DNA of 64,000 nucleotides from Flexithrix dorotheae DSM 6795. GTDB taxonomy: Bacteria > Bacteroidota > Bacteroidia > Cytophagales > Flammeovirgaceae. Positions 1-64,000 of the stretch are shown here, in pieces. The translations under genes were made by a program, and so were the position numbers. The DNA lies in contig NZ_KB903448.1 of the NCBI RefSeq assembly GCF_000379765.1, positions 14,027 to 78,026 on the forward strand, in the 5' to 3' direction. The notes below the pieces were generated by a model. That model did not search any database and had not been told where the DNA came from. It saw only the letters and a list, made by a program, of their open reading frames with translations. Numbering within the stretch: the first letter of the stretch is position 1; each line of letters begins with the position of its first letter.

Positions 1-292
1 CAATTCAATTATTCCCCTCTTCCCTAACATGGAAATTGGGGCTCATTTACATACTACTCCAACCTCTTCTCTGGAAAAAATAACAGCTGTTTTCAACTCT
101 GGATGCAGGAGAATTGATGGGGCAATCGGAGGAATGGGAGGCTGCCCCATGGCCAAAAATGAATTAGTTGGAAATCTAAATACAATTACCCTTGTTGAAT
201 TTCTAAAAACTATCAATCAGGTCCCTGATATAAATTTTGCGGCTTTCGAAAAAGCGCTATATATAAAATCAAAACTATTTGATAAAAATTGA
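1..292 (+). CDS. Hydroxymethylglutaryl-CoA lyase-like protein, C-terminal fragment (5' end lies outside the window)
   Basis: The translation ends ...HLHTTPTSSLEKI...IDGAIGGMGGCPMAKNELVGNLNTITLVEFL. The G-x-GGCP-x-A...GN..TE.LV pattern matches the C-terminal region of HMG-CoA lyase/DRE-TIM aldolases. The frame is open to position 1, so the listed Met at 29 is internal. Confidence 0.5.
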   Translation, partial: NSIIPLFPNMEIGAHLHTTPTSSLEKITAVFNSGCRRIDGAIGGMGGCPMAKNELVGNLNTITLVEFLKTINQVPDINFAAFEKALYIKSKLFDKN

Positions 293-363
293 GTTTTATT
301 TTGAAATTATAGTATTTTTTTAAACTATTTGTAAAATAAACCCATTTTTTTGACTAGTATTTA

Positions 364-771
364 ATGGAACAAGAACAACCTGAAGTTTTATATCAAAGTA
401 AGTATCTCAGAATTACTAAAAATAAGGATATAATCGAATATCACTGGACCGAAGAAACGGTTAACTTTACCGAAAAAGAATATAAATCTGAACATATGGT
501 AATAGGTGATATCTCTGAAAAGTATAATATCGAGAAACATCTTGTTGATACTTTAAAGTTCAGGTTTATAATTACCCCGGAATATCAGAATTGGATAAAT
601 GATAATCTATTCCCCAGGCTGGTAAAAAGTGGCACCAAAAAATTGGCTTTTGTTGTGCCGGAATACATTTTCCCACAAGTGAGTATTGAGCAAACGATGG
701 AACAGGAAGCAGCCTTCCAAACCCAATATTTCGACAATTTGGAAGCCGGAAGAAAATGGCTTGCTGAATAG
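364..771 (+). CDS. Hypothetical protein (135 aa)
   Basis: Intact ORF with plausible codon usage and no motif I recognise. Confidence 0.4.
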   Translation: MEQEQPEVLYQSKYLRITKNKDIIEYHWTEETVNFTEKEYKSEHMVIGDISEKYNIEKHLVDTLKFRFIITPEYQNWINDNLFPRLVKSGTKKLAFVVPEYIFPQVSIEQTMEQEAAFQTQYFDNLEAGRKWLAE

Positions 772-924
772 CCTAAAGTTAATTTTACAGATTTGCAATA
801 AGCTCTGATTTTCCAACAATTCCTCATTCAGGCGCTAGTCTTTTTGATTGCACCTGCCTATATTTAAAGGCAGGCCACATCTCGTAATTTTCTTCCTGCA
901 ATATCATTTATGCATTGAATACAA

Positions 925-2031
925 ATGAAAAGCTACAACACAAGAAAGTTAATTTATGATAGCCTGACTAATATTATCATTTGGATAATTTTCCTTTTCT
1001 ATTTTATTCTCATCCGGTCATATGGAGTGGAGGAAACCCCTGCATTTGAAAGAACAATGGAATTTAATATATTCAGGGGAATAGCTCAGGCCATTACGGG
1101 AGGGCTAATTATTGGCATACTATTCAGTGTTATAAATCTTGGATTTGAATTTACCAACCTCCGAAAAAAATCTTACCTGGTCATCATTCTTATAGAAACT
1201 TTTTGCCAGTTAATAATTACATTATTAGCCATTTTGGGTATAATATCCGTTACCCGGAATTACCTGCCGGCCGATGAAATAATTGATATTAAAGCCATCA
1301 CAGCCGGAATTATTTTTGGCAAAACCTTTTTCATTTTTTTTAGCTACTCCTTAATTGTAAGTTTATTTATCAACTTCTTTAGATCGGTAAAACAAAAAAT
1401 TGGGCCTCACGTATTCTTCAACCTTCTTTTGGGCAAATACAGAAATCCTATAGAGGAAGAGCGAATATTTTTATTTGTCGATCTGAAATCATCCACTACC
1501 ATAGCCGAAAAGCTTGGACATATTAAGTATAGCAACCTTATAAAAGATTGCTTCAGCGATCTCACCGAAACAATTTTTCAACACCAGATAGAAGTCTATC
1601 AATATGTAGGTGATGAGGCTGTACTTACATGGAAAATGAAGGAAGGATTGAAAAACCATAATTGTATTAAAGCATTTTTCCACTACCAGGATACTTTAAA
1701 TAAAAAATCACAATATTATACCCGAAAATATGGATTGGTACCGGTTTTTAAAGCAGGAGGAAATATCGGAACTGTTACTACTACAGAGGTAGGGGTTATA
1801 AAAAGGGAAATAGCCTATCATAGTGATGTACTAAATACAGCAGCAAGGATTCAGGGAAAATGTAATGAGTATGGGCAAAGCCTGCTTATTTCTGAATCTT
1901 TGAAAGAGAAACTAAAATTGGATAATTCTTATATTTCCAATGAACTTGGGGAAGTATTATTGAGGGGGAAAAATGAAGTAGTAAAAATCTTTAGTGTGGA
2001 GCAAACCTCTTCTACACTTTCTAAAGCATAA
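925..2031 (+). CDS. Membrane-anchored class III adenylate/guanylate cyclase
   Basis: N-terminal ~170 aa is hydrophobic with multiple TM helices. The C-terminal CHD domain carries FLFVDLKSSTTIAE...YVGDEAVLTW...GTVTTTEVG...NTAARIQ. Confidence 0.8.
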   Translation: MKSYNTRKLIYDSLTNIIIWIIFLFYFILIRSYGVEETPAFERTMEFNIFRGIAQAITGGLIIGILFSVINLGFEFTNLRKKSYLVIILIETFCQLIITLLAILGIISVTRNYLPADEIIDIKAITAGIIFGKTFFIFFSYSLIVSLFINFFRSVKQKIGPHVFFNLLLGKYRNPIEEERIFLFVDLKSSTTIAEKLGHIKYSNLIKDCFSDLTETIFQHQIEVYQYVGDEAVLTWKMKEGLKNHNCIKAFFHYQDTLNKKSQYYTRKYGLVPVFKAGGNIGTVTTTEVGVIKREIAYHSDVLNTAARIQGKCNEYGQSLLISESLKEKLKLDNSYISNELGEVLLRGKNEVVKIFSVEQTSSTLSKA

Positions 2032-2096
2032 AAAAGAGCCAATTACTTATATTCATTATTGACTCTTTTTAAAATTAAATTTTTGGCTAATTCGAA

Positions 2097-2723
2097 TTAA
2101 CCAACATTATAAATTTCCATGATTTCACTCAGGATCTTATCAAAATCTATATTAAGATCAATTAGTTTTCCCGAGTGAATATCGAACACCCAGCCATGTA
2201 CTTTTAGATTTCGTTCCTTGAAAGCATTTTGCACTTCCACTGTCTTGATCACATTAACACACTGTTCCTGCACGTTCAGTTCAACCAGTCTTTTGTATCT
2301 GGCTTCTTCATCTGCAATGGCATCCAATTCCTCCTGATGCAATCTGTATACATCACGAATATTTCTCAGCCATGGATTCAAAATACCCAAATCAGCAGAT
2401 TGCATGGCCGCTTTTACACCACCGCAAAAATAATGGCCACAAACCACCACATGATTTACTTTTAAATGCGCAACAGCATAATTGATTACCGACATTGAGC
2501 TTAGATCGGTATTGGGTACCATATTGGCAATATTCCGATGGACAAAGATATCTCCTGGCTGCCCCCCCATTAGGTCTTCAGCTGTAACCCTACTATCAGA
2601 ACATCCAATGTATAAAAATTCCGGGCTTTGACCTTTTGATAAATTTTCAAAATAGTTCTCGTCAATTGAAAGTTTATCAGCAATCCACTTCTTGTTGTTC
2701 TCAAAAATTATTTCTTTGTTCAT
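2097..2723 (-). CDS. Beta-class carbonic anhydrase
   Basis: Zinc-ligand motifs CSDSRV and HYFCGG are present, and overall length and layout match beta-CA (CynT/Can). Confidence 0.85.
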   Translation of the reverse strand: MNKEIIFENNKKWIADKLSIDENYFENLSKGQSPEFLYIGCSDSRVTAEDLMGGQPGDIFVHRNIANMVPNTDLSSMSVINYAVAHLKVNHVVVCGHYFCGGVKAAMQSADLGILNPWLRNIRDVYRLHQEELDAIADEEARYKRLVELNVQEQCVNVIKTVEVQNAFKERNLKVHGWVFDIHSGKLIDLNIDFDKILSEIMEIYNVG

Positions 2724-2885
2724 ATTGGTATAAGTATTCAGATTAAATTGATGAATTTTTTATATTACTCAAAGTAAATTAAACATTTTGAACTTTAAAT
2801 GAAAAACTAAAAGAAATTATTCCTTAATCCAGTTTTTAATTCACCTTAGTTAAGGCTCATAAATTGATTTAAAACTTTAATTCTC

Positions 2886-3518
2886 TTAAGGAATATCATA
2901 ATGAAGATCTCTATCATCATGAGTGAAAAAATAAGCATAATTTGATCTTAGTGCTTTCCATCCAGCTTCAGTACTATACTTTTCATTCATGACATCTTCC
3001 CAAGCAATTCTCATTTGCCTTGCACAAACTATTGGGGGAACTTGCCCTACACCTGCTCCCAAACCAGGTATGGCCATACTTTTCACTTTATTTTTTACTA
3101 ATTCACCATTTTCCAATTTACCGTATTTCCACAAGGTTAAAATGGCTTTCATAGCAAGGTAAACATTTGGAGACCTTAAAATCGTCATTGGAGTCCTCAT
3201 AGTTGGGGCGGAGATAAGATAGGGAAAATCATTATGATTAGTTTCTACAATTAGGGATTGTCCGACTAAAAGTTCTCCAAAGAATTCATTTCTGATTTTT
3301 TGCTGAACCAATTTTTCAATGTGCCAACCAAGGTTCTTGGAAATAGAAAAATCTATTCCACCATTCATATAGCCAAAACTATTTGCCGGGCTAACAATCA
3401 CATCAGAAGGGTGATTAAAAATAGAATCTTTAATTATAGTTACATTTTCAACATCTTTAAAAACTGTTTCCCATGCCTGGGTTAATTTTTCATTAATTCC
3501 AATAAGTTTAAATTCCAT
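2886..3518 (-). CDS. Macro-domain (ADP-ribose binding/processing)-like protein
   Basis: VTIIKDSIFNHPSDVIVSPANSFGYMNGGIDFSIS resembles the macro-domain core (I.GDIT...DaIVNaAN..L.gGGGVdgAI). Specificity is unknown. Confidence 0.45.
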   Translation of the reverse strand: MEFKLIGINEKLTQAWETVFKDVENVTIIKDSIFNHPSDVIVSPANSFGYMNGGIDFSISKNLGWHIEKLVQQKIRNEFFGELLVGQSLIVETNHNDFPYLISAPTMRTPMTILRSPNVYLAMKAILTLWKYGKLENGELVKNKVKSMAIPGLGAGVGQVPPIVCARQMRIAWEDVMNEKYSTEAGWKALRSNYAYFFTHDDRDLHYDIP

Positions 3519-3551
3519 AAATTTTATTTAGACTCCAAACTTAAATAATTG

Positions 3552-4427
3552 TCATTTCCCCTCACAGCAATGCTTAAATTTTTTACCACTTTCACATGGG
3601 CAAGGGCTGTTTCTACTGACCTTAATTTTATTTTTCACCAAATTCCTATCATCCATTTCATGATCGAAAATTTCCTCCATTGCCTCATAAAGTGCAGGGT
3701 GTTTTTTAGCCAGGAGTTTTGGCCTTTCAAAAAAATACTCACTGGCTACCGCAAAAAACTCAGCCCTATTGGTACCTCCATATGGATTAATATCAGACTT
3801 TTTCTTATAAATTTCATCAATTTTTTTGTTAATCAAATCCAGCCAGGGAATGGTATATTGCTTTTCCAAAAGCAGGGCAGGAATACCATCCACACTGCCA
3901 TCCAGTTTATCTATCAGGTGTACAAATTCATGGATAGCCGTGTTTTTCTTATCCGTTTCATTCTGAAAACCATGATGTAAGGCCGATTTGGATAAAATCA
4001 TTTTCCCTTCCATATAGCCGGTTCCCACCATGCCCAGAATATTTCTTCCTTCGCCAGAAGTTTCAAAATTTTCATTGAACCGGTCCGGATAAATCAAGAC
4101 TTCTTTTAGGTTGGAATATCGCCAATCGGGGAATCGGAAAACAGGAATAATCGCACTGGCCGCTACTAAAACCTTATCCGCAATATCTATGGAAACTGCA
4201 ATTCCGGTAATTTTACAATTCAGTAAAAATTCCTGAATTTTATTTTCAAACAAAGCCCTTTCTTCTGGTGAAAGTGCATGATAAAAATTGACTTTTTCAA
4301 ATAAAATTATCCTCCACGGGGAAGGGAAAGGATCCTTGGGCAATACCCATTTCTTATCACTCAATATTTTCCTCAGCAAAAAAAATATTCCAACCAATAA
4401 TACCAGGGCAATAATTAAATTTGTCAT
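3552..4427 (-). CDS. MtfA-like (peptidase M90) zinc-dependent peptidase with C-terminal SEC-C motif
   Basis: N-terminal TM or signal segment, HEXXH motif (IHEFVHLID), and C-terminal SPCPCESGKKFKHCC (SEC-C metal-binding motif). Confidence 0.6.
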   Translation of the reverse strand: MTNLIIALVLLVGIFFLLRKILSDKKWVLPKDPFPSPWRIILFEKVNFYHALSPEERALFENKIQEFLLNCKITGIAVSIDIADKVLVAASAIIPVFRFPDWRYSNLKEVLIYPDRFNENFETSGEGRNILGMVGTGYMEGKMILSKSALHHGFQNETDKKNTAIHEFVHLIDKLDGSVDGIPALLLEKQYTIPWLDLINKKIDEIYKKKSDINPYGGTNRAEFFAVASEYFFERPKLLAKKHPALYEAMEEIFDHEMDDRNLVKNKIKVSRNSPCPCESGKKFKHCCEGK

Positions 4428-4450
4428 ATTGAATTATCTAAGCACATGTT

Positions 4451-4882
4451 TTAAACATTTAGTCTTTCTGCATAAGGCACCACTTCCCCAAATTCCAAAT
4501 ACCGTTTGAGCAATCGCAGGTACATGGCCCAGCAAAAGCTGGAAATCCTAAAATGCTCACTTTCCGATTTCCAGTGGGAATTGTAAAACTCCACTTTTGT
4601 TGAACCATTATTTGCTTTTAAACCAAATCCGACTTTGGTTCCAATCCAATCTTTATCTGCTTTGGTAATGGTAAGTTCAAAAATTTCATTTTCCACAAAC
4701 TGGCTTACTTTGGCCTCCCATTGATAACCAGGACCAAAATCGAAGTGATAAATCTCATTTATACTTGGCGTTCCCTTGGTTGACTTCCCCCACCAGATAT
4801 CCAGTCCTTCCGGGGTGGAAATACACTCAAAAACTTTATCTATTGAAGCATTGACTGGAAATTTGTGGAGGATATTGGGCAT
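4451..4882 (-). CDS. SRPBCC/AHSA1-like (Bet v1-fold) protein
   Basis: 143 aa. The N-terminal FPVNASIDKVFECISTPEGLDIWW resembles the Aha1-C/SRPBCC family. It lies 23 bp upstream of the MtfA-like gene on the same strand. Confidence 0.55.
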   Translation of the reverse strand: MPNILHKFPVNASIDKVFECISTPEGLDIWWGKSTKGTPSINEIYHFDFGPGYQWEAKVSQFVENEIFELTITKADKDWIGTKVGFGLKANNGSTKVEFYNSHWKSESEHFRISSFCWAMYLRLLKRYLEFGEVVPYAERLNV

Positions 4883-5017
4883 TTTCTTGAATTTTAGATT
4901 TCCTGAATTTAAAAATAAATCTGATTTTAAAAAAGCCTCTAACTGGTGAGGCTTTTAGGTTTTGAAATTTAAAACCATGTGAGAGTAAAACGCTATAAAA
5001 ATAATTTTCCTAATATT

Positions 5018-5329
5018 TTATACAAATTGCTGTACTAAAAAGAGCAATCCAAATGCACCAAAGATAAATGCCCAATATTGCATTTTAATCCAAAATAAAC
5101 TGTGGTTGGGCTTAAATACAATTTCCTGACCTGTGGCTTTATCAATTACCGTTCTCCCTTCTTTCTCATTCCACTTTTTACCCATAAACCAGCTAAATGC
5201 TCCAGCCAGAAAAAATGCCAACACAAAAGCATAATCACTATATGCAGGTGGGAATAACTTCACACCTAAAACAAAAGATACAATTAACACCAAAACGGAG
5301 AGTATCCCTCTACCTGACCAAACTACCAT
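5018..5329 (-). CDS. Small hypothetical membrane protein
   Basis: 103 aa with 3 predicted hydrophobic helices. Confidence 0.4.
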   Translation of the reverse strand: MVVWSGRGILSVLVLIVSFVLGVKLFPPAYSDYAFVLAFFLAGAFSWFMGKKWNEKEGRTVIDKATGQEIVFKPNHSLFWIKMQYWAFIFGAFGLLFLVQQFV

Positions 5330-5574
5330 GATAGGTTTTATTAATTATTGAGCGTTTACTTCGATTTAAAGTGTCATTCAGCATATTCCCACCAAGTAAA
5401 ACCGGGATTTGGGATAAAATCGGGAAAAAGATTACAGACCATTCGGAATATAAACAATTGAACTAAAATAACCATTTAAAATAACGGCAAATACACCTGT
5501 AGCATTAACCCAAAAATCACATGAAAATTTCAGCATTTAGCTGGATTATTTTTTCAATCACTACCAGAGAATAT

Positions 5575-6039
5575 TTAGTTCATGACTTTCAGGTACTTCT
5601 CAATAATTTTTTGTTCTACTCCCAGTTCTTCAATTTTTTCAATCCCACTTTGGATTAAAGTATCATCCTTAAAAACAATTGTAAAGTCAAATTGATGTCC
5701 CTCCCATTCCCTAAAATTACAATACTCCAGATATTCGGTATACTGATCCCCCACCAGGGTATATGGCCCACCACCCGACACAAACAATGCCGTAGAATCA
5801 ACACCTTTGTTCAGATCGTGATTGAAAAAAGCAAAGTGGGTATTATTGAATACTTTTATCATTTTCTTGCCTTGTCTGTCCACTTCGGTAATCGAGTCTC
5901 CTTTTATGGTGGTATTCGAAATCAATTCCCAGGTGCCAATTAAAGGGTTAGCCATTTCTGTTTCTTCATTTATTTCACTCTTTTGGGAACAACTTATGGC
6001 AGTAATTGCAAACAGAGATACTAAAATTATATATTTCAT
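5575..6039 (-). CDS. Hypothetical lipoprotein
   Basis: Signal peptide with lipobox-like LFAITAISCSQ, and a beta-rich body. Confidence 0.45.
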   Translation of the reverse strand: MKYIILVSLFAITAISCSQKSEINEETEMANPLIGTWELISNTTIKGDSITEVDRQGKKMIKVFNNTHFAFFNHDLNKGVDSTALFVSGGGPYTLVGDQYTEYLEYCNFREWEGHQFDFTIVFKDDTLIQSGIEKIEELGVEQKIIEKYLKVMN

Positions 6040-6269
6040 TTTTTAAGGGCTTTTAAATTTATCCATCAATATTAAGTAATAATTCAAAATTAACCATGTA
6101 CTATTTTGCCATAAAAGACTGATAGAGAGATTACTATTTCTCGGAAATAATAGTACCCAGTATGGAATACCCCGTGTGGAGCACTGGTGCTTAAGAAAAG
6201 AATTTGTGATTTTACTTTGTAACATTGTAACCATATTTTGAACAGACAGCAATAAACATTTAGGCAAGC

Positions 6270-6821
6270 ATGAAAAAACTTTTAGGCTATTTCCTTCAGG
6301 GGATTTTATTCGTCACACCACTTGCAGTTACTATTTACCTTATTTTTTCCACTTTCCATTACCTGGATAATATTTTTAATTTTCCCTATCCCGGAATTGG
6401 CTTATTAGTGATTATAGTTACTATTACTTTGATAGGAGCCATTGGCAGCTATCTGATTCAATTTCCCATGTTCAGGTATTTCGATAGCAAAATCAGGAAA
6501 ATGCCTTTTGTAAAGATCATTTACGTTACCGTAAAGGATTTTGTGGATGCCTTTCTGGGACAGAAAAGAGGATTTAAGCGACCGGTTTTGGTTAAACTCT
6601 ACGAAAATTCCGAGATCAGAAGGCTGGGCTTTATTACGGATGATGCCCACCACTTACTCAAAACCCCAACTGATTATATTACCGTTTATATTCCCCATTC
6701 TTTTGCCATTTCCGGGCAACTCTACCTTATGCCTCCAAGCTATATCACAGAAATAAAGGGAAAACCCACAGACATTTTAAAATACATTATTGCTGGTGGT
6801 ATAGCTAAGGTGGAGGAGTGA
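6270..6821 (+). CDS. DUF502-family membrane protein
   Basis: N-terminal GxLxxxPLAVTIYLI signature followed by a second TM, consistent with the DUF502 layout. Called from memory of the family. Confidence 0.5.
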   Translation: MKKLLGYFLQGILFVTPLAVTIYLIFSTFHYLDNIFNFPYPGIGLLVIIVTITLIGAIGSYLIQFPMFRYFDSKIRKMPFVKIIYVTVKDFVDAFLGQKRGFKRPVLVKLYENSEIRRLGFITDDAHHLLKTPTDYITVYIPHSFAISGQLYLMPPSYITEIKGKPTDILKYIIAGGIAKVEE

Positions 6822-6823
6822 GA

Positions 6824-7807
6824 TTATAGTTTAGAGCAAAATTCCGCTTTATTTGAATTTTTGAATATTTCTTTTGTTTCTTGAAAGTAAAAATAAACAG
6901 AAAAAAACATTATAATTACAATAAGGATAAGTGAATTAAGTCTGTATTTTTTGCAAAAAGCAAAAAGAAAGGAGATAATTCCAATGGGAAGCAAAATGTA
7001 GATCAATTTAGATTCAGCCTTCGTTAATTTATTCCTCAAGTCTAAATCTATATACATTTTTCCATCAATTGCAATTTGATTAACACTTTTAGAATTAATC
7101 ATACAGTTTCCTTTATTAATATTCTCCAAGCCTTGTTTAGATAAAAAAACTTCAATTTTCCTATTTACAATAGCATCTCTTGTGAATTTTTCCTTGCATA
7201 AAGCATCACAAAAAAAATTTTCAATCCTAAATTGTTTTGCACAACCCTTTATGTTAAAACTATAATACCTTGAATTTTTAGAGGAATGGTATTCAGGTTT
7301 GGAGCTAAGAACTGCGCTTATTTTTATTAAATCCTTAGTCCTAACTATGTCTTCATTTTTGGTAGATTTCCCTACCAAGAAAACAACCATACAAAATGAA
7401 AACCCCATTAAATGACCATAGCTTTGAATTTTTGTATTCCTTCTTACCGATTTACTTATAGATGTTTCCTTCTTTTTCGTCTGCCTATTCTCAATATGTT
7501 CAATTAATCTTTCAAAAAAAAGGTCTATGGAATTATAAATTCTCTCTTTCTCCCATATAAGTTGACTTTCTAATGCATCTTGTTTTAACTGATCAGGTTC
7601 AATAACTCTTTTATATACCCAAATTTCCCAAAGAGGGGAAAATGCAAACCTCCACAAATATGAAATTCCAATAGAAAGAAATAAGATAAGAAGAGTATTT
7701 CCCTTAAGGAAAAATCCAAAAATTAATATTAAAGGTAAAGGTAAAAATACTGGAATCACTTTTAAAAAAAACTCCCCCCAAAAAAGAGCTTTATCCTTAT
7801 CAATCAT
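6824..7807 (-). CDS. Hypothetical membrane protein (AT-rich, compositionally atypical)
   Basis: 327 aa, with two TMs at the N-terminus and one near the C-terminus. Very Lys/Asn/Ile rich, and the DNA is visibly more AT-rich than its neighbours. Confidence 0.4.
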   Translation of the reverse strand: MIDKDKALFWGEFFLKVIPVFLPLPLILIFGFFLKGNTLLILFLSIGISYLWRFAFSPLWEIWVYKRVIEPDQLKQDALESQLIWEKERIYNSIDLFFERLIEHIENRQTKKKETSISKSVRRNTKIQSYGHLMGFSFCMVVFLVGKSTKNEDIVRTKDLIKISAVLSSKPEYHSSKNSRYYSFNIKGCAKQFRIENFFCDALCKEKFTRDAIVNRKIEVFLSKQGLENINKGNCMINSKSVNQIAIDGKMYIDLDLRNKLTKAESKLIYILLPIGIISFLFAFCKKYRLNSLILIVIIMFFSVYFYFQETKEIFKNSNKAEFCSKL

Positions 7808-7877
7808 CAGAAGATTATCTCAAATAAAAAATTTTAATATATCTCAATTGCCTTATTTTGGATGGAAAAAAGCATAC

Positions 7878-8660
7878 TCACCCCTTCACCAACCGAAATC
7901 CCAGAGTCTTTAATCTGGTAGAAGGTTCTCTTGCATTCCGGTCCCGAATTCTTACGCTACTTGACCGGTTCCCAAAAGTTCCTCCTCTTAGTACTCTGGA
8001 ATCAAAAGATTTTCCTAAAGTATCACAAGGATACGGATTTTTGAAATTACTACACCATTCCCAAATATTTCCACTCATATCGAAAATACCCAATTCATTA
8101 GGTTTTAACATGCCAACTTGTTGAGATTTCCCTCCTGAGTTTTCCCTAAACCAGGCTACTTTTTCAACCTCATTACTTCCAGCATAAATAAACCCCTGAC
8201 TCTTTAATCCTCCCCGGGCGGCAAACTCCCATTCTTCTTCTGTGGGTAATCTATAATTTCCCCCGGTTTTAAAATTCAGTTTTTTAATAAACTTCTGAAC
8301 ATCTACCCAGGAAACCTGCTCCACAGGGCAATCATCACAATCCTGATTGTAACCTGGTGTAGTACCCATTATTTCCTCCCAATCCAGTTGGGTTACCTCA
8401 TATTTCCCAATAGAAAAATCATGAACAATAACAAGGTGGGGGCATTCATCGGCCATTCTGAGTGCCGGTTTTCCACCATCATCTACCTGATCATTCCCTC
8501 CCATCAGGTATTCCCCTCCATTCACAAAAACCATCTCCAAGCCCGATTTTCTTTCTTCTGATTCAACTGAAACTTTTTCCTCTCTCATTGCAGAGAAAAA
8601 TTGAATTAAGATTAAAAACCAATAAGCTGTTTTGAATGCCATAATTTCAAAGGTAAGCAA
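7878..8660 (-). CDS. FGE-sulfatase (SUMF1/formylglycine-generating enzyme) family protein, secreted
   Basis: Signal peptide. Motifs VFVNGGEYLMGGND, WEWCSNF, RVLRGGTFGNRSS and RLKTLGFRLV are typical of the FGE-sulfatase domain. Confidence 0.75.
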   Translation of the reverse strand: MLTFEIMAFKTAYWFLILIQFFSAMREEKVSVESEERKSGLEMVFVNGGEYLMGGNDQVDDGGKPALRMADECPHLVIVHDFSIGKYEVTQLDWEEIMGTTPGYNQDCDDCPVEQVSWVDVQKFIKKLNFKTGGNYRLPTEEEWEFAARGGLKSQGFIYAGSNEVEKVAWFRENSGGKSQQVGMLKPNELGIFDMSGNIWEWCSNFKNPYPCDTLGKSFDSRVLRGGTFGNRSSSVRIRDRNAREPSTRLKTLGFRLVKG

Positions 8661-8860
8661 TTCAAAGAATGTATTTCTTCACATTTTTTTCAGCAAAAAA
8701 CCAATGTGTGTTCCTCTAAAATTGTAATTCATCCTGTTTCAGGTATTTTTTTTCTCATTCTTTCCTTTAATCCCCTTCAATTCAATAAACTTGTGAAATT
8801 ATTTAGCGATACGGAGCCATTGCCCCTGCTGAATAGAAAACACTATCATAAAATTTTTCC

Positions 8861-11173
8861 ATGAAGATAAATTTCACCTCCATAAAATCTATTGCTACCA
8901 TTGCCTTTGTTTCCTTACTATGTATTGAAATGGGTTCACTGGTTCAAAGTTGTAGTAAATCGGAGCACACTGAACAAGATCAAACAACTGGTAACTCAAA
9001 AAATAATGAAAAGGAGGAAGGCTTAATCAGGGTAAATCACGACCCAAATTACCTGGGAGACCAGACTTGTAAAACCTGCCACCAGACTGAATTTAAAGAT
9101 TGGGAAAATTCTCACCATGACAAAGCCATGGCTCATGCTTCGGACAGCAGTGTAAGGGGTGATTTCAATGGTGTAGTGTTTGAAAGCCGTGGAGTAACCT
9201 CTAAATTTTTCAAAAAAGATGGGAAATTTATGGTGAACACTGAAGGACCGGATGGAAAAAATCACGATTATGAAATTTCCTATACTTTCGGTTATGAACC
9301 TCTGCAACAATATATTGTGGCATTTCCCAATGGCCATTTTCAATGCCTGAGAACCGCCTGGGATACAGAAAAAAAGGTATGGTTTGATCTTTATCCCGAT
9401 CTGGATATTGATCCCAGGGAATGGATACACTGGACCAAAGGAGGACTGAACTGGAATACGATGTGCTCGGATTGCCATTCTACCAATGTGAAGAAGAACT
9501 ATGACAATAAAACCAGTTCTTTCGATTCCGAATATTCCATTATTAATGTAAGTTGTGAAGCCTGCCACGGTCCCGGGAAAAAACATGTGGAGTTTATGCA
9601 GTCAGGTAATTTTAAGGAAGGATCAAAATACCACCCGGAAGATCATTTGCATCTGACCAGCGGATTATCATCTATCGAGCAGGTTGACCAATGTGCCAGA
9701 TGCCATGCCAGAAGGACTCAGTATGTAGATGGATTTGACCATAATGGTGTTTTTATGGATTATTATGCTCCTCAAATAATCGGAGATGAATTTTACCATC
9801 CCGATGGTCAAATCCTGGATGAAGACTATGTTTTTGGTTCATTTACTCAAAGTAAAATGTATCATAATGGGGTGAAATGTACGGATTGCCATAATCCACA
9901 TAGTTTAGAACTAAAAGCCAAAGGCAATCAGCTTTGTTTGCAATGTCATGCAGGGAATCAGTACGACACCAAGAATCATCATTTTCATGAAGGCGAAAAT
10001 GAAAGTACAGAATGTGTGAATTGCCACATGACAGGCAAAACCTATATGGGCAATGATTTCAGGAGAGACCATAGTTTCCGCATTCCCCGCCCCGATCAGA
10101 GTATTGAGTATAATACTCCAAATGCCTGTACCCAATGCCATGAAGATAAAAGTGATGAATGGGCCGTTGCGGCTATTGAAAAGTGGTACGGCAAGAAAAG
10201 AGACCCGCATTTTTCTGATGCCCTTACTAAAGGAAGTACAAGATCCCCTGAAGCCATGGGTGATTTGGTAAATCTTCTACAGGATACTCAACAACCAGCC
10301 ATTGCCAGAGCCACAGCCCTTTGGTATTTGGGACAATTGCCCAACCCGGAAATTTTTGATCCTATAGTTTCAGGCTTATCAGATCATGAACCCATTGTGA
10401 GGTACACCGCAGCACGTGTTTTAATGATACTTCCCCCAGAGCAGAAAAAACAATTACTTACGCCTTTACTTTCTGATTCTATTAAATCTGTAAGGGCCAT
10501 GGCAGCCGGAGCATTGGCGGAAATTCCCATCAATGAATTTGAGGAATCGGTAAGAGGAAAATTCACCAAAGCGATGCAGGAGTATAGTATTTCTTTAAGT
10601 ATTAATGCAGATTTCCCAGCCGGGCAAATGGCTTTCGGACAGTATTTTGATAAAATTAATCAACCATCAAAAGCAGAGCAGGCATATAAAAAAGCCAATG
10701 AACTGGATTATTTGTTTAATCCTTCCAGAATTCATCTGGCCAATTTGTATAATTCGCAAGGCAAAAATGAAGATGCACTGGCTCTTTTCCAGACCGTAAT
10801 TCAACTCGAGCCGGAATATGGTCCTGCTTATTATTCCACTGGTTTGCTGTTGGCTGAAATGAAAAGATTAGATGAAGCAGTGGAATATCTGGGAAAGGCC
10901 GCCAAACTTGTGGGAAATAACCCCAGGATTTATTACAACTGGGGACTTGCTTTGCAAAATTTAAACAGAATTCCTGAAGCTGAGGTTGCCTTTCTGGAAG
11001 GTTTAAAAGTAGATCCAAACTTAATTGACCTGGATTATGCCTTAACTATATTGTATTTACAACAACAGCAATTTGCCAAGGCAAAACCACATGCAGAAAA
11101 ATTATTGGCTGCCAATCCAAACCAGCCTCAATTTCAGCAATTTATGCAGACCATCAATACCAATTTAAAATAA
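8861..11173 (+). CDS. Multihaem c-type cytochrome (8 CxxCH) fused to HEAT and TPR repeats, lipoprotein
   Basis: Lipobox LVQSC. CxxCH motifs: CKTCH, CSDCH, CEACH, CARCH, CTDCH, CLQCH, CVNCH, CTQCH. HEAT-like repeats in the middle (ARATALWYLGQL, VRYTAARVLM, VRAMAAGALAEIP) and TPR-like repeats in the C-terminus. Confidence 0.75.
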   Translation: MKINFTSIKSIATIAFVSLLCIEMGSLVQSCSKSEHTEQDQTTGNSKNNEKEEGLIRVNHDPNYLGDQTCKTCHQTEFKDWENSHHDKAMAHASDSSVRGDFNGVVFESRGVTSKFFKKDGKFMVNTEGPDGKNHDYEISYTFGYEPLQQYIVAFPNGHFQCLRTAWDTEKKVWFDLYPDLDIDPREWIHWTKGGLNWNTMCSDCHSTNVKKNYDNKTSSFDSEYSIINVSCEACHGPGKKHVEFMQSGNFKEGSKYHPEDHLHLTSGLSSIEQVDQCARCHARRTQYVDGFDHNGVFMDYYAPQIIGDEFYHPDGQILDEDYVFGSFTQSKMYHNGVKCTDCHNPHSLELKAKGNQLCLQCHAGNQYDTKNHHFHEGENESTECVNCHMTGKTYMGNDFRRDHSFRIPRPDQSIEYNTPNACTQCHEDKSDEWAVAAIEKWYGKKRDPHFSDALTKGSTRSPEAMGDLVNLLQDTQQPAIARATALWYLGQLPNPEIFDPIVSGLSDHEPIVRYTAARVLMILPPEQKKQLLTPLLSDSIKSVRAMAAGALAEIPINEFEESVRGKFTKAMQEYSISLSINADFPAGQMAFGQYFDKINQPSKAEQAYKKANELDYLFNPSRIHLANLYNSQGKNEDALALFQTVIQLEPEYGPAYYSTGLLLAEMKRLDEAVEYLGKAAKLVGNNPRIYYNWGLALQNLNRIPEAEVAFLEGLKVDPNLIDLDYALTILYLQQQQFAKAKPHAEKLLAANPNQPQFQQFMQTINTNLK

Positions 11174-11188
11174 ACAAATTCAGCAACC

Positions 11189-11620
11189 ATGGCACAAAAA
11201 ATAAACCCTTTTCATGTAGCAATTCCAGTTTATGATTTACAGGAAACAAGAAGTTTTTACCGGGATATCCTTGGGTGTGAAGAAGGAAGAAGTTCAGACC
11301 ATTGGGTAGATTTCAATCTTTTTGGACATCAGTTTGTGATTCATTTGAAACCCAAACCTGAGCAAAAAGAAGGATTGCACCATAATCCTGTTGACGGTCA
11401 CGATGTCCCTGTACCTCATTATGGTGTGGTGCTGGATTGGGAAGATTGGGAAAACCTGAGAGATAAACTGATTGCAAATAACACGAAATTCGTGATAGAT
11501 CCTTATATCAGGTTTAAAGGCCAGACAGGAGAACAAGCCACTATGTTTTTCCTTGATCCATCCGGAAATGCCCTGGAGTTCAAATCCTTTAAAGATATGA
11601 ATCAACTTTTTGCCAGTTGA
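11189..11620 (+). CDS. VOC-family (glyoxalase/bleomycin resistance/dioxygenase) protein
   Basis: [23 protein letters not shown]...HWVDF is a typical VOC N-terminal beta-alpha-beta-beta-beta module. Confidence 0.7.
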
Positions 11621-11691
11621 ATTACAATCCAATTGCTGCAAAAAAATGAGGGACAAGTTATCTTTTCTCAATTACGTAAATATGATAAATT

Positions 11692-12633
11692 ATGAATCAC
11701 AAAAATCAATCAAGAAGAAATTTTATTAAATCCGGTTCCGCACTTTTAGGAACGGCCTTGCCGCTGATGAGCATGTCAAAACCATTTGAAGCATTGGTAA
11801 AAAACTCAAAATACTACGACACGCTTGGAGTTCAGCTATATACTGTTCGTAATCAGTTAGATAAGAACTTTGAAGGGACCATAAAAGCCATAAAGGAACT
11901 TGGATATTCCCGGCTGGAAGCAATGGACTTGGAAGATCAATTGCCAAAATTAATGCCCATAGCCAAAGATTTGGGTTTGAAGGTGAATAGTTCTTTTTTC
12001 AAATGGACTTACTTAACTGGCAGATGGGATTTGGTAAGTCCTGGAGGAACTTCTACCCCACCCAAAGGGAAAACGGTAGATCACGTAATTGACCTGGCAG
12101 AGAAAAATAATCTGGAATATCTTGTTTTTGGTTACTTAAGGCCAGAGGAAAGAGAAACTTTGGATGATTTTAGAAAAATTGCGAAAAAATTGAACGAGAC
12201 CGGGGAAAAATGTAATAAAGCGGGAATCAAACTGTGCTATCACAACCACTCATTTGAGTTTGAAAAGAAAGGCGATGCCACTCCCTTCGATATTTTAATA
12301 GAAGACCTGGATCCGAAAATGGTTCAGTTTGAGCTGGATATTTTCTGGGCAAGCCTTGGCGGATGGGATCCCGAGAAAACCATGAAAAAACTGAAAAATA
12401 GAATTCGTCTGCTGCATCTCAAAGATAAAAAAGCAGGTGCCCCTGTTATTTATAATGAAGGGGAAGTCCCGGTAGATACTTTTAAAGAACTTGGAAATGG
12501 AACTGTAGATATTAAAGGAGTTTTAGCCCTTGCCGAAAAAATCGGTGTAGAGCAATGTTATGTAGAGCAGGACCAGTCTCCGGATCCAATAAAAAGTATT
12601 GGCGAAAGTATTAATTTTATGAGTAAAGTCTGA
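11692..12633 (+). CDS. Sugar phosphate isomerase/epimerase (xylose-isomerase-like TIM barrel), Tat-secreted
   Basis: Tat motif SRRNFIKSGSALLG, and a TIM-barrel-like body with conserved H/E/D positions (CYHNHSFEF, HLKD). Confidence 0.65.
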   Translation: MNHKNQSRRNFIKSGSALLGTALPLMSMSKPFEALVKNSKYYDTLGVQLYTVRNQLDKNFEGTIKAIKELGYSRLEAMDLEDQLPKLMPIAKDLGLKVNSSFFKWTYLTGRWDLVSPGGTSTPPKGKTVDHVIDLAEKNNLEYLVFGYLRPEERETLDDFRKIAKKLNETGEKCNKAGIKLCYHNHSFEFEKKGDATPFDILIEDLDPKMVQFELDIFWASLGGWDPEKTMKKLKNRIRLLHLKDKKAGAPVIYNEGEVPVDTFKELGNGTVDIKGVLALAEKIGVEQCYVEQDQSPDPIKSIGESINFMSKV

Positions 12634-13096
12634 TCCATATGGGGTTGTTTAAAAAATAAAAGGATTTGAAAATAATGAAAATTACCTTTTCCTAAAGGGA
12701 GATAAAGTAGAAATTACTGGAAATACAATAGTAATACATCATTATTCGGCTACTTTATTTTTATTGATTGCAACATGTTTCTTTCTATCCTTGAAAAAAG
12801 AACTTTTTACTCAACCCCTTTTTTCTGCATTTTCGATATATCGAACTCAGGTAATTGTTAACAAACCTTTCTGCTATTTTTTTTGACCAGTGTATAACCC
12901 ATAAATGACTTTGGCTAGATCATTGATTATTAACAACTTAGTACTACTCCTTTAAACAGATGTTATTTCTCACCTACACTGGTTAACATATATTAAGGCA
13001 GGCAGGTTGAGCGATGATTTTAAAATGATTTTTTTTGCTTGTGAAATTTTTTAGACTGTACGAATAATCCTTTTTTACTCTCTTTTCTGGATTAAA

Positions 13097-13765
13097 ATGA
13101 GAAAAAAATTAAGACTCACTAATTTACTGACAAAACCTTTTATTGTACTAACATTAGCCATTTCACAAATTTCAGCATTGAATCCACTTCAATTAATCAA
13201 GGCTAAGTTGAAAAATCAGGCACAGGTTGCTTGTAGTGCCGATCAGGTTTTCCAAACCAATAATAATGAATGTTTAGAACACAAAAATGAATATTATTGT
13301 GTGGAACTTTCTGTAACAGAACAAATCGGTCCGAATGGCAACAAAATAACCCACACCTGGAATTTAGGAGATGGAAACCTGAGACATGGGCCAAAACTGG
13401 AACATTGCTATGATGAATATGGAGAATATCCTATTCTGTTAATTTCCCAAAGGGAGATGAATGGAATTCCCATAATTGATACAACTGAATACAATGTCAA
13501 TATCGATGAAATTGTGATCATTCAGGAAATTAAAGAAGATCAGTTTCAGTATTATTTCGATGGCTCCAATACTTTTATCAATCAGGATTTTAAGATTGAC
13601 AATTATTACTGGAGTTTTGGTGATGGTAATTACGATTGCCAGGTGCTTACATCCAACAGGTATTCAAAACCAGGAGAATATGATGTCAGGCTTATTGTAG
13701 AGGGCATAGCCGAAAATGGTTTGAAAAAACGGATATGCGGAAAAAAGAAAATAATTATCAAATAA
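13097..13765 (+). CDS. Secreted PKD-domain protein
   Basis: Signal peptide, and two W-x-F/L-GDGN motifs (WNLGDGN, WSFGDGN) characteristic of PKD domains. Confidence 0.5.
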   Translation: MRKKLRLTNLLTKPFIVLTLAISQISALNPLQLIKAKLKNQAQVACSADQVFQTNNNECLEHKNEYYCVELSVTEQIGPNGNKITHTWNLGDGNLRHGPKLEHCYDEYGEYPILLISQREMNGIPIIDTTEYNVNIDEIVIIQEIKEDQFQYYFDGSNTFINQDFKIDNYYWSFGDGNYDCQVLTSNRYSKPGEYDVRLIVEGIAENGLKKRICGKKKIIIK

Positions 13766-13993
13766 TAGTTGAACTTTAACAATCCTTAAACTCCTAATTT
13801 AATTTTTTTGCTTCATCATTATCCTAAAAGCACTACCTTTGTTTTTTTATTCCCAAAATTTGATTTGTCGGGAAGGATAAACATCCATATCCTGGCCATA
13901 ACTAACTCAAAATAAGATTTCTACAGGATTTTTTCTTATTAATCCTGAGTGCACAGAATAATACATAATTAAATATAAAACAAATTACAAAAG

Positions 13994-14530
13994 ATGAAAC
14001 ATGCATGGCATGACTTCCCTATTGGGGAAAATGTTCCTAAAGAAATTACTGCGGTAATTGAAGTTCCTAAAGGGTCAAAAGTAAAATATGAACTCGATAA
14101 GGAAACAGGCGGAATTAAAGTGGACAGAATGCTTTACAGCGCAGTTCATTATCCTGCAAATTATGGTCTAATCCCCAAAACCCTTGCTGAAGACAATGAT
14201 CCAATGGATATTATTGTATTATGCCAGGAATCAGTTGTACCGCTTTCAATTATGAGAGCAAAGCCTATTGGGTTAATGCAAATGATAGATCAGGGAGATA
14301 AGGACGATAAAGTAATTGCCGTTCATCTTGATGATCCTGCTTTCAATCATTATGAGAGTATTGATGAACTTCCCAAGCATGTTTTAATTGAGATTCAGCG
14401 CTTTTTTGATGACTACAAGGCATTGGAACACAAGATCACAAAGGTAGATGGCTTTTTACCTGCTGAAGATGCATATGCTACAATATTGGAAAGCCAACAA
14501 AGATATATTGAGCAGTTTGTAAAAAAATAA
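13994..14530 (+). CDS. ppa: Inorganic pyrophosphatase
   Basis: [11 protein letters not shown]...[19 protein letters not shown]...[10 protein letters not shown] matches family I PPase motifs. Confidence 0.9.
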
Positions 14531-14538
14531 GTTTTAGT

Positions 14539-16182
14539 TTAGGAGGAACCTCCGGTAAAACTAAGGGGAAGGGAAATCTTTACATGGGTTCCTTTCCCTT
14601 TTTTACTTTCTATTTCTATTTTTCCTTTATGGGCCTTTACTATTCCCAAGGTAATGGATAAACCCAGCCCGGTTCCCTTTCCTACCTCCCTGGTGGTATA
14701 AAATGGTTCAAAAATTCTTTCCCTGACTTTAGCCGACATCCCTACACCACTGTCAGTTATTTTTATATAAATCCAGTTTTGATCTGAATTGGTACTAATA
14801 ATTATTGCCCCCTTATCTTTGATGGATTGAATACTATTGAGCAAAATATTCATAAAAGCCTGATTCAATTTTCCAGGGAAGCAGGTAATAGAAGGAATAG
14901 CACCATAATCTCTGGTTACTTCTATTCTGTTCTTTAATTGATTTTGCAATAAAAGTAAAGTAGCATCCAGCCCAACGTGCAGGTTCACATTTTTGGCCAC
15001 CTCATCCCCTGCTCTGGAAAATGCCTGCAACCCTTTCACTATTTCGGTGGCTTTTACTGCCCCTGACCCAATATCTTCCAGAACTTTTTTGGATAATTCA
15101 ACCCTTTTGTAAAAAGCTATTTTATTTTTTAATTTTTCCAGAATCTCCAACTGCTCACGGAAATTTTCAGGGTTAATTTTTTCAACTTCCTCCACCACTT
15201 TCACAATATGTTCTATTAAAATCCTCAACCCTACAATCCCCGCATTGATGTAGTTGATTGGATTATTTAATTCATGGGCAATACCCGCGGTCAGCACTCC
15301 TAGAGAAGCCAGTTTTTCAGACTGTACCAGTTTACTTTGAGCCGTTTTAAGTTGATCAAAAGTATCTTCCAGCTTTTTGGTACGCTCTACTACCCTGTGC
15401 TCCAGTTTTTCGTTTAATTCATTTATTTTTTTTGAAGCAAATTTTTGATAGGAAACATCCCTGAACTGGGCAATAATAAATTCTACCTCATTCTCCGGGT
15501 TTTTAATGCCTTTTAATTCCACTTCAAGAAAAACAACCTCTCCTGAACTACGGACAAAGTGTTTTTCCAATACCATTTCTTCAAGTTGTCCATTCAAAAG
15601 TTTATGGTAAACCGGCAAAACCAGATCCAGCTCATTTTTAGGGGAAAAGTCAGTAAGAGATTGACCAATGAGGTTTTCCCTGGAAAAATCCAGTAAATCA
15701 CAAAGTTTGTCATTTACCATTATCCACTCCAATGCACCGTTGAGTAAGGCCATACCTACAAGCCCCATATTGAAAAAGTACTTCAGGTTTTCATCATTTA
15801 TTTCGGGAATGCTATTACTTTTAGGATCATTTCCATTTTGTTTCAAATACCCTGAGTAACCGGTAAACTCCTGATCCTTATTATAGCTTTTGGTGACAAA
15901 AACCTGACTCTTTACAATGGCAGCTGTTTTAGTGAGAAAATTCAGGCTCGTTTTGGCAGATTTTGAATTTTGACTGTCCATTGCCTCCAATAAACCATAA
16001 AAGGTATCTCTATCGTGCGGCAATAGAAATTTCACAAATGGTTTACCCAAGCTTTCCTTTAAATCAAATCCCATAGTCCCTTCCCAGGCCTCATTTAAAA
16101 AAAGCAAATTAAACTCAGGGTCTATGAGGAAAACAATTTCATTCTGGCTCGAAATTGAGCCATTGAATAAATTTAAATTCAC
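14539..16182 (-). CDS. PAS-domain sensor histidine kinase
   Basis: Two PAS-like segments, a coiled coil, HisKA H-box (AHELNNP), and HATPase_c (GTGLGLSI, N/G boxes). Confidence 0.8.
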   Translation of the reverse strand: MNLNLFNGSISSQNEIVFLIDPEFNLLFLNEAWEGTMGFDLKESLGKPFVKFLLPHDRDTFYGLLEAMDSQNSKSAKTSLNFLTKTAAIVKSQVFVTKSYNKDQEFTGYSGYLKQNGNDPKSNSIPEINDENLKYFFNMGLVGMALLNGALEWIMVNDKLCDLLDFSRENLIGQSLTDFSPKNELDLVLPVYHKLLNGQLEEMVLEKHFVRSSGEVVFLEVELKGIKNPENEVEFIIAQFRDVSYQKFASKKINELNEKLEHRVVERTKKLEDTFDQLKTAQSKLVQSEKLASLGVLTAGIAHELNNPINYINAGIVGLRILIEHIVKVVEEVEKINPENFREQLEILEKLKNKIAFYKRVELSKKVLEDIGSGAVKATEIVKGLQAFSRAGDEVAKNVNLHVGLDATLLLLQNQLKNRIEVTRDYGAIPSITCFPGKLNQAFMNILLNSIQSIKDKGAIIISTNSDQNWIYIKITDSGVGMSAKVRERIFEPFYTTREVGKGTGLGLSITLGIVKAHKGKIEIESKKGKGTHVKISLPLSFTGGSS

Positions 16183-16831
16183 CTTATGGACAATCTAGTT
16201 TTTTGGAAATACCAAACCCTTTCCCAGCGGGAAGAGATTTTTTAGTTAGTAGTTTTTTAAGTTGTCAACAATTTCGGAAAATCAAAAATTAGTTAGTGGT
16301 CATAGATCTTAATTCATAAAATAAGGCAAAAGGAATAGCTAATTCAGTCCTAAGGCCATAATAATTAAATGCAAAAAATTAGTATTTTGGTAGATCTTCT
16401 TTCAAGTTACAAAAAAATTGGAAATAATGCTTTATTCTTGAATAAACATTGAAAATTTATTTTTTTCCTGTTTTTTATTTTCGAAAAGCCAAAAATCTAT
16501 TTAATGTTATTCTTGGTGAATATGCCTAAATTCTCCAGCCAGTCCTGAATATTAAATTTTTCAATTTTAAAAGAAATGATTATTGTTCAGGTACTTATTA
16601 TTAACTTTGCGAAAAAATAACCCTGGCGATTTGAATGTGAAAAATCAGACTCAACTCCGGGAGCTTTATACAATTGAACCCAAAATATACCAGATTTCCG
16701 TTCCTGGTACGATTAAATAGAGAAATAACACTTCATTATCAAACAGTTATGGGAAATTTAAATGTATTTTTAAATTTCCTGAGTGATTAAAGCTGTTCGA
16801 TTAAAAGTTAATTACCTCCTGAAGATTTTTT

Positions 16832-19800
16832 ATGCTGAACTATCCCCATCTTCTTCTCTTTCATGCGCTCTTAATGTTAGCCGCATTACAGACACGGGCT
16901 CAATTCCCCAATTTTGTGAACTATGCCCAGGATGAAGGATTACCACAAAGCTATATTTATTCTATCTCACAGGATGACCTGGGTTTTTTGTGGCTGGGAA
17001 CCGGGAATGGTTTTTCCAGATTCGATGGACATCAATTCAAAACTTACAATATAAAAGACAATCTGCCGGAAGATTTTGTTACGGCCTCTCTGGTAGATAG
17101 CAGGGGTAACCTTTGGGTAGGCCATTATCAGGGAGAGATCAGTAAATTCAACTTTTCGCAAAACAAATTCATTACGGTCCCGACAGATGAAAATAAGAGA
17201 AGCAGAATTAATCAAATTTTAGAAATTCCGGACGGATCTATTCTTTTTGTGACTCAAAACAGCGGTATAATTAAAATCACGGCTGATGGAAATTTAATTC
17301 CCATCGAAAATAAAACCGAATCTTTTTTCTATAGTGTACAGCCTTATCAGGGGAACAAACTGCTTATTGGGACTAATAATGGATTAATTATAGGTGATCT
17401 TTTTAATGATGAAATCCAAAATATCAGGAGACCTTTGGCTTTTGTCAATCAGAAGGTGAATACCATTGTGCCAAACAAATTTGGAGAGGGCTACTGGTTG
17501 GGCACCGATGAAAATGGGTTGTATCTTTTTGAATCAGAGCAAAAATTCAGAAATATTTCCACCAGAGAAGGTTTGTCTTCCGATGATATTAAGTGCATAT
17601 TCCCTAAAAATGAACATCAACTTTGGGTAGGAACTTCCGATGCAGGAGTTAACCTATTGGTTTGGGACAATCAGGAAAATGAAATCAATAGTATCACTAC
17701 CTATTCCACCAAAAATAACCTGCCAGACGACCATATACTATCCATATTCGCAGATAAAGAAGAAAATATCTGGGTAGGGACCAATGGTGGAGGTCTGGCC
17801 CGTTATACCGGAGAAAAATTTGCCCTTGAAAATGAAGGTTTCCCCTCCCCTTTTGTGAATGCCATTTATCAGGATAATGCCAAAAACTATTGGTATGCCA
17901 CTGATAAAGGAATCGTAAAACACCTGAATTTGCCAGAAGGAAAAGAAATCATTTACTATAATGAAATTCTTGGGCTGGACAGCCTTGCCGGCTCCGCTAT
18001 TTTACAGGATAAAAATGGAAATATGTGGCTGGGATTCAAAGAAGGAGGCCTGTATTTTATCAGTGAAGATGGAGATAGTATTCAGAATTTTTATGACAGA
18101 GATGATTTTCAATCGCGGATGATAAATGACCTCACCTTAGATAAAGAAGGTAATATCTGGGTAGCCACAAGGCTAAATGGGGTTTATTATTACAATTTTA
18201 AAAAGAATACTTTCAGGCGATATTCTACCAATGAAGGATTTCTCCATAATAACATTAGCGATCTGTTTTGTGATTCTAAAGGAAGAATCTGGATTTCCTC
18301 ATCGGTCCCGGGACTGAGTTATTTTGAAGATGAAGTCTTTTTCTTTTTAAATGATAATGAAACCATCAGAGGGATAGAGTTTAATTGCATCACCGAAAAT
18401 GGAGACGGCAACATCTGGCTGGGATCGGATGGGAATGGTCTTTTTGCATACAATGGGGAAACTTTCACGAATTTCACGACTTCCGAAGGGCTACTTTCCA
18501 ATTATATTTATTCCATTGGTTGCGACAAGAAAAACGATTTGTGGGTAGGTTCCAGAAATGGTCTTACCCGGTTAAATACTTCCACGCTGGTTTTCGAACA
18601 GTTTAAGAATGATTTGGAGGGACTTGCAGGAATAGAAACCAGCACCAATGCTTTTTATCTGGAACCTTCTACTGGAAAAGCCTATTTTGGGGTAAACAGG
18701 GGGGTTCTGGTATATGATCCGCTTGAAGATAAACTCAATGAAGTAAAGCCCAATGTGTATATCACCGGCCTCTATGTTTTTGATGACAAGGTAGATATCA
18801 ATCAGGATGTAGTTTTACCACCAGGGCAATATAGAATAAGATTTGATTTCCTGGGGGTAAGTTTTAAAGAACCCCAGAAAATGCGGTACAAATACCTTTT
18901 GGAAGGGCATGACCTGGAATGGTCTGAGGCTACTAGTGAAACCACTGCGAGATATCCCAGAATTGAAGATGGCACCTATACCCTTAGGGTAAAAGCCGCC
19001 AACAGCGATGGCATTTGGAATGAACAAGCCACCACATTTTCTTTTGAAATACAAAAGCCGTTCTGGAAAGAATGGTGGTTTTATGGTATTCTGGCGGTGG
19101 CTTTTTTGAGTGGTGTTTATATCTATAATAAAATCCGGTTGAGGAATCTAATTATCAGCAACAGACAATTAGAGGAGAAAGTAGCTATTCGTACTGAAGA
19201 ACTGAATAATGAAAAGGTTAAACTGGAAAAAGCGAATGTAAAATTAGACCACCAAAAGACAGAAATTGAAGAAGCATACCATAAACTTGTTGATCTGGAA
19301 AAATTTAAGGAAACCCTCATCAATATGATTGTGCATGACCTTAAAAATCCATTGAATGCGGTAATTTCCCTCACTGAAGGCTCGCCAATTGTTCAGCAGG
19401 CAGGGAGGCAAATGTTGCATATGGTCATGAATATTCTGGAAACAAGTAAATTTGAAGAGGCCGATATGCATCTAAATATTAAGACCTGCAATATGCGGAA
19501 AGTTGTGGAAATTGCAATGAACCAGGTAGGTTTGCTTGTTCAGCAAAAGGGCTTGAGAATAAAAAAGGAATTCAGAGGAAGGCTTTGGGTAAAAGCCGAT
19601 GATGAGCTAATAGTCCGTGTACTGGTTAATTTGCTTACCAATGCCATAAAATTTACAGATCCGGGTGGGGAAATAAAAATTTCAGGTGAAATTAAAAAAG
19701 AGGATAACCATTCTTTCGTTTTTATTGCCATAAAAGATACTGGCTCAGGAATTAATCCCGATTTTTTACCGGCTATTTTTGATAAATTTTCCCAGTTTGA

Positions 19801-20236
19801 AAGCAAAGATTTAGGCAATACAAAATCAACTGGAATAGGCCTTACTTTTTGTAAAATGGCGGTTGAGGCCCATAACGGAAAAATTGGAGTTACCTCGGAA
19901 GTAGGAAGAGGAAGTACATTTTATTTTTACCTGCCCATGGAAGAAAAAGTAGTGAAACAGGGTCCAAATGGCAAACATACGGAATTGGAAAATGATGAAG
20001 AACTTTACGCTCCAGTGCAAATTTCTTTATCCGAGAAAGATAAAACTGTATTGACCAGCCTTGTGGGGCAATTAAAAACTCTGGAAATTTACGATACCAG
20101 CGACCATATCCAGCTACTGGAAAATATGCAAATTGAAAGCGGAGAGATTGCCCAATGGAAAGAGGAAATAGAGCAATCGGTCCTTTCCTTTAATGAAAAA
20201 CGATATAAGGAATTATTGGAACTGGCTTCAAATTAA
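16832..20236 (+). CDS. Sensor histidine kinase with periplasmic two-component-regulator beta-propeller and Y_Y_Y domains (no receiver domain evident)
   Basis: Signal peptide, many LWVGT/WIGT propeller repeats, a Y_Y_Y-like region, a TM helix (FYGILAVAFLSGVYIY), a coiled coil, HisKA (VHDLKNPLN), and HATPase_c (DTGSGI, GIGLTFCK). Confidence 0.8.
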   Translation: MLNYPHLLLFHALLMLAALQTRAQFPNFVNYAQDEGLPQSYIYSISQDDLGFLWLGTGNGFSRFDGHQFKTYNIKDNLPEDFVTASLVDSRGNLWVGHYQGEISKFNFSQNKFITVPTDENKRSRINQILEIPDGSILFVTQNSGIIKITADGNLIPIENKTESFFYSVQPYQGNKLLIGTNNGLIIGDLFNDEIQNIRRPLAFVNQKVNTIVPNKFGEGYWLGTDENGLYLFESEQKFRNISTREGLSSDDIKCIFPKNEHQLWVGTSDAGVNLLVWDNQENEINSITTYSTKNNLPDDHILSIFADKEENIWVGTNGGGLARYTGEKFALENEGFPSPFVNAIYQDNAKNYWYATDKGIVKHLNLPEGKEIIYYNEILGLDSLAGSAILQDKNGNMWLGFKEGGLYFISEDGDSIQNFYDRDDFQSRMINDLTLDKEGNIWVATRLNGVYYYNFKKNTFRRYSTNEGFLHNNISDLFCDSKGRIWISSSVPGLSYFEDEVFFFLNDNETIRGIEFNCITENGDGNIWLGSDGNGLFAYNGETFTNFTTSEGLLSNYIYSIGCDKKNDLWVGSRNGLTRLNTSTLVFEQFKNDLEGLAGIETSTNAFYLEPSTGKAYFGVNRGVLVYDPLEDKLNEVKPNVYITGLYVFDDKVDINQDVVLPPGQYRIRFDFLGVSFKEPQKMRYKYLLEGHDLEWSEATSETTARYPRIEDGTYTLRVKAANSDGIWNEQATTFSFEIQKPFWKEWWFYGILAVAFLSGVYIYNKIRLRNLIISNRQLEEKVAIRTEELNNEKVKLEKANVKLDHQKTEIEEAYHKLVDLEKFKETLINMIVHDLKNPLNAVISLTEGSPIVQQAGRQMLHMVMNILETSKFEEADMHLNIKTCNMRKVVEIAMNQVGLLVQQKGLRIKKEFRGRLWVKADDELIVRVLVNLLTNAIKFTDPGGEIKISGEIKKEDNHSFVFIAIKDTGSGINPDFLPAIFDKFSQFESKDLGNTKSTGIGLTFCKMAVEAHNGKIGVTSEVGRGSTFYFYLPMEEKVVKQGPNGKHTELENDEELYAPVQISLSEKDKTVLTSLVGQLKTLEIYDTSDHIQLLENMQIESGEIAQWKEEIEQSVLSFNEKRYKELLELASN

Positions 20237-20278
20237 GCCCTGCTGCAGATAACCGGGCACAATTACCCAGCCTGGTTT

Positions 20279-20299
20279 CAGACGCAATTCAATTGCTCC
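20279..20299. repeat. 21-bp repeat cagacgcaattcaattgctcc, copy 1 (contains GCAATT-c-AATTGC palindrome)
   Basis: 20 of 21 positions identical to the copy at 24361-24381. Confidence 0.6.
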
Positions 20300-20394
20300 A
20301 AAGCACATTATTCGAGGACTTTCCCACAGGTGACGATCGTACCCTAATTCAGTCCAAAGGAAGTTGAAGACTTATAAAGTTGAAAAATAATCAT

Positions 20395-21063
20395 TTAATT
20401 CTTCTTCGCTAACCACTCTGAAATAATAGTTTTTATCCCATATTCCGGGCTGGTAAGCACTTCTTTTTTGAGATGTGTTAAATAACTTTTGGCACCCTGC
20501 ATGGAAGCCTGGGCTAAGAAAAACACTTCCACTTCATCTTCTACTTCCTGAATCTTATGGGCTATTTCCTTTTCATATAATTCAAATTCGCCTTCTTCAA
20601 AAAAGGGCCAAAACGCTGAACAATCGTAGTTCACTAAATCAATGCTCTTCCCCTGAATTTTTGCCCTGTTCAATAGCAATCGGTTACTGGTATCCTGGGT
20701 GGATTTAGCGGTAAAAACTACTCCAATCTTCGAAAAGTTAGCAACAATATAATCGGCAATGGGTAAATCGATTCTTTCCACGCCTTCGGTCTCTTCGCTC
20801 AATTCACCATAAGTAGAGCAGGTACAAATGATTAAATCCGGTCCGGCCTTTTTAATTTCCGCCACTTCTCTTTGGAAATTATCTTCATCCAGTTTCCCGC
20901 TTTTTAAAGCCCGATCCAATATTTCACTATTTACGAAATGCCGAATATCCAATCCTTCAAAGTGCTTTTTGATGATTTTTTCAAATCTTTCTACATGAAC
21001 CTCTCCGGTATGTAATAAGGCTATCATTTTGTTTGTCTTTTTGTATTTGTATAAGTTAATCAT
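20395..21063 (-). CDS. Asp/Glu/hydantoin racemase-family protein (arylmalonate decarboxylase-like)
   Basis: IALLHTGEV... and LIICTCSTYG resemble the two-Cys racemase family layout. The true start may be the internal Met at 21027. Weak call. Confidence 0.4.
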   Translation of the reverse strand: MINLYKYKKTNKMIALLHTGEVHVERFEKIIKKHFEGLDIRHFVNSEILDRALKSGKLDEDNFQREVAEIKKAGPDLIICTCSTYGELSEETEGVERIDLPIADYIVANFSKIGVVFTAKSTQDTSNRLLLNRAKIQGKSIDLVNYDCSAFWPFFEEGEFELYEKEIAHKIQEVEDEVEVFFLAQASMQGAKSYLTHLKKEVLTSPEYGIKTIISEWLAKKN

Positions 21064-21548
21064 TTTATACGGTAATCATGAAACCCAGCCCTTTTCCAGT
21101 CATTTCCTTCCTTTACCCAGATATTGGTTACCCTGAATTCTTGCTCCTTTTCCGTTCCGGAATTATTACTGATAAAGGAAATTCTGGTACTTACAATTGC
21201 CATATCATCATACATTTCAATTTCCGTCTCTGTCATTTGATAATTTTCAATCTTTAATTCCCCACTTTCAAGCGAACGCTTTCTTTTCTTCAAATAATTG
21301 AGCCAGGTTTCTTTTCGAATGGGTTTGGAATTGCCATTGGTATGCAGATAATTCTCCGTTACCATTTGCTCCAATTTTTCTAAATCTGCCGTATTAAAAG
21401 CCTGGTTAAATTCATTTATTTTTTGTGTGAGTATTTCAATTTCCTTGTCCAAAGAAGTAGTAGTGTTTTTCTTTTCAAAGGAACAACTCTGGGAAATAAC
21501 CAGTAAAACAACTATACATAAACACTTCATCATCAGGCCATTAATCAT
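21060..21548 (-). CDS. DUF4440/NTF2-like (SnoaL-like) secreted protein
   Basis: Signal peptide, and an NTF2-like fold signature (...YLHTNGNS...NIWVKEGNDWK). Confidence 0.5.
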   Translation of the reverse strand: MINGLMMKCLCIVVLLVISQSCSFEKKNTTTSLDKEIEILTQKINEFNQAFNTADLEKLEQMVTENYLHTNGNSKPIRKETWLNYLKKRKRSLESGELKIENYQMTETEIEMYDDMAIVSTRISFISNNSGTEKEQEFRVTNIWVKEGNDWKRAGFHDYRIK

Positions 21549-21574
21549 TTCAATTACATAAGAGAATTACCAGG

Positions 21575-22390
21575 CTATTCCAGTTTAATTTTCCTCTTTT
21601 TCCCTTTTCCAAATGCCTTTCGCATATCAATTTTAGTCACCCTGGAATTATCCAGTTTATAAGCCAGTATAAATTCCATATTCGTCACATCTATAAAAGA
21701 GGAATATAAAGTCCCTCCTATTTTACCATTCTCTTCAGGTTTTGGAATTTGGGCAGCAGGCCCCAACACATTACTTACTTTTAGAAAAGAAGGAGGAGTT
21801 TCATTACTTTTTAAGGCATCGACCTGCTTTTCAATGGCAGCATATCGATAGCAGGGGTAATTACCTCTGGTAGTATCTGATAATAGAAAATTAGTCATTA
21901 CCAGATGATTTTCATTTATCCAAACCAGTTTCCTTTCCTTATCCACCCATTCCACCACTACTGCATTTCCCTGCGCATCTCCGAACATGACATGTGCATT
22001 TTTCAGGGCAATTTTTCCCTTTTCTAAAAAAATCAGGGCTTCTTCCACAGTCGAACAACTGGCTAATATTCTGTCTCCCAAATTGCCCTTTGGTGAGTGA
22101 TATCCCTCAGGTATTTCCTGTTCCGGAGTTACTGCACCATCGAAAAACAAGCCGTGCTCATTAATTCCTCCCTGAGCAAAATTATCCCAGCCATACCAAA
22201 GCCTGGCATGTTCGTGATTGGTTTTGGGCATGAGCTGGATATAAGCTTTGGTATCGTACCAAAAATCTTCATTATTGGCAATGTATATGTTTCCGGTTTG
22301 CGGATCAATATAATAGACCACCGAACAGGCACTGGTCTTCAAATTACCCAAAAGCAGGAAAAAAAGGGAAATAGCAAGTAGCGTTTTCAT
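21575..22390 (-). CDS. Ntn-hydrolase (choloylglycine hydrolase / peptidase C59-C45-like linear amide hydrolase), secreted
   Basis: The signal peptide ends ...SACSVVYY, so the nucleophile Cys is the first residue after cleavage. Size and pattern match the CBAH/acyl-transferase family. Confidence 0.5.
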   Translation of the reverse strand: MKTLLAISLFFLLLGNLKTSACSVVYYIDPQTGNIYIANNEDFWYDTKAYIQLMPKTNHEHARLWYGWDNFAQGGINEHGLFFDGAVTPEQEIPEGYHSPKGNLGDRILASCSTVEEALIFLEKGKIALKNAHVMFGDAQGNAVVVEWVDKERKLVWINENHLVMTNFLLSDTTRGNYPCYRYAAIEKQVDALKSNETPPSFLKVSNVLGPAAQIPKPEENGKIGGTLYSSFIDVTNMEFILAYKLDNSRVTKIDMRKAFGKGKKRKIKLE

Positions 22391-22405
22391 AAAAAATTCA
22401 AATGG

Positions 22406-23308
22406 TTAGTTCAAATAATCTTCTACATTTTGAATCACCTTTTGAGATAATCTGAAATAAGCCTGGTCTGTCATTCCCGATACTTTGTCACTTAAAATCA
22501 CCCGATCCAGTTGTTTATAATCATCTATAAAACCAGCAGCACCATCGGCATCCAGAATAGTATAATGATCTCCTTCGGTCATCCATTCTTTAAATGCCTC
22601 CATATCATAGGTTGGACCGATGGAAGTATTAATTAATACTGAATTGGGTTTTATTTTATCAAATTCGGCATGACCAAGAATTTTGGTATTTCTGGGCAGA
22701 TGAGTAGTAATGACATCCACTTTAGAGAGTAATTCGGGTAAGGGCAAATATTTTAAATCCGCAGATTCAAATTCAGGCTTTCTGGTTCGGCTGTAATAAT
22801 TCACCTTCATACCAAAAGCCAAAGCCACCTGAGCTACCATTTTTCCTAATGTTCCAAAACCAATAATACCCAGCTGTTTTCCTTTGAGTTCTGTCTGTTG
22901 GGATTTCCACTGCCATTTTCCCAACCCTTTAGCCAAAGCAATCAATTGGGAAAAGACAAATTCCACTACACCTTCATCACCATAATCCCTGACCCCACGA
23001 ACAGTTATTCCTAAAGACTCCGCAGCCAAAACATCCACATTAGCAGATTTTTTATCAATCAGACTACAACACATGCCAATGTATTTCAGGTTTTTGGACT
23101 TCTGAATAACCTCTGCAGAAACTTTTGTTTTCCAACTTACAAACAAACCATCCGCGTCCCCAATTCTTTCGAGAAGTTCCGTTTCAGTTTGAGGATAGTC
23201 TTCATAGATTTGGATCTCTGATTTAGAAAAATCACTAAGCCTTTGAATAGCCCATTGCTCCAAATTTGTTTTATCCACACAAACTAGTTTTTGAAATGGT
23301 TTGGACAT
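22406..23308 (-). CDS. D-isomer-specific 2-hydroxyacid dehydrogenase (NAD-binding)
   Basis: GIIGFGTLGKMVAQ Rossmann motif, plus the catalytic R/E/H layout (RNTK...TTHLP). Confidence 0.8.
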   Translation of the reverse strand: MSKPFQKLVCVDKTNLEQWAIQRLSDFSKSEIQIYEDYPQTETELLERIGDADGLFVSWKTKVSAEVIQKSKNLKYIGMCCSLIDKKSANVDVLAAESLGITVRGVRDYGDEGVVEFVFSQLIALAKGLGKWQWKSQQTELKGKQLGIIGFGTLGKMVAQVALAFGMKVNYYSRTRKPEFESADLKYLPLPELLSKVDVITTHLPRNTKILGHAEFDKIKPNSVLINTSIGPTYDMEAFKEWMTEGDHYTILDADGAAGFIDDYKQLDRVILSDKVSGMTDQAYFRLSQKVIQNVEDYLN

Positions 23309-23591
23309 GAAATTGACGAGTCAGTTAATTAAAAAATGGATTTCATGGCAAATATAAAAACGAAGTTGAAGTGATATAAACTTTTTGTTTTAAAGCAAAA
23401 ATTGTCACCGTGCGACTGCCGGATTAAGGTTCTAAGGAAGTAGAAAAATTTGGACTGCGCCAACACTTGGTAGCAGCGCTACCGATGTACCGGACCATAC
23501 TAAATTTTTATGCGAACTGAGGTTCTTGAACCGGGCAAACGCTATATGGTGATTTGCAGCCTAAAGAAATAAGTTTGAACCACTTCTTTTT

Positions 23592-23969
23592 CTAACAATC
23601 AAAATCCTCCCCTTTCTTCACCATCTCCATAGTTTTTTCAATAAATTCCCCAATTCTGGTTTCCGCAATTTTATTTGATTTTTTAAAGCGGATACAGCCC
23701 TTTCCCATATCCAGTCCTTCCAGCAAATCGCCATTCTTATCTATTTTGTGAATATCCCCCACATAAAATCCAACGAAATGCTTTTGGGCATTGAGATGGA
23801 AAACAGACTTGTCATTTTCCTTGTAAGCCAGCATTTTATACTCAATACATTCATTCAGGTCTGGCGCCCTGGAAATAATCGTATCCCGAATGGACAAAAG
23901 GGTTTCCTTCCTCCAATCATCTTCAAGTATTTCAAAATACTCTGCAGGTGTATTTACTTCGTATTGCAT
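23592..23969 (-). CDS. Hypothetical protein (possibly DUF1801/YdhG-like)
   Basis: 125 aa soluble ORF. Family assignment is from memory only. Confidence 0.35.
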   Translation of the reverse strand: MQYEVNTPAEYFEILEDDWRKETLLSIRDTIISRAPDLNECIEYKMLAYKENDKSVFHLNAQKHFVGFYVGDIHKIDKNGDLLEGLDMGKGCIRFKKSNKIAETRIGEFIEKTMEMVKKGEDFDC

Positions 23970-23987
23970 CTGATTTATGTTTTGATT

Positions 23988-24197
23988 TTATTTTCCCCCA
24001 GTTGAATCCTTTTTATTCAAATTTCCCATGAACAATCCAAGCCCTACCCCAAGAGCTGCTCCCAGCGCCACTCCAATCGCAATATTTCCCATAGCCACAC
24101 CCAGAGCTGTTCCGATACCCGCTCCAAGAGCGATTCCAACTCCTAAATAATTTTGTTGTTTCATCATTGATAAATTTAGTGAAAAATTAGTTAGCAA
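23988..24197 (-). CDS. Glycine-zipper small membrane protein
   Basis: GxxxGxxxG repeats: GVGIALGAGIGTALGVAMGNIAIGVALGAALGVGLGLFMGN. Confidence 0.5.
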   Translation of the reverse strand: MLTNFSLNLSMMKQQNYLGVGIALGAGIGTALGVAMGNIAIGVALGAALGVGLGLFMGNLNKKDSTGGK

Positions 24198-24360
24198 TCT
24201 ATTAGTATTGTGAATACAGGTTTTATTTCAATCTCTGCCTTTTTTTTAGAAAAATCAGCTAGGTCAGGATGAGAAGAGAGAAAAAACACTTTCCAGGAAA
24301 TATTCGGATTGGTCCCATTTTTATTTCGATTGAAACTAATTTGGCATTTGAAATGCCCTG

Positions 24361-24381
24361 CAAAATTACAGACGCAATTCA
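24361..24381. repeat. 21-bp repeat cagacgcaattcagttgctcc, copy 2
   Basis: 20 of 21 positions identical to 20279-20299. The two copies bracket a ~4-kb six-gene block. Confidence 0.6.
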
Positions 24382-24500
24382 GTTGCTCCCGAGCCAGCTT
24401 GAGGTTGAGAATACCAATTTCCACTCTAAGTTCATGGCCTTTTGTGGTACAACAGATATTCTTTATCTTTCAATAAAATTCAAAAAGCTTTAATCTAAAT

Positions 24501-25103
24501 ATGAAAATATTCAACAAAATTAAATGGGTTGCCGGTATCTTACTGATTTTTGTCATTGTGCTCACCACCAATTTGATAGATAAAGATAATTTTAGCAGGT
24601 TAAGAAATTCGATTGTAACCATTTATGAAGACCGAATAATTGCCTATGATTTAATATTTGAAATTTCTGTTTTAATTCAGGAAAAGGAACTTGCTGTAGC
24701 CATGTCAGATTCCAGTTTTTTCAATAAAAACAATACAAAAACTAACCAAAGTATACAAAGTTTAATAGATCGGTATGAACAAACCAAACTCACAAAAGAG
24801 GAAGGATTTACCTTCGATAGATTGAAAAAGAACTTACAGATCTTAAAAGGCTTAGAAACCGCTTATGTGGAATCCGGCTACAGCAATAAGGAAAATTTAT
24901 TAAAAACCATAGATGACATCGTGCATAATCTGTATGATTTATCCAAAGTACAGCTCAAAGAGGGGAAAAGACAAATGTCCCTCAGTCAAAAAACCATGGA
25001 CTCCATTGATTTATTCACCAGGGTAGAAATAATTTTTCTAGTATTAATGGCTGTGCTGATTCAAATAATGGTTTTGTATAATCCTAATAAGGAAAAGGAA
25101 TAG
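24501..25103 (+). CDS. Hypothetical bitopic membrane protein (four-helix-bundle sensor-like)
   Basis: N-terminal TM, about 150 aa of helical periplasmic region, and a C-terminal TM. Confidence 0.4.
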   Translation: MKIFNKIKWVAGILLIFVIVLTTNLIDKDNFSRLRNSIVTIYEDRIIAYDLIFEISVLIQEKELAVAMSDSSFFNKNNTKTNQSIQSLIDRYEQTKLTKEEGFTFDRLKKNLQILKGLETAYVESGYSNKENLLKTIDDIVHNLYDLSKVQLKEGKRQMSLSQKTMDSIDLFTRVEIIFLVLMAVLIQIMVLYNPNKEKE

Positions 25104-25325
25104 AAGCAAATCGAAATTCAAAAAGCTCTTTATGAAAGATTCTGGCGTAAGTTTGCTACTCGCAATGGTTAGTGTTGTACCTTATTAATTGTTCAAGAGG
25201 AAACTATAGAAGTTTTTAACTTCGGTGAATTTTGGTACTATCCACTTTAAAATCCCAATATAAAACCGGATTGAAAATCCTATGATAGAGGTCCGCCATT
25301 GTAAATGACAAAAAGTAGAAAATGA

Positions 25326-25637
25326 CTATACTCGATCTACAAAATCAATCCTCCCTGAAATAGTGCTATTACTAAACTCTTCTGAAATCATAAATTCAAT
25401 TTTCTTTTCTTCAGTAAAATCCTCCACACTAAATACTACAAGTTGTTCCCTTACAAAACTCAAATTTTGAGGATATGTAATAATATAGACATACTTCTTT
25501 TTTAAATTATATATAAGGCAAACTTCATCATTAATTGGAAGAAGTCTGTTTCTAATAATTTCTATTTCTTCCTCAACTTTGACCTTAACCATGTTCCTAT
25601 ATTTTAAATTAAAAATCCAACAATAGTAGTTCGCCAT
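25326..25637 (-). CDS. Small hypothetical protein immediately downstream of the giant ATPase
   Basis: 103-aa ORF. The likely true start is the internal Met, giving about 88 aa. It is flanked by 16-bp direct repeats. Confidence 0.3.
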   Translation of the reverse strand: MANYYCWIFNLKYRNMVKVKVEEEIEIIRNRLLPINDEVCLIYNLKKKYVYIITYPQNLSFVREQLVVFSVEDFTEEKKIEFMISEEFSNSTISGRIDFVDRV

Positions 25638-25669
25638 TGCAAATGACGAACAGCATTTTTAATATCCAA

Positions 25670-28600
25670 CTACTCCCCACCCCCATTCTTCCTTTGCTTT
25701 GCAGCTTGTTCCAATACATTTTTAATGCCTTCTAAGCCATCGGTGAAGCTGGTCATTTGCATGAGTACCTGGGTCATTTGGTCCTGATTGCCCATGCCTT
25801 TGAAACGCTGGTTTTTCTGGAATTTGGTTTTGATTTCCACCCACCTCTTGGCTTCTTCTTCTCCTAATTTCCCTACCAGTTCTTTAAACTTCAACAGGTT
25901 GGCTTCTGCTCCGGAAGTCAGGGTTTGGGATTCGTTTTCGTAATGACTCAAGAGCAAGGTTTCCAATTCTTTGTCATTCATTACCGAAAATATTTTTTCT
26001 GCCAGTTTATTCATATTCCTGTAAGAACCCTGCAATTTGAAAGCCGGTTCTGTTCTGAAATCATCCTCCTGAGCGGCTGAATCAATATATTGCAAATTCA
26101 CTTTCAGGATGACTTCCTGCACGATGAGCAGCTTTTTCATCACGGAAACATATTCATTCAGCTCTTCAGCAGAAATATTGGATTCGAAGGAAATTCCTTC
26201 CCGATTATCCGTTTTCGCCAACCTGATAATGGTATAAATATCCTTTTTACTTTTACCAGTCAGTTTGCTTAATACGGAATTGGAAGTAAGGGAATTTTCT
26301 ATGTAACTCAATTTGAAAGCTTCATCCGAACCGCCAATAATATCTCCCAGATTATAAGTATCCGCCCTGTTGGCTAACATATCGGGTATCTGGAATTTTT
26401 CCCCACTTTCGGTATAAGGATTACCCGCCATCACCACACAAACCTTTTTTCCCCGCATGTCATAAGTCCTGGTGACACCTTTGTAAACTCCTTCTATTTT
26501 CCTTTGCCCATCACAAAGGGAGATGAATTTCTGTAAAAACTCGGGATTACAGTGCTGAATATCATCCAGGTAAATCATCACATTATCTCCCATTTCAAAA
26601 GCCAGATTCAGTTTTTTCAATTCCTCTCTTGAAGTGGCATTCTTCGCTTCTCCCGGATCGATGGAAGTCACCTGATGCCCAATGGCCGGCCCGTTTATTT
26701 TCATAAAAATCACTCCCAGCCTGTTGGCGATATATTCCATTAAAGTGGTTTTACCATATCCCGGAGGAGAAACCAATAGCAACATTCCCATCAGGTCAGT
26801 TCTTTTCTGGTCACCCACTACCCCAATCTGTTTGGCCAGGTTATCCCCAATTAAAGGCAGATAAACTTCATCAATCAGCCTGTTTCGCACGAATGAAGTC
26901 AGCACTCGTGGCTTAAATTCATCCAGCCTGATCTGGCTTTTAAACTCCGCAGTAAGCGATTTTTTCAAGGCTTCAAATTGCTGAAATTTAGGTACTGCAT
27001 GTTTTTCAAAATCAGTCAGTTTCCTTTCAAATTGATTATAATCCAGCAAATACTCCCCTTTTTCAATCACGGAATGATCTCCGGCAAGTTTGCTCAATTT
27101 CCGGGTAGAAGCCACTTCCACCACCAGTTTCGGCTGGAAACTTCCACTGTACAATAAACCGGCAACTTCATCAATAAACTTCTCAGCTCCAATCACTCCC
27201 AAATCTGTAGCAGCATTTTTCAGATACGCTTTTATCCAGTTTTTAATCAACTGAAATCGCTCTATGGGCGCTTCTTCCAGTTCTTTTAAGGATTGTTCAT
27301 ATGCCTTAACTACCTTCTGTCTTTTGATAAAATCATGGAATCCATGCCAAATATCAGCCGCTTCCTTACTGATGACAAATTCATCGTTATGACAAAGTTC
27401 GAAGAAAAGATATTCGGCTGCTGAGGATATTAGTTCGGTATCAAAAAGCTCAGTTGGGGAAATTTTTGTTTCCATATCCTCCATCAAATCCTCCAGCACT
27501 TCCTGATATTCCCGGCTATCGGGGAACACTTTTAGGATGATACCGATACCTTTTATCTGATGCCCCAAAATATTTTTCTTTTCTGCCGCAGCCAGATGGT
27601 GCCAGTAAAAAGCCGCACAAGCTCTTGAATTGGTATCATATCGCAACAAACCCATTTGCTGATGGAGATCCAGCAAATCCCAAAGGATTAAGGCCGTGTC
27701 CTGATCATGAAGCCCTTTTACATAGCCCTCATGATACCGGGGAGCCATGTATTTCTGTACAAATTCAAGAAATTCTTTTTTGGGCAAATCCTTCAGATTG
27801 GCTTCAAGATCACCTTTGATAAAATCCTTTAAAATTTGCCAGGCTAAATATTCAGCCCGGTAAACGTCCTTATTTTCGGAAATAAGACTTTGATTCCACA
27901 CACTTTTGGTAGCCAAAAATGCTTCATTTTCCACTTTCTCAAAGAAATTTGTTCCTGCCAGATGGTAAAACATTTCCCCGTTTTTGGGTACAATCGACAA
28001 ATCAAATTCCTGCACATTTACAGAAAATTTATGTCTCCCAAATTTGATTACATTTTCGCCATCTACAAAAAGCTCATTTTTATCTTTTAATTGCCTGATG
28101 CTGTCCTCCTTGAGGGTTTTCAGCCGACTCTGAATATCATCAGATTTCACGGCATCGTCCAAATCGGTTAATTGCTTAATGATCTCTCTCACTTTTTCGA
28201 TCATTAAATCAGAAGCGAAATAGCCATTAATTTCATTAAGTGTGGGCAATGTTCCCACTTTGCTTTTCACCCCTTTCAGAATTCGCTCGGCAGCACTCAT
28301 CAGGGCATTGGCCTTTTTATTTCTGGCCTCAATCAGATTGAGCTTTTTGGCTTCAAAAGCATTGTAAATTTCACTTCGCTTTTCGGTAAGCTCTACAATA
28401 AATTCATCGAAATCGGCAAATTTCCCTTCCAGTTCTTCCACTTTCACCATGAGCTTGGTGAGGTATTCTTCACATTTTTCAGGGGTATCACTCACCTCAA
28501 TATAATTCACCACCGCCTGATTCATCAGTTTGAGCTGGGCATTGAATTCGGCTACTGCTTCCGTGCTGAGTAATTCTTTTCTCTTATTTCTGAGTTGCGC

Positions 28601-30682
28601 TTTTACATTATTCAGGTTCGCATAAATCTCGGAAATCCGCTCAATAATTTCTGTAGTTTTGGTAGAATCCTGAATTTTCAGATTACTGACAATATCAATT
28701 AGCAATTCCAAATCACTGCCCAATTGGTCAATGGTTTCTCCAAGCTTTTCCGCCTCATTTACCGTTTCTACCTTGGCAATACCTTCTTTCTGAATCCCTA
28801 CTTGCTGAATATAATGCTCCAGGGAATCATCACGCAACAGAAATTCTACACATTTCTCAGAAAGTTTCTCCGATTTTTCTTTTATCGATAATTCATATTT
28901 TTCTACCAGTTCTTCATCCACATAGCGCAAATCTTTTAGGGAAATCACCTCTCCGCTCGCCATTCGGAAGTCCGCCAGAAACTTCACAAACTCATCAATA
29001 TCCTTAAAAATTTTCCGGTCAACTTCTTTGAGTAAAGCCTCAACTTTTTCCGAAACCCGCTTCACTTCCGCACTGGTATTTTCCTTTACTTTAGTAACCT
29101 TATCAAATTCATCGATGGCCGAGGTTGCTGAATTTTTAATTTCTGCAATAGTTTCATCCAGCTGAAAAGCTTCTGCCTTATTCAGCCAAAAATAACTATC
29201 CAGAATTTCAGCCGATTTTTGGGCCAAGTCAATATACAATCCGGAATAAGAATCATCACGCTGGGTGAGGTTGAATAATTCATTGCAGGCCGCCATCGCT
29301 CCAACAATGTCCTTGTTTCCTACTTTGTACAAATAATTATCAGCCATGGCACTTGGCGCTTCATGATCAGGATGCAAATAAGGTGTTTGCCAAACCTGCA
29401 AAGCATGTTGTTTTTTAGGGTTATGATCGGCTTTAAAATAAACCATTTCCCCATTGAAAAAGAGGGAATAACCACTACAGGTAATCGGTGTTTCTACCTT
29501 TTGGCCAATCACATTATAGGAAAGCAATATATAATCCCCCGATTCCTGGCTGTAGAATACAAATAAAAAATCTTCTCCGTTGGGAGAGGGAATTTTCTGC
29601 TCAAACCGCATGTCGGTTAATTGACTATCAAAAATTTTAAGCTCTCCACTTTGCAAATAATAGCCATTGGAAAAAATAATCCCCTGCTCATCGGGAAGCA
29701 GAATACAGGCATCATTTATGGCATCAATTCTTTTAACTTCCCCCAACTTTTCATTAAAAATCAGGTATCGGAAATCCTTTTCCTGATAGGGTTTGATTTT
29801 CATTAAAATCAGATTACCCAAATCGGCATAAAAGATCTCGGCATCATCCAGGGTTTGCATGGAATTCTCCACAGCTTCTTCATAAATTCCCCTTCCGGAA
29901 TCGGTATTATCCTCCACTTTTACGGTAAGATCACCACCAATGGTTTCTACAAAAACCCTATCCAAAATGGAAATATGGGGATATTTCCCTTCCCTGTGTA
30001 AATCTCTGTGGGTTCTTTTCCACTCAAACTCATGCTGGGCGGGAAATCTTATTTCATGGTCACTTCTGTTGTCAACATATTTCAGGTGCTTGCCTTCAAT
30101 CACAAATTTAAAGGCCTTAATATCCGTTTTGTTTTTCCCAATTCTAAACTTAAAATAAAGATTAGGACCGATAATGATAAACTTCTCAAAAGTGGTTTCT
30201 TTGTAATATTTATAAAGTTCACGAAAGTCTGTTTCAAAACGCTTGTCATGAATTAAATCCAGTCCTTTTTCATGGAAAGAATGATCAGCAGAATGGTATT
30301 CATAGACATTAAAAACATCGGCTAAATTCATCTCCGTTTTCAAACCCATGTGCACGTTGTACCCAAAAATGAACTGGTTGCCAATAGGCACCATGTCCCG
30401 GGCGATACAATTATTGGAAGTGGCAATTCGCTCCGTACCCAGCAGTTTTGTTTCAATTGATCCAAAAACTTTTTTCCGGGATTGATTAAGCTTTTCCAAC
30501 CGGGAATTTAACTCAAGCCCCTGTTTTTCAAGTCTTTTTCTAATGATTTCATAAGTCCCACCTTCCAGCTTCACTTCCTCATTTTGTATATTTTCTGTAT
30601 GATCTTCAGCCATTTTATCTTTAAGCTTTTTTACAGATGATTTGTTATCTATGTTTCTTTGCCTTCTGGCTAAAGTTTGCAA
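25670..30682 (-). CDS. Giant (1670 aa) coiled-coil protein with C-terminal AAA_5 (dynein/MoxR/McrB-type) ATPase module. Often auto-annotated 'DNA repair ATPase', but function is unknown.
   Basis: N-terminal ~450 aa is beta-rich. Residues ~480-1150 are highly charged heptad-like coiled coil. Walker A is LVSPPGYGKTT, Walker B is VMIYLDDIQH, and sensor-1 is VVMAGNP. A helical C-terminal tail of ~300 aa ends in GGGE. Confidence 0.8.
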   Translation of the reverse strand: MQTLARRQRNIDNKSSVKKLKDKMAEDHTENIQNEEVKLEGGTYEIIRKRLEKQGLELNSRLEKLNQSRKKVFGSIETKLLGTERIATSNNCIARDMVPIGNQFIFGYNVHMGLKTEMNLADVFNVYEYHSADHSFHEKGLDLIHDKRFETDFRELYKYYKETTFEKFIIIGPNLYFKFRIGKNKTDIKAFKFVIEGKHLKYVDNRSDHEIRFPAQHEFEWKRTHRDLHREGKYPHISILDRVFVETIGGDLTVKVEDNTDSGRGIYEEAVENSMQTLDDAEIFYADLGNLILMKIKPYQEKDFRYLIFNEKLGEVKRIDAINDACILLPDEQGIIFSNGYYLQSGELKIFDSQLTDMRFEQKIPSPNGEDFLFVFYSQESGDYILLSYNVIGQKVETPITCSGYSLFFNGEMVYFKADHNPKKQHALQVWQTPYLHPDHEAPSAMADNYLYKVGNKDIVGAMAACNELFNLTQRDDSYSGLYIDLAQKSAEILDSYFWLNKAEAFQLDETIAEIKNSATSAIDEFDKVTKVKENTSAEVKRVSEKVEALLKEVDRKIFKDIDEFVKFLADFRMASGEVISLKDLRYVDEELVEKYELSIKEKSEKLSEKCVEFLLRDDSLEHYIQQVGIQKEGIAKVETVNEAEKLGETIDQLGSDLELLIDIVSNLKIQDSTKTTEIIERISEIYANLNNVKAQLRNKRKELLSTEAVAEFNAQLKLMNQAVVNYIEVSDTPEKCEEYLTKLMVKVEELEGKFADFDEFIVELTEKRSEIYNAFEAKKLNLIEARNKKANALMSAAERILKGVKSKVGTLPTLNEINGYFASDLMIEKVREIIKQLTDLDDAVKSDDIQSRLKTLKEDSIRQLKDKNELFVDGENVIKFGRHKFSVNVQEFDLSIVPKNGEMFYHLAGTNFFEKVENEAFLATKSVWNQSLISENKDVYRAEYLAWQILKDFIKGDLEANLKDLPKKEFLEFVQKYMAPRYHEGYVKGLHDQDTALILWDLLDLHQQMGLLRYDTNSRACAAFYWHHLAAAEKKNILGHQIKGIGIILKVFPDSREYQEVLEDLMEDMETKISPTELFDTELISSAAEYLFFELCHNDEFVISKEAADIWHGFHDFIKRQKVVKAYEQSLKELEEAPIERFQLIKNWIKAYLKNAATDLGVIGAEKFIDEVAGLLYSGSFQPKLVVEVASTRKLSKLAGDHSVIEKGEYLLDYNQFERKLTDFEKHAVPKFQQFEALKKSLTAEFKSQIRLDEFKPRVLTSFVRNRLIDEVYLPLIGDNLAKQIGVVGDQKRTDLMGMLLLVSPPGYGKTTLMEYIANRLGVIFMKINGPAIGHQVTSIDPGEAKNATSREELKKLNLAFEMGDNVMIYLDDIQHCNPEFLQKFISLCDGQRKIEGVYKGVTRTYDMRGKKVCVVMAGNPYTESGEKFQIPDMLANRADTYNLGDIIGGSDEAFKLSYIENSLTSNSVLSKLTGKSKKDIYTIIRLAKTDNREGISFESNISAEELNEYVSVMKKLLIVQEVILKVNLQYIDSAAQEDDFRTEPAFKLQGSYRNMNKLAEKIFSVMNDKELETLLLSHYENESQTLTSGAEANLLKFKELVGKLGEEEAKRWVEIKTKFQKNQRFKGMGNQDQMTQVLMQMTSFTDGLEGIKNVLEQAAKQRKNGGGE

Positions 30683-30807
30683 CTTTAGTCTTACAAATAA
30701 AAGCCAGTTTTTAACTGGCTATGCAATTCAGGAAAGTTGCAAACTTTCCTTTATTAAAAGGCTTAAGTAATCGCTTCGCTTGATACTTAAGCCAGGTCGT
30801 AATTAAA

Positions 30808-30893
30808 CCTCCCCCTAACCCCCTTAGCGAGGGGGAATTACATCTTATCTCCCCTTCTGGAAGTGGTTCGGCATTCCGAGGTTGGGGGAAGGT
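30808..30893. repeat. GC-rich ~85-bp element with terminal inverted repeats, copy 1 (cctcccc...ggggaagg)
   Basis: Shares its termini and the internal ggcattccg.gg...gggg.agg block with the copy at 37521-37603. Strongly GC-rich against an AT-rich background. Confidence 0.6.
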
Positions 30894-30904
30894 TATTAAA
30901 ATAC

Positions 30905-33097
30905 CTAAGCCTTAAAAACTCCAAGGGAATCAATGGCTACATTGGCCATTCCCGAGTTCCTTGCCTTTTCGAAAATATCTTCCAAAGTGGATTTTGCTCC
31001 AGGATCATCTGTCATTTTAATTAATTTGCTGAGCAAGGCAGCCACGCTCAGGTTTTTAATATCATTGGTTGTCAAGCCGAATTGTTGGATATAACCTTTA
31101 ATATTTTCAATTATATTACCATCACCATTGGTCAGCAGGTTATTTTTTACATCCTTAAGCACTTCACTGTTATTCACATAACCATCTACAGATTTACCAT
31201 TAGAAATAGATTGCACAATTTTCTCGAAGAACATGGTTTCGCCACCAACGATATCAATTTTCGCAGATTTCAATCCTTCAGCCAATACATCTGCCTGTGC
31301 CTTGGCGATATCTTTTTGTGCTGCAATCTTCGCCAATTCAATTTCCTTATTGGTATTCAAATTCAATCTGAATTCTTCCAATTCTCTGGCCACCCCATCC
31401 ATGGCCTGAACAGCTTCTGCTTCTGCTTTAATTCTATCTGCTTCCACAATTGCTTTTTTCTTCATCACTTCTGCTTCGGCAAATCCTTCTTTCTCTTTTG
31501 CCACTGCTTTAGCTTCCAGTCCTTTCGCTTCTGCTATCGATTTCACCTCAATGATCTCGGCTTCGACTTTACCTTTATCCTGCATCACCTTAGCTTCAGC
31601 AGCTCCCTGCTTCTCAATTGCAGCTGATTTTACTTCAATTCCTTTGGCTTCGGCAATCATTTTCTTTTCAATTAATCTGGCTTCCACTTCGCCTTCCAAT
31701 TCATGTGATTTGGCTTTGGCTTCCATCACCTTAGCTTCAGCAAGTCCATCAGCTGCAGATTCTACTACTTTTGCATCCGCCAGGATTTTCTTCGAATCTG
31801 CTTGTTTCTCGGAAGCCTGCAATTGCGCATTCGCTTCTACCATGACTTGCTTAGCCTTAATTTCCGATGCTTTGTGAGCAGCTTCAGCCGCTTTTAATTG
31901 TTCTACCAATGCCTCTTCTGCATTTTTCTCAGCATTTGTGATGGCTACTTTTTTGTTTCTATCAGCCTCTGCATATGCCTTAGTATCCTTAATTTTCTCC
32001 TCCTCTTCTACTACCGCTTTTTCCACTACAACTCTCTCTCTAATCACATCCTGAATATTTCTTTTCTCCTCTTCTACCGCTTTTTCTTTATCAATTTTGG
32101 CCAATTCTACCACTTTCTCTCTTTCATTAGCTTCCAGTTCTTTTTCTTTCTGGATGCGCTCATCCTCAATAACTTCGGTTCTTTGTTTATTTTTCTCAGC
32201 CACCAACACCTGTCTTTCTTTGTTTTGCTGTGCAATTTCTATTTCTTCATCAGTGGCTATTTTGGCTCTTTCTGCCTTTAGTTTTTCTTCCTGCTCTACC
32301 TGGGCAGCAGCAGCATCTTCTCTGGATCTAATGATGGCAATTTCCCTTTTCTGTTTTTCTTCTGCCTCCGTTTGTTGTCTTTCCAGTTCTAATACTGTTT
32401 CTTTTGCTTCTACATCCTGTTTTTTAATTCTCTTCACCTCATCATTTCTGATTAAGTTTGCCTGAATTTTTTGAGAAGCGGTTAATTCAGTAATTTTCTT
32501 AATACCCTCAGAGTCCATGATATTATCAGGGTTCAGGTTACTTACAGATGTTTGTTCAAGATAATCAATCGCACAATCATCCAAAACATAACCATTCAGA
32601 TCCGTACCAATAATATTCAGAATTTCTTTTTTGAACTGCTCTCTTGAGGTATAAAGCTCTACAAAATCAAACCGTTTACCCACTGTTTTTAATGCTTCTG
32701 AAAATTTGGCTTCAAATAAATTCACCAGTAATTCTGTATCTGATGCTCTGTCTGTACCAATGGCTTGTGCTACTTTTTTCACATCTTCTTCATTGTTATT
32801 TACCCTTACAAAAAAGACCACTTTGATATCTGCCCTTAAATTATCCTTGCAAATTAATCCTTCTTTGCCAGCCCTTTGGATTTCCACACTCTTTAGGGAA
32901 ATATCCATCATTTCCATCCTATGAAATACTGGTATAACTGTAATGCCATTGAAAGAGATTTTTATGCCTCCAGCTCCTGTTTTTACAAGGGCTTTTCCCT
33001 GTGGGACCTTCTTATAACAGGTTACGAAAAAAATTACTATTCCAAATACTATCACTGCCACTACAATGATACTGCTGAATAATGCTCCTGATATCAT
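30905..33097 (-). CDS. Flotillin (SPFH/band-7 domain with EA-repeat coiled coil; YqiK/FloT-like)
   Basis: N-terminal TM, SPFH domain (KVPQGKALVKTGAGG...), then long A/E/K-rich repeats (AEAKVMEAKAK...) typical of flotillins. Confidence 0.85.
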   Translation of the reverse strand: MISGALFSSIIVVAVIVFGIVIFFVTCYKKVPQGKALVKTGAGGIKISFNGITVIPVFHRMEMMDISLKSVEIQRAGKEGLICKDNLRADIKVVFFVRVNNNEEDVKKVAQAIGTDRASDTELLVNLFEAKFSEALKTVGKRFDFVELYTSREQFKKEILNIIGTDLNGYVLDDCAIDYLEQTSVSNLNPDNIMDSEGIKKITELTASQKIQANLIRNDEVKRIKKQDVEAKETVLELERQQTEAEEKQKREIAIIRSREDAAAAQVEQEEKLKAERAKIATDEEIEIAQQNKERQVLVAEKNKQRTEVIEDERIQKEKELEANEREKVVELAKIDKEKAVEEEKRNIQDVIRERVVVEKAVVEEEEKIKDTKAYAEADRNKKVAITNAEKNAEEALVEQLKAAEAAHKASEIKAKQVMVEANAQLQASEKQADSKKILADAKVVESAADGLAEAKVMEAKAKSHELEGEVEARLIEKKMIAEAKGIEVKSAAIEKQGAAEAKVMQDKGKVEAEIIEVKSIAEAKGLEAKAVAKEKEGFAEAEVMKKKAIVEADRIKAEAEAVQAMDGVARELEEFRLNLNTNKEIELAKIAAQKDIAKAQADVLAEGLKSAKIDIVGGETMFFEKIVQSISNGKSVDGYVNNSEVLKDVKNNLLTNGDGNIIENIKGYIQQFGLTTNDIKNLSVAALLSKLIKMTDDPGAKSTLEDIFEKARNSGMANVAIDSLGVFKA

Positions 33098-33156
33098 ATT
33101 TTATTTTATTAAGAATTTATATTTGATTAGATTTTACACAAACACCTGAAATTGAA

Positions 33157-33801
33157 CTAATTATAAGGCTCAACCATATAGAAATTTTTATCACTGTTAT
33201 ATTCCAGAATCAATCCATTTGATCCCTTATCGAGAATGTTATCACCATTTGCTTTAATATTAATTAGCTGTGTGGATTGTTTAGTTACCACCTCTGCCTG
33301 TCCTAAACTATTAGCATCTGCCGAAATAATCACTTTACAGATTTTTCCGACCACTCTAGTATCTTCCTCTTTTTCAGCCAAATGAAAAAGTTTCATAATT
33401 GGATAAGTCGCAAACTTTGTTAGAAATAAGCAACCAATAAAAATGGGGATAAATAAACCCAAAGCAATTAACCATGAGGAATTTCCCAAATAGTGGTTGG
33501 CCAATATGGAGGAAACCCACATAAAAAGGGATAGAAAACTAAAAATAATCATAAAGGGGACTTCTCCGAAATTGAAGAAATGTAGCACCTGGCCAATCCC
33601 AAAACTACCTGTATCCATATCAGCATCCACCTCAGCATCAATATCTACATCAACGTCAATATCTACATCGATATCCACATCAAATGAACTAATATCAAAT
33701 ACTCCAATGATTACCGTAAACCAATACAGCATGGTAAGCACCATCAGAAAGGTATAGAATATATTTACCGGTAATAAGGCAGCCTGAAGAAATTCTATCA
33801 T
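33157..33801 (-). CDS. NfeD/YqiJ-like membrane protein (flotillin partner)
   Basis: Multi-TM N-terminus and a C-terminal OB-fold-like segment (VVGKICKVIIS...AEVV) as in NfeD. Contains an unusual (DV/DI)n acidic stretch. Sits immediately upstream of flotillin, as in yqiJ-yqiK and yuaF-floT. Confidence 0.65.
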   Translation of the reverse strand: MIEFLQAALLPVNIFYTFLMVLTMLYWFTVIIGVFDISSFDVDIDVDIDVDVDIDAEVDADMDTGSFGIGQVLHFFNFGEVPFMIIFSFLSLFMWVSSILANHYLGNSSWLIALGLFIPIFIGCLFLTKFATYPIMKLFHLAEKEEDTRVVGKICKVIISADANSLGQAEVVTKQSTQLINIKANGDNILDKGSNGLILEYNSDKNFYMVEPYN

Positions 33802-34090
33802 GACTTGTAGTGTAAAGTGGTTTAAAATTAATTTTCAGTTGGTCTATGATTTTCTCCTTTTTATAACCATAGAAGGTTTTAACCATGGTAAATTTGACCA
33901 AACACAATTGGTAAATTCATGAAATTATATGGTTAAACAAAAACTTAATCTGGTCTATCTGAAATTTTAAAAGTAGGTCCGTAATTTCGATAATTTATTA
34001 CAATTCTCCTTTAAAAATTTTTTCTTTTTTTTCCAGTCAAATTTCTTTTTCATAAAAATCACCTATTCCAAACGAAACCCCAATAACGGA

Positions 34091-34333
34091 TTATATAAGC
34101 GATAGCAGAAAAATTATTGCAGTAACTACATAAACACTATTGATTATCAGATCTACCTGTTTCCTTGCTGTAATTATGGCATTTAATTTTTGTTTTGGCG
34201 AAAAACTAATTCTCCTGTTGTTCCCTACTTTATTTTTTTTTAAAATCATTTTATTCCTTTTCTCTGCCAAATCGGCAAATGGCGGGTGGAGGATATCTTT
34301 GTAGTTAGTCACTTTTACCTGGGCAAAACTCAT
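34091..34333 (-). CDS. Possible small membrane protein (80 aa)
   Basis: ORF with a basic N-terminus and a C-terminal TM (VYVVTAIIFLLSLI), in an otherwise ~770-bp intergenic region. Could be spurious. Confidence 0.25.
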   Translation of the reverse strand: MSFAQVKVTNYKDILHPPFADLAEKRNKMILKKNKVGNNRRISFSPKQKLNAIITARKQVDLIINSVYVVTAIIFLLSLI

Positions 34334-34574
34334 AGCTGGTCGATATTTATATCCTGAAAGATTACAAAAGATTTTTTTTAATTAGTTGAATAATCCTGTT
34401 TTTTATTACACCGATTCGTATAATAATTCCATAAATTAGTGATAACCAACTGATTTACAGACGAAATTAATTCCAACACTTCAGATTTAATCTCAAAAAA
34501 GTACAATAAATCCTTAATCTTTCGTAATTTGGAAACACTTTTTCCAAATAACAATTAAGCCTGACTAGTATCCA

Positions 34575-36956
34575 ATGAAATTCTCAATATCTTATATGAC
34601 CAAGCGGATAAGGCATAAGCTAATTCTTTATTTCTTATTAATAGGGACTGTTCCACTCTCCATTGCCCTTTGGATGGAATACAAAGTGGTAGTCAATAGT
34701 GTGGAAGAAGATGCTTACAACCACTTGAAAAGTGTTAGAGAAATTAAAAAAACAGCGATTGAAGATTATTTTTTCCAACTGAAGGAAGAAGTGAATTTTT
34801 TAGGTAAAAGCCGGATGATTACCGATGCCATGGCCAACTTCAATATGCACTTTCACAATATCAATGAAAATGTAATCAATAAAGAATTTACCAAAGGTGT
34901 AAGGCATTATTATAATGATATTTATCTCACACAATTATCCGAGTTTAAAAAAGAGGAAAAGGAAAAATTGTTTTACGATATTTATCCTACCAACCATAAA
35001 ACCCTGTTTTTTCAATATAACTATATCTCTAACTGGGGAGTAATTAAGGAGCAATTTCCTTACAAAAGTGTACATGATTATTTCCACCCGGATATTTCAC
35101 GCTCTATAGAATACTTTGGTTTTGATGACCTTTATCTCATTGATCCTCACACAGGTTACATTGTGTACTCAGCAGCAAAAAAAGTGGATTATGCAACCAG
35201 TTTGACTAAAGGACCATTTGAAAAATCGAGTTTGGGAAAGATTTTCAAAATTGTGTTGAATAATCCGGCTGGTCAGAGCATTCAGTATTACGATTTTGAG
35301 CAATATCTACCTTCATTTAATGCTCCGGTAGCTTTTATGGGTACTCAGATCATAAAAGACGGAAAGTTAATTGGAGTGCTTGTAGTGCAAATCCCTATCG
35401 ACAAAATCAATGGGGTAATGGCGGGTGATGGCAACTGGCAACAAGCAGGAATGGGGGATTCAGGAGAAAGTTATCTGGTGGGTAGTGACATGAAAATGCG
35501 TTCTGATTCCCGATTTATTATTGAAAACCGGGCCGCCATATTTTCAGAAGATGCGGACGAAGTTGATTTACAGAAACAGGTCTCCAGCATGACCAGTCCT
35601 CAGCATACCTCAGTATTGTATCAGCAAGTCAATTCAGAGGCCGTAAAAGAAGCTCTTGCAGGAAATACCGGAGTAATTTCTACTACAAATTACCTTGGTA
35701 AAAAAGTTCTCAGTTGCTATACCCCAATTCAAACAGAAGACCTTCATTGGGCCTTGATTTCCGAAATGGAAGAAGGGGAAGTATTCGATCTGGTTTCAGG
35801 ACTAAAATACAGGTTATTGGGACTCATTCTGATTATTTCCATAATTGTAACCGCCTGTGCTTTGGTAATCGCCTACCGCATTGCCTCTCCAATTTTGCAA
35901 TTGGCCAAAGGAAGTAAAAAACTAGCCACTGGAGATTTCAATATTCAACTTGAAGTGAAATCGGATGATGAAATTGGCTACCTGACCAAAATGTTTAATA
36001 TGATGGCCATTTCTCTGGAAGAGAAAAAGAATGATATTTTAAGGAAAAATGCTGCTTTAGAACAGCAAAAAGAGGAAATTGAAGCGCAAAGAGATGATAT
36101 TGAAATCAGGACAAACCAACTGGCTAAAGCTTATAAGGACATCAGGGGAAGTATTAATTATGCCCAAAGAATTCAAAAAGCAAAATTGCCACAATTTGAA
36201 AATTTACAAAAACTGATTCCCGATTCCTTTATTTTCTTTAAACCAAGAGATTTGGTAAGTGGAGATTTTTACTGGTTTTCAGAAATAGGCAACAAAATTA
36301 TCATTGCTGCTGTGGATTGTACGGGGCATGGTGTTCCCGGAGCTTTTATGAGTCTTATTGGTTCTGGTTTGCTGGATGAAATTGTGAACCAGAAAAAGAT
36401 TCTGAAACCCGAATTAATTCTCAAAAAAATGCATGAAGGGGTTCAGCAGGTTTTAAGGCAAAGGGAAACGGAAAACAGAGATGGCATGGATATGTCCTTG
36501 TGTGTGATTGACAGAAATCTACATAAAATGGAATTTGCAGGTGCTAAAAACCCACTGGTTTACATACAAAATGGGGAACTTCACCATATAAAAGGCGACA
36601 AACATCCAATTGGAGGCTTGCAAAAAGAAGACGAAAGAGTTTTTGGAAAACATGAAATTGACCTGGAACAGGAAACTACTTTCTACATTTTTTCTGATGG
36701 ATATCAGGATCAGTTTGGTGGTAGCCACAACAGGAAATTCATGATCAAAAACCTCAAAGAATTATTTCTTAAAATTCATCATTCCCCCATCAAAACCCAG
36801 CATCTTATTTTGGAAGAGAAAATTAACTCCTGGATGGGAGATGACCACAAACAACTAGATGATATTTTAATTATTGGATTCAGGATTGATCCTGAAAAAT
36901 TCTTCCCCACCAAAATCAACCTTAAGGATTACGTAAAATCTAATTTGATGCACTAA
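34575..36956 (+). CDS. Sensor PP2C-type serine phosphatase (Cache-like periplasmic domain, HAMP, SpoIIE)
   Basis: N-terminal TM, ~370-aa extracytoplasmic region, a second TM, HAMP (ASPILQLAKGSKKLATGDFN), a coiled coil, and a SpoIIE/PP2C domain (DFYWF...AAVDCTGHGVPGAFMS...SDGYQDQ). Confidence 0.8.
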   Translation: MKFSISYMTKRIRHKLILYFLLIGTVPLSIALWMEYKVVVNSVEEDAYNHLKSVREIKKTAIEDYFFQLKEEVNFLGKSRMITDAMANFNMHFHNINENVINKEFTKGVRHYYNDIYLTQLSEFKKEEKEKLFYDIYPTNHKTLFFQYNYISNWGVIKEQFPYKSVHDYFHPDISRSIEYFGFDDLYLIDPHTGYIVYSAAKKVDYATSLTKGPFEKSSLGKIFKIVLNNPAGQSIQYYDFEQYLPSFNAPVAFMGTQIIKDGKLIGVLVVQIPIDKINGVMAGDGNWQQAGMGDSGESYLVGSDMKMRSDSRFIIENRAAIFSEDADEVDLQKQVSSMTSPQHTSVLYQQVNSEAVKEALAGNTGVISTTNYLGKKVLSCYTPIQTEDLHWALISEMEEGEVFDLVSGLKYRLLGLILIISIIVTACALVIAYRIASPILQLAKGSKKLATGDFNIQLEVKSDDEIGYLTKMFNMMAISLEEKKNDILRKNAALEQQKEEIEAQRDDIEIRTNQLAKAYKDIRGSINYAQRIQKAKLPQFENLQKLIPDSFIFFKPRDLVSGDFYWFSEIGNKIIIAAVDCTGHGVPGAFMSLIGSGLLDEIVNQKKILKPELILKKMHEGVQQVLRQRETENRDGMDMSLCVIDRNLHKMEFAGAKNPLVYIQNGELHHIKGDKHPIGGLQKEDERVFGKHEIDLEQETTFYIFSDGYQDQFGGSHNRKFMIKNLKELFLKIHHSPIKTQHLILEEKINSWMGDDHKQLDDILIIGFRIDPEKFFPTKINLKDYVKSNLMH

Positions 36957-36984
36957 TTCATTTTATTTATTTCATTTAGAGAAA

Positions 36985-37017
36985 GGCTGCTCAAGTGTTC
37001 TGAAGCAGCTTTTTTAT
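36985..37017 (+). terminator. Probable intrinsic terminator after the SpoIIE-phosphatase gene
   Basis: ggctgct...agcagc stem followed by a T6 tract. Confidence 0.45.
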
Positions 37018-37126
37018 TCAATTTACATTTTCTTTAAAATTTTTTCTCTTTTTTGTCCGGATGTGTAAATCCTTTTCGTCATGTGGGTGAATTTTATTAA
37101 TTTATAACCCTAAAAACTTAGAAACT

Positions 37127-37474
37127 ATGAACGAATTTTTGTTATTATTCAGAGGAGGAGATGGTAGAGCTGTACAACAATCTCCTGATGAAATGCAGGC
37201 ACATATGCAGAAATGGGGCGCCTGGATGCACGGACTGGGCGAACAAGGAAAACTCCTTGGTGGACAACCTCTCAAAAATGAAGGAAAAGTATTGGAAAAA
37301 GGTGGTGAGGTAATCACCGATGGACCCTTTGCCGAGGGAAAAGAAATTGTAGGTGGTTATTTGTTAATCAAAGCAGAGAATTTTAATGAAGCTGTGGAGA
37401 TTTCCAAAGCATGTCCGATTTTTGAATTTGATGGCACCGTAGAAGTGAGAGAAATTCAACCAATGGATTTATAA
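37127..37474 (+). CDS. YciI/DGPF-domain protein
   Basis: The DGPFAEGKE motif and 115-aa size are typical of the YCII-related/DGPF family that pairs with COG4941 sigma factors. Confidence 0.65.
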   Translation: MNEFLLLFRGGDGRAVQQSPDEMQAHMQKWGAWMHGLGEQGKLLGGQPLKNEGKVLEKGGEVITDGPFAEGKEIVGGYLLIKAENFNEAVEISKACPIFEFDGTVEVREIQPMDL

Positions 37475-37520
37475 TTAGCAGGCAGTATTAAAAATCCAAA
37501 TTTTGCTTAGACTTTAATAT

Positions 37521-37603
37521 CCTCCCCCTATCCCCCTCCAGAGGGAGAAACTGATTTTTTTTCCTCTGGAGGGATGTGGCATTCCGTGGATACAGGGGAG
37601 GCT
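37521..37603. repeat. GC-rich ~85-bp element with terminal inverted repeats, copy 2 (cctcccc...ggggagg)
   Basis: Starts cctccccctatccccct and ends caggggagg. Internal ccagaggg / cctctgg inverted repeat. Confidence 0.6.
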
Positions 37604-37712
37604 TTAGCTTTCACTTATAAAAAGAATGGAAGATAAAATCCTGATTGAAAGGTTTCAGCTTTGGATTATTTTTGTCCAATTAATATGAAAGTACTGGTAC
37701 TAAATCCAAAAA

Positions 37713-38957
37713 ATGCAGGAAAAATCGCAAAAGCTTGTTGACCATCTTTTCAGGCATGAGTCTGGGAAGATGGTTGCTGTTTTAACCAGAGTATTTGGTT
37801 TGGAAAACCTGGAACTGGCTCAGGATGTAGTCCAGGAAACCATGATCAAAGCCCTAAATGACTGGCGTTTTGAAATTCCCCAAAACCCTAATGGCTGGTT
37901 GTACCGAGTGGCGAAAAATAAAGCCATTGATATTCTGAGAAGGAATCGAAAAATTTCCTCTTCTTCTCCCCAACTTCAGGTTTTATTGCAATCTGAATGG
38001 AGCCTTTCTCCCACTATTGAAAATCTTTTTCTGGAAGAAGAAATTCAGGATAGCCAACTACGAATGATATTCTCCTGCTGCCATCCTTCTCTGAAACTTG
38101 AGGCTCAAATTGCCCTCACACTCAAAACCCTTTGCGGATTTAGCCACAAGGAGATTGCCAGTGCTTTTTTAACCAATGAAGAAACCATTTCCAAAAGAAT
38201 TCAAAGAGCCAAAAAGAAAATTATTCAGGAGAATATTCCTTTAGAAGTACCTTTGGGAAAGGCACTTCACAAAAGACTCAAAGCGGTTTTAAAATCCATT
38301 TACCTGCTGTTTAATGAAGGTTATTACAGTGCCAATTCCAACACTGTTATCAAAAAAGACATTTGCCTTGAAGCCATGAGGCTAACCATTTTACTTATCT
38401 CCCATCCCAACACCAATACGCCTTCCACTCATGCTTTGCTTTCATTAATGTGCTTTCATGCGGCAAGATTTGAGGCCAGAACAAATGAAGCCGGAGAAGT
38501 GATTCTTTTGCCTTTTCAAAACCGGAAATTATGGAACAAGGAATTGATTGAAAAAGGCTTTTACCATTTCCAATTCTCTCAAAAAGGAATTGTTACGGAA
38601 TACCACCTGGAAGCTGCTATAGCCAGTATTCACTGCACTGCTGAACATTATGAGGAAACCAATTGGAAAACTATTCTAAGCCTTTACGATCAGCTTTTAA
38701 CCTTAAAACCCTCTCCGATAATCAAATTAAACCGAGCCATTGCATTGGGCAAAGTAATTGGTCCGGTAAAAGCTATTCAGGAATTATTAAAACTTGCTGA
38801 ATTAAAAGAAAATACTATTTATCATACAACATTGGGTGATTTTTACAAGGAATGTGGAGAGGATTGCAAAGCACAGGAATGCTATCAGTTGGCTTATGAT
38901 TGTGCTCAAACTGAGCCGGAAAAAAAGTTTCTTTTGGGAAAGATTGGAAAGGATTAA
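37713..38957 (+). CDS. Sigma-70/ECF-like RNA polymerase sigma factor with C-terminal TPR-like extension (COG4941-type)
   Basis: Sigma region 2 (QETMIKALNDW...NGWLYRVAKNKAIDILRR) and region 4 (LKTLCGFSHKEIASAF), plus a ~200-aa helical C-terminus. Adjacent to the DGPF protein, which is the usual arrangement. Confidence 0.7.
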   Translation: MQEKSQKLVDHLFRHESGKMVAVLTRVFGLENLELAQDVVQETMIKALNDWRFEIPQNPNGWLYRVAKNKAIDILRRNRKISSSSPQLQVLLQSEWSLSPTIENLFLEEEIQDSQLRMIFSCCHPSLKLEAQIALTLKTLCGFSHKEIASAFLTNEETISKRIQRAKKKIIQENIPLEVPLGKALHKRLKAVLKSIYLLFNEGYYSANSNTVIKKDICLEAMRLTILLISHPNTNTPSTHALLSLMCFHAARFEARTNEAGEVILLPFQNRKLWNKELIEKGFYHFQFSQKGIVTEYHLEAAIASIHCTAEHYEETNWKTILSLYDQLLTLKPSPIIKLNRAIALGKVIGPVKAIQELLKLAELKENTIYHTTLGDFYKECGEDCKAQECYQLAYDCAQTEPEKKFLLGKIGKD

Positions 38958-39017
38958 GAGAATTAAATCTCTATACTTAATGGTTCAAGGGTCTCCCTTG
39001 GATCTTACCTTTTGAAC

Positions 39018-39065
39018 AGCGTCTCGCTGTTTTCCTGAACTTTTGACGATTCAGCGAGACGCTGA
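39018..39065. repeat. 13-bp perfect inverted repeat (cagcgtctcgctg / cagcgagacgctg) with 22-nt spacer
   Basis: Read directly from the sequence. Lies between the convergent sigma-factor and orphan genes. Confidence 0.7.
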
Positions 39066-39105
39066 AAATCATTTTTAAGCACAAGCGGACGCTTGCGCTA
39101 TTTGA

Positions 39106-39663
39106 TTAATACCATATTCCACATAGGACATAATCTTTTTCCTCTTTAATTTGTTTCACTTTAAAATATGGTTTTCCATTTGGATATGGGTCATTATATG
39201 AACTCTCAATATTCATAAACTCTAAAAACAATCCATTTTCATGCTGTAAAATAATCATCTCGACTAAATTACTTCGTCTTACCTTTTGGATATTATACTT
39301 TATCCCTTTTTTGTCAAGTAAAAACCGTAATTCTCCAAATAAGTATAAAACTTCCTTTATTATGGAATTATCTCCATGAGCAATCACAGATAACTTACTA
39401 TTACTATATAGTAAATTACTAAATAATTTATTAGGATTTTCAAAAGGCTCATCATTTATATTATTTATTTCTAGTAAATCACCACTATAATTTTCAAATA
39501 TCAATGAATAATTGCCATACCTTATTTCAGTTGTTATATCCTTTCTTATTTCCTCATCTGGAACTCCTATTGTGTCAATAATCTCATTTTTACTAACCCA
39601 ACTTTTTATTGGAGGAATAGCTTTAGAAAATAATAGGTCTTCGATTAAATTAAATATTATCAT
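39106..39663 (-). CDS. Hypothetical protein (AT-rich orphan)
   Basis: 185 aa with no recognisable motif. Very AT-rich codon usage. Flanked by a strong palindrome at 39018-39065. Confidence 0.4.
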   Translation of the reverse strand: MIIFNLIEDLLFSKAIPPIKSWVSKNEIIDTIGVPDEEIRKDITTEIRYGNYSLIFENYSGDLLEINNINDEPFENPNKLFSNLLYSNSKLSVIAHGDNSIIKEVLYLFGELRFLLDKKGIKYNIQKVRRSNLVEMIILQHENGLFLEFMNIESSYNDPYPNGKPYFKVKQIKEEKDYVLCGIWY

Positions 39664-39735
39664 GTAAGTTAATTTTCGAGATCAGGCAAACACCCAAATA
39701 AATACAAGTTTTGTTAATTTAAAAAATTAAATAGA

Positions 39736-40209
39736 TTATCTCAATCTATCGGCACTTCTTACCAGTTTTTCATCTTTTCTGATGAACCTATTAGCAATAG
39801 AATTACAGAATAAGGCTATTGGTACACAGAAAAAGCCATAGCCCCATTGTCCTTGTTTACTGACTTCAAACATTTTCTCTCCTTCGAATAGGAAATAAAT
39901 GGTAAGCCCAATCGTAATCGCCATCACCAGTGAATTGATCATGTTCAATTTCATTTGTTTCATGCGGTTGTGGTAGCTGAATAATGAGCCAACCGAAATA
40001 ATGGAGGAAACAAATGCCATAATAGCGATATAGAAGGTGTAGACATGCTGTTTTACTTCATCTCCTTCTGTATATGATAATTCAATGGCCGTTAATAATG
40101 CTCTCTGTTCGGTTTCCGGATTATATTTCTGCCATAGAGGCAAAAACAACATGGCAAACATGGCAATGGCCGAAATGGCTAAAAATATACTTTGTATTCG
40201 CTGAATCAT
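39736..40209 (-). CDS. Polytopic small membrane protein (DUF4293-like)
   Basis: 157 aa with 4 TM helices and a basic C-terminus. Family assignment is from memory. Confidence 0.4.
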   Translation of the reverse strand: MIQRIQSIFLAISAIAMFAMLFLPLWQKYNPETEQRALLTAIELSYTEGDEVKQHVYTFYIAIMAFVSSIISVGSLFSYHNRMKQMKLNMINSLVMAITIGLTIYFLFEGEKMFEVSKQGQWGYGFFCVPIALFCNSIANRFIRKDEKLVRSADRLR

Positions 40210-40299
40210 TGTTACTATAAATTAAATTAGAGCGCAAAGTTAGGTAATGGAGTTTTATTAAAAAACCCAATCGAATTCTTTAGGCTGAATGGTCAATAA

Positions 40300-41352
40300 T
40301 TAAACTTTCCGTGTGGTTTCTCTCAGGACAAGAGATGTCTTAATCATTTCCGATTTAACTTCTTTTTCCTCTATAATGGGATGAAGTGCATCTTCATCTA
40401 CAGGGCTTTTCCTTAATAATTCCAATAACAGTTCTGCTGCGTGTTTGCCCATTTCGAAGGCTGGTTGTTTCACTGTGGACAGTTTTGGGGTAATATAAGA
40501 AGCAACCGGTTCATCTGCATAACCCATTATTGAAAGCTGATCTGGCATTTTAATTCCCATTTCCAGGCAAACCTCAACTGCTTCATAGGCTACATAATCG
40601 TTGTAAGCAAAAATGCCATCAATTGAATTATTATTTTTCAATATTTCTTTAATCTGATTTTTTCTTTCCTGCTCAGTATTTTGCCATTTCAAAACGTTGG
40701 CTTCTTTTATTTCAAGCCCGTTTTTCTTATGTGCATTCCGATACCCCATAAATCTGGTAAAAGTTGGGTGAAGACTTTCCGGTCCTTTTAGATGCAGGAT
40801 ATTCTTGCAGCCTGAACTGATCAGGTAATTGACCGCCTGATTAGCTCCATCAAAATCATCTGTGATCACATAAGGACACTCTAAATCTTCACAGTTTCGG
40901 TCGAAAAAAACGATGGGATAACCATCATCTTTTAAGCGGTGGAAATGTGCAAAATCCTCAGACTCAATGGCCGGGGCAATTAAAAAACCATCAACCATGG
41001 AGTCGGAAAGCATTTGAGTGGCTTTTTTCTCCTTCTCATACAACTCCTTTGAGGTACAAATCATCAAATGATAACCGGCCTTATTGGCAATATCTTCTAT
41101 GCCATTCATCACCAGAGAAAAGAAATAGTGGGTAAACTCCGGGATTATAAGACCCAATGCATGTGTCTCTTTTTTCTTCAGGCTAAGTGCATGAATATTA
41201 GGCCGGTAGTCCCATTCTTTGGCCAAATCCACAATAGCTTTTCTGGTGGCTTCACCTACTTTTGGGTTGCCATTTAAAGCACGGGAAACCGTGGTAGTGG
41301 AAACTTTCAATTCCCTGGCAATATCAATTAGTCTTTTTTTACTGCTCTTCAT
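40300..41352 (-). CDS. LacI-family transcriptional regulator
   Basis: N-terminal HTH (LIDIARELKVSTTTVSRALNG) and a periplasmic-binding-protein-like effector domain. Confidence 0.85.
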   Translation of the reverse strand: MKSSKKRLIDIARELKVSTTTVSRALNGNPKVGEATRKAIVDLAKEWDYRPNIHALSLKKKETHALGLIIPEFTHYFFSLVMNGIEDIANKAGYHLMICTSKELYEKEKKATQMLSDSMVDGFLIAPAIESEDFAHFHRLKDDGYPIVFFDRNCEDLECPYVITDDFDGANQAVNYLISSGCKNILHLKGPESLHPTFTRFMGYRNAHKKNGLEIKEANVLKWQNTEQERKNQIKEILKNNNSIDGIFAYNDYVAYEAVEVCLEMGIKMPDQLSIMGYADEPVASYITPKLSTVKQPAFEMGKHAAELLLELLRKSPVDEDALHPIIEEKEVKSEMIKTSLVLRETTRKV

Positions 41353-41420
41353 TTTTCATTTTCAATTTGCCAAAAGATAAAATTCCGAATAAACCCAATG
41401 AATTTCAAATTTAGGGAAGC

Positions 41421-42665
41421 TTACCTTTTATTAATTGCAAAGTAGTTTACTACCCATGTAAAAAGAAAGAACCCTATTACAAATGCCATCAAAAATATAC
41501 CATTAATTTCATCATTTAGGGTGAGCCCCAATAGCCCTACAATTCCCAGCGCTGCAGTATAAAGAGAAACAATTACCCTACCTTTAGATTTTGGGACGGT
41601 TGAAAAGGTACCACCTATGGGAATCAGCATAAAAATAGCCCATCCTCCAAATAAGATTAGCCTGGGCAAATCAAATATAAAAGAAGACACCACTGTAAGT
41701 ATTCCGCCCACTAAAAATAATCCTACCAGATTAGAGCCAAAGATTTCATCTTTGGAAAGTGCATGTTTACCCAATGGATGCAAGCGCAAAAATAAATCTG
41801 ATACCGGTGTGGCAATCCAGGTAGAAAACACAAAAAGGATGTAAACCGCAATCAGGGGATAAATTAATGGTGCAAACTCGGGATTACTTTCGGCAAAATT
41901 CCTCAGGAAACGAAATACCACATAAAGCCCGATAATCATAAACCACTTGCCATTTTTACTCAATTTGGACATCCAGAGGAAATAATTCAGGATAATACGG
42001 TACAAATAGTTTTTCCCTTTAATCGATTCTTTTAGCCCTTCCTTAGCATACTGGTTATTGGGGTCCAGCCTTAATGCTTCTTTAAAGATCTCCATCGCCT
42101 CATTGTATTCCCCCAATTCGATCTTTGCCCATCCTTTATTGGCATGGGAATAAGAATTTTCAGGCTCTTTATTCAAAGCATAATCCATCACCTGAGCAGC
42201 TTCCTTTTTCCTGTTCAGTTTTACTAAAGCCATGGCTCTCATATTGATGCAGCCTACATGCTCTGCCTCTACTTCCAGGCCTTTTTCCGCAAAGCTTAAG
42301 GATTTTTCCCAATTGCCTTTCTGGTAAGCAATGTTTGATTTGATCAGGAAATAATTTGCATCATAAGGATCAAGGCCAATTGCCTCATCTATAGCTTCTT
42401 CCGCTTCTTTCAGTTTTCCCCAGTGAAGATAGACTTTGGATAAAATATAAAAAAATGAAGCATTTCCCGGATCTATGGAAAGTGCCTTTTTGATCATCTT
42501 CAAAGCCTGCTCATGCTCGTTACTTTCCGACTGACATTCAGCCAGAAAAGCATAGGCCATAGCATCGTTTGGGTTTTCTGCAATGGCTTTTTTTAATTCG
42601 GTTTCTGCTTCTTTAAATCTGTCTTGCTGCACCAGGATTTGTGCCCTGAATAAAAACCCACTCAT
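41421..42665 (-). CDS. TPR-repeat protein with C-terminal polytopic membrane domain
   Basis: About 230 aa of TPR repeats followed by about 5 TM helices. The start codon abuts the stop of the upstream AAA gene. Confidence 0.6.
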   Translation of the reverse strand: MSGFLFRAQILVQQDRFKEAETELKKAIAENPNDAMAYAFLAECQSESNEHEQALKMIKKALSIDPGNASFFYILSKVYLHWGKLKEAEEAIDEAIGLDPYDANYFLIKSNIAYQKGNWEKSLSFAEKGLEVEAEHVGCINMRAMALVKLNRKKEAAQVMDYALNKEPENSYSHANKGWAKIELGEYNEAMEIFKEALRLDPNNQYAKEGLKESIKGKNYLYRIILNYFLWMSKLSKNGKWFMIIGLYVVFRFLRNFAESNPEFAPLIYPLIAVYILFVFSTWIATPVSDLFLRLHPLGKHALSKDEIFGSNLVGLFLVGGILTVVSSFIFDLPRLILFGGWAIFMLIPIGGTFSTVPKSKGRVIVSLYTAALGIVGLLGLTLNDEINGIFLMAFVIGFFLFTWVVNYFAINKR

Positions 42666-44006
42666 TTATTTCTTAATTTTTAAATAATCTAAAATATCAT
42701 CATACAAACCAGATTCATTGGAAAATAAAGCATAATTTTTTGCTGTATTAAACCACTCTTTGGTTGAAGCCTTATGTTTTTTACTGGCCTGAAGCAAATC
42801 TTTTGTCCCAATGGGCACGGGAATCCCTTTCTTAAATGATTCTTCCAGTTTAGATTCAATCGCCAGGTCAATTATAGCGTTCAGATCGGCCCCTGAATAA
42901 TCCTGAGTATTTTTTACTATTTTTTTATAATCAATTTTATCTGTGGGTTTTTCTTTTAGTTTAATATCCAAAATCGATTCCCTAGCTTCCTGATCGGGTG
43001 GCGGGACAAACAGGATTCTATCAAATCTTCCTGGACGTCTGAAAGCTGGATCTAAATGCCAAGGAGCATTGGTAGCCGCTAAAATCAATACCCCATCATT
43101 GGAATATTCAATGCCATCCATTTCCGATAAAAACTGATTGATTAACTGTCGGGCAGAACTTTGCCTCATGTCAGTTCGGTTGGCACCAAGTGCATCCACT
43201 TCATCAAAAAATAATACTGAAGGCTTTAGGCGTCTGGCTTTTTCAAAAATCGCATGCAGATTTTTCTCACTTTGCCCCAAGTACAAATCTAAAATATCAC
43301 TGATGCCCACAGAAATAAAATTTGCATTTACTTCTCCGGCAGTAGCCCTTGCCAAATGTGTCTTACCACAACCCGGAGGGCCATACATTAGAATTCCACC
43401 ACCAATCTTTTTTCCGTAAGCCTTAAAAATCTCCGGATGTTTCAGCGGGGCGATTATCTTCATTCGAATCTCCTCTTTCAGGTTTTCCATCCCTCCCACC
43501 TGCTCAAAATTCACCTCAGGCTTTTCAATTTCAATGTCTTTATCTTCATCAGTCTCACCTGAACCCAGTTTTATTTTCTCTGGCCCCTGATTTTCATCCT
43601 GTTGGATGCTCATATTCATTTCAGACTCAAAATAACTATCGGCAAGGGATGGATCCAGAATTAAAGCCTTCTCATAATTGTCTTTGGCTTCTAGTAGTTG
43701 TTTATTCTCGAAAAGTAACTTGGCATAAAGCAGCCAGGTTTTAACAGGTACTTTTTCCTCTACCTGAATGGACTCCACCAACACCAAACCTGCCGAAATT
43801 TTCCCCTGGTGCAAAAAGGATTCTGCCAGTCCAATTTTTAATTGTAAATCATCAGCCGAATACTGAAGGCCAGCCTTATATTCCAGCTCAGCCTCTTCGT
43901 ATCTTTTGTGTTTCATTAATAATTCAGCCAGATATTTTCGTAGGGGAATATTCTCCGGAGAATTTTTTATCGCCTCTTTTAGATTATTTAGTTCGTCCTG
44001 TTCCAA
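42666..44006 (-). CDS. TPR-AAA+ ATPase (classical AAA clade)
   Basis: N-terminal TPRs, then an AAA domain: Walker A GPPGCGKTHLA, Walker B VLFFDEVDAL, second region of homology (PGRFDRILFVPPPD). Confidence 0.8.
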   Translation of the reverse strand: MEQDELNNLKEAIKNSPENIPLRKYLAELLMKHKRYEEAELEYKAGLQYSADDLQLKIGLAESFLHQGKISAGLVLVESIQVEEKVPVKTWLLYAKLLFENKQLLEAKDNYEKALILDPSLADSYFESEMNMSIQQDENQGPEKIKLGSGETDEDKDIEIEKPEVNFEQVGGMENLKEEIRMKIIAPLKHPEIFKAYGKKIGGGILMYGPPGCGKTHLARATAGEVNANFISVGISDILDLYLGQSEKNLHAIFEKARRLKPSVLFFDEVDALGANRTDMRQSSARQLINQFLSEMDGIEYSNDGVLILAATNAPWHLDPAFRRPGRFDRILFVPPPDQEARESILDIKLKEKPTDKIDYKKIVKNTQDYSGADLNAIIDLAIESKLEESFKKGIPVPIGTKDLLQASKKHKASTKEWFNTAKNYALFSNESGLYDDILDYLKIKK

Positions 44007-44281
44007 ATTATTTCGATTTTTTATCCATCAAATATAAACCAGCCCTGTCAATATCTGAAATTCTTTCGGTTTCCGTTTTAGTCAAACAACCTATTACAAT
44101 TCACAACATAACCCTTTTGGGATAAAAAGATAAATAATTTTTATTCTGGTACTATTTTTAAAGACAATAGTGGGGTAACTTGCCCATTATTTGTATAAAT
44201 AATTACTTAAAACTTCAACCGACTTTTTTACCAAAGATTTTTTTGAACGGTTAACACCATTTCTTCCCCTATTCACCAAGA

Positions 44282-46024
44282 ATGAAAAATATTTTTTCAA
44301 AACTTTTCGCCAGCATTACTTTATTCATTTTTCCAACCATTTGTTTTGGTCAAATCAGTCAAAATGAAATACCAACTAGTTTTCTATCCAATGTAGTTCC
44401 TGTTCAGGATGTAACCACCAAAACTATCCAAAAGCCTGATTTAGAGCTGATAGCGGCAGAAGACCTTGTGCTTGAAGCTGAGGGAAATATTCCAAATATT
44501 GGCAGATTGCTTCCCTTAAATATTTCTCCTAAAAACAGTGGAGAATGGGCTGTACTTCACAACGGAGACAGAATTTGGCGTATAAAGGTAAAATCTGAAG
44601 GAGCCAAAGGCCTTAATTTTTATTTTAATAATTTCCACATTCCGGAAGGAGGAAAATTATTCATATACAGCCAGGATAAATATGAAGTTTTAGGAGCTTT
44701 TACGGCTGAAAACAATACGGTTTCAGGACGATTTGCCACCGATTTTATTCATGGAGAAGTTGCGGTAATAGAATACTATGAGCCTGCTTTACAAAAAGGA
44801 AAAGGAATCCTTGAAATCGCAGAATTGGGTTATGCTTACAGATTTGTGGAAGCAAGGGACAATCGCAAAAGCTTTGGAGATGCAGCCAGTTGTCATGTAA
44901 ATGTAGGTTGTCCGGAAGGGGATTTATGGACAGATACCAGGAAATCAGTAGTAAGGATTTTGTTAAGGAACCGGGATAATATCGGCTGGTGTTCCGGAAG
45001 TGTCATCAACAATACCCGATACGATTTTACACCTTACTTTCTTACTGCCATGCATTGTGGCATGAATGATTTTTCAAAAAGGCTTATTCCTCAGGAAGAT
45101 TTCGATCAGTGGATATTTTTCTTTAATTACGAAATAGATGGTTGCCAGGGAGCCTTTACCGAAGGAGATTTACCCAGAAATACCATGGTAGGCGCAACTC
45201 CGGTTTCCCATAGCAATGATAAGGGAGGAGAAGAAGGCTCCGACTTTTTATTACTTGAATTGAAAGAACAAATTCCAATAGAATATGAGCCTGTTTTTGC
45301 CGGATGGGATATAAGTGAAATGCCGAGCAGAAGTGGTGTTTCTATCCACCATCCACAGGGGGATGCAAAAAAAATATCTACCTACAATACACCACTTGAA
45401 TCGGGAACTTTCGGAGATGAAGTGGATGATACCCATTGGAAAGTCATCTGGACCCAAACAGAAAATGGCAAAGGAGCTACAGAACCAGGCTCTTCAGGGT
45501 CTCCCATATTTAATCTAGGTGGGCAAATCGTAGGCACGCTTACGGGAGGGAACGCCAGTTGCGACAAAGATGGAAGGCCTGATTACTATGGCAAAATGTC
45601 CTACCATTGGGAATCGAATATTGTACCTGATGATCCCAGAGAGGAGGATGACGGACCTGACAGAGGGCTAAAAGCATGGCTGGACCCCATAAGTTCTGGT
45701 GTGCAATGGATTAGTAGTATTAATTATTCTGGCAATATTATAACAGGAGTTACCTCCACAGAAAAAGAAATTTTTGACTTTGAATTATTTCCCAATCCGG
45801 CTCAAAACCAGATTCAAATTGATTTAAAAAATATCAATCCAAACAAACCAGTTGGAGTTAAAATATTGAATTATCAGGGGCAACTTATTTTAGGCAATAC
45901 TTTTTCGGAGGGAATAAATGGGGAAATACTAATGGATATTAGTGAGCTACAGAAAGGGTTTTACATCCTTGAGCTTGAAGCTGGAAATGAAATCCCCCTC
46001 ATTAAAAAATTTATAAAAGAATAA
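44282..46024 (+). CDS. Secreted trypsin-like (S1, lysyl-endopeptidase-like) serine protease with T9SS C-terminal sorting domain
   Basis: Signal peptide. Catalytic triad context TAMHCG...D...GSSGSPIF. C-terminal ~80 aa is a Por/T9SS type-A CTD (FELFPNPAQNQIQIDL...GFYILELE). Confidence 0.7.
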   Translation: MKNIFSKLFASITLFIFPTICFGQISQNEIPTSFLSNVVPVQDVTTKTIQKPDLELIAAEDLVLEAEGNIPNIGRLLPLNISPKNSGEWAVLHNGDRIWRIKVKSEGAKGLNFYFNNFHIPEGGKLFIYSQDKYEVLGAFTAENNTVSGRFATDFIHGEVAVIEYYEPALQKGKGILEIAELGYAYRFVEARDNRKSFGDAASCHVNVGCPEGDLWTDTRKSVVRILLRNRDNIGWCSGSVINNTRYDFTPYFLTAMHCGMNDFSKRLIPQEDFDQWIFFFNYEIDGCQGAFTEGDLPRNTMVGATPVSHSNDKGGEEGSDFLLLELKEQIPIEYEPVFAGWDISEMPSRSGVSIHHPQGDAKKISTYNTPLESGTFGDEVDDTHWKVIWTQTENGKGATEPGSSGSPIFNLGGQIVGTLTGGNASCDKDGRPDYYGKMSYHWESNIVPDDPREEDDGPDRGLKAWLDPISSGVQWISSINYSGNIITGVTSTEKEIFDFELFPNPAQNQIQIDLKNINPNKPVGVKILNYQGQLILGNTFSEGINGEILMDISELQKGFYILELEAGNEIPLIKKFIKE

Positions 46025-46056
46025 AAAAAAGGGTGTAGAAAACTAATTCTACACCC
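46023..46056 (-). terminator. Intrinsic terminator for the 46085-46870 gene, possibly bidirectional
   Basis: Perfect 10-bp stem gggtgtagaa / ttctacaccc with a 6-nt loop, followed on the minus strand by a U8 tract. Confidence 0.6.
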
Positions 46057-46084
46057 AACACCAATAAATAGCAGCCATTTTGTT

Positions 46085-46870
46085 TTAATTCCCTTCCATC
46101 ATTTTCCTGGCTTGATCAGCCTTTTTTTTCGAGAACTCATAATTTTCCTTATCCATTTCGTAGGCTTTATTAAACATTTCCACTGCATTTGCAAAATCCT
46201 TTACAGCCATGAAATAATCTCCTTTAGAATCATAGGGATTGGGGTGATCTGGGTTTGTCTCTATATATTTATCGAATGAGGCCTCCGCTTTTTCAAACTG
46301 TTCTGCAAACATATAGTTATACCCCATCATATTATAGACAGCAGTCCTTTCAGGATTGATTTCAAGTAATTTTGCAAAATATTTATTCGATTGATCATGT
46401 TCTTTGGCCATGTACAATTGAAAAGCATGATAAGCCACTGCATCATAATCCTGAGGGTATGTTGCGGCTACCACTTCAAAATGAGGGGAAGCTTCTCCCG
46501 CTTTATCATTCAGGATTAGCTCAAGCCCTGCACACAAATGTTTTTCATCTTCATTTAAATTATCTTTTAAATCGATTCCTTTTCCAGCCATTTCTTCAAA
46601 TGTCTCCATATCCCCCATATTTTTTGCTCGCATGGCTCCAAAAAGATATGCCATAAAAAAATCAGGATCTAAATCGAGAGCCATTTCTAATTTTTCCTGG
46701 CTTTGAGTTCTTTTGCCATCCCATTCCGTTTGTAAAGCTTCATGATAAGCTTCCAGTGCTTCTTCAGAATTTACCGTAATGGGCATTTCAGTTTGGGCCA
46801 AAGCAAACTCAGGCCAAAGTACACAAACCATACATGCATAAAGCATAGAAAAATTCAGTATTTTTTTCAT
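46085..46870 (-). CDS. TPR-repeat secreted protein, tandem paralogue A
   Basis: Signal peptide and TPR-like helical repeats. About 60% identical to the 47151-47939 product, with an almost identical C-terminus. Confidence 0.6.
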   Translation of the reverse strand: MKKILNFSMLYACMVCVLWPEFALAQTEMPITVNSEEALEAYHEALQTEWDGKRTQSQEKLEMALDLDPDFFMAYLFGAMRAKNMGDMETFEEMAGKGIDLKDNLNEDEKHLCAGLELILNDKAGEASPHFEVVAATYPQDYDAVAYHAFQLYMAKEHDQSNKYFAKLLEINPERTAVYNMMGYNYMFAEQFEKAEASFDKYIETNPDHPNPYDSKGDYFMAVKDFANAVEMFNKAYEMDKENYEFSKKKADQARKMMEGN

Positions 46871-47150
46871 AATCTATTGATTTAATGGTTTTTAGAAAAA
46901 ACAGGTTAGTTTTCCAACAATTTCCAATGTGATAAAAAAGATGTTCCGGACAGGTTGTCTCAGCTTGGTCTTCGTTTTCCTGTCACTGTGTCTTTTAAGC
47001 CTCCCAATTTCGATTTACACAATGCCTTTACCGAAGACCTTGCTATGAAAAAGCATTTTTGGGATACATTGGGAATTGCTATTGGTTTTTCAAAAAAATA
47101 GAAAAAGGTATATTCATTTTTATATACCCTTTCCTGAAAAAATAATGATT

Positions 47151-47939
47151 CTAATTTCCCTCCATCATTTTCTTAGCCTGATCAGCTTTCTGCTTCGAAA
47201 ACTCAAAGTTTTCATTGTCCATTTCGTAGGCCTTATTAAACATTTCTACTGCATTGGCAAAATCTTTCACCGCCATAAAATAATCTCCTTTAGAATCATA
47301 AGGATTTGGATGATCAGGATTTAATTCAATGTATTTATCGAAGGAAGCTTCTGCTTTTTCAAATTGTTCTGCTTTGAGATAATTGTAGCCTTTCATATTA
47401 TGGATCATTGGTTCCATTTCCGGTCTGATCACCAGCATTTTGTCCAGTTGTGCAATCGACTGTTCATATTCTCCTGCTAAAAACAGCTGAAAACCATGAT
47501 AGGCATTCGCTTTAAAATCTTTGGGATAATTTGCTGCCACTACTTCAAAATGAGGAGTGGCTTCTTTTGCTTTATCATTAAGCATTAATTCCAGGCCGGC
47601 ACAAAGATGTTGCTCATCTTCATTAAGATTTTCTTTTTGTTCGATGGCTTTGTTGGCATATTCTTCAAATCTCTCCATATCTCCAATATTTTTATACCAC
47701 ATAGCAGCATATAAATTACCAATAAAAAAATCAGGATCGGTCTCTAAGGCCATTTCCAGATTATCGGTGAAAGTCCCGAAATCTGCTACCCATCCAGCCT
47801 CAAAAGCTTCATTAAAGATTTCATGTGCTTGTTTGGAATCGACAGTAACAGGCATTAAATCCTGTGCGGAGGCAAAAAATGGAGCCAGGAAAAAGATCAT
47901 ACATGCATAAAGCATAACACGATTCATTAACTTTTTCAT
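47151..47939 (-). CDS. TPR-repeat secreted protein, tandem paralogue B
   Basis: Same architecture as 46085-46870. The C-terminal ~60 aa are near-identical (NPDHPNPYDSKGDYFMAVKDFANAVEMFNKAYEMD...). Confidence 0.6.
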   Translation of the reverse strand: MKKLMNRVMLYACMIFFLAPFFASAQDLMPVTVDSKQAHEIFNEAFEAGWVADFGTFTDNLEMALETDPDFFIGNLYAAMWYKNIGDMERFEEYANKAIEQKENLNEDEQHLCAGLELMLNDKAKEATPHFEVVAANYPKDFKANAYHGFQLFLAGEYEQSIAQLDKMLVIRPEMEPMIHNMKGYNYLKAEQFEKAEASFDKYIELNPDHPNPYDSKGDYFMAVKDFANAVEMFNKAYEMDNENFEFSKQKADQAKKMMEGN

Positions 47940-48578
47940 AATTAAATTGGGTTTTTAGTTTTCAGAAAAACAGGTTAGTGATGGGGGAAATTGAACAACA
48001 AGGCATAATCCTTCATAAGACGGATTAAACACAGGCGCATTCACTCCTTTGGTTGAAAGGGTAATCTTAAAAGGGAAGTTTAATTTGTTACCAATTAGCT
48101 GAAGGACTCCATACAAGCAACCTGAAAATTTGTGTAGTTGGTGAGGATAGTATTAATTACCATTTGTAGTTTGGTTGCTTGTCTAAATTTACAAATTTTT
48201 ATCAATAAAACTAATGCAGACTAATTTTTTAAATCAAAACTTTGGGATTGCAACTCTTGTCCTAAGCGATACCTGACCACTACCGATAACCTTTTGAAAG
48301 TCCCTGAATTTTTTCGTGTAGTCATGGTTCCAAACCATGAAGAAGTACTTTACCCTATTTCAGGCTCTCACCAAAGAAAAAAGACCCAACATTAAATATA
48401 AGTATTGTTGTTTACCTTCATTCCAATCCGTTAAAATCAGTCACTTTCTAGCTCCCCAAACAGAAATTTTTCCATTCAGAAAAGAAATTTTCCACCTCAT
48501 TTATTTTAACCTTATATTTATAGCCCAATGAGGGTTAATCCCAATTTTATTAGATGCAATTACTTACCGAATTTTTGA

Positions 48579-49496
48579 ATGAACGAATTAGCCGAATTTG
48601 AATCAAACAATATAATTAATCAATTGCCACTTACCCTGCAGGACAGGCTTGCGGAACTGCCTGAAAGTGGTCAAAAAGAATTTTTATTTGAATTTAGCAC
48701 TAAAAAGAAATCATTAATACTGGCTTATATCTTTCATATAATGATAGGTGCAGCCTATGGATACAGGGGAAAATGGTTTACCCAAATCATCTTCTGGCTG
48801 ACCATAGGTGGATTAGGCCTCTGGACCCTCATAGACTTTTTCCGGCTCCCTGGATTGGTAAGAAAACAAAATTATGGTATTGCCAAAGAGCAACTGGGAA
48901 GGCTTTTTGTAAAATACGGCCTTAGAACTATTAAAAAAGGTCCTCAAAAACCAATATTGGCCAATGAACCCAGAAAACTGAATATCAGTTACGATCCTTC
49001 CAATCTAAAAGTAAATAACCTGAAAACCGGATTTATGCTTGATTTTGACTTAAAAACCTGGAAGGTAATCACTGAAAAACAGTATGACTGGGAGAATGGT
49101 TTAACTGAAAGAAGTTTTGTATTATCCGGTCAGAGCCATGAAAGGGCTGTGATTCACCTCATTAAAGAAGAAGGAAGTTATCTGATAATCACAGGAAAAC
49201 CCATCAATATTTACGCAATTAATGAAAATTTAGAATCTGATATTTTCAAATATAAGCGACCATCCAATGCCCTGGTTTTTCAGGGAAAGAGATATTACCG
49301 GGAAACCCAAAAACAAGGTTTTGAATTTAATCTTTCCAGCAAATCGATTGGAAAGAAAATAATTTCATGGGAATATTTTGATGATTCCAGAAGAAATTAC
49401 CTCAGGGTTGAGCAAATCGGAGTAAATGAATTTAAAGGATTTGCCGGAAGCCTGAAATCCTCCACCGAATTTTCTGATATTCTTCCAGTCCACTAA
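48579..49496 (+). CDS. TM2-domain membrane protein with C-terminal soluble domain
   Basis: TM2-like paired helices (ILAYIFHIMIGAAYGYRGKWFTQIIFWLTIGGLGLWTLIDFFRLPGLV), then a ~200-aa beta-rich C-terminus. Confidence 0.5.
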   Translation: MNELAEFESNNIINQLPLTLQDRLAELPESGQKEFLFEFSTKKKSLILAYIFHIMIGAAYGYRGKWFTQIIFWLTIGGLGLWTLIDFFRLPGLVRKQNYGIAKEQLGRLFVKYGLRTIKKGPQKPILANEPRKLNISYDPSNLKVNNLKTGFMLDFDLKTWKVITEKQYDWENGLTERSFVLSGQSHERAVIHLIKEEGSYLIITGKPINIYAINENLESDIFKYKRPSNALVFQGKRYYRETQKQGFEFNLSSKSIGKKIISWEYFDDSRRNYLRVEQIGVNEFKGFAGSLKSSTEFSDILPVH

Positions 49497-49676
49497 ACCT
49501 TCATTGTGCTCCAAATTCCACACATTGTGTAGAAATTCTCTACAAGGTGAGACTCCAAACCACAACATTTCTCTCTAAAAACACCAATAGCAGGTATTTA
49601 GAGAACTTTTGGCATTTGGCACAAAATTTAAATAATAATAAGTATATCGATTTAAGGTAGGTAGTATAAACAGAAT

Positions 49677-49713
49677 AAAAAAAGCCCTTGCTTCTGGCAA
49701 GGGCTTTTTTTTT
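49677..49713. terminator. Bidirectional intrinsic terminator between convergent genes
   Basis: 9-bp perfect stem agcccttgc / gcaagggct with a 5-nt loop, flanked by an A7 tract on one side and a T9 tract on the other. Confidence 0.65.
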
Positions 49714-49750
49714 AGGAAATGCCTTTTTTGTATCTTAATAGGCATGTAAT

Positions 49751-51298
49751 TTACTGGTGTTCATCCCGAAGTAAATCATTCACCGTTTTCACAGGATTAA
49801 AAGTAATAATCGGTACTTCAAGGAAAATGGTATTCCAAAAGGCCATTGCCCCATTCCATAGTCCGGGCAATTCCTGTGCTTTTAATTCCTTCCCATTTTT
49901 TGATTTATAAGAAATAAATCCTGTAGAAGGATCTCTAAACTCTAGTAAGTTGAATTGCTCTCCTTTATAATCTTTCACCCCACAAACTAAATCTACCGGG
50001 TTAAAGTGAGTGGCTCCCATGGCAATAGCCTTTTGAGCTTCATCCTCCATATCCAGTTGGGCACTTTCCACTATTTGTAAAGAAGTTGTGCCATCAGAAT
50101 TTTCTACCCAGAAAGGTCCTCCCCCTGGCTCTCCCTCATTTTTCACCATTCCGCAAACCCTGATTGGCCGGTTTAGTTTCGATTTAAGATAATCGATTTT
50201 TACCTCGTCCGATTTGTTAGCAAAACCCTCAGGAGGTAAAATGCAAAGCTCTTTTTCAACAAAACTGGTAATCTCCGCCAATTTACCTGAATCTACTTCA
50301 CCAGCCTCTATCAATTTTAAATATTCAAATGTTTTCTGCTGGAATTTTAAAAGCACACCACCTAAGGCTTTTTTATACAAATAGGTGGTTCCTTTTAATC
50401 GGTCAGGCACCACATTATCTATATTTTTAATAAATATAATATCTGCTTTCGAATCGTTCAGATTTTCGATTAAGGCTCCATGTCCTCCAGGCCGGAATAA
50501 AATACTTCCATCCTCTTCTTTGAAAGGCTCATTATCCATATCCACTGCAATGGTATCTGTGGATTTTTTTTGTTGGGAAAATGAAATGTCAAAAATGGCT
50601 CTAAACTCCTTCTCATAAGCATCCACCACTTCATTCAGTTTTTCCTTAAACTTGCTTTCATGCTCAGGCGAAACCGTAAAATGCAAGTTTACCCTTCCCT
50701 TTTTATCCTTACAATAATTTGCTCCTTCCACCAGATGCTCTTCAAAAGGGGTTCTGGCTTTATCTTCATAATTATGAAATTTCAGTAAGCCTTTTGGTAA
50801 TCCTCCGTAATTCAGGCCATCTTCGTTCAAAAGCGCCTCAAGGATTTTTACAAATTCTTTCTGCAGGTGAAGTTGCTCCAGTGAAGCACCATTTTCCTCA
50901 AAATATTTTTTTAAATCTTCATAAAAGGCAAAGTCATCCAGTCGTTTGAAAAAGGCAAAAATCGAATTGGTTCCTTTATCACTAAAGTATTTCTTATAAT
51001 CTTCCTCCGAACCTGAATAAGTGTCCACAAAGGAAAATAATGCCTTAAACATCCGGCTTGCCGCACCTGAGGCAGGCACAAATTTCAGCACTTCTAGTTC
51101 CTCTGATAATTGATCATACAATTCTCCGCTATTGTTGATGTCATTTTCAGATAAGGAAATTATACCATCTCCAAGTGTGGCAGCTTTTACTGCCTTTAGA
51201 AAGGGAAATCCTTTCCTAAAATTTTCAATCTGTGATTTAATCGCTGAAACTTCAATTCCCTGTGCGGTAAACTGGTCTAATTCTTTTTCCGAAAACAT
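49751..51298 (-). CDS. Conserved hypothetical protein (DUF4301-like; possible sugar-nucleotidyltransferase-like fold)
   Basis: 515 aa. The VPASGAASRMFK motif resembles the UDP-sugar pyrophosphorylase glycine-rich loop. Family assignment is from memory. Confidence 0.45.
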   Translation of the reverse strand: MFSEKELDQFTAQGIEVSAIKSQIENFRKGFPFLKAVKAATLGDGIISLSENDINNSGELYDQLSEELEVLKFVPASGAASRMFKALFSFVDTYSGSEEDYKKYFSDKGTNSIFAFFKRLDDFAFYEDLKKYFEENGASLEQLHLQKEFVKILEALLNEDGLNYGGLPKGLLKFHNYEDKARTPFEEHLVEGANYCKDKKGRVNLHFTVSPEHESKFKEKLNEVVDAYEKEFRAIFDISFSQQKKSTDTIAVDMDNEPFKEEDGSILFRPGGHGALIENLNDSKADIIFIKNIDNVVPDRLKGTTYLYKKALGGVLLKFQQKTFEYLKLIEAGEVDSGKLAEITSFVEKELCILPPEGFANKSDEVKIDYLKSKLNRPIRVCGMVKNEGEPGGGPFWVENSDGTTSLQIVESAQLDMEDEAQKAIAMGATHFNPVDLVCGVKDYKGEQFNLLEFRDPSTGFISYKSKNGKELKAQELPGLWNGAMAFWNTIFLEVPIITFNPVKTVNDLLRDEHQ

Positions 51299-51379
51299 TT
51301 ATATATTTTTTGGTTAATAAATCAATTTTACTGAGGATAGTGAAATTCCTGTAGATCATTAAAAAGATAATATTCTACC

Positions 51380-51793
51380 TTAAATTCTTTCTTTGTGCAT
51401 CACAGTAGCTGAACCAGAAATTGTTGTTTTCCCTTTTTCTAAATCTACCACCTCAGTTTTAATGACAGCCTGATGCCTGGCTTCATTTATTTCCTCCACT
51501 GTAAATTTAGCTTTGTATTTCAAATTTACATACATAGGCCTGAGAAAATCCATGGTTTGCTTCAAATATATAGAACCAAATCCGGGAAAATCTGTGCCCA
51601 GAACTTTCGAAAATACACTGGCAGATAGAAATCCATGAATAATGGGCTGCTTAAATATCGTCTTCGAGGCAAATTCCTCATCCAGATGGACGGGATTATT
51701 ATCCCCTGAAACTTTTGCAAATGCTTCAACATCTTCCTGTGAAAATGAAAACTCGTATTCGTAACTATCTCCTACCTTAATTTTATGTGACAT
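51380..51793 (-). CDS. MaoC-like (R-specific enoyl-CoA hydratase, hot-dog fold) dehydratase
   Basis: DNNPVHLDEEFA...IIHGFL hot-dog hydratase motif. Confidence 0.75.
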   Translation of the reverse strand: MSHKIKVGDSYEYEFSFSQEDVEAFAKVSGDNNPVHLDEEFASKTIFKQPIIHGFLSASVFSKVLGTDFPGFGSIYLKQTMDFLRPMYVNLKYKAKFTVEEINEARHQAVIKTEVVDLEKGKTTISGSATVMHKERI

Positions 51794-52043
51794 AAATGTT
51801 AACGATAAATGAAAAAACCTTACAAAGCGTAATTTTAATGATATTTTTTAAAAAAAATCTAAAAAATTAACTCAACAAAAATAAATAAAAGGAATAACCT
51901 GATTAATAATATAATAACCTAAAAAAAACACAAATACAAAAATAAAAAACCACAAAACCAGACAAATAAATTTAGTTAAACGTAAGAAATACTATTAAAA
52001 AAAGTTAAAAATCACATTATTTATTTACATATTCGCTTAGACG

Positions 52044-52078
52044 ATTTTGATATTTGCTCACTCGAATGTACTTTTGTA
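52044..52078 (+). promoter_or_regulatory. Candidate Bacteroidota-type promoter (TTG ... TAnnTTTG) in the long leader of the mce-mmd-mut operon
   Basis: ttgatatttgctcactcgaatgTACTTTTG, with spacing of about 19-22 nt. It is more than 500 nt upstream of the mce start, so it may drive a leader or sRNA rather than the operon directly. Confidence 0.3.
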
Positions 52079-52595
52079 TTGTAATCATTAATTAAATGGT
52101 TCACCAAATAGATAAAACAGGTTTTAAACCTTTAAAGATATAAAATTTTAGCCTACGGGCGAATTTAAAGATTTTTCATTTTCATATTTACTAGACTAAG
52201 GGCTTTGTTTTTAACGAAGCTCTTTTTTGTTTTATAGCCCTTCCTGTTTTCGTAATTGTCTAAACGATTCTATTTCCCCTAAAAACCCCTCTATTTTTCA
52301 TTTAAACCATTTTAAATAAATCACATATTCGCTTATCCAACATTGCAATTCATTAAATCTGCTTTTCATCATATTTTTTATGCTTTAAAGTCAATTTTTC
52401 AATGGGATAATTAGCCTAAAAGCTGACTGGCATCATATAAAAACCTTAATGCGCTATATACCTTTGAGCTGTTGGCAAAAACCTGAATCAATATTTCAGT
52501 TGCTGTGCTAAACTATAATTTGAGAATATTTATATTGTAGGCAGTTATTTTTAGCTACAATTTCACAAATTACTTTTATTTAACTACTTATTCAC

Positions 52596-53006
52596 ATGAT
52601 ACCCACCCACATAGAACACATCGGTATAGCTGTAAAAGACCTGGAAGCCTCCATTAAATATTATGAAGAGATACTCGGAATGAAATGCTATGCCATTGAA
52701 GAGGTAAAGGACCAGAAAGTAAAAACGGCATTTTTTAAAGTTGGCCAGACAAAAATTGAATTATTAGAATCTACTGACCCCAGCGGACCTATTGGAAAAT
52801 TCATTGAGAAAAAAGGAGAAGGCATGCACCACATTGCATTTGCGGTAAACGAAATTGAAGATAAACTTCAAACGGTAAAAGAAAAAGGTGTCCGGTTAAT
52901 AGATGAAACTCCAAGGAAAGGAGCAGAAGGCCTTCAAATTGCTTTTCTACATCCGAAATCCACTAATGGAGTACTCACAGAACTTTGCGAAAAAAAAGAG
53001 GAATAA
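52596..53006 (+). CDS. mce: Methylmalonyl-CoA epimerase (VOC family)
   Basis: [22 protein letters not shown]...[12 protein letters not shown] motifs. Sits at the head of the mmd/mut operon. Confidence 0.75.
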
Positions 53007-53012
53007 TAAACC

Positions 53013-54575
53013 ATGGGATCTAACACAGACAAAATCAAGGAGCTCATTGAAAAGAGGGAGGAAGCTCGCCTGGGAGGAGGGCAAAAGCGGATTGAAGCTC
53101 AGCATGCAAAAGGTAAATTTACTGCCAGAGAAAGAATAGAAATGTTACTGGATGAGGGAAGTTTTGAGGAGTATGACATGTTTGTAACCCACCACACGAC
53201 CGATTTCGGTCTCGACAAAATCAAATACTTATCGGATGGAGTAGTCACTGGCCATGGCACTATCGATGGCAGGGTGGTTTATGTTTTCTTCCAGGATTTT
53301 ACCGTATTTGGCGGGTCACTTTCAAAAGCCTATGCCAATAAAATTTGTAAAATTATGGATCAGGCCATGAAAGTAGGGGCACCTTTAATTGGGATAAATG
53401 ACAGCGGAGGAGCAAGAATTCAGGAAGGTGTGAGAAGTCTTGCAGGTTATGCCGATATTTTCCAAAGAAATATTATGGCCTCCGGAGTGATTCCCCAACT
53501 CTCTGCTATTTTTGGTCCTTGTGCCGGTGGAGCGGTTTACTCACCAGCCCTTACCGATTTTACTTTAATGACCGACAAAACCAGTTACATGTTTGTAACA
53601 GGCCCTAAGGTTTCCAAAACAGTAACAGGTGAAGACATTACAGAAGAAGAATTGGGAGGAGCTACTATCCACGCCACCAAATCTGGAGTGACCCACTTTG
53701 TAGCGGAACATGAAGAAGAAGGTATTTCAATATTAAGGAAATTGTTATCCTATCTTCCACAAAATAATCTCGAGGAAACACCCATCACCCCTTGTTCTGA
53801 TCCAATAGACCGGCTTGAAGATTCACTGAACGAAATTATCCCAGACAGCCCTAACATCCCATACGATGTAAAGGATATTATTTATTCTATAGCAGATGAC
53901 GGGGAATTTCTGGAAGTACACAGGCAATATGCCAGAAATATGGTAATAGGGTTTGCCAAGTTTAATGGAAAGTCTGTGGGGATAGTGGCCAATCAGCCAA
54001 ATTACCTTGCCGGAGTATTGGATATTGAAGCTTCCAGAAAAGCAGGCAGGTTTGTCAGGTTTTGTGATGCATTTAATATTCCTATTCTCACACTGGTTGA
54101 TGTTCCCGGCTTTTTGCCAGGAAGTGCCCAGGAATATGGCGGAATCATTCTTCATGGAGCCAAATTACTTTATGCTTATGGTGAAGCAACTGTTCCGAAA
54201 ATTACAATTATCCTGCGAAAAGCTTACGGTGGGGCCTATGATGTAATGAGTTCCAAACACTTGAGAGGTGATATCAATTATGCCTGGCCAACAGCAGAAA
54301 TTGCGGTAATGGGACCCAGGGGAGCAATCGAAGTACTGCATTTCCGGGAATTGAAAGGAATGGAAAGCGATGAAGCAAAAGCTGAATTTATTGCTGAAAA
54401 AGAAAATGAATACCGTAACAAATTTGCCAATCCCTATCAGGCAGCCCAATACGGTTATATTGATGATGTAATTGAACCCAGAAATACAAGGTTCAGAATT
54501 ATAAGAGCTCTTGAAACTCTTGCAACTAAGAAGGATCTAAATCCTCCTAAAAAACATGGAAATATTCCATTATAA
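53013..54575 (+). CDS. mmdA: Methylmalonyl-CoA carboxyltransferase / propionyl-CoA carboxylase beta chain (MmdA-like)
   Basis: Two crotonase-like carboxyltransferase halves, 520 aa, with typical PccB/MmdA motifs ([18 protein letters not shown]). Confidence 0.9.
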
Positions 54576-54693
54576 ACAATAGCATAAATCATCTCTAAAA
54601 CACAGTTTAACTGTATTTTAAATCAACTAAACTATTCGGGTTTAGCATGGAATTGCTTTGACTTTTTTTAAGTAAAAATAACCAAAATCATAT

Positions 54694-55065
54694 TTGACCA
54701 TGTTTGATTTTTCCAATATAACCGAAGAAGGACTAACCATTGCACTGGTGGGTTATTTCATTGTTTTTGCCGCGTTGGTTTTGCTTTTTCTGGTTTTTAA
54801 TAATCTCCCCCGACTGCTCAATTTTTTACTTAAACCTTCTAAATCGAAGATTGTGGAGAAACATGAGCCAATAAAAAAAAGACTGGCGATTTCCGGGGAA
54901 GTAAATGCTGCCATTTCTACTGCGCTGATTTTATATTTTGAAGAATTACACGATGAGGAAGAAACCATTTTAACCATCAATAAGGTATCCAAATCCTATT
55001 CACCCTGGAATTCAAAAATCTATGGAACAATGGGCAGAATGATGCTGAATCATCAAAAGAAATAG
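54694..55065 (+). CDS. OadG-family small subunit of Na+-translocating decarboxylase (MmdD-like)
   Basis: N-terminal TM (LTIALVGYFIVFAALVLLFLVF) and a short hydrophilic tail. Position between the carboxyltransferase and the biotin carrier matches mmd operons. Confidence 0.6.
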   Translation: MTMFDFSNITEEGLTIALVGYFIVFAALVLLFLVFNNLPRLLNFLLKPSKSKIVEKHEPIKKRLAISGEVNAAISTALILYFEELHDEEETILTINKVSKSYSPWNSKIYGTMGRMMLNHQKK

Positions 55066-55115
55066 AGAAAAAGCGGCTTTGAGATTACCGATTTAAAATC
55101 TATAAATCTAAAAAA

Positions 55116-55538
55116 ATGAAAGATTATAAATTCACCATAAATGGCAACACTTACAATGTCAGTTTGAAGTCACTGGAAGATAATGTGGCTGAACTGGAGG
55201 TAAATGGCACTCAATATTCGGTAGAGCTTCATAAAGAAGTAAAAGCATCCAAAACACCTAAGCTGGTGAGGGCAAAAACACCTAAACCCACTTCGGCACC
55301 GAATCCTTTATCTAAAAAGGCTTCTCTAAGCCAGGTAAAAGCACCTCTGCCTGGGAATATTCTTGAAATAATGGTAAAAGAAGGCGATGAAGTGAAAAAA
55401 GAGCAGGTATTGATGGTAATGGAAGCAATGAAGATGGAAAATAAGGTTTTGGCTGAATTATCCGGAAAAGTGAAATCCATAAAAGTCACGGTAGGCGAAA
55501 GTGTTTTGCAGGGGCAGGTACTGATTGAAATTGAATAA
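55116..55538 (+). CDS. Biotin carboxyl carrier protein (biotinyl domain)
   Basis: EAMKM biotinylation motif within VLMVMEAMKMENKV, and an Ala/Pro/Lys-rich linker. Confidence 0.8.
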   Translation: MKDYKFTINGNTYNVSLKSLEDNVAELEVNGTQYSVELHKEVKASKTPKLVRAKTPKPTSAPNPLSKKASLSQVKAPLPGNILEIMVKEGDEVKKEQVLMVMEAMKMENKVLAELSGKVKSIKVTVGESVLQGQVLIEIE

Positions 55539-55714
55539 TTAAGTTCCTGAGCTTTTAATATTAAGCATTTTCATTTCGCTTTCAAAAAGCCAGTTCCCAT
55601 GCGAGAGGATACTATATTAACCGGGTTTATTTAACTACAAACAACAAACTAAAAGAACTCCTGAGACACAGATTTCATCCTAATTTCAGGCATTTTACCC
55701 CAATCTAAAAAGCT

Positions 55715-56869
55715 ATGGACGGATTACTTCAATTCTACGAATATTCAGGATTTGCCAATGTAACCATTGGCCATGTCATCATGATCCTGGTGGGTTTATT
55801 TTTCATTTTTCTGGCTATCCGATATGAATACGAACCGCTTTTACTGGTTCCAATTGGGTTTGGTATATTAATAGGTAACATTCCCTTTGTGGAAAATGCA
55901 GGGCTAAGTCTGGGAATTTATGAAAAAGGCAGTGTACTTAATTATTTATATCAGGGAGTTTTGAAAGGGGTTTATCCTCCTTTGATTTTTCTGGGCATTG
56001 GAGCCATGACTGATTTTTCCACCTTAATTTCCAGCCCGAGATTAATGCTTTTAGGAGCTGCAGCACAAATAGGAATTTTCCTTACCTTCCTGGGAGCCTT
56101 GGCTCTTGGATTTAATATGCAGGAATCGGCTGCCATTGGCATTATAGGAGGCGCAGATGGCCCAACCGCCATTTTTCTTTCTTCCAAATTGGCAAATGGA
56201 CTGAACGGCACTAAAAACTTAATTGGACCAATAGCCATTGCAGCATATTCTTATATGGCTCTGGTTCCGGTTATTCAGCCACCAATCATGAAGTTATTAA
56301 CCAATAAAAGTGAAAGAAAAATCAGGATGAAGCCTCCAAGAACTGTTTCAAAAGAGGAAAAAATTATTTTTCCGATTCTGGGATTATTATTAACCGGATT
56401 TTTAGCACCCGGAGCCCTGCCATTATTGGGAATGCTGTTCTTTGGAAACCTATTAAAAGAATCGATGGTGACTAAAAGACTTGCCGATACAGCTAGAAAT
56501 GCCTTAATTGATATTGTAACCATTTTACTAGGAGTAACAGTTGGCGCTTCAACTCAGGCCAATGTTTTTCTGACTCCACAATCTATTCTGATTTTTGTTC
56601 TTGGGGCATTATCTTTCATTATTGCCACGGCCGGAGGAATCACTTTCGCCAAGATTATGAACCTATTCTTAAATGAAGGGAACAAAATCAACCCGCTGGT
56701 TGGAGCAGCTGGTGTTTCAGCAGTGCCTGACAGCGCAAGGGTTGTACAACATGAAGGTTTGAAAGCCGACCCAACCAATCACTTACTGATGCATGCCATG
56801 GCACCTAATGTATCAGGCGTAATCGGATCTGCTGTAGCTGCTGGTATATTAATGAGTTTTTTACTTTAA
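55715..56869 (+). CDS. Na+-transporting decarboxylase beta subunit (OadB/MmdB/GcdB family)
   Basis: 384 aa polytopic membrane protein with conserved OadB motifs (GIIGGADGPTAIF, NLLKES...). Confidence 0.9.
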   Translation: MDGLLQFYEYSGFANVTIGHVIMILVGLFFIFLAIRYEYEPLLLVPIGFGILIGNIPFVENAGLSLGIYEKGSVLNYLYQGVLKGVYPPLIFLGIGAMTDFSTLISSPRLMLLGAAAQIGIFLTFLGALALGFNMQESAAIGIIGGADGPTAIFLSSKLANGLNGTKNLIGPIAIAAYSYMALVPVIQPPIMKLLTNKSERKIRMKPPRTVSKEEKIIFPILGLLLTGFLAPGALPLLGMLFFGNLLKESMVTKRLADTARNALIDIVTILLGVTVGASTQANVFLTPQSILIFVLGALSFIIATAGGITFAKIMNLFLNEGNKINPLVGAAGVSAVPDSARVVQHEGLKADPTNHLLMHAMAPNVSGVIGSAVAAGILMSFLL

Positions 56870-56998
56870 ATAAATAGTTTTTTTAATCTGACAAGTCACT
56901 TTGATAACACGACTTATTCATATTAGAGAAATTGCCATAATATTTAGCTATAATTGCTTTACGGGTTATCATTTTTATAACCTCAAAACACAAAAGTT

Positions 56999-59185
56999 AT
57001 GAAGCCTGATTTTAAAAATATTAGTTTCGATAAAATTAGGGAGGAAATTAAAAATTCTCCCGCTTCGAATGCTAAAAACAACCATTTTCCAGACTGGAAT
57101 ACTGCAGAAAAAATTACGGTAAAACCTGCCTATTTCTCTGAGGACATCAAAGATTATGATCATCTAAATTTTGCAGCCGGACTGCCTCCCTACCTGCGGG
57201 GGCCCTATTCGACCATGTATGTTTTGAGACCCTGGACCATCAGACAATATGCCGGTTTTAGTACTGCGGAAGAATCCAACGCATTTTATAGAAGAAACCT
57301 GGCTGCCGGTCAGAAAGGACTTTCAGTAGCATTTGACCTGGCTACCCACCGTGGCTATGATTCAGATCATCCGAGAGTAGTTGGAGATGTAGGAAAAGCC
57401 GGTGTAGCCATCGATTCTATTCTGGATATGGAAGTCCTTTTCGACCAGATTCCCCTGGATAAAATGTCAGTATCTATGACCATGAACGGGGCAGTAATTC
57501 CCATTATGGCATTTTATATTGTAGCTGCAGAGGAACAGGGAGTCAAAAAAGAATTATTAAGCGGGACTATCCAAAATGACATTCTGAAGGAGTTTATGGT
57601 GAGAAATACCTACATCTACCCTCCCCTGCCCAGCATGAAAATCATTGCCGATATTTTTGCTTATACGTCCAGACACATGCCAAAATTCAATTCGATCAGT
57701 ATCAGTGGTTACCATATGCAGGAAGCCGGAGCTACCAATGATATTGAATTGGCCTATACCCTTGCCGATGGTTTGGAATATATCAGGACGGGAATAAAAG
57801 CAGGCTTAAAAGTAGATGATTTTGCACCCAGACTTTCCTTTTTCTGGGCAATTGGAATGAATCATTTTATGGAAATAGCCAAGATGAGAGCAGGCCGGTT
57901 ATTATGGTCAAAAATTGTGAAACAGTTCGACCCTGTGAATCCCAAGTCAATGGCTTTACGGACACACTCCCAAACTTCAGGCTGGTCTCTTACAGAGCAA
58001 GATGCTTTTAATAATGTGGCCAGAACTTATGTGGAAGCAATGGGAGCAGCACTTGGACACACCCAATCACTACATACCAATTCTTTGGATGAAGCCATTG
58101 CCCTACCAACTGATTTCTCTGCCAGAATAGCCAGAAACACCCAAAAATTCATTCAGCAGGAGACTGATATTTGTAAAGTGGTAGATCCTTGGGGAGGAAG
58201 TTATTATGTGGAGCATTTAACTCAGGAACTGGTGAAAAGTGCCTGGACTTTGATGGAGGAAGTAGAAGAGTTGGGAGGAATGGCTAAGGCTATAGAAAGC
58301 GGTATTCCCAAAATGCGGATTGAAGAAGCCGCTGCCAGAAGACAAGCCAGAATAGATTCAGGTAAAGATGTGATTGTGGGCGTAAATAAATACAAAACTG
58401 CAGAAGATAAAGAAATTGATTTACTGGAAGTGGACAATAAAGCGGTTTTGCAGTCTCAATTAGAACGACTTAAAAAGTTGAGAGCAGAAAGGAATGAAGC
58501 GGATGTTCAGGCAGCTTTGAAGGCAATCACGGCTTGTGCGGAGAAAAAGAAAAACAATACGGATAATCCTAATAATGATGATGAAAACCTACTGGCACTG
58601 GCGGTAGATGCAGCAAGAAAAAGAGCCAGTTTAGGAGAGATTTCCGATGCTATGGAAAAAGTATTTGGCAGGTTTACGGCTACCATTCGGTCTATTTCTG
58701 GAGTTTATTCCAATGAGGCAGCAGATGATGATGACTTCAAAAAAGCCAAAGGGCTTTCAGATAAATTCGCTGAACTGGATGGCAGAAGACCAAGAATAAT
58801 GGTGGCGAAAATGGGACAGGATGGTCACGACAGGGGAGCAAAAGTAATTGCCACCAGTTTTGCCGATTTAGGTTTTGATGTAGATGTCGGTCCACTTTTC
58901 CAGACTCCTGAAGAAGTGGCTAGGCAGGGAGCTGAAAATGATGTGCATATTATTGGTTGTTCTTCTCTGGCTGCCGGTCATAAAACTTTAATTCCCCAAT
59001 TAATCAATGAGTTAAAAAAGATTGGCAGAGAGGATATAAAAGTTGTAGCAGGAGGAGTAATTCCACCAAAGGACTATGATTTTTTATACGATGCAGGTGT
59101 AGTAGAAGTATTCGGTCCGGGAACGGTCATTTCAGTTGCAGCAAGCAAAATTCTTGAAGACTTACTTGCTGAATTTGCCGAATAA
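56999..59185 (+). CDS. mutB: Methylmalonyl-CoA mutase, large (catalytic, B12-binding) subunit
   Basis: TIM-barrel substrate domain ([15 protein letters not shown]...[10 protein letters not shown]) and a C-terminal B12-binding domain with a DxHxxG motif ([11 protein letters not shown]). Confidence 0.9.
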
Positions 59186-59249
59186 AAAAAAAGAACTGGC
59201 AAATTCCAGAGTCAAAAATTATTTTATTAAAGACTTGAAAAATCGCATC

Positions 59250-60410
59250 ATGGAAAATAATGGCAAACTATTTCACGAATTTGAACAGGTAGATAAAGCC
59301 GCCTGGAAAAGCAAAATTGAAAAAGATTTGAGGGGAGCTAATTATGAAGAAAAAGTAGTATGGAATACAAAAGAAGGCTTTAAAGTCAATCCTTTTTATA
59401 ACCATGAAGATTTAAATGGTTTGGAATATTTGAAGCAAATCAGTAATTCAGGTATGCAGGAAAATCAACCAGAAACAGGACCTAGACAATGGCTTAATCT
59501 TCCGGAAATTCCAGTAAAAGACAAAAGAGAAGCAAACAGGAAAGCCTTATTAGCCCTAAATAATGGAGCAGATGGAATAGTTTTCTCTCTTCCCAAAAAC
59601 CTGAACAGAGGAGAGTTCAGCCAGTTAATTGATGGAATTCAGTTGCCTTATTGCAGCATAGGATTCAAAGGTATTTATTCTCCCATGGCTTTATTAAAAC
59701 ATATTATTTCTTATACTGAAAAAGCAGGTTTCAATCCGGAAACCCTCCAAGGTACTTTAAATTTCAATTTCGAAGATATCTCTACCGAAGATTTTGCCGA
59801 ATCATTCGAGTTATTAACCAGTTTACCCGGATTCAAATTAATTCTTACTGTGAACAGGGAAGGTTTAAATTATCAGGAAAGTATTTCAAAGGTGCTTACT
59901 GCAGGGGTTGAGCTTATTGAAAAATTAAGAGAAATAAGTTTTGAACCCGATCAGATTTTTAAACAAATTCAATTTAGCTGGGACTCGGGAAACAACTACT
60001 TTTTTGAAATCGCTGCGCTAAGAGCTTTAAAAATTTTAATTGTGCAAATAGCCCGGGTTTATGGTTTGGATAGTTTCCAATACCCTAATGTAAAAATTCA
60101 TGTAAATACCCACATCACTGTAAATGAGGAAACCAAGGCCGATCCTTACCTGAATATGCTTTCGAATACAAATCAGGCCATGTCTGCCATAATTGGGGGC
60201 TGTGACTCCTTAACCGTTTTACCTCACAACCTGGGCATTGAACAATCAGATGATTTTGCAGAAAGGATTGCCCGAAATGTGTCCAATATTTTAAAAGAAG
60301 AGGCCTATCTGGATAAAGTTGCTGATCCTGCAGCTGGATCGTATTACATAGAAAATCTCACAGACCAGCTTGCGGAGAAATCCTGGAAGTTATTTTCAGA
60401 AAGTGTCTAG
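59250..60410 (+). CDS. mutA: Methylmalonyl-CoA mutase small subunit-like protein (MutA-like, no B12 domain)
   Basis: Homologous to the mutase barrel (RIARNVSNILKEEAYLDKVADPAAGSYYIE) but lacks a B12 domain. The track ORF starts at 59136 and overlaps mutB. The Met at 59250 is the more plausible start. Confidence 0.65.
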   Translation: MENNGKLFHEFEQVDKAAWKSKIEKDLRGANYEEKVVWNTKEGFKVNPFYNHEDLNGLEYLKQISNSGMQENQPETGPRQWLNLPEIPVKDKREANRKALLALNNGADGIVFSLPKNLNRGEFSQLIDGIQLPYCSIGFKGIYSPMALLKHIISYTEKAGFNPETLQGTLNFNFEDISTEDFAESFELLTSLPGFKLILTVNREGLNYQESISKVLTAGVELIEKLREISFEPDQIFKQIQFSWDSGNNYFFEIAALRALKILIVQIARVYGLDSFQYPNVKIHVNTHITVNEETKADPYLNMLSNTNQAMSAIIGGCDSLTVLPHNLGIEQSDDFAERIARNVSNILKEEAYLDKVADPAAGSYYIENLTDQLAEKSWKLFSESV

Positions 60411-60711
60411 GTAGAAAATAAGTTTTCGTTTTCCACTTGATCTCTTTACCTGATTCTTCTTTATTTTTTCAGCTTTACGAAGAGAATTTACACACCTGAA
60501 ATGGTACATTTTTTTACCCGTTCTGACCCCAATTGGAACGGGTATTTTTTTTCTGACCCAAAATGCTGAAAGATTTTAGGAAAATTTTGAACATTTCGTA
60601 GAAAAAGTTGAAATTCAGGGCAATTATTTTAAATTATACATGTCATAAATATAGCCTGAATAATTAAAATCTGGTTTTTGCAAAAATCACATCCACCAAC
60701 AATTTTTTAAC

Positions 60712-63700
60712 ATGTTCACAAAAAGATTACTATTAACCTATTTACTAATTAATGCCTGTTTTTTTAGCCATTTATTTGGCCAGTCCAATTACTCGGATTA
60801 TTCGGAAAGTCAGCTGGATTATGTTTTCAATGAACAATTTGATAACAACGATAATAACTGGAGCAGTGGCACTGCCGGAGAAAGAGTAGGAAAGGTCAAT
60901 TATGGTTATTACCACTGGGAATCGCAAATTAAAAGTTCAGGATCTACCTGGAAAGAAGTCGATCTTGATGAAAGTAAGGACTTTCAAATTGAAACCAGAA
61001 TAAAATTTATCACTGGGAATCAATACAATTTTAATGGGCTGAATTGGGGAAGATCATCCGATGGAGATTGTTTCACTTTTGGTTTTAATGACAATGGTGA
61101 AAAAAGAAGCGCACGGTATGTAAATTCAGAATACGAAAGCATTATCGACTGGGAAGAATCCAGTGCTGTAAATAAAGATGGTTACAATAAACTAACGGTA
61201 AGAAAAGTAGGAAATAATTATTACTTTTTCATTAATGAAACACTGGTAAAAACCAAATCCTTTGAACCCTTTTTTGGCAACAGGATAGGGTTTATGTGTG
61301 GAACAAATACCATCATTAATATCGATTACCTCACAGTAGGTTACCTCAAGTCTTTCAGTGCCTCTCCGGCAAATTATTCTGCTTTTTCCACCTCACAGAA
61401 AAGGGACATATTTTTCGATGATTTCAATAATAATTCAAATAGCTGGTCATATGGAACTCCGGGCAAAAGAGTTGGAAAAGTAGAAAATGGCTATTATTCC
61501 TGGGAATCTTTAACAGATCAGGCCCAACTGACTTCCAAAGAAATTAGCATTGATGAAAATAAGGATTGGGAGATAGAGGCTAAAATGAAATATATAAAGG
61601 GGAAAGAATACAGTGCAAATGGATTGCTTTGGGGATATGAAAACGTAAATATTTACAGTTATGATTTCATTTTTAATGGAAATGGCTCCTACAAAATTGA
61701 TAAATATGAAGGATCTTATGATGATTATGTAAAGTGGACTGCTTCTTCCGCTGTGAATAAATATGGTTACAATAAATTAACCATTAGGAAAGTAGGTCAG
61801 AAATTGTATTTTTTTATAAATGAGCAGTTTTTGTACTCTATGAGCAATAAAAAATTCTTTGGTCAGCGGGTAGCTTTTCAGGTGGCTCCACATACAAAAA
61901 TTCAAATTGATTATTTAAGAGTTTCCTATCTGGACGCCCAGTCTGACACAGATTTCCGATCTTACAGCTATTATTCTTCAAGCCAAAAAGAATCAATATT
62001 TTCAGACGATTTTAACAGTGATGTCAATAACTGGGATTTGTCAAAAACAAATGACCAAAGTTCAAAGATTTCCAATGGTTACCTGCATTTTGAACATTAC
62101 AGAAAATCCGGAGCATGGACAAAATACCGAAAAATTTCATTTGACGAGTCGAGAGATTTTGAAATTGAAACCAGAATGAAAGTGATTACCAAAGGAGATG
62201 GAGGCTACCTGAACGCCCTGCTTTGGGGTAAAGAAGAAAGTAGTGATTTTAGGCTGGGCTACAACAACTACGGTAGTTTTAGGGTGTGTAAAACCATTGA
62301 TGGAGAATGGTCATATTATGTGCCCTGGACCAAAAATGACCAGATAGATCCAAATGGTTTCAATAAGTTAACTGTGAGAAAAATAGGTGCAAATTATTAT
62401 ATGTACATCAATGAAAATCTGGTGCACACCATGCCGTACGAACCTGTTTTTGGAGAAAGGGTAGGTTTTTTGGCCACCCTGTCAACAGAGCTACAGATTG
62501 ACTATTTAAGAGTTTCTTATCTTAAAAAGAAAGGTGCTTATTCCAGCAATACTTATGTGAGCAATAATACAGGGAATGTATCTCCGGGAGGAAATACCCC
62601 AACAGCACCAGCCTATCTGGTTACTGATAATTTAAATTTTTCTGATACTGATCAGGACAATCAGATAGATGGAGGAGAAACCACTAATATTAAATTTGTA
62701 ATCAGGAATATGGGAAAAGGACCTGCAAAAGCGATGCAGGTAAAAGTCACCGAACAAGCCCGATTAAGTGGTTTAGAATTTAATCCGACACATTATCTTG
62801 GTGACCTTGCCCCCGGAGCAGAAAAAGAAGTGATTATCCCTGTGAAAGGAAATATGCAGTTGCAAACTGGTCAGGCGAACTTCCATATAGAAGTATTGGA
62901 AGACAATGGATTTGATGCTGACCCAATAAAAATCACCATTCCAACTTTTGCTTTTATGCCTCCGGAACTGGAGATTGTAGATTATCAGTTCTCCAGTGAA
63001 CTGGGTGGAAAAATGGCCCTTGGTATTCCCATTAACCTGAAAATGGCGGTACAAAATGTGGGTCAGGGGCAGGCTGATAATGTAAAATTAAATATCTCTT
63101 TGCCTCAAAATGTATTTTCTGCGGGTGACAATTCTTTTAGCATAGGAAATTTAGGACCGGGTGATTCAAAAACTATTGACTTTGAATTCTTTACCAACAA
63201 AAGGTATGCGGATACAGATGTTCCGGTAACTGCTCAGATTTCCGAAGGCTCGGGTAGTTTTGGCAAAACCAAATCCATGGCGGTGAAACTGAACCAGCAA
63301 TTGCAGAATTCGAATAATGTAGTTGTATCATCCAAAAACATCCAGGTCAATACCCCAATACGACAGGTGTCCTTAAGTTCCGATGTGGATAAAAATATTC
63401 CTCAGGTAAATGTGCAGAATCCTGATGCCATTGCTGTGGTTATTGGAAACAAGGATTATAAAAACTCAGATGTGCCTACTGTGGATTTTGCCATCCAGGA
63501 TGCCCAAATCATGAAAAGGTATCTGATTGAAGCATTTGGTTTCGATGAAAACAATATTATCTATTTTTCCAATGCTTCACAATCAGATTTTAACAGTACA
63601 TTCGGTAAAAAAGGAAATTACAAAGCTCAGCTTTATAATCTGATAAAGCCTGGGAAATCTGATGTTTTCGTTTTCTACAGTGGCCATGGTGCACCAGATC

Positions 63701-64000
63701 CGGAAAGTAAGGAAGGGTATTTTGTACCAGTGGATTGTAATCCGTCATTGGTAGCATTTAATGGTTACTCAATTAATACATTTTATGAAAACCTGGCTCA
63801 AATGCCTTATAGAAACCTGACCATTGTAGTAGATGCCTGTTTCAGCGGTTCTTCTGATCAGGGAATGCTGCTGCATAACATTTCCCCTGTATTCATAAAA
63901 ACTGAAAACAAAATTAAAGCTTCGGAAAATTCACTGGTTTTCACCTCAGCAGCTGGAGATCAGGTTTCTTCCTGGTATCCTGAAAAGAAACACTCCTTGT
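60712..64000 (+). CDS. Secreted multidomain protein with 3 tandem ~210-aa repeats, 2 CARDB-like domains and a caspase (peptidase C14) domain. 3' end lies beyond the window.
   Basis: Open frame from ATG 60712 to the window end (absent from the ORF track because it has no stop). Signal peptide. Three repeats each carrying DDFN..NNWS / NGYY.WES / GYNKLTVRKVG..YYF.INE / IDYLRVSYL. CARDB-like NxGxxxA segments. Caspase His/Cys dyad contexts VFYSGHG and VVDACFSG. Confidence 0.75.
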   Translation, partial: MFTKRLLLTYLLINACFFSHLFGQSNYSDYSESQLDYVFNEQFDNNDNNWSSGTAGERVGKVNYGYYHWESQIKSSGSTWKEVDLDESKDFQIETRIKFITGNQYNFNGLNWGRSSDGDCFTFGFNDNGEKRSARYVNSEYESIIDWEESSAVNKDGYNKLTVRKVGNNYYFFINETLVKTKSFEPFFGNRIGFMCGTNTIINIDYLTVGYLKSFSASPANYSAFSTSQKRDIFFDDFNNNSNSWSYGTPGKRVGKVENGYYSWESLTDQAQLTSKEISIDENKDWEIEAKMKYIKGKEYSANGLLWGYENVNIYSYDFIFNGNGSYKIDKYEGSYDDYVKWTASSAVNKYGYNKLTIRKVGQKLYFFINEQFLYSMSNKKFFGQRVAFQVAPHTKIQIDYLRVSYLDAQSDTDFRSYSYYSSSQKESIFSDDFNSDVNNWDLSKTNDQSSKISNGYLHFEHYRKSGAWTKYRKISFDESRDFEIETRMKVITKGDGGYLNALLWGKEESSDFRLGYNNYGSFRVCKTIDGEWSYYVPWTKNDQIDPNGFNKLTVRKIGANYYMYINENLVHTMPYEPVFGERVGFLATLSTELQIDYLRVSYLKKKGAYSSNTYVSNNTGNVSPGGNTPTAPAYLVTDNLNFSDTDQDNQIDGGETTNIKFVIRNMGKGPAKAMQVKVTEQARLSGLEFNPTHYLGDLAPGAEKEVIIPVKGNMQLQTGQANFHIEVLEDNGFDADPIKITIPTFAFMPPELEIVDYQFSSELGGKMALGIPINLKMAVQNVGQGQADNVKLNISLPQNVFSAGDNSFSIGNLGPGDSKTIDFEFFTNKRYADTDVPVTAQISEGSGSFGKTKSMAVKLNQQLQNSNNVVVSSKNIQVNTPIRQVSLSSDVDKNIPQVNVQNPDAIAVVIGNKDYKNSDVPTVDFAIQDAQIMKRYLIEAFGFDENNIIYFSNASQSDFNSTFGKKGNYKAQLYNLIKPGKSDVFVFYSGHGAPDPESKEGYFVPVDCNPSLVAFNGYSINTFYENLAQMPYRNLTIVVDACFSGSSDQGMLLHNISPVFIKTENKIKASENSLVFTSAAGDQVSSWYPEKKHSL

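Follow-up and report, generated by a model that had tools for sequence, protein, structure and literature searches.

A conserved YqiJ-flotillin-giant AAA+ ATPase gene unit in Flexithrix dorotheae, an abbreviated form of a PspA-linked operon with a proposed role in membrane maintenance

The locus and its genes

The stretch of DNA considered here (the window) comprises 64,000 nt of Flexithrix dorotheae DSM 6795 (GCF_000379765.1, NZ_KB903448.1, positions 14,027-78,026), in which the locus is surrounded by ordinary chromosomal genes (dehydrogenase, LacI regulator, sigma factor, histidine kinase). The ORF listing contains the four minus-strand ORFs reported in the initial annotation, at 33801-33157, 33097-30905, 30682-25670 and 25637-25326, with lengths of 214, 730, 1670 (from a TTG) and 103 aa, and the observation of the locus as a whole is confirmed. 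The three large genes are a conserved, co-inherited unit, of which the first encodes a membrane anchor protein, the second a scaffolding flotillin and the third a soluble ATPase of giant size (Table 1). The small trailing ORF, 88 aa in the NCBI annotation, had been counted with this unit but is an orphan: it is a singleton without a homologue in the related loci compared (best 80 of 529).

Table 1. Features of the locus, in coordinates of the window
Feature	Coordinates	Strand	Basis
YqiJ/NfeD-type membrane protein, 214 aa	33157..33801	-	ORF, hhalign, hydropathy
Flotillin, YqiK-type SPFH protein, 730 aa	30905..33097	-	BLASTP, hhalign, hydropathy
Structured spacer, 294 nt	30611..30904	-	RNA fold z-score, repeats, terminator-like site
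Giant soluble AAA+ ATPase, 1646 aa	25670..30610	-	Pfam, homologues, hydropathy
Beta-propeller, ATPase residues 55-408 (core of Pfam DUF3686)	29387..30448	-	AF2, Foldseek
Spectrin-repeat-like helical rod, ATPase residues 426-847, includes DUF7902 (595-679)	28070..29335	-	
Small beta unit (854-892) and helical middle domain, ATPase residues 854-1155	27146..28051	-	AF2
AAA+ alpha/beta core, ATPase residues 1271-1425	26336..26800	-	motifs, AF2 DSSP, Foldseek
Helical lid and C-terminal helical extension, ATPase residues 1426-1646	25673..26335	-	AF2 DSSP

The 214-aa protein, named "OB-fold-containing protein" by NCBI, has about three hydrophobic segments according to hydropathy, an acidic loop of DxD repeats (residues ~38-62) and a putative OB-like C-terminal domain. 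Its family alignment (A2) matches E. coli YqiJ in hhalign with 96% probability (E 4.4e-9); Pfam YqiJ_N matches weakly, under the family cut-off (E 1.5e-3), and so does the YuaF OB domain 2k14 against its profile (E 0.28, 57 residues). Judged from its sequence, it is a true homologue of E. coli YqiJ, with a homologous N-terminal multi-TM region.

The flotillin consists of a hydrophobic N-terminal membrane anchor (residues 1-32, by hydropathy), an SPFH domain, a coiled region in which E, A and K make up 52% of the residues (216-610) and a conserved C-terminal domain; the bulk of the protein is predicted to be cytoplasmic. Direct Pfam, NCBIfam and PDB sequence searches gave no model matching the 730-aa protein, and Pfam Band_7, which also misses it, matches just one of the 46 members of its family. 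BLASTP nevertheless aligns it with E. coli YqiK over 445 aa (29% identity, E 8e-47), hhalign does so with 100% probability (E 1.2e-38, 397 columns), and its profile matches the QmcA structure 8z5g, coiled region included (E 0.0033). By these alignments the protein is a true homologue of the E. coli YqiK flotillin.

The giant ORF is present as first described, but neither its TTG start nor the length of 1670 aa stands: the gene almost certainly starts at the ATG at 30610, giving 1646 aa, because a sister MAG (L001) conserves this ATG together with the sequence preceding it and because homologues align from residue ~1-15. The spacer that separates it from the flotillin gene is therefore 294 nt long, and not 222 bp as previously given. 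This spacer has an RNA fold z-score of -6.2, matched no family in an Rfam search, and contains a hairpin at 30760-30793 and two inverted 15-mers (AAAGTTTGCAACTTT, at 30733-30747 and 30672-30686) between which a terminator-like hairpin and T-run are located (30702-30720). The GC-rich element noted earlier does exist (30808-30890, sole copy in the window), with the qualification that it is an insertion absent from the sister MAG, which keeps the remainder of the spacer. Co-transcription is not assured, because the spacer carries the terminator-like hairpin and because 35 of 60 loci have 400 bp or more between the flotillin and ATPase genes, a gap that often holds small genes unrelated to the unit.

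Architecture of the giant ATPase

No transmembrane segment is predicted in the ATPase by hydropathy. Pfam matches it with DUF3686 (E 6e-186), DUF7902 (E 6e-26), AAA (E 5.5e-9) and AAA_5 (E 2.7e-5), and it has more than 4500 homologues across phyla (identity 55-65%); the family comprises only 736 clusters at 50% identity. The beta-rich N-terminus seen in the initial annotation is found again in the AF2 model, where residues 55-408 form about 27 strands (pLDDT ~85-93), consistent with seven blades, and are matched by Foldseek to the PDB propellers of Elp1, Sec12 and prolyl/acylaminoacyl peptidases and to the clathrin terminal domain; the DUF3686 domain occurs essentially just in proteins of ~1600-1900 aa. 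The heptad coiled coil of ~600 aa proposed to follow it is indeed helical, but it extends over ~420 aa (at least 14 helices of 15-51 aa each) and resembles spectrin-type three-helix bundles more than one continuous coil. This succession of beta-propeller and helical rod is coat-like and gives weak matches to clathrin heavy chain and nucleoporins, which have the same order of parts. Among the folded regions, conservation is lowest in the helical middle domain (residues 918-1155, identity to the window 0.38 vs 0.87 in the AAA+ core), with the C-terminal tail alone falling below it; the AF2 DSSP helices of the lid and extension, at model residues 579-792, correspond to ATPase residues 1429-1642.

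The AAA+ core has a mean identity of 87% among homologues from several phyla, with 75% of its columns at least 90% conserved. All the motifs previously quoted are present, GYGKTT at 1284-1289, MIYLDD at 1345-1350 and MAGNPY at 1394-1399, and provide the Walker A lysine K1287, the Walker B aspartates D1349/D1350 and the sensor-1 asparagine N1397, to which R1415 can be added as candidate arginine finger. The key residues of Walker A, Walker B and sensor 1 and the arginine do not vary among 56 homologues, in which G1284, K1287, T1288-T1289, D1349-D1350 and G1396-N1397-P1398-Y1399 are invariant or nearly so.

Such proteins are designated "DNA repair ATPase" in NCBI product names and in the Pfam DUF3686 description, a label that is inherited, as had been suspected. 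A repair ATPase of the SMC/RecN/SbcC kind, merely adjoining the flotillin genes, would also agree with weak RuvB_N and RuvB matches and with the S24 (LexA-like) regulator found at some loci, but we consider it very improbable: the RuvB matches are under the family cut-offs (26 bits vs 282), Pfam detects neither a nuclease nor a DNA-binding domain, the ATPase has membrane proteins as its invariant partners, and we found no paper in the literature in support of a repair role. An SMC/RecN/SbcC identity itself was rejected, in agreement with the initial annotation, as Walker A (1284) and Walker B (1345), ~60 residues apart, belong to one single AAA+ module near the C-terminus, with no split ABC-type heads, and the N-terminus is a beta-propeller.

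The AAA_5-type assignment made earlier is only partly right. Foldseek ranks the MoxR-class proteins NorQ and CbbQ first, with RuvB and Lon also among the top matches to the AAA+ core and ClpX, ClpA and MoxR chaperones among the closest folds, whereas Pfam scores PF00004 (37 bits vs cut-off 21.2, E 5.5e-9) above AAA_5 (24.6 bits vs cut-off 22). According to AF2 DSSP, a pre-sensor-1 beta-hairpin (1371-1384; strands 1371-1376 and 1379-1384) precedes the sensor-1 strand (1390-1396), and in MAGNPY the sensor-1 asparagine is followed by a proline, as expected of the MoxR/AAA_5 class. The classical AAA clade (Cdc48, Vps4, FtsH) was considered and rejected despite the PF00004 match, since this hairpin is predicted and the loop 1306-1316 (NGPAIGHQVTS), read directly from the sequence, lacks the aromatic-hydrophobic-Gly motif of pore loop 1; the PDB sequence matches to VCP/Cdc48 span mainly the P-loop region (~1243-1354). 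The protein thus resembles the MoxR class (NorQ, CbbQ, RavA; AAA_5) in its best structural matches, sensor-1 "NP", pre-sensor-1 hairpin and AAA_5 score above cut-off. It differs in the higher PF00004 score, in the helix-2 beta-hairpin insert, absent from the AF2 model in which 1307-1324 (beta2 to alpha2) is a strandless loop, in having no VWA gene among its conserved neighbours, and in the large N-terminal propeller and rod, which are peculiar to the giant ATPase family.

Conservation of the gene unit

For gene-neighbourhood analysis, we compared the best-scoring 80 of 529 loci, a choice biased towards close relatives, and counted as informative the 63 loci that have 3 kb or more of upstream DNA. 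The order YqiJ->flotillin->ATPase on one strand is found in 60 of these 63, which come from Bacteroidota orders, Planctomycetota, Verrucomicrobiota and Polyangia, and the gap between the YqiJ-type gene and the flotillin gene downstream of it is 59 nt in the window against a median of 76 nt over the 60 loci. Five distant genomes (Pseudomonas pQBR103, Streptomyces, Deinococcus, Proteus and Vibrio) keep the same arrangement, with the flotillin->ATPase adjacency persisting at 34-42% ATPase identity and the Streptomyces and Deinococcus copies carried on plasmids. The linkage proposed from the single locus is hence conserved. The pairwise-identity matrices of ATPase and flotillin correlate with r = 0.91, a value that none of 999 Mantel permutations reaches and that is partly due to shared species phylogeny.

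The three genes very probably constitute one functional module. If they were neighbouring but independent genes and their adjacency meaningless, the terminator-like hairpin and the long structured spacer that part the ATPase gene from the flotillin gene would be accounted for, as would the three loci in which the ATPase has no flotillin gene nearby (L003, L020, L053); this explanation is effectively refuted by the synteny data, since gene order and strand are unchanged in 95% of the informative loci and across eight phyla, even where ATPase identity is as low as 34%.

Link with PspA and earlier description

Among the 56 loci considered for this purpose (from the best 80 of 529), 26 have CesT_Tir_1 (E 4e-54) and PspA_IM30 (E 4e-41) genes directly upstream of the unit and 28 a divergent HTH_3+Peptidase_S24 gene, and on pQBR103 the unit is joined to a YjfI-PspA-polyamine operon. 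A functional connection of this kind has a precedent in B. subtilis, where an SPFH protein is required to bring PspA to the membrane (PMC8581546).

The initial annotation regarded the system as possibly undescribed. It is not: Ravi et al. (mSystems 2024, PMC11237479; bioRxiv 2020.09.24.301986) reported an operon in which a cHTH+protease gene diverges from genes for CesT/Tir, PspA, YqiJ/YuaF, a Band-7+CC+flotillin protein and a beta-propeller+CC+AAA+ protein, and gave one sentence to an abbreviated three-gene form, without ATPase structure, statistics or experiment (PMC11237479). Our locus has the YqiJ/YuaF, band-7/flotillin and beta-propeller+coiled-coil+AAA+ genes in that order. The full form (divergent cHTH+protease, CesT/Tir, PspA and sometimes PLD) exists in 26-28 loci, whereas the window holds the three-gene core alone; as no pspA, CesT or HTH-S24 homologue is present within its 64 kb, we place the locus in the "abbreviated operon" class. 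The gene association is thus already published from comparative genomics, and the value of the present analysis is confirmation, numbers and a domain map. We found no experiment on any member of the module in the literature.

Proposed function

The first interpretation of the locus is partly supported. Its membrane-associated role is the best reading, and we propose, with a probability of about 0.6, that this is an abbreviated version, reduced to three genes, of a PspA-linked module for membrane maintenance, with the ATPase acting to remodel assemblies of flotillin and PspA. This proposal is based on the synteny, the PspA link, the YqiK/YqiJ homology, the absence of a transmembrane segment from the ATPase, the intact AAA+ motifs and the NorQ/CbbQ-like fold, and Ravi et al. 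(PMC11237479) came to it independently. Against it speak the terminator-like hairpin and the long flotillin-ATPase gaps, the three loci in which no flotillin gene is near the ATPase, and the lack of pspA, CesT and S24 genes in the window.

In such a module, YqiJ (3 TM and putative OB domain) and the YqiK-type flotillin would build a scaffold lining the cytoplasmic side of the inner membrane, on which the giant soluble ATPase, presumably assembled into an AAA+ ring, may dock through its beta-propeller and spectrin-like rod; it could also dock on PspA polymers in genomes with a pspA gene, be it within the operon or at another site. When the envelope is stressed, ATP hydrolysis would then drive the assembly, disassembly or turnover of these polymers on the membrane, in a manner analogous to the action of Vps4 on ESCRT-III; the contacts, the ring, the substrate and the signal are all inferred. 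We put this remodelling of scaffold or polymer by the ATPase at somewhat less than even odds.

Alternatively, the module may serve membrane-protein quality control, with the scaffold corralling client membrane proteins and the ATPase extracting or unfolding the damaged ones instead of remodelling the scaffold, for which the pairing of the SPFH cage HflK/C with the AAA+ machine FtsH is a precedent (established knowledge, references in PMC10936438). Lon, ClpX, ClpA and the MoxR chaperones are among the closest folds, the nearly invariant beta2-alpha2 loop NGPAIGHxVTS (1306-1316) could touch a substrate, and S. aureus FloA-NfeD is said to stabilise unfolded proteins (cited in PMC13086221). This function is nonetheless unlikely, as the loop is devoid of the aromatic-hydrophobic-Gly motif, the conserved block includes neither a protease domain nor a protease gene, and the recurrent partner is not a protease but the polymer-forming PspA.

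Phage or conflict defence, also suggested initially, is not borne out by PADLOC 2.0, with which the module genes gave P-loop-level matches only (IetA E 4.5e-4, 30 residues) and the neighbours TPR-repeat-level matches only, to the protein at 41421-42665, none of them significant. An abortive-infection-like system sensing infection at the membrane might be recognised in the copies on large plasmids (pQBR103, Streptomyces, Deinococcus, Hymenobacter), in the CI/LexA-like HTH-S24 regulator and PLD-family gene of some loci, in the TerB/TerD neighbours of others, in the patchy distribution across phyla and in the genes, such as DUF559, often inserted at the flotillin-ATPase junction. We judge it decidedly unlikely, given that the conserved core is without nuclease or toxin effector, that the context in the window is one of ordinary chromosomal genes, and that the ATPase, at 51-65% identity across phyla and 736 clusters, evolves very slowly, unlike typical defence genes.

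Flotillins and PspA have a central part in how bacteria organise and repair their membranes and, to our knowledge, flotillin scaffolds have no known energy-consuming partner. The giant ATPase is a strong candidate for this missing motor because it is linked to flotillin genes in at least eight phyla and its AAA+ core is ~87% identical. That it is a motor dedicated to the ATP-driven assembly and disassembly of flotillin scaffolds and, where present, of PspA/ESCRT-III polymers is a tentative proposal that we hold to be somewhat unlikely; if true, it would give SPFH scaffolds their first known AAA+ remodeller. The "DNA repair ATPase" mislabel, systematic in public databases, conceals it from membrane biologists.

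Comparison with known systems

The first two genes of the unit are homologous to E. coli yqiJ-yqiK and in the same order, but no giant ATPase gene is found downstream in E. coli, and the flotillin has 730 aa here vs 553 aa there, with a longer E/A-rich region and C-terminus. The E. coli yqiJK pair functions without a giant ATPase, an observation that speaks against the membrane-maintenance proposal.

At the inner membrane, HflK/C-FtsH likewise combines an SPFH scaffold and an AAA+ ATPase. However, FtsH is a membrane-anchored classical AAA protease, whereas the giant ATPase is a soluble protein that lacks a protease domain and falls in the pre-sensor-1-hairpin group, and the HflK/C cage is periplasmic whereas the bulk of the flotillin is predicted to be cytoplasmic.

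PspA and Vipp1 are members of the ESCRT-III superfamily, so that the module has in common with Vps4/ESCRT-III an AAA+ ATPase genetically tied to a membrane-remodelling polymer, and this linkage to PspA genes, in about half of loci, suggests a polymer-recycling role. Vps4 is a small classical AAA protein with an MIT domain, in contrast to the 1646 aa, propeller, rod and non-classical AAA+ core of the giant ATPase. Finally, YdjI of B. subtilis belongs to a different operon (ydjFGHI) with neither an AAA+ ATPase nor a YqiJ-type partner, but is alike in being an SPFH protein whose function is tied to that of PspA at the membrane (PMC8581546).

Conservation of the gene linkage

The functional linkage of the YqiJ-like protein, the flotillin and the giant ATPase is strongly supported. 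A search covering one genome for each species gave 529 relatives, and the analysis used the best 80 loci. Upstream sequence of 3 kb or more is available in 63 of them, and 60 of these have a flotillin gene upstream of the ATPase gene on the same strand, itself preceded by a YqiJ-type gene. These best 80 loci are distributed over many Bacteroidota orders and also include Planctomycetota, Verrucomicrobiota and Polyangia. A protein search of a plasmid collection recovered full-length relatives of the ATPase at 34-42% identity from Pseudomonas fluorescens pQBR103, Streptomyces and Deinococcus plasmids, Proteus mirabilis and Vibrio campbellii, and the flotillin gene lies directly upstream in all five distant copies inspected. 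The best 80 loci bear out the linkage across Bacteroidota on which the initial annotation had made its proposal depend.

Three loci (L003, L020 and L053) have no flotillin or YqiJ gene nearby despite 10 kb of upstream DNA, and L003 is, at 63% identity, among the closest relatives in the best 80 of 529; the partner genes may have been lost or be encoded elsewhere in these genomes. Pairwise identities of the ATPase, as a matrix, correlate with those of the flotillin (r = 0.91, reached by none of 999 permutations), which shows co-inheritance, with a signal that comes partly from the phylogeny shared by the species. The YqiJ and flotillin genes adjoin closely (median 76 nt), and the flotillin-ATPase junction is loose (median 663 nt between matches). 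The latter tolerates insertions and frequently holds unrelated small genes, such as the DUF559 endonuclease-like gene of Hymenobacter (L055, L058, L059, L066, L077, L078 and L080); in Adhaeribacter, the DUF559 gene is found upstream of yqiJ instead (L024:5880-6308).

Identity of the YqiJ-like protein and the flotillin

The 730-aa flotillin gave no match in direct sequence searches of Pfam, NCBIfam and PDB, so its identity had to be tested by another route. Only one of 46 family members reached Pfam Band_7, and the family profile matched only QmcA in PDB, weakly. With the yqiJ-yqiK pair of the E. coli K-12 genome as reference, the protein aligned with YqiK over 445 residues (BLASTP E 8e-47, 29% identity) and its family profile did so with an hhalign probability of 100% (E 1.2e-38); it was this comparison alone, after the other searches had failed, that settled the homology. 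The family profile of the 214-aa protein matched E. coli YqiJ (hhalign 96%, E 4.4e-9), and the protein has a weak match to the YuaF OB domain. The YqiK and YqiJ matches establish that the flotillin/NfeD-type pair, as first annotated, is real.

The flotillin has a single N-terminal hydrophobic anchor (residues 1-32) and an E/A/K-rich region, and the YqiJ-like protein has about three hydrophobic segments. The acidic repeat of the latter may be a cation-binding loop; its DxDxDxD pattern is kept in the family consensus. One flotillin homologue with 65% identity (P0122) is listed for a EukProt TRINITY contig, in the transcriptome assembly of a eukaryote, where contaminating bacteria are its most likely source.

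Features of the locus, of the ATPase models and of a plasmid-borne relative
Feature	Position	Strand	Remarks
Sensor phosphatase gene	34575-36956	+	dCache + HAMP + SpoIIE/PP2C; divergent from yqiJ-like gene
YqiJ-like gene	33157-33801	-	
Acidic alternating repeat DVDIDVDIDVDVDIDAEVDADMD	33616-33690		YqiJ-like residues ~38-62, between hydrophobic segments 1 and 2
Flotillin gene	30905-33097	-	
GC-rich self-complementary element	30808-30890		spacer; ~83 nt
Inverted copies of AAAGTTTGCAACTTT	30672-30686, 30733-30747		spacer; both sides of terminator-like hairpin
Terminator-like hairpin + T-run	30720-30702		spacer
Spacer hairpin			10-bp stem
Giant ATPase gene	25670-30610	-	
Trailing ORF	25326-25637	-	3' of ATPase gene
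19-nt direct repeat GTCATTTRCAATGGCGRAC, two copies	25291-25309, 25629-25647	-	either side of trailing ORF
ATPase helix	residues 17-49		AlphaFold2 models
ATPase beta-rich domain	residues 55-408		AlphaFold2 models; ~27 strands
ATPase helical stretch	residues 426-847		AlphaFold2 models; at least 14 helices of 15-51 residues
ATPase small beta unit	residues 854-892		AlphaFold2 models
ATPase helical domain	residues 918-1155		AlphaFold2 models
ATPase AAA+ core	residues about 1271-1425		AlphaFold2 models
ATPase helical lid + tail	end at residue 1646		AlphaFold2 models
Ten-gene block of pQBR103 (L082, Pseudomonas fluorescens SBW25 plasmid)	record 84437-97641	all same strand	YjfI, PspA, rhomboid protease, DUF2491, DUF350, DUF1190, glutathionylspermidine synthase, YqiJ-like protein, SPFH protein, giant ATPase

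Gene boundaries and intergenic elements

The four minus-strand ORFs of the initial annotation were all located in the window, where that annotation had placed them. For the giant ATPase, NCBI has an entry from Flexithrix dorotheae with 100% identity. The giant gene is present, but its start is most likely ATG 30610 (1646 aa) and not TTG 30682, since this ATG and the sequence immediately 5' of it are kept in the closest relative (the sister MAG, L001) and the homologue alignments begin within residues 1-15. From this start, the flotillin-ATPase spacer is 294 nt long instead of 222 bp.

The predicted fold of the spacer is much more stable than those of shuffled controls (z = -6.2). Its GC-rich element, found once in the window, belongs to a stretch of ~100 nt whose absence from L001 marks it as an insertion, and may represent a genomic repeat of the REP/MITE-like kind in Flexithrix. 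The two AAAGTTTGCAACTTT copies, both kept in L001, are predicted to form a duplex and might serve as a terminator/antiterminator-like switch or as a palindrome bound by a protein. Rfam gave only chance-level matches to eukaryotic RNAs in the region 25000-34600. Bacteroidota promoters are of a type other than the sigma-70 consensus, and a sigma-70 scan with 32 sites against 28 expected, the background level, is therefore uninformative.

The trailing ORF (103 aa, annotated by NCBI as an 88-aa hypothetical protein) forms a singleton cluster and has no homologue in the related loci (best 80 of 529 relatives), and it was rejected as a fourth module component; it is an orphan. The GTCATTTRCAATGGCGRAC repeat around it occurs twice, against 0.03 copies expected by chance; the bracketed ORF could be a small cassette that was inserted, or the repeats could act as a pair in regulation or termination. 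Directly after the ATPase stop codon, the upstream copy doubles as a terminator-like hairpin. An 80-aa ORF upstream of yqiJ (34091-34333) was likewise rejected as a component, being conserved in the sister MAG only (best 80 of 529). The neighbouring sensor phosphatase resembles SiaA (NCBIfam E 3e-73, under the cut-off of that family), and homologues near the ATPase gene in L001, L020 and L022 (best 80 of 529) probably reflect lineage synteny.

Architecture of the giant ATPase

Pfam recognises DUF3686 (residues 33-474, E 6e-186), DUF7902 (595-679) and an AAA domain (PF00004, E 5.5e-9; AAA_5, E 2.7e-5) in the giant ATPase, which has no hydrophobic segment. Two AlphaFold2 models were made from a 57-sequence alignment and cover residues 1-1200 (pLDDT 84) and 851-1646 (pLDDT 85); their secondary structure rules out one long SMC-like coiled coil as the helical region. 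The catalytic motifs are intact, K1287 (Walker A), D1349-D1350 (Walker B), N1397 (sensor-1) and R1415 being invariant in 56 homologues, and mean identity to the window protein is 87% in the AAA+ core, 38-63% in the other folded parts and 32% in the C-terminal tail.

The modelled beta-hairpin immediately before the sensor-1 strand (1371-1384) sets the module apart from the classical AAA clade. In structural searches, the core best matched NorQ and CbbQ (MoxR class), then RuvB, Lon, spastin, MCM and dynein, with modest E-values (1e-6 to 1e-4). No helix-2 hairpin is predicted in the modelled AAA+ module and the ATPase has no VWA partner, so that the 'AAA_5/MoxR-type' designation holds as a fair resemblance, not as clean membership. 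Among 1.84 billion representatives, DUF3686 is confined to 736 clusters (50% identity), and complete members are ~1600-1900 aa long; its proteins are a compact, slowly evolving, single-architecture family. According to its database label, the ATPase would be a DNA repair protein, but it has neither an SMC-type head nor a DNA-binding domain and its RuvB matches are sub-threshold, in keeping with the earlier opinion that it is not a standard repair ATPase.

Wider operon and proposed function

About half of the loci carry an upstream extension (ORF clustering over all loci, best 80 of 529): a CesT_Tir_1 protein (E 4e-54) with a PspA_IM30 protein (E 4e-41) is encoded in 26 of 56 loci, and a divergent HTH_3+Peptidase_S24 gene is present in 28 of 56 (both from the best 80 of 529). 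Some loci have a PLD-family gene, which in Vibrio follows the ATPase gene, and on pQBR103 the module is joined to a YjfI-PspA-polyamine operon. There is no PspA, CesT or S24 gene within the 64-kb window, and its locus is thus the abbreviated form, with the three-gene core. In Marinilabiliales-type loci (L026, 10773-11183; L037, L042, L044 and L063), the gene immediately after that of the ATPase encodes a TerB-domain protein (Pfam E 5.8e-7); the Streptomyces copy (L083) has a TerD gene in its vicinity.

The best-supported reading is that the ATPase docks on a scaffold and remodels flotillin and PspA by an ATP-driven activity. YqiJ and flotillin would assemble this scaffold at the membrane, on its inner side, and the soluble ATPase, presumably as a ring, would attach to it via its propeller and rod and use ATP for the assembly, disassembly or recycling of flotillin under envelope stress, the putative signal. 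PspA polymers, where present, would be treated likewise, and in full operons the S24-type repressor would control expression. By analogy with HflK/C-FtsH, the ATPase might instead extract client proteins for quality control. A conflict or defence system, including the phage defence suggested at first, is opposed by the lack of meaningful PADLOC matches for the locus and neighbouring genes, by an ordinary chromosomal context and by the slow evolution of the ATPase.

Comparison with published operons

A literature search brought up no experiments on the ATPase, which also goes unmentioned in a 2026 survey of SPFH proteins in P. aeruginosa, and on DUF3686 and a flotillin-ATPase link it gave nothing relevant except the work of Ravi and colleagues (mSystems 2024, preprint 2020; PMC11237479). 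Mislabelled in databases, the module is of moderate interest as an experimental target. The well-studied plasmid pQBR103 combines in one unit two PspA operon classes of Ravi et al. The gene neighbourhood of the module, with its upstream extension, was already published by these authors, whose supplementary table contains a Dokdonia example with identical gene order (PMC11237479); the flotillin-associated system that the initial annotation considered potentially undescribed therefore belongs to an operon class known from comparative genomics and is not new as a kind.
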